Origin: Candidatus Micrarchaeia archaeon
GTDB lineage: Archaea > Micrarchaeota > Micrarchaeia > Burarchaeales > JAVZCV01
Length of the DNA stretch: 25,986 bases
NCBI GenBank assembly: GCA_038874215.1
Contig: JAVZCV010000017.1
Span: 1-25,986, forward strand
Reading direction: 5' to 3'
Shown here one piece after another: positions 1 to 25,986 of the stretch (its first letter is position 1; the number at the start of each line of letters is the position of its first letter). Made by a program: the position numbers and the translations under genes. The notes below the pieces were generated by a model. It was not told the DNA's origin. It did no database searches and saw only the letters and a program-made list of their open reading frames with translations.

Positions 1-1
1 T

Positions 2-124
2 GTTTCTGCTGAGCTAATCGCAGTTGGCATATTCTTCTCCATATTCGTCGGCGCCCTATCTGGCTATTTTCCTGCAAGGAGAGCGGCCAACCTAAACCCC
101 GTTGAAGCCCTGCGGTACGAGTAA
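2..124 (+). CDS. 3' end of a MacB/FtsX-family ABC transporter permease (partial, begins before the window)
   Basis: Manual translation gives VSAELIAVGIFFSIFVGALSGYFPARRAANLNPVEALRYE*. The 'YxPARRAAxLxPVEALRYE' C-terminus is typical of FtsX/MacB permeases. Not in the ORF track. Confidence 0.9.
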   Translation, partial: VSAELIAVGIFFSIFVGALSGYFPARRAANLNPVEALRYE

Positions 125-160
125 AAAATGCAAAAAATAAATAAAAAGAAAAGAAAAAAA
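124..160 (-). terminator. Oligo(T)-rich archaeal terminator region between convergent genes
   Basis: The A-run on + reads as TTTTTTTCTTTTCTTTTT on -, directly after the stop of the minus-strand gene at 164. Confidence 0.55.
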
Positions 161-163
161 CGC

Positions 164-787
164 CTACTTTCCTTTGCTCAGTTCAGCATATTCCTCCGAG
201 AGTATGCGGTATGAGGCGTAGTAGGCTACTGGCATGCCTATGAAGATGATCGCTGGCAACAAAGCAATCACTGCTGCTATCAAAGCAACAATCCATCGTC
301 CGTTCAGGGTTGCTGACAGGTATTTTCTGAATTGCAGTATCCCAAGGTAGTTCTCCTTCACGCAGAACTCAAGCATAGCTGGCAGGAGAACAAAGAGCGC
401 TAGAACCAAAGCCACAATCCACAACACCAGCATACCCACCAGCATTACAATTGTTCCAAGTAGCCCGTTTATGCCCCCCAGAATGATAGCCAGCACTGTA
501 AAAACAATGGAAACTACAAAACAGCATATGGCAATCGCTATGCCACTTATCAAAGTAAAAACAAGCAGCTTAATCCCATCAACAAAGCAGGCTACGATGT
601 TGTTCGGGCTTATCCCAAAGAATTCCGTTTTCTTATTCATAAAACCATTAACAAGACTTTTTGCCCACCCAAAAAACGCTATGTTGACAAGCGGTATAAC
701 TCCAACAATAAGCGTTATTACATAATCTACAACATTAAAGTCCTCAAAAACCGCCTGCCAGTAAGGTACGATTTTCCCAAAGCTCAT
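164..787 (-). CDS. DUF4013-like multi-pass membrane protein
   Basis: Several hydrophobic helices; 'IPLVNIAFFGW...DGIKLLV' resembles the DUF4013 pattern. The ATG at 787 is preceded by an SD-like GGGGGTGA, so it is preferred to GTG 796. Confidence 0.65.
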   Translation of the reverse strand: MSFGKIVPYWQAVFEDFNVVDYVITLIVGVIPLVNIAFFGWAKSLVNGFMNKKTEFFGISPNNIVACFVDGIKLLVFTLISGIAIAICCFVVSIVFTVLAIILGGINGLLGTIVMLVGMLVLWIVALVLALFVLLPAMLEFCVKENYLGILQFRKYLSATLNGRWIVALIAAVIALLPAIIFIGMPVAYYASYRILSEEYAELSKGK

Positions 788-855
788 CACTCTCACCCCC
801 TTTTTATTTTTATAACCATAAATTTAAAGCTTACTGTTTGCAAAAATTAAGCATT

Positions 856-2316
856 ATGAAGAGAGGAACCATTTACTCTGCTTTAATCTTTCTCCTCCTA
901 ATAGGAGTGAGAACTCCTGTCGCAGGTAAAATAGACCTCTTTCTATCTGACTATGTTGAACCGAGCGAGAAGTACCAGTTATTACCGTTTCATGTTAGCT
1001 CTGGAAACTACACACTCGTAGTAATTGAAGGAAAAGAGACGTTCATGATTGATGTCGATCCCCTTGTTATCCTAAACGAAAGCGAGAAGGTTAAAGGAAT
1101 ATTCGCTGAGAGAGTGTTCATTGATGCAAATTATGACCAGAGCATACAGCACATTTTAAAAAATATAGATATATTCAACGCAAGCAGGCATCCAAGCGAA
1201 CGAATATGCCGCCAATACACAGGTACCGACAGGTTTGAATGCATAGACCATGACTCATGCCTTTTTGCATGCTACTCTGTCCCCGTTTGTACTGATACAA
1301 TAGCGGCAGAAGGCTTCCTTCAATCAATAAAGGAATGGTCCACCCTCGTATACCTTCTTGACGGCAACATCACAAAACTAAAAACAAAAGTGAATTCTGG
1401 CTTACGCTCTGCGGGAGATGCAGACGACGCCCTTTCAATTGTGGATTCCATCCAGCGCACTGTTTCCGCCATAAATGCATCAAAACTCGTTCAAACATGC
1501 GGCGATTGCTTCAACTTCTGCCCTCCACCCGACTACAACATGAGCGCCATAAAAAATGTGCGCACACTCCTTTCCTCTCTCCGCTCAAACTTGCAGGCTT
1601 TGGATAGCATAGACAACCGAACGGGCACCCTATTCGTGAATATGCAGGAGCGTTTTGAGTATATAAACAACAGGAACGCCCGTTATAAGGCGCTGACATC
1701 AAAAATGTTCTCCATTAAGCCGACCCTCTTTGCACGCGCGGGCATATCGCTCAACTGCATAAACGATACCGAATTATCCATGGCGCTTACTCTGCTTGAA
1801 AACCTCACGGGTGAGATAGCTGAGGCTGGCAAAAGCGGAGAATATCACAGGGCTTTTTTGATGGAAGAAGCGTTTGATGAACTCGTTTCAGAAATAAATG
1901 AAACGATAAACGAGGACGTGTCTCTCTGTAACATGCTTCGGAACAAGACTGCCGACATGTTAAAACGCATTGACTTGGCGGCAAAACTCTCTGCTGGAAA
2001 CATCACGCTTGAAACGCACGCAGCCCTATTGTTAACGCAGGCAAAAACAATTGAGGAGAAAACAAACACCACGGTTGAAAAGTCAGAAGTCGCTTCAATC
2101 AATTCAGATATTGACTCGCTTATACAGGAGGCAGACGACCTTATAGTAAATGCCACCCTCTACCAAAATGAAAAGAAGGCATCTGAAAGCATAAACCAGA
2201 CTGGCGCAGGTGCGGATAAGGGATTACCATGCATATTGCCCGTTCTCGTACTGGCTTATCTGCTCGCCTTCTCAACTCTAAAACCCAACAAAATTAATAA
2301 ACAGCGAATACAATAA
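856..2316 (+). CDS. Secreted, C-terminally anchored Cys-rich coiled-coil surface protein (paralog 1)
   Basis: Signal peptide MKRGTIYSALIFLLLIG; Cys cluster CRQYTGTDRFECIDHDSCLFACYSVPVC; long helical region with many N-x-S/T sequons; C-terminal PCILPVLVLAYLLAFS plus a basic tail. ATG 856 preferred to TTG 838. Confidence 0.8.
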   Translation: MKRGTIYSALIFLLLIGVRTPVAGKIDLFLSDYVEPSEKYQLLPFHVSSGNYTLVVIEGKETFMIDVDPLVILNESEKVKGIFAERVFIDANYDQSIQHILKNIDIFNASRHPSERICRQYTGTDRFECIDHDSCLFACYSVPVCTDTIAAEGFLQSIKEWSTLVYLLDGNITKLKTKVNSGLRSAGDADDALSIVDSIQRTVSAINASKLVQTCGDCFNFCPPPDYNMSAIKNVRTLLSSLRSNLQALDSIDNRTGTLFVNMQERFEYINNRNARYKALTSKMFSIKPTLFARAGISLNCINDTELSMALTLLENLTGEIAEAGKSGEYHRAFLMEEAFDELVSEINETINEDVSLCNMLRNKTADMLKRIDLAAKLSAGNITLETHAALLLTQAKTIEEKTNTTVEKSEVASINSDIDSLIQEADDLIVNATLYQNEKKASESINQTGAGADKGLPCILPVLVLAYLLAFSTLKPNKINKQRIQ

Positions 2317-2322
2317 ACCAGC

Positions 2323-4350
2323 ATGGAAAAGCCACTCAAATCCGCATTAGCGCTTTTCTTACTGCTCTTTTTCCAATGCTTACATGCGCAGACTGTTGAG
2401 GAACGCGTGGGTAAAAAGATAGGCCAATACCTACTAAACGAATCTTTCTCCGTGCAGCCGTTAAGTGTAGGCGGGATAGACTACTATCTCGTGTGCGTAG
2501 ATGGAACTGACACGTTTCTTCTAAAAGCACTACCCAACACGGACCTTTTCATCGTAGATTCGGATAGGGAAATAGCTTTTGTACTTAGAGCTCATTATAG
2601 AAAATACTACGAGAAATCTGTCGCAGAATTGCGCGATTACATACTACTTTTCAACAGGAGCAGGGAGCCGAAAGAAAGTGCGTGCAAGCGCGATCTCGGA
2701 ATTGATCTCTATCCATGCTACGATAGGGATAGTTGCCTCAAGGCTTGCTACACGCCAGTATGCCAGGGTGCAAGGACAGAGCTCGCATTTTTAGATGCGA
2801 TGCGCGATTTTTATAGAGATGCAAGAGAAATAGACACCGCCGTAGATGAAATGAACAATGGGCTTTACGCATATGCTGGCTCTGATTATGAGCAAGGCAA
2901 GCTTCCAGCTTTCGGCCTTTTTGGCAGAATAGAAACTGCGATATCCAACCTAGACAAAAACAAGATCTTCCTGAGTGTCATAGACATGGGCTATATGTTC
3001 TGCAACCCCATTCCGTTCAACACAACGGCTCTTGAGACTGCCAAGAATAAACTTATTGAGATAGCAAACCACCAACCGACGGTTGGAAGTGCGGATTCAA
3101 AAGCTTCAGAAATAGTGCTAAACACCAGAAGAAGGATTGAAGCATACGAGAAGCGTATTCAGGAATATAACCTGAGACTTGCCCTCCTAAAATCAAATGT
3201 CTCCGCAGATTTTGAGAGTGTAAGAGAAGTTGTTGAATTCTCCGAGCAACGCATGCACTCGCCTGAACTAACCGCCCTTCTTGAAAACCTCAATGAAAGC
3301 AAGGGCTCAATAATCGCAAATGACAACCTAACTCATGCCGAGCTCCTTGCTTCCGATTTTGCGAAAGAAGCCTCACGTGTAAACAGCACAGCACTCTACC
3401 TGCTTTCCGTATACGACACGCTCATCATCAGGAGCAATTCCCTCACCTCTCGGCTCATAGATGCGAAAACAAAATTTCAATATACATACAGCATACGAGA
3501 GATAAAAAAACTTGAGGAGAGAAAAAGGGCCGTTGACCAAATCCTGTCATCGCCCGTTAACGTGTGGGAGATACAGAAAATAAGAAACGAACTCAATGAG
3601 ATAGAGGAATCGCTTAATAAGATAGAGGCCATCGGTGAAAAGCCCACAATAATCAGTTGGCTTGCAATAGAGTTTGGAGTAGATGCCGAAGGATTTTTTG
3701 AGACGTTAAAGCTCGCCGCCTTTATATTCTTCATACTACTTTTTGCCTCCATCGGTGCTGCGTACTTATATTATAGAACTACGAAAGAGTCCATCACTCA
3801 ACTAATAGTGAAGCTACCCTCTCACTTTTCTCGCCTTACCAGCCAGCCCAAAACAATTGGGGAGGCATTTGGTGAAAAGGGCAATGTAGCTGCAAACGAA
3901 GCCGTGCAAAAGGAACCCCTTGAAAATGCGATGCTCAAAACTCCAAAATATTCAGGCGATGATGCCAGCGATAAAACAAAAAAGATAGAGGAAGAGAAAA
4001 CGGCACCATCAAAAACATCATTTGGTTTTCCCAAGATATCGCTTCTCGGAATGTTGCGTGGAAAGGAGAGGAAAGACGAGATACCCGAGCTTAAAGTCAG
4101 AACTCTTTTTAAGAAGGGAAACGCATACTATGCTGTTATTGGGAGCGTCATAAGAGACCAGTCTGGGATGCTCGTCCCAGATGGGACGACCGTCAGTTTC
4201 TCAATAGACCACGGCAAGATAACGAAGAGTGCGAAGACTGTCAAGGGAAAGGTATATGCGAAGATGGGGTTTGCGAAAAAGCCAGAGAGTGCGATAGTGA
4301 CGATAACGTGTGGCAGAATAACACGAAAATTCAGGCTCGTGTTCTATTAG
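2323..4350 (+). CDS. Cys-rich coiled-coil single-pass membrane protein with C-terminal Ig-like domain (paralog 2)
   Basis: Signal peptide; same Cys motif (CKRDLGIDLYPCYDRDSCLKACYTPVC); TM helix AAFIFFILLFASIGAAYLYY; C-terminal 'IRDQSGMLVPDGTTVSF' resembles invasin/intimin Big_1. Starts 6 bp after the previous stop. Confidence 0.8.
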   Translation: MEKPLKSALALFLLLFFQCLHAQTVEERVGKKIGQYLLNESFSVQPLSVGGIDYYLVCVDGTDTFLLKALPNTDLFIVDSDREIAFVLRAHYRKYYEKSVAELRDYILLFNRSREPKESACKRDLGIDLYPCYDRDSCLKACYTPVCQGARTELAFLDAMRDFYRDAREIDTAVDEMNNGLYAYAGSDYEQGKLPAFGLFGRIETAISNLDKNKIFLSVIDMGYMFCNPIPFNTTALETAKNKLIEIANHQPTVGSADSKASEIVLNTRRRIEAYEKRIQEYNLRLALLKSNVSADFESVREVVEFSEQRMHSPELTALLENLNESKGSIIANDNLTHAELLASDFAKEASRVNSTALYLLSVYDTLIIRSNSLTSRLIDAKTKFQYTYSIREIKKLEERKRAVDQILSSPVNVWEIQKIRNELNEIEESLNKIEAIGEKPTIISWLAIEFGVDAEGFFETLKLAAFIFFILLFASIGAAYLYYRTTKESITQLIVKLPSHFSRLTSQPKTIGEAFGEKGNVAANEAVQKEPLENAMLKTPKYSGDDASDKTKKIEEEKTAPSKTSFGFPKISLLGMLRGKERKDEIPELKVRTLFKKGNAYYAVIGSVIRDQSGMLVPDGTTVSFSIDHGKITKSAKTVKGKVYAKMGFAKKPESAIVTITCGRITRKFRLVFY

Positions 4351-4352
4351 AG

Positions 4353-6137
4353 ATGAGCTTTATGAACTGCGACTCTTTAAAGGCATTTTTGCTATTTCAC
4401 CGTGCAACAGCCATCCTTATTCTCCTAGGTGTATCTATCAGGATTATTTTCATGCCATTGGCCGCCCATGGGGACATGGCATACATATTTTTTGCATACA
4501 GCCACTTTTCTCCAGATAAGCCGAACATAGGATATACGCTTCAAACCTTATACGGCGGAACTTCTGGTAAAAGTCTTCCATACCCGCCTCTCACTGGCTA
4601 TGTCTTCTGGGGATATATCTCGTTAATCCGAATTTTGCACGCTATCGGACCAGATTCCCTCTCTCTTCACAATACTCTAAACTGCACCAACACGTTAGGA
4701 TTTAACGGCATCTTTTTACTCATGAAGTTATTCTACTTCCCTTTTGACTTAGGCATCGCGCTTCTGCTCGTGGGAATTACTGGAAAGACGGGAGAAAAGT
4801 TTGCCGCAGCTTTATGGGCTTTCTCACCAGTACTAATCTATGACTGGGCTATGCGTGGCCAGTTTGACGTGATACCCGCCTTTTTTCTTACCCTCGCCTT
4901 CTTTTTTGCAAAGCACGTGAAAAATTCATGGTGGCACAAAGCAGCTCTCCTTTGCCTTTCTCTTGGAGGTGCGTTGAAAATATATCCTCTCTTCCTTGTT
5001 CCTCTCTTTGCAATAATTCTTGGAGAAGGAAAAATAACAAAAACAATGCACCTTTTTGCGTGGGGTTTGCTCCCATTTGCCATTAGCGTTTTTTTAGACT
5101 TTCATTCATTTGTAACCCTTTTCGTTGATAATACAGGAAGGCTTCACCCACTGTTCCTACTATCTTGCGCCGTGCTATCCTTTGCTTCAATATTCTCCAG
5201 AAAGAATCTGGACTCGCTCCTTCAATATTCAACCGCAATCCTAACGTTATATTTCGTTTTGTGCTGGTCTGAACCCTACCACTACACATGGATTACACCG
5301 TTGCTGATAATTGCGGTTGCATGGCGCCGTGAACTTGCCCCATTTTACGCTTTACAGCTTTGCTACTTCTTATTTCTCCTCATACCACGCACAGGTGCTC
5401 TCGGATTTCTATTACATGAGCCCGTTTCATTTGCGGCAAAATCCGCCTTCCTCGCCTCTTCCTTTGCCTTTTTGTATGGCGTTTTTTGGCGTTTGCCTTT
5501 TGGTATCAATTCAAAAGCGTGGTGGTGCATAATACTACTTCCGTTTATACTGCTCGTGGCGGCATTCTTCCTTAAAGCTGGCATAGGCGATATAGATGGT
5601 ATTAAAATTCTAAACTGTGCGTCCTTCAACAATTTTATAACACTCTCCTCTGGCCAGACTATTGAACAGAATTTTTTCTCAAAAGCCGACAAGCTCAATA
5701 GAATAACATTGTATGCTGGAAAACAAGCCGAAGCAAACGCCACATTTCACCTTCTCCAAGATGGAAAGGAAGTTCTGGTTCTTCCTCTCGCTTTGGAAGC
5801 CGACTTATGGAGAACTTATCCATATGTAGAGTTCCCGCCCCTTGCCTCCAAAAACAAGAACTATACTCTCTGCATTACGGCTGAATCAGGTACAGTTGTG
5901 GTAGCATATAACTCCTACAACATATACAGCTTTGGAGACATGCGTCTAAACGGTAGAACAATAGATGGCGACATCTACTTTATTGCATCCCATGCCTTAA
6001 ATCCAAACGAAGCGATTGAATACGGAATTAGCTCATTTGTGAGCGGTGCGCAGGAAAATCCTTCACTATTTGCCCTCTACTTGCTCCTACTTGCAATTCC
6101 CTTTTTCTCATTGTTATGGCTAATAAAAACGCCCTGA
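4353..6137 (+). CDS. GT-C fold multi-pass membrane glycosyltransferase (GT87/PIG-M-like) with a C-terminal soluble domain
   Basis: Motifs HGD..YPPL, KLFYFPFDL, WAFSPVLI..GQFDVIP and LKIYPL, many TM helices. ATG 4353 lies 2 bp after the upstream stop. Confidence 0.75.
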   Translation: MSFMNCDSLKAFLLFHRATAILILLGVSIRIIFMPLAAHGDMAYIFFAYSHFSPDKPNIGYTLQTLYGGTSGKSLPYPPLTGYVFWGYISLIRILHAIGPDSLSLHNTLNCTNTLGFNGIFLLMKLFYFPFDLGIALLLVGITGKTGEKFAAALWAFSPVLIYDWAMRGQFDVIPAFFLTLAFFFAKHVKNSWWHKAALLCLSLGGALKIYPLFLVPLFAIILGEGKITKTMHLFAWGLLPFAISVFLDFHSFVTLFVDNTGRLHPLFLLSCAVLSFASIFSRKNLDSLLQYSTAILTLYFVLCWSEPYHYTWITPLLIIAVAWRRELAPFYALQLCYFLFLLIPRTGALGFLLHEPVSFAAKSAFLASSFAFLYGVFWRLPFGINSKAWWCIILLPFILLVAAFFLKAGIGDIDGIKILNCASFNNFITLSSGQTIEQNFFSKADKLNRITLYAGKQAEANATFHLLQDGKEVLVLPLALEADLWRTYPYVEFPPLASKNKNYTLCITAESGTVVVAYNSYNIYSFGDMRLNGRTIDGDIYFIASHALNPNEAIEYGISSFVSGAQENPSLFALYLLLLAIPFFSLLWLIKTP

Positions 6138-6180
6138 TCACTTAAGCCCCCATCTCACGATAACCCAAATCAAACTTCTC

Positions 6181-7476
6181 CTATTTCATTTCTCCTGCAA
6201 GATATCTCTGGTATCCGAGCAGGTCAAGAAGCCCATGCCCCGAGTAGCTAAACGCAATCACTTTCTTCTCGTTCTTCTTCTTGCACCTTATCGCCTCCTC
6301 AATAACCGCCTTTATTGCATGGCTCGTTTCTGGGGCTGGCACAAGCCCTTCGGTTTTTGCGAATATGTGCGCTGCCTCAAAAACCGCGCTCTGCTCATAT
6401 GCTTCCGCCCTTATAACCTTCTCATTTGCAAGTAGCGATATTATCGGCGCCATCCCGTGGTATCGCAACCCGCCTGCGTGTATTGGTGATGGCTTGAACC
6501 TGTGCCCAAGCGTATACATCTTCAGCAGTGGCGTCAGTTCTGCCGTATCCCCAAAATCATACTCATATTTTCCCTTAGTAACGGATGGCACGGCCGTCGG
6601 CTCAACGGCAACGAATTCTGTTTCAATCTTCTTTTTCAGCTTCTCTCCGACAAATGGCAGAACGAAGCCGCCGAAGTTGCTTCCACCACCTATGCATCCA
6701 TAAAGCACATCGGGCTTTCTATCTATTTTATCAAACTGCTTCATCGCCTCCTGCCCTATAACTGTCTGATGCATAAGCACGTGGTTTAAGACGCTCCCAA
6801 GAGAATATTTGGTGTTGGGATTCTTGGCAGCAACCTCAACAGCCTCGCTTATAGCAATACCAAGGCTGCCAGTGCTGTTCGGGTCTTCTGCGAGTATCTT
6901 CTTGCCGCTTTCAGTAGTATTGCTTGGAGAAGCGATAACCTTCGCGCCAAAAAGCTCCATAATCGTCCTTCTGTAAGGCTTCTGCTCATAGCTCACTTTC
7001 ACCATATAAACGAGGCACTGCAACCCGAAAAGCATTGTTCCGTAGGCGAGCGCAGTCCCCCACTGGCCTGCACCCGTCTCGGTTGATAGCCTCTCAACTC
7101 CTTCTTTCATTGCATAGTATGCCTGTGCAACCGCAGTGTTCGGCTTATGGCTTCCTGGCGGGCTCAAATCTTCACGCTTGTAGTAAATCTCTGCGGGCGT
7201 TTTCAGGTATGCTTCAAGCCTTCTTGCCCTGCAAAGCGGAGTCGGGCGCCAGCGTAGGTATATGTCCCGCACTTCGCTCGGTATATCCACATATCCATCT
7301 TGCGCCATCTCCTGTGCGACTATTACTTTCGGGAATATGGCATAAAGCGCTTCGGGTTTAAGCGGCTCTTTCGTAGCAGGGTTTAGCGGTGGAGGAAGCG
7401 GCTTAGGAAGATCAGGGAGTATGTTATACCACTTCTTAGGCATCTCGTTCTCATCAAGAGCCACGGCATATTCCAT
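6181..7476 (-). CDS. trpB2: Tryptophan synthase beta chain, TrpB2 type
   Basis: [15 protein letters not shown] (PLP lysine), [62 protein letters not shown] before ATG 7476. Confidence 0.95.
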
Positions 7477-7543
7477 ATATTCACCTCTCACTTATGGCAT
7501 CAGTAATAAAAAAGAAGTTATAAAAAGGGTTATGCCCAGGCTC

Positions 7544-8941
7544 TTATTCCGTATTTCTGCGCATCGCAGCGATAGCCTCCTGAGTTCTTTCTTTCATATC
7601 ATTATCAATATCTGTTTCCAACGGAATACTTACAGCACCATCAAGCCCAAGATTCTGTTTCTTCGTTTGCTTAATCCAAACCACGGGCACTTTTCCGCTT
7701 CCCGTTCTTGTTCTCAGCGCATCTCTTATGCCCTTCATTATCCCTGGCTTTGCGTTGAAAACTTCTTCAAAAGTCTTCCTATACGGCCCGTTCTTCGGAG
7801 TATTTGCCCCACCGCCACACATCACAACTATTGTTGATTCCGTGCGGTTTACCTCATCGCGCGCAACTCTACCCATTATCCTCCCGCCCTCCTCCATTAT
7901 CATGCGGGCAAGAGGATCCCCTTTCTGTGCCAGAGCGTCTATCTCATGAGCCTGAATTTGAATGCCATTTTGAAGCATTTTTCCCAACGTACTATTTACA
8001 GCCGATACGAGGCTCCTTACTCTCTCCGCGATTATCCTATTGAAATCCTGCGTAGTAAACGTTCTCCCTTCATTAATCGCATTTACCCGCTCTGCCGCAA
8101 CTTCATACAAAATCCTCGCTGCAAGTATATCCCTATTCGCGAGACTTGCTACCCTTCGGGTCATCATAGCATCGCTCATACCGGGTTTTATGCCTCCTAA
8201 ACTGTTATTAACTTCGCTTACTATCCTCTTTGCAGCCTCCACCTGCCCTCTTGCAGAAGCAGGAGTAGTTTCGGCGCATCCCCGCTGTCCGCATCCGCAC
8301 AACCCACCGCCAACAGGTATTACTGGATAGTGGAACTCGCCCGCACCCGTAAGTCCCCGCAAAAGCTGATACTGTATTTTACCACTTCCTTCAACATGAG
8401 CGTTTATGTGCGCTATCCCTATTCCAGTGCCAAGCGTGAAGACAACGATATTCGCATTACCCTGTTTTATTATGTGCCTCTGAACTCTGGGGTTAAGAAC
8501 TGCGCCAAGCGCTGCCGCATCTGCATCGTTGAGGCCCACTATCTTTCCCTTTATTCCCCGTTTTTTCAACTCCTCCACTATGTTCGTCCGCACCCCTGGT
8601 GCAACGTTTGTTATAACATAATTAGTGCCATCCCCAGGTCCAGGTATTGCAACCCTAACCTCGCTAATGCCATCCAATCCTATCCCCAATTTTCCTGCGG
8701 CGTCTTTTATGCCATTAACCATGTTATTATAGAACTCTCCCAGGTTTTTTGCAGACGGTACGCTTACGTCTGCCTTTCCAATTATTTTTCCACCCGAAAT
8801 TTTAACTACTCGTATTTTCAGATTCGTCCCGCCCGCATCCACCGCCGCGATATACCTATTAATATTCGTGTTCGCACTCTTTGTTCTTCTCTGCTTCACG
8901 TTGCGATGGGCTGGGGGCTGAGCAGGCGCAACGCCAAACAT
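7544..8941 (-). CDS. Divergent ROK-family sugar kinase with about 85-aa helical insertion
   Basis: DAGGTNLK, IPGP, NDADAAALG, TLGTGIG, GEFH, CGCGQRGCAE, GDPLA and GGG are present in ROK order. SD GGTGGTGAG. Confidence 0.85.
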   Translation of the reverse strand: MFGVAPAQPPAHRNVKQRRTKSANTNINRYIAAVDAGGTNLKIRVVKISGGKIIGKADVSVPSAKNLGEFYNNMVNGIKDAAGKLGIGLDGISEVRVAIPGPGDGTNYVITNVAPGVRTNIVEELKKRGIKGKIVGLNDADAAALGAVLNPRVQRHIIKQGNANIVVFTLGTGIGIAHINAHVEGSGKIQYQLLRGLTGAGEFHYPVIPVGGGLCGCGQRGCAETTPASARGQVEAAKRIVSEVNNSLGGIKPGMSDAMMTRRVASLANRDILAARILYEVAAERVNAINEGRTFTTQDFNRIIAERVRSLVSAVNSTLGKMLQNGIQIQAHEIDALAQKGDPLARMIMEEGGRIMGRVARDEVNRTESTIVVMCGGGANTPKNGPYRKTFEEVFNAKPGIMKGIRDALRTRTGSGKVPVVWIKQTKKQNLGLDGAVSIPLETDIDNDMKERTQEAIAAMRRNTE

Positions 8942-9032
8942 ATTCTCACCACCCTCAAAATTTAGGACAAGCAGACAAGTAAATTACGCATCAAAATTTT
9001 TTAAATGCTCCGGAGTCCTCCGGCATTCTTTT

Positions 9033-9100
9033 TCAGGACTCAAGATCTTCATCATCGCGCATTCGGGTGCGCTCGGTAGTACCTCAATCTCATCATCTGA
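9033..9100 (-). ncRNA. Box C/D guide sRNA; D guide predicted to direct Cm34 of tRNA-Leu(CAA)
   Basis: Minus strand reads box C AUGAUGA (9096-9090), 13-nt guide, D' CCGA (9076-9073), 5-bp hairpin GCGCA/UGCGC, C' AUGAUGA (9055-9049), 12-nt guide AGAUCUUGAGUC, box D CUGA (9036-9033). Wholly intergenic. Confidence 0.9.
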
Positions 9101-9145
9101 AAAATATAAAAGAAAAAAGGAATAAAAAGCAGCGGTAGGCTACCG
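9101..9145 (-). terminator. Small hairpin plus oligo(T) tract after the leuA operon, possibly doubling as the sRNA TATA element
   Basis: CGGTA/TACCG stem (9133-9145) followed on - by TTTTTATTCCTTTTTTCTTTTATATTTTT. TTTTTATT lies about 25 nt upstream of box C. Confidence 0.5.
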
Positions 9146-9147
9146 AA

Positions 9148-9459
9148 CTAACCGAAAATTGAGCCTATGCCGCTCTCGGCGGCGTTTTCCTCCTCTTCTA
9201 TCGCTCCTATGAGCTTCTCCGCCTTCTCGCCCGTTAATCTTACTGCAATATCACCCAGCTTCCCGTCTGCAAACTTGAAGAAAGCCTCGTCAGCCTTTAT
9301 GTAAAGGTAATATTTGTCAGCATCGCCGCCGATATGCTTGCCTTCCTTTAACTTATATCCCTGCCGTGAGAAGCTCACTGCATCATACGGGTTCTCCCCA
9401 AGTATGGCCTGCAGCTTCTTGTAGTTCTCCCTTGTACATTCGTATATCCTCGTTTCCAT
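9148..9459 (-). CDS. Small hypothetical protein with acidic C-terminal ...EEEENAAESGIGSIFG tail
   Basis: 103 aa from ATG 9459; its SD GAGGTGA overlaps the stop of the upstream gene, suggesting translational coupling. Confidence 0.85.
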   Translation of the reverse strand: METRIYECTRENYKKLQAILGENPYDAVSFSRQGYKLKEGKHIGGDADKYYLYIKADEAFFKFADGKLGDIAVRLTGEKAEKLIGAIEEEENAAESGIGSIFG

Positions 9460-9463
9460 AATC

Positions 9464-11038
9464 TCACCTCTTGGTTTCACCCTTGCTTTTCATCCTCTTT
9501 CTATAACTTATCGCCTCGTTTATCGCACGCAGGAGCGCATCAACAGAAGCCATCACTATATCATCATCAACTGCGTTCGCCTGAAATACATTCCTGCGCT
9601 CATCCTGTATCTTTATAGTTACATCTGCAAGCGCATCGGTTCCTCCCGTTATTGCACGGAGATTGTATTCCATCAATTTAACCTTCGTATCTGCTCCTAT
9701 TATTGCTTGTATCGCATTCGCCGCCGCATCAACAGGCCCAACTCCCTGCGATGCGCCCTTTATCGTCTCCCCCTCATACTTCAAAACAACAGATGCGGTT
9801 GGTGTTACCTTGTTCCCAGTTACAACCGTAACCTCATCAAGAACCACAAACGGCTCCCTTTTCCCATGTCCAAGCACATCCTCTGCTATCGCTATTATAT
9901 CTTCATCGTATATCCGCTTTTTCGCTTCTGCGGTCTCCTTTATCCTTCTCGTTATCTCCAAGAGCGTTTCGCCTTCAACTCGGTATCCCAAATCGCTAAG
10001 CGCCCTCTCTATTGAAGCCTTCCCAGAATGCTTCCCTATCACAATCCTCCTCTTCTGGCCGACATCCTCAGGCACAAGCGGCTCAAAAGTTTCGGCTTTT
10101 TTCAAAACAGCATGCGCATGTATTCCAGACTCGTGTGCGAACGCATTCTTTCCAACTATGGGATAAAAAGGTGGCAGTTGCACCTCTGAAAGCTGTTCAA
10201 CAAGAACTGATGTTTCCGTCAAGCATTTGCTCTTTACGTTCGTCTTAACTCCGTATAGCGCATGGAGGGACATGACAACCTGCTCAAGGCTCGCATTCCC
10301 AGCCCGCTCGCCCATGCCATTAACAGTCACATGGACGCCTCTCGCCCCTCCTTCAACCGCTGCAAGAGAATTTGCCACAGCAAGCCCAAAATCGTTGTGG
10401 CAGTGAATGTGTACGGGCACCTTTACCCTCTCTGTTATCCTTGATATCAAATGGCGTGTTGCAGGAGGGTTCAGCACACCTACTGTGTCTGGTATGTTTA
10501 TCGCATCTGCGCCCGCCTCTTCAACTCCCTTGCAGACTTTAACCAGATAATCAAAATCCGTGCGGGTTGCGTCCATCGGCGAAAAGAGGCACTCAAGCCC
10601 ATGCTCTTTCACATACGAAACAGAATTAACAGCAAGCTCGTAAACTTCAGACCTCGTTTTCTGTATCTGGTATTTCAGGTGAATATCCGAAGTTGAAACG
10701 AAAACATGCACCATGCTAACGCCTGCGTCTATGCATGCGTCCATGTCCTCACGAATAACTCTCGCAAGCCCGCTTATCTTCGCAGACAGCCCCATCCCCG
10801 CTATTTCCTTCACGGCCTCAAACTCGGGCTTTGTGTTTATCGGGAAGCCTGCTTCAATGTAATCTACACCAAGCTTGTCAAGCTGTCTTGCTATTCTTAG
10901 CTTCTCCTCTTTCTTGAACGAGACGCCTGGCGTCTGCTCACCGTCTCTGAGCGTGCAATCGTATATTGCAACACTTTTCGGCATTTTTTTAAAGGAGCCA
11001 CGCACTTCCTTGTTGTATTCCCCTACAAAAGCCCTCAA
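9464..11038 (-). CDS. leuA: 2-isopropylmalate synthase family (LeuA/CimA/AksA DRE-TIM enzyme) with C-terminal regulatory domain
   Basis: [39 protein letters not shown]; regulatory domain GVGPVDA...[11 protein letters not shown] start after AGGTGG. Exact substrate cannot be determined from sequence alone. Confidence 0.85.
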
Positions 11039-11139
11039 AAAACCACCTTAGCAAGGCTATATTGTTGCCAAAGGTTTATATGAATTCCATTTGCCGACAT
11101 ATGCGGATATTAGAAAAAGCCAAAACTTGTTTTTAAGCA

Positions 11140-12903
11140 CTAACAAACTATCTTTGTTCCTGGATATTCCTTAGATTTGCTGAATAGTGCATAAGGATGG
11201 ACTACAGATACTGATGGAATTACTCCATCTGATAGTTCAAATAGTGAGCGCATAATCTGAACTGCCTTTGGCTCTATGACAGCCCTGCCGCCCGATTCTA
11301 CCACTCTCTTTACTTCGTTTTCCAGCTCCGAAATGCTCATTTGCGGCACAACACTTCCTCCTTCACTTTCCCCAAAATTTGCCACAATACCTCCCGTATC
11401 CTTAACATATACGAGCTCAACAGATGGTGTAAGAGCCGAACGAATAAAACTGCGAAGTCTCGTAGCATGTCTTTCAGCATCCTGCCTACCTTCTTTTATA
11501 GCAGAGAGGTATTCCTGCCTGAGTTGCATAAATTGTTTCCTTGCTTCTTCATTGCCTCTAACATGTTCCATAAATCTATTGTAAAGTATTTCTAACTCAG
11601 TTTCATTAACCCTCCCAATAGCGCGGAGTCTGTTCTCTAATGATGCCATTCTTGCCCGAAGGTTGCTATATCCGTTTTCCCTGTTTTCTTTCCTCAACTC
11701 ATCCTGTATCCATTTAATTTTAGTAAAAATCGTAAACCTTTCAGCCAATCTGTCTGAATGCTTGTCTTCCAATTCCGCAACACACGTCGCAATCTCTGCT
11801 GCAGTTATATCGCTACCGTTTGTGCCAAGCGTTACCAATCCCCTTCCATGCGCTACAAGAGGGCCCTTATCAGCAACATACGTCCCTATAAAGCCAGGTA
11901 TGACTACTATCTTTCCATGATTAAGAAGGGGTATTATGTGTGATCTAATCATTCTCCCTGTTTTCTCGTGGTCTATGTCTACCCCAAAGATAACGCGTTC
12001 TTGGCTTCCATCGCTTCTTTCCCTTACAGTGAAATCCTGCAATATTTCACCTTTGGCAGATACGACAACCTGCCCATTCAAAGTCACATTCCCCCTACTA
12101 TCAAGTTGCAGGAGTTCATCCTTACTTGCAGTCCATATAGGCCAACGCTCATCGCTAGGCCCTATATACTCAACGTTCCCAGGTTTTCCGCTACGAACCT
12201 CCAATTCTGCAGCGATTAAACGCACAGATTCGCGTTCTCCGCTTGCCAAAGTATCATCAAGATGCCTTACAAATTCACGTAATCTTTCTAATCTATCAAC
12301 AGGGTTGGTTGCATCTCTTAGATAGTCATGGATAGTTATCCCACGCCTTGTCAGCTCGTCCCACAACTCGCTCGTTTTTCTTCCTATTGCAGAAACAACT
12401 AAAACTATGCGAGCACCGCTTTTTGCTTCATCTATTATCTGTGGCATCATCTTTTCTGTAAGCTCTGGGAGGAGGGTTTTCCCACCGAGTTTTATTACTA
12501 CCGTCCTCCTTCCTAGGACACCCCTCAAAACTTGAAATCCCGTAGCCTCACTGCCACCAAAGCCAACGAGTTCGCTTACAAGATTCCTTAATTCTGCGTC
12601 TTGAATCCTACTACACATATTCCCAATTTTTGGGTCGTTTCTGCATCCCTCATCAACTTTTTTAACTATCGCCATAGCCAAGGTTATATCGCTAATGACC
12701 CGTCCTTGCCTTCCTGGTTCACCACGCAGAAGCGCATCCTTTATCATTTCTACTCCCCTATCAAATATCCTATATGTTACATACCCATTAACTCGGTCTA
12801 GCCTTCTGCGCGCGTATTCTATTATCCTCACGCCTAGCTCTAAAAGTTGCGCTATCCTTTGCTTTTGCACTCTATCATCTGTAGGGACCTTTATTCTTCG
12901 CAT
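11140..12903 (-). CDS. Divergent aspartokinase-like (amino-acid kinase family) protein with large insertions and no ACT domains
   Basis: VIKLGG, LVVSAIG, ASGERES, VVIPGFIG, VTLGTNGSDITAAEIA, YVKDTGGI and GGRAVIEPKAV match the order of aspartokinase catalytic motifs. SD GGTGG. Confidence 0.8.
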   Translation of the reverse strand: MRRIKVPTDDRVQKQRIAQLLELGVRIIEYARRRLDRVNGYVTYRIFDRGVEMIKDALLRGEPGRQGRVISDITLAMAIVKKVDEGCRNDPKIGNMCSRIQDAELRNLVSELVGFGGSEATGFQVLRGVLGRRTVVIKLGGKTLLPELTEKMMPQIIDEAKSGARIVLVVSAIGRKTSELWDELTRRGITIHDYLRDATNPVDRLERLREFVRHLDDTLASGERESVRLIAAELEVRSGKPGNVEYIGPSDERWPIWTASKDELLQLDSRGNVTLNGQVVVSAKGEILQDFTVRERSDGSQERVIFGVDIDHEKTGRMIRSHIIPLLNHGKIVVIPGFIGTYVADKGPLVAHGRGLVTLGTNGSDITAAEIATCVAELEDKHSDRLAERFTIFTKIKWIQDELRKENRENGYSNLRARMASLENRLRAIGRVNETELEILYNRFMEHVRGNEEARKQFMQLRQEYLSAIKEGRQDAERHATRLRSFIRSALTPSVELVYVKDTGGIVANFGESEGGSVVPQMSISELENEVKRVVESGGRAVIEPKAVQIMRSLFELSDGVIPSVSVVHPYALFSKSKEYPGTKIVC

Positions 12904-13031
12904 CTATCCACCAAAATCCGTTAATGAAGTAGATACCATACACCGATGTCTACACTATTTGCGCAAAATAGAAATATATACCTTACGCGCAACTTTTCAA
13001 ACTCCTTTTTTATACTACCTACCGCTCCACC

Positions 13032-13039
13032 TTTATATA
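13032..13039 (+). promoter_or_regulatory. TATA box upstream of tRNA-Thr
   Basis: TTTATATA ending 42 nt upstream of the mature 5' end, implying a leader of about 20 nt. Confidence 0.5.
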
Positions 13040-13081
13040 TTTTTTTGATTACAACCTAATGCCAGGGAGCGAGTTCCATAT

Positions 13082-13185
13082 GCCCCAGTAGCTCAGTGGT
13101 AGAGCGCTCGCCTTGTAAAGGTGAGAGCATTTTCTCCTAACCTCACGAAAGCGAGAAGTCGGGGGTTCAAGTCCCTCCTGGGGCT
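13082..13185 (+). tRNA. tRNA-Thr(UGU) with a 32-nt intron at 37/38 (13118-13149); CCA not encoded
   Basis: Acceptor GCCCCAG/CTGGGGC, D-arm GCTC/GAGC, anticodon stem CTCGC/GCGAG, anticodon TGT at 13114-13116, T-loop TTCAAGT, discriminator U. Bulge-helix-bulge-like junction. Confidence 0.95.
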
Positions 13186-13272
13186 TCCTCTCCAACACCA
13201 TCTCAACAAACAATCGGGGAGGGTCAGGAGGAACCTGAAACTGGGGAGGGTGGAACCCCTCCGCGGTTCGGC

Positions 13273-13308
13273 AGCGAGAAGTCGGGGGTTCAAGTCCCTC
13301 CTGGGGCT
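13273..13308 (+). repeat. Exact 36-bp direct repeat of the tRNA-Thr 3' exon (13150-13185)
   Basis: AGCGAGAAGTCGGGGGTTCAAGTCCCTCCTGGGGCT is identical at both places, with an 87-bp spacer between them. Confidence 0.97.
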
Positions 13309-13319
13309 AGTGGCCTATC

Positions 13320-13823
13320 CTATGCAATACGCTGAGGCCCTCCATTCCGCTGCGCTCTGCTATTTTGTCCCCTTCCACGTGAGACTACTCCGGTTTTTGA
13401 TAGTAACCGTCTAGCATTACTCAAACTCGGTCCTTCGTAGTTCTTATCTTCCACTTGTGCAGCTTTTGCATGTTTCAATAGAGCTATACTTCTTCTGTCT
13501 CTGGCATAATCAGCCGGTAGCTTTCCATCTCCATCCCTCACCATAGGATTCGCACCCGCCTCAACCAACATCCTCACAACCTCAGCATGCCCATTCTTAG
13601 CCGCCAAATGCAACGCCGTCCTCTCACATTCACCCCTCGCATTAACATCCACACCCGCCTCAATCAACATCCTCACAATCTCAACATTCCCTTTAATAGC
13701 CGCCCAATACAACACCGTATTTCCATATTCATCCCTCGCATTCGGATCTGCTCCTTTCCTAACAAGTTCCACTACTCTACCAACATTGCCATCTATAACA
13801 GCCTCAAATAACTCTTCCTTCAT
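13320..13823 (-). CDS. Ankyrin-repeat protein with basic low-complexity C-terminal tail
   Basis: GADPNARDEYGNTVLYWAA..GNVEIVRMLIEAGVDVNA..RTALHLAAKNGHAEVVRMLVEAGANP. SD-like GAGGGGA. Confidence 0.93.
   Translation of the reverse strand: MKEELFEAVIDGNVGRVVELVRKGADPNARDEYGNTVLYWAAIKGNVEIVRMLIEAGVDVNARGECERTALHLAAKNGHAEVVRMLVEAGANPMVRDGDGKLPADYARDRRSIALLKHAKAAQVEDKNYEGPSLSNARRLLSKTGVVSRGRGQNSRAQRNGGPQRIA
13552..13755. repeat. About 99-bp tandem DNA repeat encoding consecutive ankyrin units
   Basis: cacccgcctcaaccaacatcctcacaacctcagcat versus cacccgcctcaatcaacatcctcacaatctcaacat, 99 bp apart. Confidence 0.8.
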
Positions 13824-13919
13824 CCAATCGTCCCCTCACAAATTAGTAAAATTGGCAACATTTTTATGCACAAACTTGATTTGGCTGGAACTCCGCGTGT
13901 TATCATAGAAACACCTAAT

Positions 13920-14723
13920 TCAGTATCCTTCCGAGCCCATCCTATTCCATATGAAGTTAAATGCAATCACGCCAACAATCGGCGATATTATAGCGAAAAG
14001 AATTATGGCAAGCCAATGCAAAAACAAATGCGGAGAACTTCCCCCAAACCACAGGATGCGCATTAGAGTGACCCCATGATATACGGGGTTAAGAATCACC
14101 AACGGGTCGAGTATAGGCGGGATTATTGACTTTGGGTAGTGAAAGCATGATAGGAATACCCATCCCATCACAAAGTAATCAAAAAAAACGAGCGCATCCT
14201 CATTAGAAATTGCAAATACCCCCCTTACAAGCCCAAAACCCAGACAGCCACAGGCAATAAGGAACAAAATTAGCGTAACAAGAGCAACCGTAGCGGGAGA
14301 AACGGGGTGGAAGAGATAAGCAAGTAGAAAGATAAGCAGAACGCCCGAAAGAGAACGCACCATTTGAGCGGCGCCAACGCCAAAAATAATAGAAAACCTG
14401 CTCACGGGCGCTATCATCATGGCGTTTATTGTAAGCCACCACTTCTCAGCAAGAAACCTTAAGTGGAATGCATTCACGCTGGTATTGAAGACAGTATAGG
14501 TGAGCGCTCCGATAAGCAGAAATGCGGTGTAGTTGCCCCGCGTCACTTCCGAGACGTTTGAACCACCCGAAGAGAAAAATCCATGGTAGACCACAAAAAC
14601 GACAGCAAAACTCAATATCGGCGTTATGATGCTGCTGAGAAAAAACGAAACCTTGTACCTTAGGTCAAGTTTTATCTCTTTTTCAAATATCGCGAAAGTA
14701 TGCTTTGCCATCTGTGCCATCAT
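13920..14723 (-). CDS. ABC-2 type transporter permease
   Basis: About six TM segments; 'EKWWLTINAMMIAPVSR', 'LNPVYHGV'. Overlaps the ATPase stop. Confidence 0.9.
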   Translation of the reverse strand: MMAQMAKHTFAIFEKEIKLDLRYKVSFFLSSIITPILSFAVVFVVYHGFFSSGGSNVSEVTRGNYTAFLLIGALTYTVFNTSVNAFHLRFLAEKWWLTINAMMIAPVSRFSIIFGVGAAQMVRSLSGVLLIFLLAYLFHPVSPATVALVTLILFLIACGCLGFGLVRGVFAISNEDALVFFDYFVMGWVFLSCFHYPKSIIPPILDPLVILNPVYHGVTLMRILWFGGSSPHLFLHWLAIILFAIISPIVGVIAFNFIWNRMGSEGY

Positions 14724-15688
14724 AATCTTTCACCAGTTAGCTTCACAAAAACATCTTCAAGAGTGGGCTTATACTGTTCCAAGCTTTCAATATCATAATT
14801 CTTTATGATTTCCATAACATTCCGTACATGATTCCGCTCCCCCAAAACTATCTTTACTTTATTATCGCTGCTGCTAATCTCTCTCACGTAATCGTGTTTT
14901 TTAAGTTCTGCCACCATTTCCTCCCTTTTATTAGAGATTCTGACAAGAAGCGTCGGGGAGATCGCAACAAGTTTTTTGAGTTTATCAGGCGTGTCTATCG
15001 CAACAATTCTTCCTTTGTTCAGTATACAAATTCTATCGCAAAGCTCATCTGCCTCCACCATGTTGTGGGTGCATAGAATTATCGTTTTGCCTAGCTCTTT
15101 AATCCGCGAGCGTATATCTCTTGCGACGCACGGGTCAAGCCCAACGGTTGGTTCATCCAGTATTAGCACATCTGGGTCGTTTACCATTGCTCTCGCTATC
15201 GCAAGTTTGTATTTCATTCCTGTTGAATACCATTCTACATAAGAATTTATCCAATCTTCAAGCCCAAGCATCTTGACAAGTTTTTTTATTCTTTCTTCTG
15301 GCTTCCCCACATTGTACAAGGATGCAAAAAATTTAAGATTGTCATAACCTGTGATGCGGTGGTATATCATAGTGTAGCCCAGCATCAAGCCTATCCTTGC
15401 CCGTACTCCCCTATCCTCCATAGCGTTTTTGCCTTCAACAAGAGCAACTCCAGAACTCGGACGTATCATACCCGCTATTATTTTGATCAAGGTTGTTTTT
15501 CCTGCACCATTCGGACCAAGCAGACCAAATATCTCCCCATGCTTTACGTTGAAGCTTACATTCCGTAGTGCGTTAAACCTTTCGTATCTCGGCATTACAA
15601 AGTCCAAAACCTTGGAAGGCCCTCTTCTTGGCTTGCGGCGCGTGAACTCCCTTGTTACATTTATAACCTCAACAGCAAACCCGCTCAA
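14720..15688 (-). CDS. ABC transporter ATP-binding protein (DrrA/CcmA-like exporter)
   Basis: Walker A GPNGAGKTT, signature YSTGM, Walker B ILDEPTVGLD, H-loop THNM, C-terminal PTLEDVFVKLTG. Confidence 0.95.
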   Translation of the reverse strand: MSGFAVEVINVTREFTRRKPRRGPSKVLDFVMPRYERFNALRNVSFNVKHGEIFGLLGPNGAGKTTLIKIIAGMIRPSSGVALVEGKNAMEDRGVRARIGLMLGYTMIYHRITGYDNLKFFASLYNVGKPEERIKKLVKMLGLEDWINSYVEWYSTGMKYKLAIARAMVNDPDVLILDEPTVGLDPCVARDIRSRIKELGKTIILCTHNMVEADELCDRICILNKGRIVAIDTPDKLKKLVAISPTLLVRISNKREEMVAELKKHDYVREISSSDNKVKIVLGERNHVRNVMEIIKNYDIESLEQYKPTLEDVFVKLTGERL

Positions 15689-15691
15689 ACA

Positions 15692-16156
15692 TCACACCTT
15701 CCGAATATTAGCTATCAACGCTATCTCGTCGCAGTTTTGGAATTTGCTGCACCTTATGCATTCCGCCCATACTTTCATCGGAAGTTCCTCCTTCTTTATT
15801 CTTCTAAAGCCGAGCGCCTCAAAAAATTTCGGTACGTACGTAAGCGTAAAAACTTTCTTTATTCCCAACATTTTCGCTTCCTCTATGCATTTTTTAACAA
15901 GCGTGCTGCCGATACCCCTATTTTGGAACCTTCTCGCAACTGCAAGAGCGCGCACCTCTGCGAGGTCTCTCCAGTATATATGAAGAGAGCAGCAACCGAT
16001 TATTCTCCCGCGCATCGTCTTGCACACATAATACTCACGTATGCACTCGTATATTTCCGCCAGCGACCTCTGTATCAGCTTGTTCCTGCGTGCATAGTAA
16101 TTTATCAAATCCTGTATTTGCTCAGCGTCATCCAAACTCGCTTTTTCAAATTTCAT
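15692..16156 (-). CDS. argA: Short GNAT N-acetyltransferase, ArgA-like (amino-acid N-acetyltransferase)
   Basis: LAEVRALAV..QNRGIG, KVFTLTY..FF..LGF and LPMKVWAECIRC..F.NCDE pattern; adjacent to argD/argB. Confidence 0.75.
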   Translation of the reverse strand: MKFEKASLDDAEQIQDLINYYARRNKLIQRSLAEIYECIREYYVCKTMRGRIIGCCSLHIYWRDLAEVRALAVARRFQNRGIGSTLVKKCIEEAKMLGIKKVFTLTYVPKFFEALGFRRIKKEELPMKVWAECIRCSKFQNCDEIALIANIRKV

Positions 16157-16193
16157 AAAAAAATATCTCCCCGTAGATTTAAAGTTTTACTGG

Positions 16194-17336
16194 CTATTTT
16201 GGCATAACAGATGCGAACGCATCAACAACACGTTTTATCTGCCTCCTGCTTATTACAAGAGGAGGGACAATTCTTATAACATTAACCGCAGTCGGAGTAG
16301 TCAGTACCCCTTTTTCAATCAGCTGCTCGCAGTATTTCCTGCAAGGCTCAGCGAGCTCAACTCCAACCATAAGCCCAAGCCCTCGTGCATTCAGCCCCAC
16401 TTTCATCAAGGAGCGCAATAAATATCCCCCATTTTTTTCAGCCTTCTCCGCCAGTTTCTCGCCCACAATCACATCTATTGTTGCATTCGCAGCAGCGCAA
16501 GCAAGAGGATTGCCGCCAAAAGTGCTTCCGTGGTCGCCGAGTGCAAATGAGCTCATAATATCATCATTTGCGGCGACTGCACCCATCGGCATACCGCCCG
16601 CAATCGCTTTCCCCATACAGAGTATATCTGGTTCTACCCCAAATCTCTGAAATGCGAACATCCGACCCGTTCTTCCAAAGCCCGTCTGTACCTCATCAAA
16701 AATGAGTAGAACAGATTTTTCGTCGCATATTTCCCGAACCTCCTTTATGTACTCCGCGTCCGCCACATGTATGCCCCCTTCCCCCTGAATAGGCTCAACG
16801 ATAACCGCACCAATTTTTTCATCAATGGCATCCCGAAGTGCTTGGGCATCGTTGAACTTCACGTGTTTTGCCCCTTCCATCAAAGGCGCAAACTGCTCTT
16901 TATACTTCGGGTTCCACGTAAGAGAAAGCGATCCTATCGTCCTTCCATGGAATGCGTTCTCCATAGCTATAATGCCGTGTTTCTTTGTATGCTTCCGTGC
17001 GAGTTTTATCGCAGCCTCTACCGCTTCTGTACCGCTGTTGCAGAAAAACGTTCTCTCCTTGTTCGTAATCAGTGCGATTTTTTCAGCGAGTTTTGGCTGC
17101 TCCTCATTGTAAAACCAATTTGACGTTGCTATAAGCTTCCGTGCCTGTTCGCATATCGCCTTCACAACCTTCGGATGACAGTGCCCAACGTTGCTTACAG
17201 CCACGCCCGCAACACAATCTATATACTCTCTCCCTGCATTGTCCCATACAAGCGCACCTTTTCCCCTTGCGAGCACAATTCTGAAACGGTTGTACGTTTG
17301 GGCAACATATTTCGCATCCAAGCCAAACACATCCAT
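16194..17336 (-). CDS. argD: Acetylornithine aminotransferase family (ArgD/LysJ), class III PLP enzyme
   Basis: NSGTEAVEAAIKLAR, FHGRT, EPIQGEGG, DEVQTGFGRTG, GKAIAGG, HGSTFGGNPLA. Confidence 0.9.
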   Translation of the reverse strand: MDVFGLDAKYVAQTYNRFRIVLARGKGALVWDNAGREYIDCVAGVAVSNVGHCHPKVVKAICEQARKLIATSNWFYNEEQPKLAEKIALITNKERTFFCNSGTEAVEAAIKLARKHTKKHGIIAMENAFHGRTIGSLSLTWNPKYKEQFAPLMEGAKHVKFNDAQALRDAIDEKIGAVIVEPIQGEGGIHVADAEYIKEVREICDEKSVLLIFDEVQTGFGRTGRMFAFQRFGVEPDILCMGKAIAGGMPMGAVAANDDIMSSFALGDHGSTFGGNPLACAAANATIDVIVGEKLAEKAEKNGGYLLRSLMKVGLNARGLGLMVGVELAEPCRKYCEQLIEKGVLTTPTAVNVIRIVPPLVISRRQIKRVVDAFASVMPK

Positions 17337-17347
17337 AGAATAACCTT

Positions 17348-18154
17348 CTAAATTACCAAAGTACCATTATTTTCAAGAGCCCTATAAACGGGCTTTTTCA
17401 CACGGCCATCAGCCATCACGGCGCGCACGCCCGCCTTCGCAGCCAATACACACGCTTCAGCTTTCGCAACCATCCCCCCCGTTATCCTGCCTTCACTAAG
17501 CATGAACCTTAACTTATCTGCTTTTATTTTTTTGACGAGCGTTTTTTCTTCTCCGAGTTTGAGCATCATTCCTGGCACATCTGTTAGTAGAATGAGATAG
17601 TCTGCTTTCAGGTCTCTCGCTGCCACCGCAGCAAGCTCATCCCCATTTATATTAAGGCATTCATCCTTTTTTCCCTTCCCAAGGCAAAGAAGCACGGGGA
17701 TAATCTGCGCCCGAAGGAGCATTTCAATGAGATACGGTTCTACCCGTTTCGTAATCCCCGTATATCCTATCCATGCGCGCTTTTTCTTTCCCCCTTCCTC
17801 AAATGTTATATACTCCTGCTTCTCTGCAATTATGCTATCACCCGTTGTTCCGCCAATCGCTACCCCAATGCCTCCATGCTTGCCTATCAAACCTAAAATG
17901 TGGTAGGCCTCGCCGCAAATAACCATCTTCATAAGCTCAAGCGTCTCCTTATCAGTAACGCGCCATGGGCGAGGTTTTCCAACCCAACTTTGCCTTATAC
18001 CGTATTTTTCAGCAACAGTGTTTAGCGCGCGCCCGCCCCCTTGAACCAAGATAACTTCATTTCTTTTTGAAAGGCTTACAACATCGCTTACTATCCTATC
18101 CATGCTTTCCTGGTTGTCCATTATGCTACCGCCAACCTTAACAACTATGCGCAT
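17348..18154 (-). CDS. argB: Acetylglutamate / LysW-amino acid kinase (ArgB/LysZ family)
   Basis: VVKVGGS, VQGGG, RVTDKET, NINGD, LTDVPG, GGMVAKAEA. Start at ATG 18154 (MRIVVKVGG). Confidence 0.85.
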   Translation of the reverse strand: MRIVVKVGGSIMDNQESMDRIVSDVVSLSKRNEVILVQGGGRALNTVAEKYGIRQSWVGKPRPWRVTDKETLELMKMVICGEAYHILGLIGKHGGIGVAIGGTTGDSIIAEKQEYITFEEGGKKKRAWIGYTGITKRVEPYLIEMLLRAQIIPVLLCLGKGKKDECLNINGDELAAVAARDLKADYLILLTDVPGMMLKLGEEKTLVKKIKADKLRFMLSEGRITGGMVAKAEACVLAAKAGVRAVMADGRVKKPVYRALENNGTLVI

Positions 18155-18196
18155 GAGAAAACACCGCATGGTAAATTCTTATAGGTATCCTCGTTT

Positions 18197-18622
18197 CTAA
18201 CTGCCCCCCTTTTCTTTCTTTTCCAGCAATTCTTCCACGAGCAATCTGTCCCTTGCTTCTGTTACATTCCTGCACACATTCTCTGCACTTTGCGATATAT
18301 GCCTGATTATTTTTTTCCAACTATAAACAATCTCAGAAGACAGCGAAGCCCTACCACTTCCGCTTGTTTCCTTTGCCTCTGTTTTCTCAATGACGGGTTC
18401 ATCAAATATCGGGACAGCACGCTGTTCGTATTCAACCCCATCCACAGAACATTCGCCCATTTCCATCTTAGCACTTTTAAGAAATAGATAGGCTTCTCTG
18501 ACGAGCAACATATCCGCATCCTTTGTTTTCATATACTCGTTGATTAGGCTCTCCAATCTGGATAAGGCAATTCTCAGCTCAATTTCTCCCCCTTTTCCAA
18601 TTGCCCCAGCCTTACCCTGCAT
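18197..18622 (-). CDS. Hypothetical protein (helical, charged)
   Basis: 141-aa ORF co-oriented with its neighbours and filling the gap; no recognisable motif. Confidence 0.65.
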   Translation of the reverse strand: MQGKAGAIGKGGEIELRIALSRLESLINEYMKTKDADMLLVREAYLFLKSAKMEMGECSVDGVEYEQRAVPIFDEPVIEKTEAKETSGSGRASLSSEIVYSWKKIIRHISQSAENVCRNVTEARDRLLVEELLEKKEKGGS

Positions 18623-18677
18623 AAATAGATGATTGAAAAACCTGTATAAATAGATGGCGGATGTTCCGAAGCCTCAT

Positions 18678-19385
18678 CTACAACTTCTTCATTCTAATAG
18701 CGTGCGGGCAACAGTATGCATACTCGCACGTTGCGCATATGCTCGGCTCATCGCAAGTTTTCGGCTCAACTTCCTCCCTTAAAATTTTAATAAAACGTGA
18801 AAGCGCATTCTCAACTTCCTCTGGCTTAAACCGCTCTTCTATCTCCCCCAAAACCTTTCTCGTGTTTATATCTCTTTCAACTATGCGCATGTACAGCGTA
18901 TTTTTTGAGAAAATTTCTCGCCCTATTTCTACAAACTTGGTATCCTTTTTCCAGAATACCCTACCGAATTTCAGTCCATAGCAGTATGCCCCAAGCTGAT
19001 ATCTATGGTGGAGGCCCATCTGCTTTCTTTCCTGTGTAACAAACTTTTCATCCACGACTACAACTCTATCCCCGAGCTTCAGAAGCTTATCAAGCCTCCC
19101 GCAAAACCTCATGCCCCCATATATAAAGCCTACGCGAATGCTTTCGTTTGGCAACTCAATGCATGTACGCGGATTGCGTAGCTGGGCGAGCAATTCCGAA
19201 GGCGAAATAGGCTTATAACCCTTCAACGCATCAATATCCGCAGAAATCTTATGCTGCTTTATTCCCTTCCACACTTCCTCCCGAAATTCTGGCTTATAAC
19301 CCATAACCAAACCGAGATATGCCTTCAACTCGCATATTCCGATACACGAAAATCGGCTTATGTGCACAACACGTACGTAGTCCAC
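18678..19385 (-). CDS. Solo Cas4-like PD-(D/E)XK nuclease with [4Fe-4S]-type Cys pattern
   Basis: N-terminal Cys (ICELK), GRLD, VVDEK, QLGAY, C-terminal CATCEYAYCC. Confidence 0.85.
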   Translation of the reverse strand: MDYVRVVHISRFSCIGICELKAYLGLVMGYKPEFREEVWKGIKQHKISADIDALKGYKPISPSELLAQLRNPRTCIELPNESIRVGFIYGGMRFCGRLDKLLKLGDRVVVVDEKFVTQERKQMGLHHRYQLGAYCYGLKFGRVFWKKDTKFVEIGREIFSKNTLYMRIVERDINTRKVLGEIEERFKPEEVENALSRFIKILREEVEPKTCDEPSICATCEYAYCCPHAIRMKKL

Positions 19386-19464
19386 ATTTTCATTTCTACT
19401 TTTAATGTTTAAAAATGCACGAGGGTGGTTTTCCAGTGTTGAAATAAGCGCAAAACACTCTTGC

Positions 19465-20562
19465 TTACTCTGGTCTATGCGGCATAAGGCCTGACTTTCT
19501 AACTACAATCCACATACCAACAACCGAAACAACAGTTGAAACAACTATCACCCCCAAGAACCACCATTGGTCTTTTGTATCCAAGGGGAAAACAGGCACC
19601 GATGCAACAGTTGCAAGAGTGTTAGGGACGATAAGCGCTGTTCCAAGTATTGTTAGATAGGCTACGAGAAGAGACAACCTGTTGTTCAGAATCTGCAACT
19701 GGTTGTTGTATATTGATTGAAGAACCTCAAGCCCACTTGCAAGCACCTCGCTCATGTGCTCTGAAAGGCCTATCTGTCCATTCACATCTGCTATAAGCCC
19801 CCCTATCCTGTCCAGTATCCTCGGGTTATCCGTAAGGAGGTCTGCATCACCGTAGCGAAGTGAGTCAAGCGCATCAACAGTGGCCCAAAGAGCCCCAAGA
19901 TATACTATGAGAGCGTGCTTCATGCTGTAGATTTTATTCCCTATCCTACTTGGTGGGCTCTTTGTATTCAAAAGTTCAGCGCTGAGTTCATCACCGTGCT
20001 CCTCTATCTCGCGAAGATGATCAAAATTCCTTGCGTTGTTCTCCTCTATCAGTCTGATTAGGAGGAGCGTAATCTTATCGTTCTGCGGCGCACCTCTCGG
20101 CAGTTTGCGCAAAAGCGTCTCGGCGTATTTTCTCACTCGGAAAAACCTCCGCGTCTCGATGGTATGGAGCGTCACAATGACATTTTCCCGTATTAAAATG
20201 AGCAAGGGATCAAGCAAAACGTCAAATCCTCTCACGCGTATGGCTGGAAGAAGGAGACCCATTTCATTCCCAAAATCTTCATAGCCACTTCTCGTATTTT
20301 TAAGAAGATTCTTAACAAGAAGTTCGCTAAACCCCAACGTCTTTGCAACCTCTATACTCTCGCCCTCAAAATTATCACCAACTACATAATCAACCCACGC
20401 AACCGAGGCATCCGCAAGCATAGGACAGAAATCGTTTGCATTTTTTGATTCTGCATGTCTTGTTTCGCCACCTCTGCTCAAAACGGCGCAGAAGCCCATC
20501 TCTTCCAGAGCTGTTTGCCCGTTAACCGCATTGGGAGCCTTGCTAGTGGGGAGAGTGGGCAT
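19465..20562 (-). CDS. CorA/ZntB-fold divalent cation transporter-like protein
   Basis: Soluble N-domain (WVD..., IVTLH), long helices, two C-terminal TM helices after NNRLSLL. The GMN motif is absent. Confidence 0.75.
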   Translation of the reverse strand: MPTLPTSKAPNAVNGQTALEEMGFCAVLSRGGETRHAESKNANDFCPMLADASVAWVDYVVGDNFEGESIEVAKTLGFSELLVKNLLKNTRSGYEDFGNEMGLLLPAIRVRGFDVLLDPLLILIRENVIVTLHTIETRRFFRVRKYAETLLRKLPRGAPQNDKITLLLIRLIEENNARNFDHLREIEEHGDELSAELLNTKSPPSRIGNKIYSMKHALIVYLGALWATVDALDSLRYGDADLLTDNPRILDRIGGLIADVNGQIGLSEHMSEVLASGLEVLQSIYNNQLQILNNRLSLLVAYLTILGTALIVPNTLATVASVPVFPLDTKDQWWFLGVIVVSTVVSVVGMWIVVRKSGLMPHRPE

Positions 20563-20649
20563 ATACTACTTTTCTACCGCGGTATTATAAAATTTTGCGG
20601 ATTGATACTTGTTTATTATTCTAAACACAAAAATACTCGCGGTGGTTTA

Positions 20650-23600
20650 TTGCCTAACATTGACGAATATTTCAAAATGCTTAACACTAACCTCGGAGAG
20701 GCATACCGTGTTGCAAGAGAGGCAAGGGCGAAGAATTTTGACCCAGAGCCAGATGTTGAAATAACGCCTGCCGAGGATGTTGCTGGCCGTGTTCAGGCAA
20801 TAGTCGGCCCTCCTGGTGTTGCAGAAGGGATAAGGCGAATAGAAAGCGATGAAAGAGAAAAGATTGCGTTTGAAATAGTTGGGCAGATTCTTGAAGGAAG
20901 ATACGGGAAAATAGGGGACAGGCAGAAATTGATAGAGCAAGCAATACGTACGGGGCTCGCAATACTAACAGAAGGAGTGCTCGTAGCACCGACAGAGGGA
21001 ATAGCAGCAGTAGAGATACTAAAAAATCCAGACGGAAGCGATTATCTTTCCGTATATTTTGCTGGGCCTATAAGGTCTGCCGGCGGAACATCTGCTGCCA
21101 TGAGCGTAGTTCTTGCAGACTATGCAAGAAGAAAATTCGGCATATCGGCATACAGGCCTACTGACACGGAGGTTGAACGTTATGTTGAAGAAATATATAG
21201 ATACGACACTGAAAAGCGCCTTCAGTACAGGCCGACAGAGGATGAAATACGCACAATAGTGCGAAATTGCCCTATCTGCATAGATGGAGAGCCAACAGAA
21301 GAGTTTGAGGTATCCGTTCACAAGGGCCTTGAGCGTGTAAAAACAGACCGCGTGCGCGGTGGCGTTGCGCTCGTAATAGCAGAAGGAATAGCGCAGAAGG
21401 CAAGCAAACTGCTAAAAATAACACGAAAATTTGATTTGGACTGGAACTGGCTTGAGAGCATAGTAAAAGTTGACAAGCCAGACGGAAAGGTTGAGATACG
21501 CCCAAACGACAGATACCTTGAAGATATTGCAGCAGGCCGCCCCATTTTCTGCTATCCCTCGAGTGCAGGCGGATTCAGGCTCAGATACGGCAGGACAAGA
21601 ATGACTGGTATCGCGTCAAAAGCGGTTCATCCCGCAACAATGTACATTCTTGACGAGTTTCTTGCGATAGGCACGCAGATGAAAGTTGAAAAACCTGGTA
21701 AGGGTTGCGTCGTAACCCCGTGCGATAGCATAGCTGGGCCAATAGTGAAACTCTACGATGGTAGCGTTGTGAAGATAGAAAGCGCCGAGCAGGCCCTCAA
21801 TTTGAAAAACAAAATAGAGAAAATTCTATTCCTTGGCGACATACTGATATCATACAACGATTTCATAAAATCAAACCATCCACTCCTTCCACCTGCTTTC
21901 TGCGAAGAGGTTTGGCTTGCGCTCGCAGCGGAGAAAGGGAAAAAAATAAGCAAATCCGAACAGATAAGCGCGGACACTGCCTTCAAAATATCAGAAGAAC
22001 TGAAAGTACCTCTCCATCCAAAATACACATATTACTGGAAGGCGCTTGCTGTTGAAGAGGTTCGGTTGCTCGGCGAATGGCTTAAAAAAGGCGAGCTGGT
22101 TTATGACTGGTTCAGGGTCTCTAACCTAAAAGTTGAGAGCGCACCAGAAAAATCACTGCTTGAAAAGATATGGCTTCCTCACAGAGTTGAGGGCGCCCAT
22201 ATTTTTATAGAAGGCGATAACGCTTACGCTCTTCTTCGTTCGCTTGGGCTTCTAAGCGGAGGAAGGCTCAACAGCTCCAAATTTGATAGTTTTTTCAAGA
22301 ACGAATGCCCGCCGACATCCGATGTCCTTGCTGTTATATCACAGCTTTCTGGCGTTGAAATATGGGATATAGCACCGACATTTATAGGGGCGAGAATGGG
22401 CAGGCCAGAGAAGGCAAAAGAAAGGGAGATGAAACCGCCACCACATGTTATCTTCCCCATTGGCTCATTATCTGGCGGGAAGACGAGAAACATTATGAAG
22501 GCATACAACGATGCAAAAAAAAGCGGAAACTTCGGCGTGATGGTGGAGATAGCACGCCTTGTTTGCCCGAACTGCAAGTCTATAGAGTTCACAAACACAT
22601 GTATGAAATGCGGAACAAGAACAACGGTGGAGAGAGTATGTCCGCGATGCGGGAAGAAGGTTACTGCGGATAGCTGCTGCGGCACAAAGCCCGTCTTTTA
22701 CGATAATAGGAGCATAAATATCGTGCAGGCTGTTGAGAAGGCTATTGAGAGGACTGGAAACTCAAAACTTCCAGAAGAGATAAAGGGAGTAAAGGGTATG
22801 ACGAGCGCATACAAAATACCCGAACCGCTTGAGAAGGGCATACTGAGAGCAAAGCACGGCATCAAAGTTTATAAAGACGGAACAGTGCGTTTTGATGCTA
22901 CCGATGTTCCATTAACCCACTTCTGCGCAAAAGAAATAGGTATTAGCGTAGCGAAATTGCGTGAGCTTGGATACACACACGACATGCATGGAAAAGAGCT
23001 CACAAGCGATGAGCAAATCGTTGAACTCATGCCGCAGGATATAATAATATCGGAAAACGGGCTTGAGTACCTATTTAAGGTTGCAAATTTCATAGACGAC
23101 ATGCTGGTTTATCTTTACGGCATAAAGCCTTTCTACAATCTGAAAAGCAAGGAAGAGCTTATAGGGCACCTTGTTATCGGCATATCCCCCCATACATCCG
23201 CAGGAGTTCTGGGAAGAATTATCGGCACTACGAAGGCAAGGGTATGCTACGCACACCCATACTTCCATGCATGCAAAAGAAGAAATGCAGATGGCGATGA
23301 GGACAGCGTGATGCTCCTTCTTGATGCGCTAATAAACTTCTCAAAAAAATTCCTGCCCGAGAAAAGGGGAGGGATGATGGATGCACCACGTGTTCTCACA
23401 ACAAGAATAGAGCCAAAAGAAGTTGACGATGAGGTACATGGGATGGAGATATGCGAAGAATATCCGATTGAGCTTTATAAAGCAGCGATGGATTATGCGC
23501 CACCATCATCCGTAAAAATACCACGCGTTAAGCACAAGCTTGATAAGCCAGACAGATATGAGGGCCTGAACTTCACGCACAGTGCATCATCAATAAACGA

Positions 23601-24027
23601 TGCGCCAATAAGAAGCAAGTATGTGACACTGAAAACGATGGATGAAAAAATAGAAGCACAATTCTCACTGCAGAAAAAGATATCGGCTGTTGACATCAAA
23701 GATGCGGCGGAGCGCCTTCTCCTCAGCCATTTTCTCCCAGATATTTACGGAAACAGGCGCTCATTCTCAAGGCAGAGTTTTAGGTGCGTTGACTGCAACA
23801 AGAAATACAGGCGTGTTCCCCTAAGGGGCAAGTGCACATGCGGCGGCAAGCTTCTCCTCACGGTAAGCAAGGGCGGTGTTGAAAAATACCTTGCGATTTC
23901 ACACAAAATCGTAGATGAATACGGACTGCCAAAATACCTGAAGCAGAGACTGATACTTGTTGAAAGCGACATCAGTTCAACGTTTGTAGAGGAGAAGAAG
24001 CAGGTTTCTCTTGCAGAATTCATGTGA
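20650..24027 (+). CDS. polC: DNA polymerase D (Pol II) large subunit DP2
   Basis: TEGVLVAPTEGI, AGPIRSAGGT, GGFRLRYGR, RMGRPEKA, catalytic DGDED, two Zn-finger regions, PIP box KQVSLAEFM. TTG 20650 follows SD GGTGG. Confidence 0.97.
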   Translation: MPNIDEYFKMLNTNLGEAYRVAREARAKNFDPEPDVEITPAEDVAGRVQAIVGPPGVAEGIRRIESDEREKIAFEIVGQILEGRYGKIGDRQKLIEQAIRTGLAILTEGVLVAPTEGIAAVEILKNPDGSDYLSVYFAGPIRSAGGTSAAMSVVLADYARRKFGISAYRPTDTEVERYVEEIYRYDTEKRLQYRPTEDEIRTIVRNCPICIDGEPTEEFEVSVHKGLERVKTDRVRGGVALVIAEGIAQKASKLLKITRKFDLDWNWLESIVKVDKPDGKVEIRPNDRYLEDIAAGRPIFCYPSSAGGFRLRYGRTRMTGIASKAVHPATMYILDEFLAIGTQMKVEKPGKGCVVTPCDSIAGPIVKLYDGSVVKIESAEQALNLKNKIEKILFLGDILISYNDFIKSNHPLLPPAFCEEVWLALAAEKGKKISKSEQISADTAFKISEELKVPLHPKYTYYWKALAVEEVRLLGEWLKKGELVYDWFRVSNLKVESAPEKSLLEKIWLPHRVEGAHIFIEGDNAYALLRSLGLLSGGRLNSSKFDSFFKNECPPTSDVLAVISQLSGVEIWDIAPTFIGARMGRPEKAKEREMKPPPHVIFPIGSLSGGKTRNIMKAYNDAKKSGNFGVMVEIARLVCPNCKSIEFTNTCMKCGTRTTVERVCPRCGKKVTADSCCGTKPVFYDNRSINIVQAVEKAIERTGNSKLPEEIKGVKGMTSAYKIPEPLEKGILRAKHGIKVYKDGTVRFDATDVPLTHFCAKEIGISVAKLRELGYTHDMHGKELTSDEQIVELMPQDIIISENGLEYLFKVANFIDDMLVYLYGIKPFYNLKSKEELIGHLVIGISPHTSAGVLGRIIGTTKARVCYAHPYFHACKRRNADGDEDSVMLLLDALINFSKKFLPEKRGGMMDAPRVLTTRIEPKEVDDEVHGMEICEEYPIELYKAAMDYAPPSSVKIPRVKHKLDKPDRYEGLNFTHSASSINDAPIRSKYVTLKTMDEKIEAQFSLQKKISAVDIKDAAERLLLSHFLPDIYGNRRSFSRQSFRCVDCNKKYRRVPLRGKCTCGGKLLLTVSKGGVEKYLAISHKIVDEYGLPKYLKQRLILVESDISSTFVEEKKQVSLAEFM

Positions 24028-24031
24028 TAAA

Positions 24032-25783
24032 CTAAACGGAATCGGCAACAGTCTTCTTTGACTGCATATCATGCATCCTTATTATCTCACCCACTGTTGT
24101 AGCATCTGTTGGCCCCTTATCCATCCTTATTCCTCCTATTATGCGTGGAAATCTAAGGGCATACCCCTTAGTTTCATTTTCCTTTCTGCCGCACGTATGC
24201 GTAGGCGAGCGCGTTATCTCGTCCGCAGATACAGAAACCACATACTTCGGAATTACCCAGAAATCAGGGGTTATTAGGGCGTCAACCTCTGTGGGCTTCT
24301 CTTTAACTCTGATCTTGTCAAGCTCTCTTCTGAATTCCACCATCTGTTCTTCAGTGAAGCCCGAGCCTATTTTCGCAACGGTTTTGAACCTTCCATCCTC
24401 TTCATCATAAACTGCACCGAGAAGCCCTCCAAACCCAAACTGCGCCCTTTTTCCTTTCCCAAGGTAATAACCCACTATAACCACGTCAACTGTGTCTGCG
24501 AGTTCGCCTTGGTATGAGCGCTTCAGCTTTATCCAAGCGAATTTTCTCGCACCCGCAACATAGGGTGCGTTCAGGTCTTTTGCAACTATGCCCTCAAGCC
24601 CACGCTCAATGTATGACTCAAAATATTCCTCAAGCTCCTTGGCGCTACTTGCTATCTTCATATCCGCAGGCTCTATTATGCCTGCGTGCATGTTCTCTTC
24701 TATCATCTTCCGCCTTCTCGCGTAGGGTTCATTCGTCAAATCCCTACCATTTAGGTAGAGAATCTCAAAAACGAAAAGTTTTAGCGGATACTCCTCTGCC
24801 ATCTCCTCTACGCCGTACTTTCTTTTCCGCTGTATTGTCATTTGGAAAGGATAGAACTCGCCCGTTGTTTCGTTCACAGCAAGCGCCTCCCCCTCAAATA
24901 TAGCGCTTTCAACCTTCAACTCCCTCGCAGACTCAACTATCTCTGGGAACATTGAGGTAGTCCTCTCAAGTTTTCTTGAGAATATCTCAACAACATCCCC
25001 CTTCTTATGCACCTGGCATCTAAAACCATCGTATTTCGCTTCTACTGCGCATTCACCTATCTTTTCAATTATCTCCTCTGCGCTTGCCAGTCTCTCTGCG
25101 AGCGCTGGCCTTATAGGCTTAAAGGGCTCAACCGTTATTCCTCTTATGCTTGCGGGGTCCTCAAAGAATTTCTTGGCAACAAAGCCCAAATCCGAAGTAA
25201 TGTTGTATGCCCTTTCTATCTCCTCGCGTAGGCTCTTATCCCCCGCATGGTATGCGGAAAGCGCGTCTATCATCGTTGCATCTCCAAGCCCGAGTCTCAG
25301 TCTTCCTATCGGAAACCTCGTTATATAACGTGCCTCCTTCGGAGTTGCATTGTTCAGCAAATCAACGAGCGCCTTTATCTTCGCTTCTTGGCTTCCTTTG
25401 CCCCCCGTCTTAGCGATTTTGAGAAAATTATCATATACTTTCTCAACTGTAAGAGGCTCCACGAAAAGCGATGTCTGCTTTTTATCTTTTATGAGCGCCT
25501 CTGCAACGAGCCCAAGGTCCCCTAGCTTCTTATACTTCTCCTCAACTATCCTTTTGGGGTATCCCGTAGCAAGCGATATAGCCTCCTCAACAAACTTCTC
25601 CCCAAGCCCTACTTCCAAACCCTCGTGCGGAGGGGCGACGAGACCCTGAGAGAGATATATTATTTTGTCTATGTTTCCTGCGTTTGCTTTCGCAAAAACA
25701 TCAGCCATTATGCCCATTATCTCAAGACGCGCCTGCGTGCCTTCTATCCTTTCATACGCATCGGCGAGCAACGAGAAGGGCAT
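24032..25783 (-). CDS. lig: ATP-dependent DNA ligase
   Basis: EAKYDGFR (motif I), FEGE, EGIVAK, WIKLK, ALRFPR. Start is ATG 25783 or 25813. Confidence 0.97.
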   Translation of the reverse strand: MPFSLLADAYERIEGTQARLEIMGIMADVFAKANAGNIDKIIYLSQGLVAPPHEGLEVGLGEKFVEEAISLATGYPKRIVEEKYKKLGDLGLVAEALIKDKKQTSLFVEPLTVEKVYDNFLKIAKTGGKGSQEAKIKALVDLLNNATPKEARYITRFPIGRLRLGLGDATMIDALSAYHAGDKSLREEIERAYNITSDLGFVAKKFFEDPASIRGITVEPFKPIRPALAERLASAEEIIEKIGECAVEAKYDGFRCQVHKKGDVVEIFSRKLERTTSMFPEIVESARELKVESAIFEGEALAVNETTGEFYPFQMTIQRKRKYGVEEMAEEYPLKLFVFEILYLNGRDLTNEPYARRRKMIEENMHAGIIEPADMKIASSAKELEEYFESYIERGLEGIVAKDLNAPYVAGARKFAWIKLKRSYQGELADTVDVVIVGYYLGKGKRAQFGFGGLLGAVYDEEDGRFKTVAKIGSGFTEEQMVEFRRELDKIRVKEKPTEVDALITPDFWVIPKYVVSVSADEITRSPTHTCGRKENETKGYALRFPRIIGGIRMDKGPTDATTVGEIIRMHDMQSKKTVADSV

Positions 25784-25876
25784 GCATTCGCTTTTCCTTT
25801 GTTTTTCTAGCATGTTATCACTTTTGCTTCCAACATATAAATTACTTTTTTATATGTTCCAAACTGCTTAGTAAGC

Positions 25877-25986
25877 ATGAATGGAGAAACGATTCATGAG
25901 GGGGCTTGCGTCATAAAAACATCAAAGAACGTGTTCTTCAACCCAGCAATGGAATTTTGCAGGGATTTCTCATCTATGGGCGTGGG
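25877..25986 (+). CDS. trm1: 5' end of tRNA (guanine26-N2)-dimethyltransferase Trm1 (partial, runs off the window)
   Basis: Manual translation MNGETIHEGACVIKTSKNVFFNPAMEFCRDFSSMGV matches the Trm1 N-terminal 'EG...VFYNPxMxxNRD' motif. Not in the ORF track. Confidence 0.8.
   Translation, partial: MNGETIHEGACVIKTSKNVFFNPAMEFCRDFSSMGV

What the first reader, a model, noticed from the sequence alone, without database searches (positions are those of the whole stretch)
9148..9459. Small protein ending in a ribosomal-stalk-like C-terminal motif
Seen: the C-terminus is AIEEEENAAESGIGSIFG. Established: archaeal stalk proteins aP0/uL10 and aP1 end in an acidic run plus an 'AAAGLGALFG'-type motif that docks aEF1A, aEF2, aIF5B and ABCE1. 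The rest of this 103-aa protein (alpha/beta, Tyr/Lys-rich) does not look like aP1. Inference: a non-ribosomal stalk mimic that recruits or sequesters translation factors. It is translationally coupled to an amino-acid biosynthesis gene and sits next to a tRNA-Leu modification guide.
Basis: partly seen in the sequence, partly recalled or inferred. Interest (0 to 1): 0.7.

Follow-up and report, generated by a model that had tools for sequence, protein, structure and literature searches.

The report
Free-standing protein carrying ribosomal stalk tail
A small, unannotated archaeal protein ends in a conserved copy of the peptide that the ribosome's stalk uses to catch translation factors, and it occurs mainly in lineages whose stalk base protein has lost that peptide.

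Summary
Window 9148-9459 (- strand) encodes a 103-aa protein ending in AIEEEENAAESGIGSIFG. The genome's own stalk protein aP1 ends in SEEEAAAGLASLFG. Of 9369 open frames in the genome, only these two end in that motif.

The protein belongs to an unnamed family with no Pfam or NCBIfam match. The family was found in 194 of 201 genomes of the window's phylum (names from sources: Micrarchaeota) and in 82 of 151 genomes of a second phylum (Thermoplasmata-titled). The tail is its best conserved part (F102 in 66 of 66 sequences).

The fold is a generic ferredoxin-like alpha/beta domain plus a long C-terminal helix; it is not aP1-like. A complex model with the genome's own aEF1A passes its controls (0.66 against 0.01). 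It places the tail in the cleft where the aP1 tail binds in the solved structure, so the pass may come from the model's memory of that structure.

New here: aP0 has no tail in all 28 genomes of the window's phylum where it could be read. In the second phylum, 22 of 24 tail-less aP0 lie in genomes that have this family. This link cannot be separated from shared ancestry.

Best reading: a third carrier of the stalk tail that binds translation factors. Whether it acts on or off the ribosome is open. The leuA neighbourhood is incidental.

The parts
9148..9459 (-). ORF of 103 aa plus stop. Member of an unnamed archaeal family of about 100-aa proteins.
   Evidence: translation; 111 representative proteins at E<=1e-3; 194 of 201 genomes of the phylum; no Pfam or NCBIfam family.
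9232..9459 (-). Residues 1-76: ferredoxin-like alpha/beta domain (b1 2-9, a1 10-20, b2 36-39, b3 49-56, a2 58-68, b4 73-75).
   Evidence: AlphaFold2 model built on the 66-row alignment, mean pLDDT 90.4, pTM 0.79. Only generic fold matches: Foldseek found nothing at E<=1e-3 and the best VIA Z was 8.2.
9343..9375 (-). Residues 29-39 (SFSRQGYKLKE): the best conserved patch of the globular domain. Family consensus S-F-A-R-x-G-Y-x-L-K-E.
   Evidence: In alignment A1: F30 56 of 66, G34 55 of 66, Y35 52 of 66, R32 42 of 66. Residues 31-39 lie in the modelled interface with aEF1A.
9151..9231 (-). Residues 77-103: one long C-terminal helix that carries the tail. There is no Ala/Pro/Lys-rich hinge of the aP1 kind.
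   Evidence: Helix 77-101 in the model. pLDDT falls from 94 to 70 (residues 91-100) and 57 (101-103).
9151..9204 (-). Residues 86-103, AIEEEENAAESGIGSIFG: an acidic run followed by G-h-G-x-h-F-G at the C-terminus, the stalk-like factor-binding motif.
   Evidence: In A1: F102 66 of 66, G97 65 of 66, G99 64 of 64, A94 59 of 66. 102 of 111 representative hits keep the motif. Residues 90-103 form the core of the modelled aEF1A interface.
9464..9470 (-). Shine-Dalgarno sequence GAGGTGA, ending 4 nt before the ATG and overlapping the TGA stop (9464-9466) of the leuA-like gene.
   Evidence: Read from the sequence. ORF table.
9100..9147 (-). Short palindrome (CGGTAGCCTACCG) and T-rich tract directly after the stop. 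A likely transcript end that separates the ORF from the C/D-box-like element downstream.
   Evidence: Read from the sequence only. No terminator scan was run.

Best explanation
The gene encodes a member of an undescribed, widespread archaeal protein family. The protein is a compact ferredoxin-like domain whose C-terminal helix ends in a working copy of the ribosomal P-stalk C-terminal peptide: an acidic run followed by G-h-G-x-h-F-G-COOH.

Shown: the motif is present, it is unique in the proteome apart from aP1, and it is the family's most conserved feature.

Inferred: the tail docks into the hydrophobic stalk-binding site of translation factors. This was modelled for aEF1A-GDP. It is expected by analogy for aEF2, aIF5B and ABCE1. 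The conserved S-F-x-R-x-G-Y loop of the globular domain may add contacts.

My preferred reading, also inferred: the protein is a third carrier of the stalk tail, beside aP1 and aP0. It works with the translation machinery as an extra or replacement tail donor, and its presence let aP0 lose its own tail in these lineages. I think an inhibitor role is less likely.
For: (1) Motif and uniqueness: only 2 of 9369 frames in the genome end in h-x-x-h-F-G, namely aP1 and this ORF.

(2) Conservation: 102 of 111 representative hits carry the tail, 68 of them ending exactly in FG. The four best conserved columns of the 66-row alignment are all in the tail.

(3) The conserved positions are those shown by mutagenesis and crystal structure to bind factors. 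In P. horikoshii aP1, L103S, L106S and F107S abolish aEF1A binding, the same residues serve aEF2, and the G108 carboxylate makes a salt bridge (PMC4267659, passages). These map to family positions -6 (F/L/M/I), -3 (I/L), -2 (F) and -1 (G).

(4) Complex model with the own aEF1A plus GDP: ipSAE 0.66 (median of 3 runs) against a best control of 0.01. The runs agree in at least 92% of their contacts and the partner's pLDDT is at least 87. In the tool's calibration this mark was reached by 58 of 80 solved complexes and 2 of 110 mismatched pairs. Interface residues 126, 130, 133 and 167 of the own aEF1A correspond, by the alignment to chain 3wy9_A, to the published contacts K125, F129, R132 and L166.

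(5) Housekeeping pattern: one copy in 194 of 201 genomes of the phylum, and in 150 of 153 high-quality ones. All these genomes are 0.5-1.6 Mb.

(6) Link to the stalk: aP0 is tail-less in 28 of 28 genomes of this phylum where it could be read. In the second phylum aP0 is tail-less in 22 of 40 family-positive genomes and in 2 of 38 family-negative genomes.
Against: Nothing here tests binding or ribosome association. The complex resembles solved aP1-aEF1A structures (3wy9 and related entries), so the pass may come from the model's memory. It shows likeness, not binding.

In aEF1A domain 3 the modelled contacts (320-329, 358-361, 372-376, 412-414) lie 2-6 residues from the equivalents of the published ones. 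The binding mode is therefore similar, not identical.

The link with aP0 tail loss is not independent of ancestry. Most tail-less rows fall in one weakly supported clade (support 84) of family-positive genomes. The independent-pairs test had no power: the family state differed in almost none of the 4 supported pairs (which also held 5 mis-framed rows).

18 of 40 family-positive genomes keep a tailed aP0, so the protein is not simply a replacement. 2 tail-less genomes showed no family member.

The tail follows the domain without a flexible hinge, unlike aP1. The globular domain is about neutral in charge and has no informative structural relative. Gene context gives no link to translation.
Confidence: 0.5

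Rival explanations
1. Free competitor. The protein stays off the ribosome and its tail occupies the stalk-binding site of factors. It would buffer, sequester or down-regulate them, for instance during starvation or dormancy.
For: The tail motif and the aEF1A model fit this reading equally well. The tail sits on a rigid helix without a hinge, which suits a soluble binder better than a reaching arm. The globular domain is not basic and shows no match to ribosomal proteins.
Against: A constitutive competitor of the stalk would be an odd gene to keep as a single copy in 194 of 201 strongly reduced genomes. Tail-less aP0 occurs almost only where the family is present, which suggests overlapping and not opposing function. 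No stress-related or regulated gene context was seen.
Confidence: 0.22
2. Dedicated aEF1A cofactor. [quoted passage not shown] The protein would act on the GDP form only, as a dissociation inhibitor, an exchange helper or a chaperone.
For: The complex model places residues 31-39, 42 and 50 of the globular domain, including the family's best conserved non-tail patch, against aEF1A around residue 325. The aP1 tail binds this cleft in the GDP form (PMC4267659, abstract and passages).
Against: These globular contacts rest on a single model and are not independently supported. The genome already encodes aEF1B. No likeness to EF1_GNE appeared in Pfam or among the 50 listed VIA matches. The other factors were not modelled, so specificity is untested.
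Confidence: 0.13
3. The tail serves another partner. A C-terminal hydrophobic-aromatic-X peptide can dock into other machines; the HbYX-type docking of proteasome activators is recalled from memory here. The likeness to the stalk would then be convergent.
For: Only the fact that short C-terminal motifs are reused. The family-specific G-F-G-S-I-F-G differs slightly from the aP1 G-L-A-S-L-F-G of the same genomes.
Against: The full pattern matches the stalk tail position by position: acidic run, A-A, G, hydrophobic residue, small residue, x, hydrophobic residue, F, G at the end. The model with aEF1A passes with controls at 0.00-0.01. The statistical link with the aP0 tail is unexplained by this reading.
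Confidence: 0.08
4. Chance resemblance or a non-coding ORF.
For: None found.
Against: There are 111 representative relatives. The family is near-universal in the phylum. A confident fold is predicted. The tail is invariant in the family. Only 2 of 9369 frames in the genome carry the motif.
Confidence: 0.01

Closest known systems
Archaeal stalk protein aP1 (Pfam Ribosomal_60s, PF00428)
   Same: Small acidic protein of about 100 aa. Its C-terminus is an acidic run followed by G-h-small-x-h-F-G. The own aP1 ends in EEEAAAGLASLFG and this protein in EEENAAESGIGSIFG. The tail is modelled in the aEF1A cleft used by the aP1 tail.
   Different: No PF00428 match. Only the last 30 residues align. The body is a beta-alpha-beta-beta-alpha-beta domain, not the helical dimerisation domain. 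There is no Ala/Pro/Lys/Glu hinge. The gene does not lie in the uL11-uL1-aP0-aP1 gene cluster (that usual cluster is recalled; this gene's own context).
C-terminal tail of aP0 / uL10
   Same: Carries the same peptide in most archaea. Of the 80 genomes of the second phylum that were sampled, 54 have it. It is the copy that is missing wherever this family is near-universal.
   Different: In aP0 the tail is the end of a 280-340-aa ribosomal protein and is joined to it by a hinge. Here it ends a free-standing 103-aa protein with an unrelated fold.
Eukaryotic P1/P2 C-terminal peptide and the proteins that read it
   Same: The L-F pair at the end is conserved from archaea to eukaryotes and makes the key hydrophobic contacts (PMC4267659, passages).
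   Different: The eukaryotic tail ends in ...GFGLFD (recalled, not from a call). The proteins known to read it include toxins and, as recalled, GCN2. I found no report of a separate cellular protein that carries the tail.
Mrt4 (tail-less paralogue of eukaryotic P0)
   Same: The aP0 of this phylum has the Mrt4-like architecture: a uL10 body without the acidic tail (the Mrt4 and P0 architectures are discussed in PMC8481954, passages).
   Different: Mrt4 is an assembly placeholder that exists beside a tailed P0. Here the only copy found next to aP1 is tail-less. Whether it is the sole uL10 gene in the genome was not tested.

Membership tests
aP1 / P1-P2 stalk proteins (PF00428 Ribosomal_60s) | N-terminal helical domain that dimerises and binds the aP0 spine | tested here: not met
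   No Pfam hit at E<=0.1. A PF00428 search of the whole genome finds only aP1 on contig C25. hhalign aligns only the last 30 columns. The model is a beta-alpha-beta-beta-alpha-beta domain.
aP1 / P1-P2 stalk proteins (PF00428 Ribosomal_60s) | Flexible low-complexity hinge between the body and the tail | tested here: not met
   Residues 77-101 are modelled as one helix that runs straight from the domain. Some distant members (P0152-P0157) do carry E/K-rich inserts.
aP1 / P1-P2 stalk proteins (PF00428 Ribosomal_60s) | C-terminal acidic run plus a hydrophobic L-x-x-L-F-G type end | tested here: met
Carriers of a functional P-stalk C-terminal peptide (a functional class, not a homology family) | Hydrophobic residues at -6, -3 and -2 and a free terminal Gly, conserved under selection | tested here: met
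   F at -2 in 101 of 101 aligned tails, I/L/V/M at -3 in 101 of 101, F/L/M/I at -6 in 92 of 101, G at -1 in 87 of 101. The mapping to aP1 L103, L106, F107 and G108 comes from PMC4267659.
Carriers of a functional P-stalk C-terminal peptide (a functional class, not a homology family) | Binds translational GTPases or ABCE1 through the tail | tested here: inconclusive
   Only a model exists: ipSAE 0.66 against a best control of 0.01 with the own aEF1A plus GDP. A like complex is solved (3wy9), so the pass may be from memory. aEF2, aIF5B and ABCE1 were not modelled.
Carriers of a functional P-stalk C-terminal peptide (a functional class, not a homology family) | Attached to the large ribosomal subunit | not testable with these tools
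No proteomic or RNA data were available.
aEF1B (PF00736 EF1_GNE), a small alpha/beta partner of aEF1A | EF1_GNE domain | tested here: inconclusive
   No Pfam hit. The genome has a separate aEF1B gene. No EF1B chain appears among the 50 listed VIA matches, which does not exclude a distant likeness.

The most novel reading that the evidence does not exclude
Archaea of at least two phyla have a detachable stalk arm. This is a previously unrecognised translation component whose only conserved business end is the stalk peptide. It docks at or near the GTPase-associated centre, or shuttles factors to it. Its presence made the tail of aP0 dispensable, so that tail was lost, possibly several times. 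The archaeal stalk would then not be a fixed aP0(aP1)6 heptamer in these lineages.
Probability: 0.3. Interest if true: 0.85.

Novelty: new variant of a known kind. Interest (0 to 1): 0.72.

Why it matters
The stalk C-terminal peptide is the common handle by which archaeal and eukaryotic ribosomes recruit aEF1A, aEF2, aIF5B and ABCE1. So far it is known only on the stalk proteins themselves. A third, free-standing carrier raises several new questions:

- how factor recruitment is organised in these archaea;
- whether the number and placement of tails can be tuned in trans;
- how a minimal translation apparatus is built, given that the carrier is near-universal in a phylum of reduced-genome archaea whose aP0 has no tail.

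It also gives a function-directed handle on a family of 'hypothetical proteins' that has no Pfam model. The claim is directly testable with recombinant proteins and the established hybrid-ribosome GTPase assays.

Tried and rejected
**Family and fold searches**
- Pfam and NCBIfam scans of the protein found nothing.
- A Pfam scan of 66 family members and of 9 distant members gave only scattered chance hits.
- A PDB sequence search with the family profile gave no hit below E 0.027, and no hit was meaningful.
- Foldseek against the PDB found nothing at E<=1e-3.
- VIA wide search: best Z 8.2 (2cve, 61 aligned residues), followed by LepA, SBDS and TetM domains, KH and PII folds at Z 6-7. This is within the tool's stated background, so I read it as a common ferredoxin-like arrangement. 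The likeness to EF-G-type domains that touch the stalk base is a lead only.
- The ESM Atlas returned only unnamed archaeal clusters.

**Fused forms**
- The 'longer' search found none, which is weak evidence.
- 8 long open frames were fetched. The 7 in which the gene was recovered (L185-L191) were upstream read-through before a normal start about 100 aa from the end. The gene was not recovered by my pattern in L184.

**False positives**
- P0020 (3431 aa) and P0080 (665 aa) are repeat proteins whose many weak matches add up. I dropped them.

**Gene neighbourhood**
- No neighbour is conserved across the phylum.

**Expression and earlier notes**
- No RNA holder was listed for the locus.
- Earlier notes of this scan held nothing for this place or sequence.

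**Literature**
- Five full-text searches found no paper that describes a non-stalk protein with the stalk tail or a tail-less archaeal aP0. Supplementary files were not open, and subscription journals are mostly outside the library.

**Tree test of aP0 tail loss against the family**
- The test had no power, and 5 rows were mis-framed in that run. The counts were redone with correct frames.

**C/D guide target**
- The 12-nt complement of the D guide matches only itself in the genome. Three one-mismatch sites hold no tRNA according to ARAGORN. Complementarity to the 16 tRNAs that ARAGORN could find was at best 11 of 12, counting wobble pairs.

Full report
**1. Observation**

The - strand of window 9148-9459 holds an ORF of 103 codons. 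Its product is METRIYECTR...KLIGAIEEEENAAESGIGSIFG. A GAGGTGA Shine-Dalgarno sequence ends 4 nt before the ATG at 9459 and overlaps the TGA stop of the upstream 2-isopropylmalate-synthase-like gene (9464-11038). Relatives begin at the same METR.Y.. The ATG, not the GTG at 9480, is therefore the start.

The genome that holds the window has 1.13 Mb in 38 contigs and is 91% complete. It encodes a canonical aP1 that ends ...KKSEEEAAAGLASLFG. The finding's tail matches it position by position: acidic run, A-A, x, G, hydrophobic, small, S, hydrophobic, F, G, end.

Among 9369 stop-to-stop frames of at least 50 aa in the whole genome, only aP1 and this ORF end in [FLIMV]xx[ILMV]FG. A family profile aligns with aP1 only over the last 30 residues, end to end (hhalign E 2.3e-4, probability 44%).

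**2. The family**

Neither Pfam nor NCBIfam recognises the protein.

An exhaustive phmmer search of 1.84 billion representative proteins gave 111 hits at E<=1e-3 and 24 at E<=1e-10. Two of them, P0020 and P0080, are repeat-protein artefacts. The rest are mostly 95-160 aa long.

Where sources name these proteins they are 'hypothetical protein'. The named records are MAGs labelled Micrarchaeota, Norongarragalinales, Marsarchaeota and Thermoplasmata. The ESM Atlas lists only unnamed archaeal clusters.

A profile of 66 members (A1) found one copy in 194 of 201 genomes sampled from the window's phylum, and in 150 of 153 high-quality ones. Without the two unpublished genomes G029 and G198 the count is 192 of 199.

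A second profile (A2) found the family in 82 of 151 genomes of the phylum of a MAG titled Thermoplasmata archaeon. Single loci also came from MAGs titled Aenigmatarchaeota, Haladaptatiplasma and 'Methanobacteriota archaeon'.

No fused forms were found. Gene neighbourhoods differ among 29 related loci. A leuA-like gene is adjacent in only 3 loci of the same order, and there it lies on the opposite strand. The coupling to leuA in this window is therefore incidental.

**3. The tail is the conserved part**

In A1 the four best conserved columns are F102 (66 of 66), G97 (65 of 66), G99 (64 of 64) and A94 (59 of 66). Next come F30, G34 and Y35 of a loop in the globular domain.

Of the 111 representative hits:
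- 68 end exactly in h-[GAS]-x-h-F-G;
- 34 carry the same motif with a different last residue or 1-4 extra residues;
- 2 are degenerate;
- 7 lack it. These are the two artefacts, a fragment, and four divergent ends, two of which read G-[LI]-S-L-F-[GD].

95 of the 102 motif-bearing tails have at least 3 acidic residues just before the motif. The consensus is K-I-E-E-E-E-E-x-A-A-x-G-F-G-S-I-F-G.

For P. horikoshii aP1, the passages I read in PMC4267659 report four points:
- L103S, L106S and F107S abolish binding to aEF1A;
- L100S weakens it;
- the same three residues serve aEF2;
- the carboxylate of the terminal G108 forms a salt bridge with K324 of aEF1A.

These residues are the family's positions -6, -3, -2 and -1.

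**4. Fold**

AlphaFold2 on A1 gives a confident model (mean pLDDT 90.4, pTM 0.79). It is a beta-alpha-beta-beta-alpha-beta domain (residues 1-76) followed by one helix (77-101). pLDDT drops to 70 and then 57 over the tail, as expected for a peptide that folds on its partner. Nothing in the secondary-structure and confidence output suggests that the tail packs into the core, but I could not inspect coordinates.

Structure searches give only generic ferredoxin-like matches. Foldseek found nothing at E<=1e-3. The best VIA Z was 8.2 over 61 residues, then a plateau at Z 6-7 that includes LepA, TetM and SBDS domains, KH and PII folds. The PDB sequence search was empty.

The body is not the helical aP1 N-terminal domain, and there is no aP1-type hinge. 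Some distant members insert E/K-rich linkers before the last helix.

**5. Does the tail fit a factor?**

Result:
- ipSAE 0.63, 0.66 and 0.66 in the three runs, against controls of 0.00, 0.00 and 0.01.
- The runs agree in at least 92% of their contacts, and the partner's pLDDT is at least 87.
- In the tool's calibration this mark was reached by 58 of 80 solved complexes and 2 of 110 mismatched pairs. That calibration holds only roughly here, because my own alignments and a ligand were used.

The interface uses residues 90-103 and 31-39, 42 and 50 of the protein. On aEF1A it uses 15-16, 122-136, 167-172, 320-329, 358-361, 372-376, 400 and 412-414.

By the alignment to chain 3wy9_A, the published domain-1 contacts K125, F129, R132 and L166 correspond to own residues 126, 130, 133 and 167, and all four are in the modelled interface. 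The published domain-3 contacts K324, L359/A360, I384 and S423 correspond to 318, 353/354, 378 and 417. These lie 2-6 residues from the modelled segments.

[quoted passage not shown] Such complexes are solved (3wy9, 3wya, 7csl), so the pass may be memory. It shows that the tail looks to the model like a stalk tail, not that this protein binds. The contact of the conserved S-F-x-R-x-G-Y loop is a new lead and rests on this model alone.

**6. A link to the stalk itself**

The genome's aP0 (L001 562-1452, 296 aa) ends ...AINSRIGGREEK and has no acidic or hydrophobic tail.

*In the window's phylum.* A PF00428 search of 101 genomes found aP1 in 100 and no convincing second match. Reading the gene upstream of aP1 gave an aP0 in 27 of the 30 fetched loci, plus the own genome. 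All 28 are tail-less and 276-306 aa long. Four of them (L051, L054, L066, L069) keep a short extension rich in K, E, A or P but without the hydrophobic end. Without the unpublished G029 the count is 27 of 27.

*In the second phylum.* I fetched the aP0 3' ends of 40 of the 82 family-positive and 40 of the 69 family-negative genomes. They were taken from the top's list by aP1 score, skipping some near contig ends, so this is not a random sample. With frames chosen by similarity to aP0 (the same counts by eye):
- family-positive: 18 tailed, 22 tail-less;
- family-negative: 36 tailed, 2 tail-less, 2 undetermined.

So 22 of 24 tail-less aP0 sit in genomes with the family.

*Caveat.* On a quick tree of the aP0 and aP1 fragments, most tail-less rows fall in one weakly supported clade of family-positive genomes. 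Starred branches force at least 4 changes of the tail state. The independent-pairs test has no power, and that run included 5 mis-framed rows. The pattern reads as 'the family is nearly necessary, not sufficient, for aP0 tail loss'. It fits a tail that overlaps in function with that of aP0, but it cannot be separated from shared ancestry here.

**7. Interpretation**

Shown:
- a real gene;
- a large, unnamed, stand-alone family;
- a stalk-type C-terminal peptide that is its most conserved feature.

Inferred with fair confidence (about 0.7): the tail binds translation factors at their stalk site.

Inferred with less confidence: the protein works with the translation machinery as a third tail carrier, not as a competitor.
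- For this: it is near-universal and single-copy in 0.5-1.6-Mb genomes, and it associates with tail-less aP0.
- Against this: there is no hinge, no evidence of ribosome binding, and 18 family-positive genomes keep a tailed aP0.

**8. Comparison and novelty**

The protein works like aP1/aP0 at its last 16 or so residues but fails two of three defining features of the aP1 family (N-terminal domain and hinge). It is a new carrier of a known motif.

Five full-text searches found no description of such a protein or of tail-less archaeal aP0. Supplements were closed, and many journals are outside the library. I rate it a new variant of a known kind, with interest 0.72.

**9. Side issues**

The element downstream (about 9036-9099, - strand) has two UGAUGA boxes and a CUGA box and gives sub-threshold C/D-box matches. 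Its proposed tRNA-Leu target was not verified.

Noticed in passing
L001:562-1452 (-), own genome contig C25; also L043-L072: The genome's aP0/uL10 is 296 aa and ends without the acidic/LFG stalk tail. The same holds for all 28 aP0 genes that could be read in this phylum (276-306 aa). aP1 keeps a canonical EEEAAGGLASLFG tail.
   Followed up: yes
window 9036-9099 (-): C/D-box sRNA-like element between the ORF and the ROK-family kinase gene. It reads AGAUGAUGA, 12-13-nt guide, CCGA, small hairpin, GAUGAUGA, 12-nt guide, CUGA, followed by a GC hairpin and a T-run. Rfam C/D models score below their thresholds (best 21.6 bits against 35). The D-guide complement resembles a CAA anticodon loop, but no exact target was found in the assembly.
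   Followed up: partly
window 13082-13185 (+): Rfam finds a tRNA of 104 nt (61.9 bits) that ARAGORN missed in its default run. It is probably an intron-containing archaeal tRNA. With introns allowed, ARAGORN finds only 16 tRNAs in the whole genome.
   Followed up: no
window 11140-12903 (-): A 587-aa protein whose only family match is a split amino-acid-kinase / aspartate-kinase-like domain (residues 134-375), far below all NCBIfam cut-offs. It has long extra N- and C-terminal regions and is not a standard aspartate kinase.
   Followed up: no
window 7544-8941 (-): A 465-aa ROK/glucokinase-like protein. The ROK match covers only residues 32-277 (47.5 bits), and about 190 further C-terminal residues have no family.
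   Followed up: no
L074, L075, L082, L087, L090, L100 (second phylum) compared with L001: Several tail-less aP0 of the Thermoplasmata-titled phylum end in ...AYLHAKALE.KIGG. This is close to the end of the window genome's aP0 (...AMHANAINSRIGGREEK). The truncation point, right after the last spine helix, is therefore similar in two phyla.
   Followed up: no
P0152, P0154, P0155, P0157: Some distant family members (134-176 aa) carry repetitive E/K-rich inserts between the globular domain and the last helix. These look like a stalk-type hinge acquired secondarily.
   Followed up: no

Follow-up and report, generated by a model that had tools for sequence, protein, structure and literature searches.

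The locus described here lies in a stretch of 25,986 nt (the window), which comprises positions 1 to 25,986 of contig JAVZCV010000017.1 from a Candidatus Micrarchaeia archaeon of the order Burarchaeales. The genome to which it belongs (G000; assembly GCA_038874215.1) has a size of 1.13 Mb, is divided into 38 contigs and is 91% complete. The window carries an intron-containing tRNA-Thr(UGU) gene, followed by a short spacer and then by a second, isolated copy of the 3' exon of the same gene (Table 1).

Table 1. Features of the tRNA-Thr(UGU) locus, numbered by position in the window
Feature	Coordinates	Strand	Evidence
5' exon of tRNA-Thr(UGU), positions 1-37	13082..13117	+	RF00005 match, parsing, fold of spliced product
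32-nt intron at 37/38, near-canonical bulge-helix-bulge	13118..13149	+	Helix geometry
Proximal 3' exon, positions 38-73 (DR1), completes the tRNA	13150..13185	+	Rfam match, repeat search, parsing
30-nt filler, found nowhere else in the genome and not shared by other copies of E	13186..13215	+	BLAST, flank comparison
Element E, 56-nt copy of a multi-copy repeat	13216..13271	+	Covariance model R1
Single C separating E from the distal repeat	13272..13272	+	Sequence
Distal orphan copy of the 3' exon (DR2)	13273..13308	+	36/36 identity with DR1
First T5 run downstream, possible terminator	13394..13398	+	T-run scan

The tRNA gene (13082-13185, plus strand) scores 61.9 bits against the Rfam tRNA model RF00005, the match including a 34-nt insertion within the anticodon loop. 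The spliced product is a 72-mer whose minimum-energy fold is a cloverleaf (-32.3 kcal/mol) with the anticodon UGU. At the proximal junction, the central helix has three of four pairs (C32:G, U34:A and G35:C, with a U33:C mismatch), accompanied by a 4-bp flanking helix (AGGU/ACCU). This agrees with an archaeal tRNA gene that has a canonical bulge-helix-bulge intron, in which removal of an intron at 37/38 gives a cloverleaf and a 4-bp helix lies between two 3-nt bulges; the junction here is near-canonical. The same geometry was also checked by hand on the Thr(CGU) intron of contig C13. The genome also encodes a splicing endonuclease at G000:C2:36262-36741, where a single frame contains two tRNA_int_endo matches.

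Run with default settings, ARAGORN predicts no tRNA anywhere in the window; once introns are permitted, the tRNA-Thr(UGU) gene is detected and mislabelled as Ser(tga). Across the genome, there are 19 matches to the Rfam tRNA model, 15 of them above the cut-off, while intron-aware ARAGORN gives 16 tRNAs. Several of these are mislabelled, which shows the extent to which the tRNA genes of this organism are interrupted.

The initial annotation had pointed to an exact orphan copy of the 3' exon running from position 38 to the discriminator, and this is borne out: DR1 and DR2 are identical at 36 of 36 positions in a repeat search. Because the base preceding each copy differs (A versus C), identity starts at position 38, that is, exactly at the 3' splice site, as had been proposed; because the bases following the copies differ (TCCT versus AGTG), it ends at discriminator 73. 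BLAST found no third copy of the exon in the 1.13-Mb genome. The 87-nt spacer consists of filler, one copy of the element E and a single C, and filler and spacer have only chance matches of 11-16 nt elsewhere in the genome. Two further claims also stood: no Pfam integrase is present among the 22 ORFs scanned in the window, and searches by BLAST and regular expression give no 5' half for the orphan exon other than the local one.

A T-run scan found none between 13186 and 13362, the first being a T4 at 13363-13366. The complete Thr(CGU) and Thr(GGU) genes of the same genome have a T5 within about 10 nt of their 3' ends. Since the first T5 of the present locus follows the distal copy (Table 1), the transcript may read through both copies of the exon.

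Several neighbouring genes were also noted. A 587-aa protein with an amino-acid-kinase domain is encoded at 11140-12903 on the minus strand, next to the tRNA locus, and no orthologue was detected in the 28 other genomes of the order or in a metagenome scan. On the other side, a 167-aa ankyrin-repeat protein with two 99-nt internal repeats (13320-13823, minus strand) is convergent with the tRNA, its ORF ending 12 nt beyond DR2. No Pfam match was obtained for three large ORFs that follow one another at 838-6137 on the plus strand (492, 675 and 609 aa).

Assembled reads cover the arrangement. Independent contigs built with k=31 from run X1 of a hot-spring study, which is probably the source sample, extend over 13088-13179, 13156-13302 and 13279-13595, so that all four junctions are covered. 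As k=31 is shorter than the 36-nt repeat, these contigs are also compatible with a single-copy gene plus a 123-nt circle, or with a longer tandem array. The contig 13156-13302 has a depth of 12.6, against 7.5 and 8.0 for the adjoining contigs, which may reflect noise, a tandem array or an extrachromosomal form. Almost nothing of the stretch occurs in the contigs of runs X2 and X3. One X1 contig joins 13117 to 13273; its 5' exon has 3 mismatches, and it was consequently read as the Thr gene of another organism.

Element E and the places it occupies

Element E is a non-coding repeat of 56-57 nt. Both of its ends are sharp, and the flanks of different copies are unrelated. It begins with a short 5' hairpin, continues with a long imperfect palindrome (AACTG-G-GGAGGG..CCCTCC-G-CGGTT) and closes with a CGG tail. 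In the alignment and consensus structure, compensating changes accompany variation at the tip of the palindrome, and the hairpin is retained with different sequences in more diverged subfamilies. Hairpin tips of copies at L067, L071, L109, L151 and L169 contain other, nested sequences, so that the unit measures 92-93 nt or its 5' hairpin is split. Such tips thus resemble hot spots of insertion.

When 40 relatives were searched at the DNA level with the locus, matches were confined to the tRNA and to 13216-13271, the latter many times per genome. A covariance model (R1) built from 44 copies gives 132 matches in 16 of the 29 genomes of the order, with 1-24 copies per genome. The copy in the window scores 76.7 bits (E-value 7e-13) and is the sole copy in its genome, which thus offers no donor of its own. 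An exact 30-letter pattern of the element occurs at 59 loci in a one-genome-per-species collection; 48 of these records are titled Micrarchaeota, Micrarchaeia or Micrarchaeales, and the remaining 11 comprise three titled Iainarchaeum, two Altiarchaeales, one Thermoplasmatota and five simply archaeon. E is, then, a dispersed multi-copy family with defined ends. The spacer and E match no Rfam family up to an E-value of 10, and E is absent from the viral contigs searched with two patterns.

The position of E relative to genes was assessed with ARAGORN on 138 distinct contexts. Across relatives, its GGTTCGG end lies 0-2 nt from tRNA exon or gene boundaries. Seven of 12 downstream tRNA genes are within 2 nt of this end or overlap it; most of these seven abut tail to tail at N73, and one abuts by its 5' end. 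Where E lies in sense orientation in an anticodon-loop intron with a plausible call, it ends at most 1 nt from the intron end (5/5), and in one antisense case the GGTTCGG end is 2 nt from the intron edge that adjoins the 5' exon. None of seven upstream tRNAs comes closer than 17 nt to the 5' end of the element. The same abutment was seen by eye in T-loop introns. In all, E abuts more than 10 different tRNAs and several protein-gene starts. In the tRNA-Thr(UGU), Thr(CGU), Ser, Arg and other genes of relatives, it ends 0-2 nt before the working 3' exon. It is also found between genes.

Two copies are read in frame. At L044:469-708, E and a 15-nt duplication provide a 28-residue N-terminal extension of a PolB-like ORF, and at L049 (around 496-552) a copy is inserted within a TruD-like ORF. 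The idea that E is a self-contained spliceable intron was discarded on the evidence of the latter copy, which is read in frame and whose CCTCA variant removes an in-frame TGA, making translation more likely than splicing there.

Related introns show further variation. The Thr(CGU) intron of G021 (L203, G021:C76, about 3151-3211, minus strand) is without E and ends in ...TCCGCGGGG before the exon, an end that resembles the tail of E in the congener G015. It may be that the tail of E overlaps with the end of an older intron. T-loop introns of several relatives (L024, L028, L042, L052, L068 and L087; for example L024:1585-1640) harbour a second repeat family, in which CCCTTTCTTTT..AAAGAAAGG hairpins precede CCCCAAAGAAAA. 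This family has been gained or lost between congeners: the tRNA-Ile gene has a T-loop intron in G015 and G021 and none in G023.

A search for a mobilising enzyme covered four families (Y1_Tnp, RVT_1, TnpB and Cas1) in the 29 incomplete genomes of the order, and no cognate enzyme for E was found among them. G000 itself has no match to a Y1 transposase, a reverse transcriptase or TnpB. IS200/IS605 or RAYT activity was rejected, as Y1_Tnp occurs in 3 of the 29 genomes and is absent from the richest E carriers. The notion that E is a TnpB guide-RNA scaffold fared no better, since TnpB counts run opposite to E counts. Reverse transcriptase was likewise set aside: RVT_1 is present in 4/29 genomes (4/16 E carriers) as stand-alone ORFs, none of which adjoins E; one weak partial E-like match lies 2.4 kb from one of these ORFs. 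Cas1 or a casposase was rejected because Cas1 occurs in only 4/29 genomes. The small genome G000 has two Cas1 genes (G000:C7:37359-38192 and G000:C4:46338-47183), and Cas1 is found in 3 of the 28 other genomes of the order.

Duplicated flanks and the origin of the orphan exon

The layout of the window, in which a complete tRNA is followed by filler, E and a copy of the tRNA 3' part, recurs at five other loci (L077, L108, L136, L151 and L117). More generally, an exact repeat of at least 12 nt, taken from the 3' flank of E and counted if it starts 0-3 nt after the element, occurs again upstream of E in 30 of the 126 copies with an aligned 3' end. These 30 comprise 17 simple loci, two of them doubtful owing to very long filler, and 13 copies in composite or tandem arrays. 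In a first sample, repeats of at least 13 nt were present at 10/55 true boundaries and at 0/54 boundaries shifted by 150 nt. Of 111 copies submitted to local alignment against shuffled flanks, 39 reached significance (p at most 0.005), and among copies with long flanks (n = 68), 19 were significant as against 7 when the flank was displaced by 100 nt.

The duplications are 11-36 nt long and of many different sequences, protein-gene starts included. At its 3' junction E is exact, and at its 5' junction 6-60 nt of unrelated filler intervene. There is accordingly neither a fixed duplication length nor a pair of terminal inverted repeats. Two inverted pairs of E were considered as possible terminal inverted repeats and dismissed; they lack a common flank, and one of them is formed by two separate T-loop introns. 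The proposal that filler is copied from the upstream flank of the donor was also dropped, as outside composite arrays only L061 and L085 share 30 nt upstream of E.

Congeners were compared at sites with and without E. At G014:C3, a protein-gene start of 26 nt is present twice, and the 66 nt of inserted DNA between the two copies include a 9-nt filler and E; the matching site of the congener G004 (G004:C8) has one copy and no E. At G015:C69, E is accompanied by a duplication of the last 11 nt of tRNA-Arg, which is single-copy and without E in G021:C41 and G023:C174. At G015:C78, it is accompanied by a duplication of the last 11 nt of tRNA-Ile, again single-copy and without E in G023:C115. In all three pairs, the copy after E keeps the ancestral downstream flank. 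Thus, at three loci other than that of the window, two of them at tRNA 3' ends, presence and absence of E can be set against a single-copy empty target, and E arrived together with a target duplication of 11-26 nt.

By analogy, the orphan exon is probably a target duplication that accompanied insertion of E, with the upstream copy working and the downstream copy a by-product. A short mobile unit, made up of the 30-nt filler and the 56-nt E, would have inserted at the 3' end of a tRNA-Thr(UGU) gene that already had its intron, duplicating 36 nt of target that correspond to the 3' exon. The duplication would result from breaks staggered by 36 nt that were then filled in. The upstream copy would have stayed joined to the 5' exon and the 32-nt intron, giving a working tRNA, while the downstream copy would abut the GGTTCGG end of E and keep what appears to be the ancestral downstream flank. 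The distal copy would most likely be a by-product without a role. It is inferred from the shared layout that the process at the window was the same as at the three other loci; no empty-site allele or close relative of the window locus was found in the 28 other genomes of the order or in metagenome scans. The exact 36-mer has no match in the metagenome collection, and a protein scan there yielded no confirmed relative.

Some features fit this explanation less well. Both limits of the repeat are exact, one at the 3' splice site and the other at N73, a combination that a random staggered cut would rarely give. The N73 end does recur: with the window counted, five of six tRNA-linked loci have an upstream repeat whose last base is N73 or lies up to 2 nt beyond it. 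A start at position 38 shows no such recurrence, as repeat starts in the six loci vary from position 38 to about 63, and it would represent either a coincidence or an effect of targeting. Variable duplication length and the lack of terminal inverted repeats are also unlike ordinary transposons. The raised depth of contig 13156-13302 also counts against it, as does the presence in G000 of a single copy of E with no match to a Y1 transposase, a reverse transcriptase or TnpB. Finally, the perfect identity over 36 nt could reflect selection on the distal copy or gene conversion.

Other readings of the distal copy have to be weighed against insertion. It could be a working alternative 3' exon, used when the transcript is read through and a 155-nt intron (13118-13272) ending in E is removed, in a gene that is either acquiring or losing a long intron with E. 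Such use concerns function and can coexist with an origin by insertion; we consider it unlikely. The initial annotation had raised this pairing of the 5' exon with the distal exon, and one part of the idea gains from the relatives, in whose working tRNA genes E likewise ends 0-2 nt before the 3' exon; moreover, no T-run separates the two copies, the distal one is identical at every position, and at L136, L151 and L117 the tRNA-derived part of DR2 is identical while the sequence that follows differs. The splice geometry is less accommodating. In the canonical arrangement, the motif at 13117/13118 and 13272/13273 forms two of four central-helix pairs and has no flanking helix, against three of four pairs and a 4-bp helix at the proximal junction, although working E-bearing introns of relatives have a similar 3' junction and the endonuclease type of this phylum is reported to accept relaxed splice motifs (PMC3239211). 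The proximal exon is also transcribed first and completes the cloverleaf, and in the three filled and empty pairs it is the sequence after DR1 that differs, as inserted DNA. A trans-spliced split tRNA, in which the orphan half would join a Thr 5' half encoded elsewhere, accounts for identity that begins at the splice site, and yet its likelihood is close to nil. The suggestion that Thr(CGU) and Thr(GGU) might be missing or reduced to orphan 5' halves does not hold, as in G000 both are complete alongside Thr(UGU), at C13:20248-20374 (with an intron at 37/38) and C33:8469-8558 (with a T-loop intron), respectively. In the 91%-complete assembly, only the local 5' exon could pair with the orphan half, two other regular-expression matches not being tRNA-like. 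Nor is there a partner trailer: no complement of at least 13 nt to 13240-13272 exists outside the locus, and the two 12-mer complements, on C7 and C38, are at chance level and lie on contigs that have no tRNA match. The leader of the orphan half is a dispersed repeat rather than a unique pairing segment.

Direct repeats of a tRNA 3' part around inserted DNA are a hallmark of SSV- and pNOB8-type integration according to an account in PMC3293823, and such a repeat is present here (36 nt around 87 nt), ending at N73 as it does within 0-2 nt in five of the six tRNA-linked loci. A tyrosine-integrase element could accordingly have recombined in the 3' exon and later been deleted to 87 nt, leaving attL and attR, with E as the attR-side arm. 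The proposal of an att scar was correct in that the exon copies flank inserted mobile DNA; the insert, though, is a 57-nt non-coding repeat with filler, and an integrase remnant was not borne out, none being encoded by the 22 window ORFs scanned. The family has no single conserved attachment sequence. It lies beside more than 10 tRNAs and several protein-gene starts, with repeats that vary in sequence and length, which fits duplication at insertion rather than a site-specific att core. In the G014/G004 pair, the duplicated protein-gene start encloses no more than 66 nt of inserted DNA. Neither pattern detected E in viral contigs, and neither of the two candidate E pairs checked forms element ends with a common flank. 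An integrase att scar at the window is unlikely, and the full history of integration followed by deletion to 87 nt strikes us as quite improbable. Still less credible, to the point of being very improbable, is that the distal copy is what is left of the 3' part of another tRNA-Thr(UGU) gene, in tandem with the first, which had E in its intron and lost its 5' exon by deletion. Identity from 38 to 73 would then need no coincidence, since only exons would be common to the two genes, and E-bearing Thr introns do exist in relatives; this history nevertheless leaves unexplained the same layout at protein-gene starts and the three filled and empty pairs, and no other duplicated tRNA gene is found among the tRNA matches of the genome.

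Insertion with target duplication might be part of a broader process. It is conceivable, if rather unlikely, that E moves by an undescribed kind of copy-and-paste aimed at tRNA processing boundaries and that the resulting exon duplication seeds new tRNA introns. If so, this movement would be recognizable by a 3' junction that is exact, a 5' junction that is ragged and duplications of 11-36 nt, and the window would represent a two-exon intermediate. Loss of the proximal copy would then leave a long E-bearing intron at 37/38, as seen in the Thr, Ser and Arg genes of relatives. Among the significant local alignments, no relics of an old exon copy were found in the E-bearing introns of relatives.

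Significance and relation to known systems

These observations bear on how archaeal tRNA genes gain introns and become fragmented. Here a 57-nt non-coding repeat, and not an element with its own recombinase, is linked to exact duplication of the 3' portions of tRNA genes, a link supported by the three filled and empty pairs of congeners. Its docking on tRNA boundaries at 0-2 nt makes E a tractable system for studying how mobile DNA is targeted to such boundaries, and for asking whether exon duplication is a step in the birth of introns. There is also a warning for annotation: an orphan tRNA half in a DPANN genome is not necessarily a split tRNA. A full-text search for literature on DPANN tRNA introns with repeat elements gave no match, and the papers found on Micrarchaeota tRNA introns do not, by title or abstract, deal with such a repeat.

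Split and tri-split tRNA genes are known from Nanoarchaeum and Caldivirga. Like them, the window has a free-standing tRNA 3' half that begins at the intron position; unlike them, it has no missing isoacceptor, partner half or complementary leader.

Small non-autonomous repeats of compact genomes include MITEs, REP/REPIN sequences with their RAYT, and Rickettsia palindromic elements. E resembles these in being short, hairpin-forming, multi-copy and sharp-ended, and in occurring between genes, in RNA genes and in frame in proteins. It differs from them in having no terminal inverted repeats, a long and variable duplication, one exact end with filler at the other, and no link to a Y1 transposase. 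Non-LTR elements and SINEs inserted by target priming have a precise 3' junction, a 5' junction that varies and includes additional sequence, and target duplications of varying length. E shares all of these traits; in contrast to non-LTR retroelements and SINEs, it has no poly-A or other retroelement hallmark.

Transposition of tRNA introns in Thermoproteales was reportedly described by Fujishima et al. in 2010. As in that case, related modules are common to the introns of different tRNA genes. E, however, also occurs outside introns and in either orientation, and it is associated with target duplications and with presence and absence at the DNA level. The Thermoproteales transposition is mentioned as a positive control in an Asgard preprint (10.64898/2026.10.13.758758).

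Close parallels in layout are archaeal integrative elements of the SSV1 (44-bp att) and pNOB8 type, which are bordered by direct repeats of a tRNA 3' part, and the model of tRNA-Thr disruption of Sugahara et al. 2012, which involves kilobase-sized integrase elements, as these are presented in PMC3293823. Unlike in these cases, the insert of the window is 87 nt long and has no recombinase, E is found beside many targets with duplications of 11-36 nt, and its filled and empty pairs show duplication from a single-copy target. Common to these elements, the Sugahara model and the window are a reconstituted tRNA, inserted DNA and an orphan copy of part of the same tRNA, which in that model is also a Thr tRNA. 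As in the model, mobile DNA is linked to the remodelling of tRNA genes and their introns.
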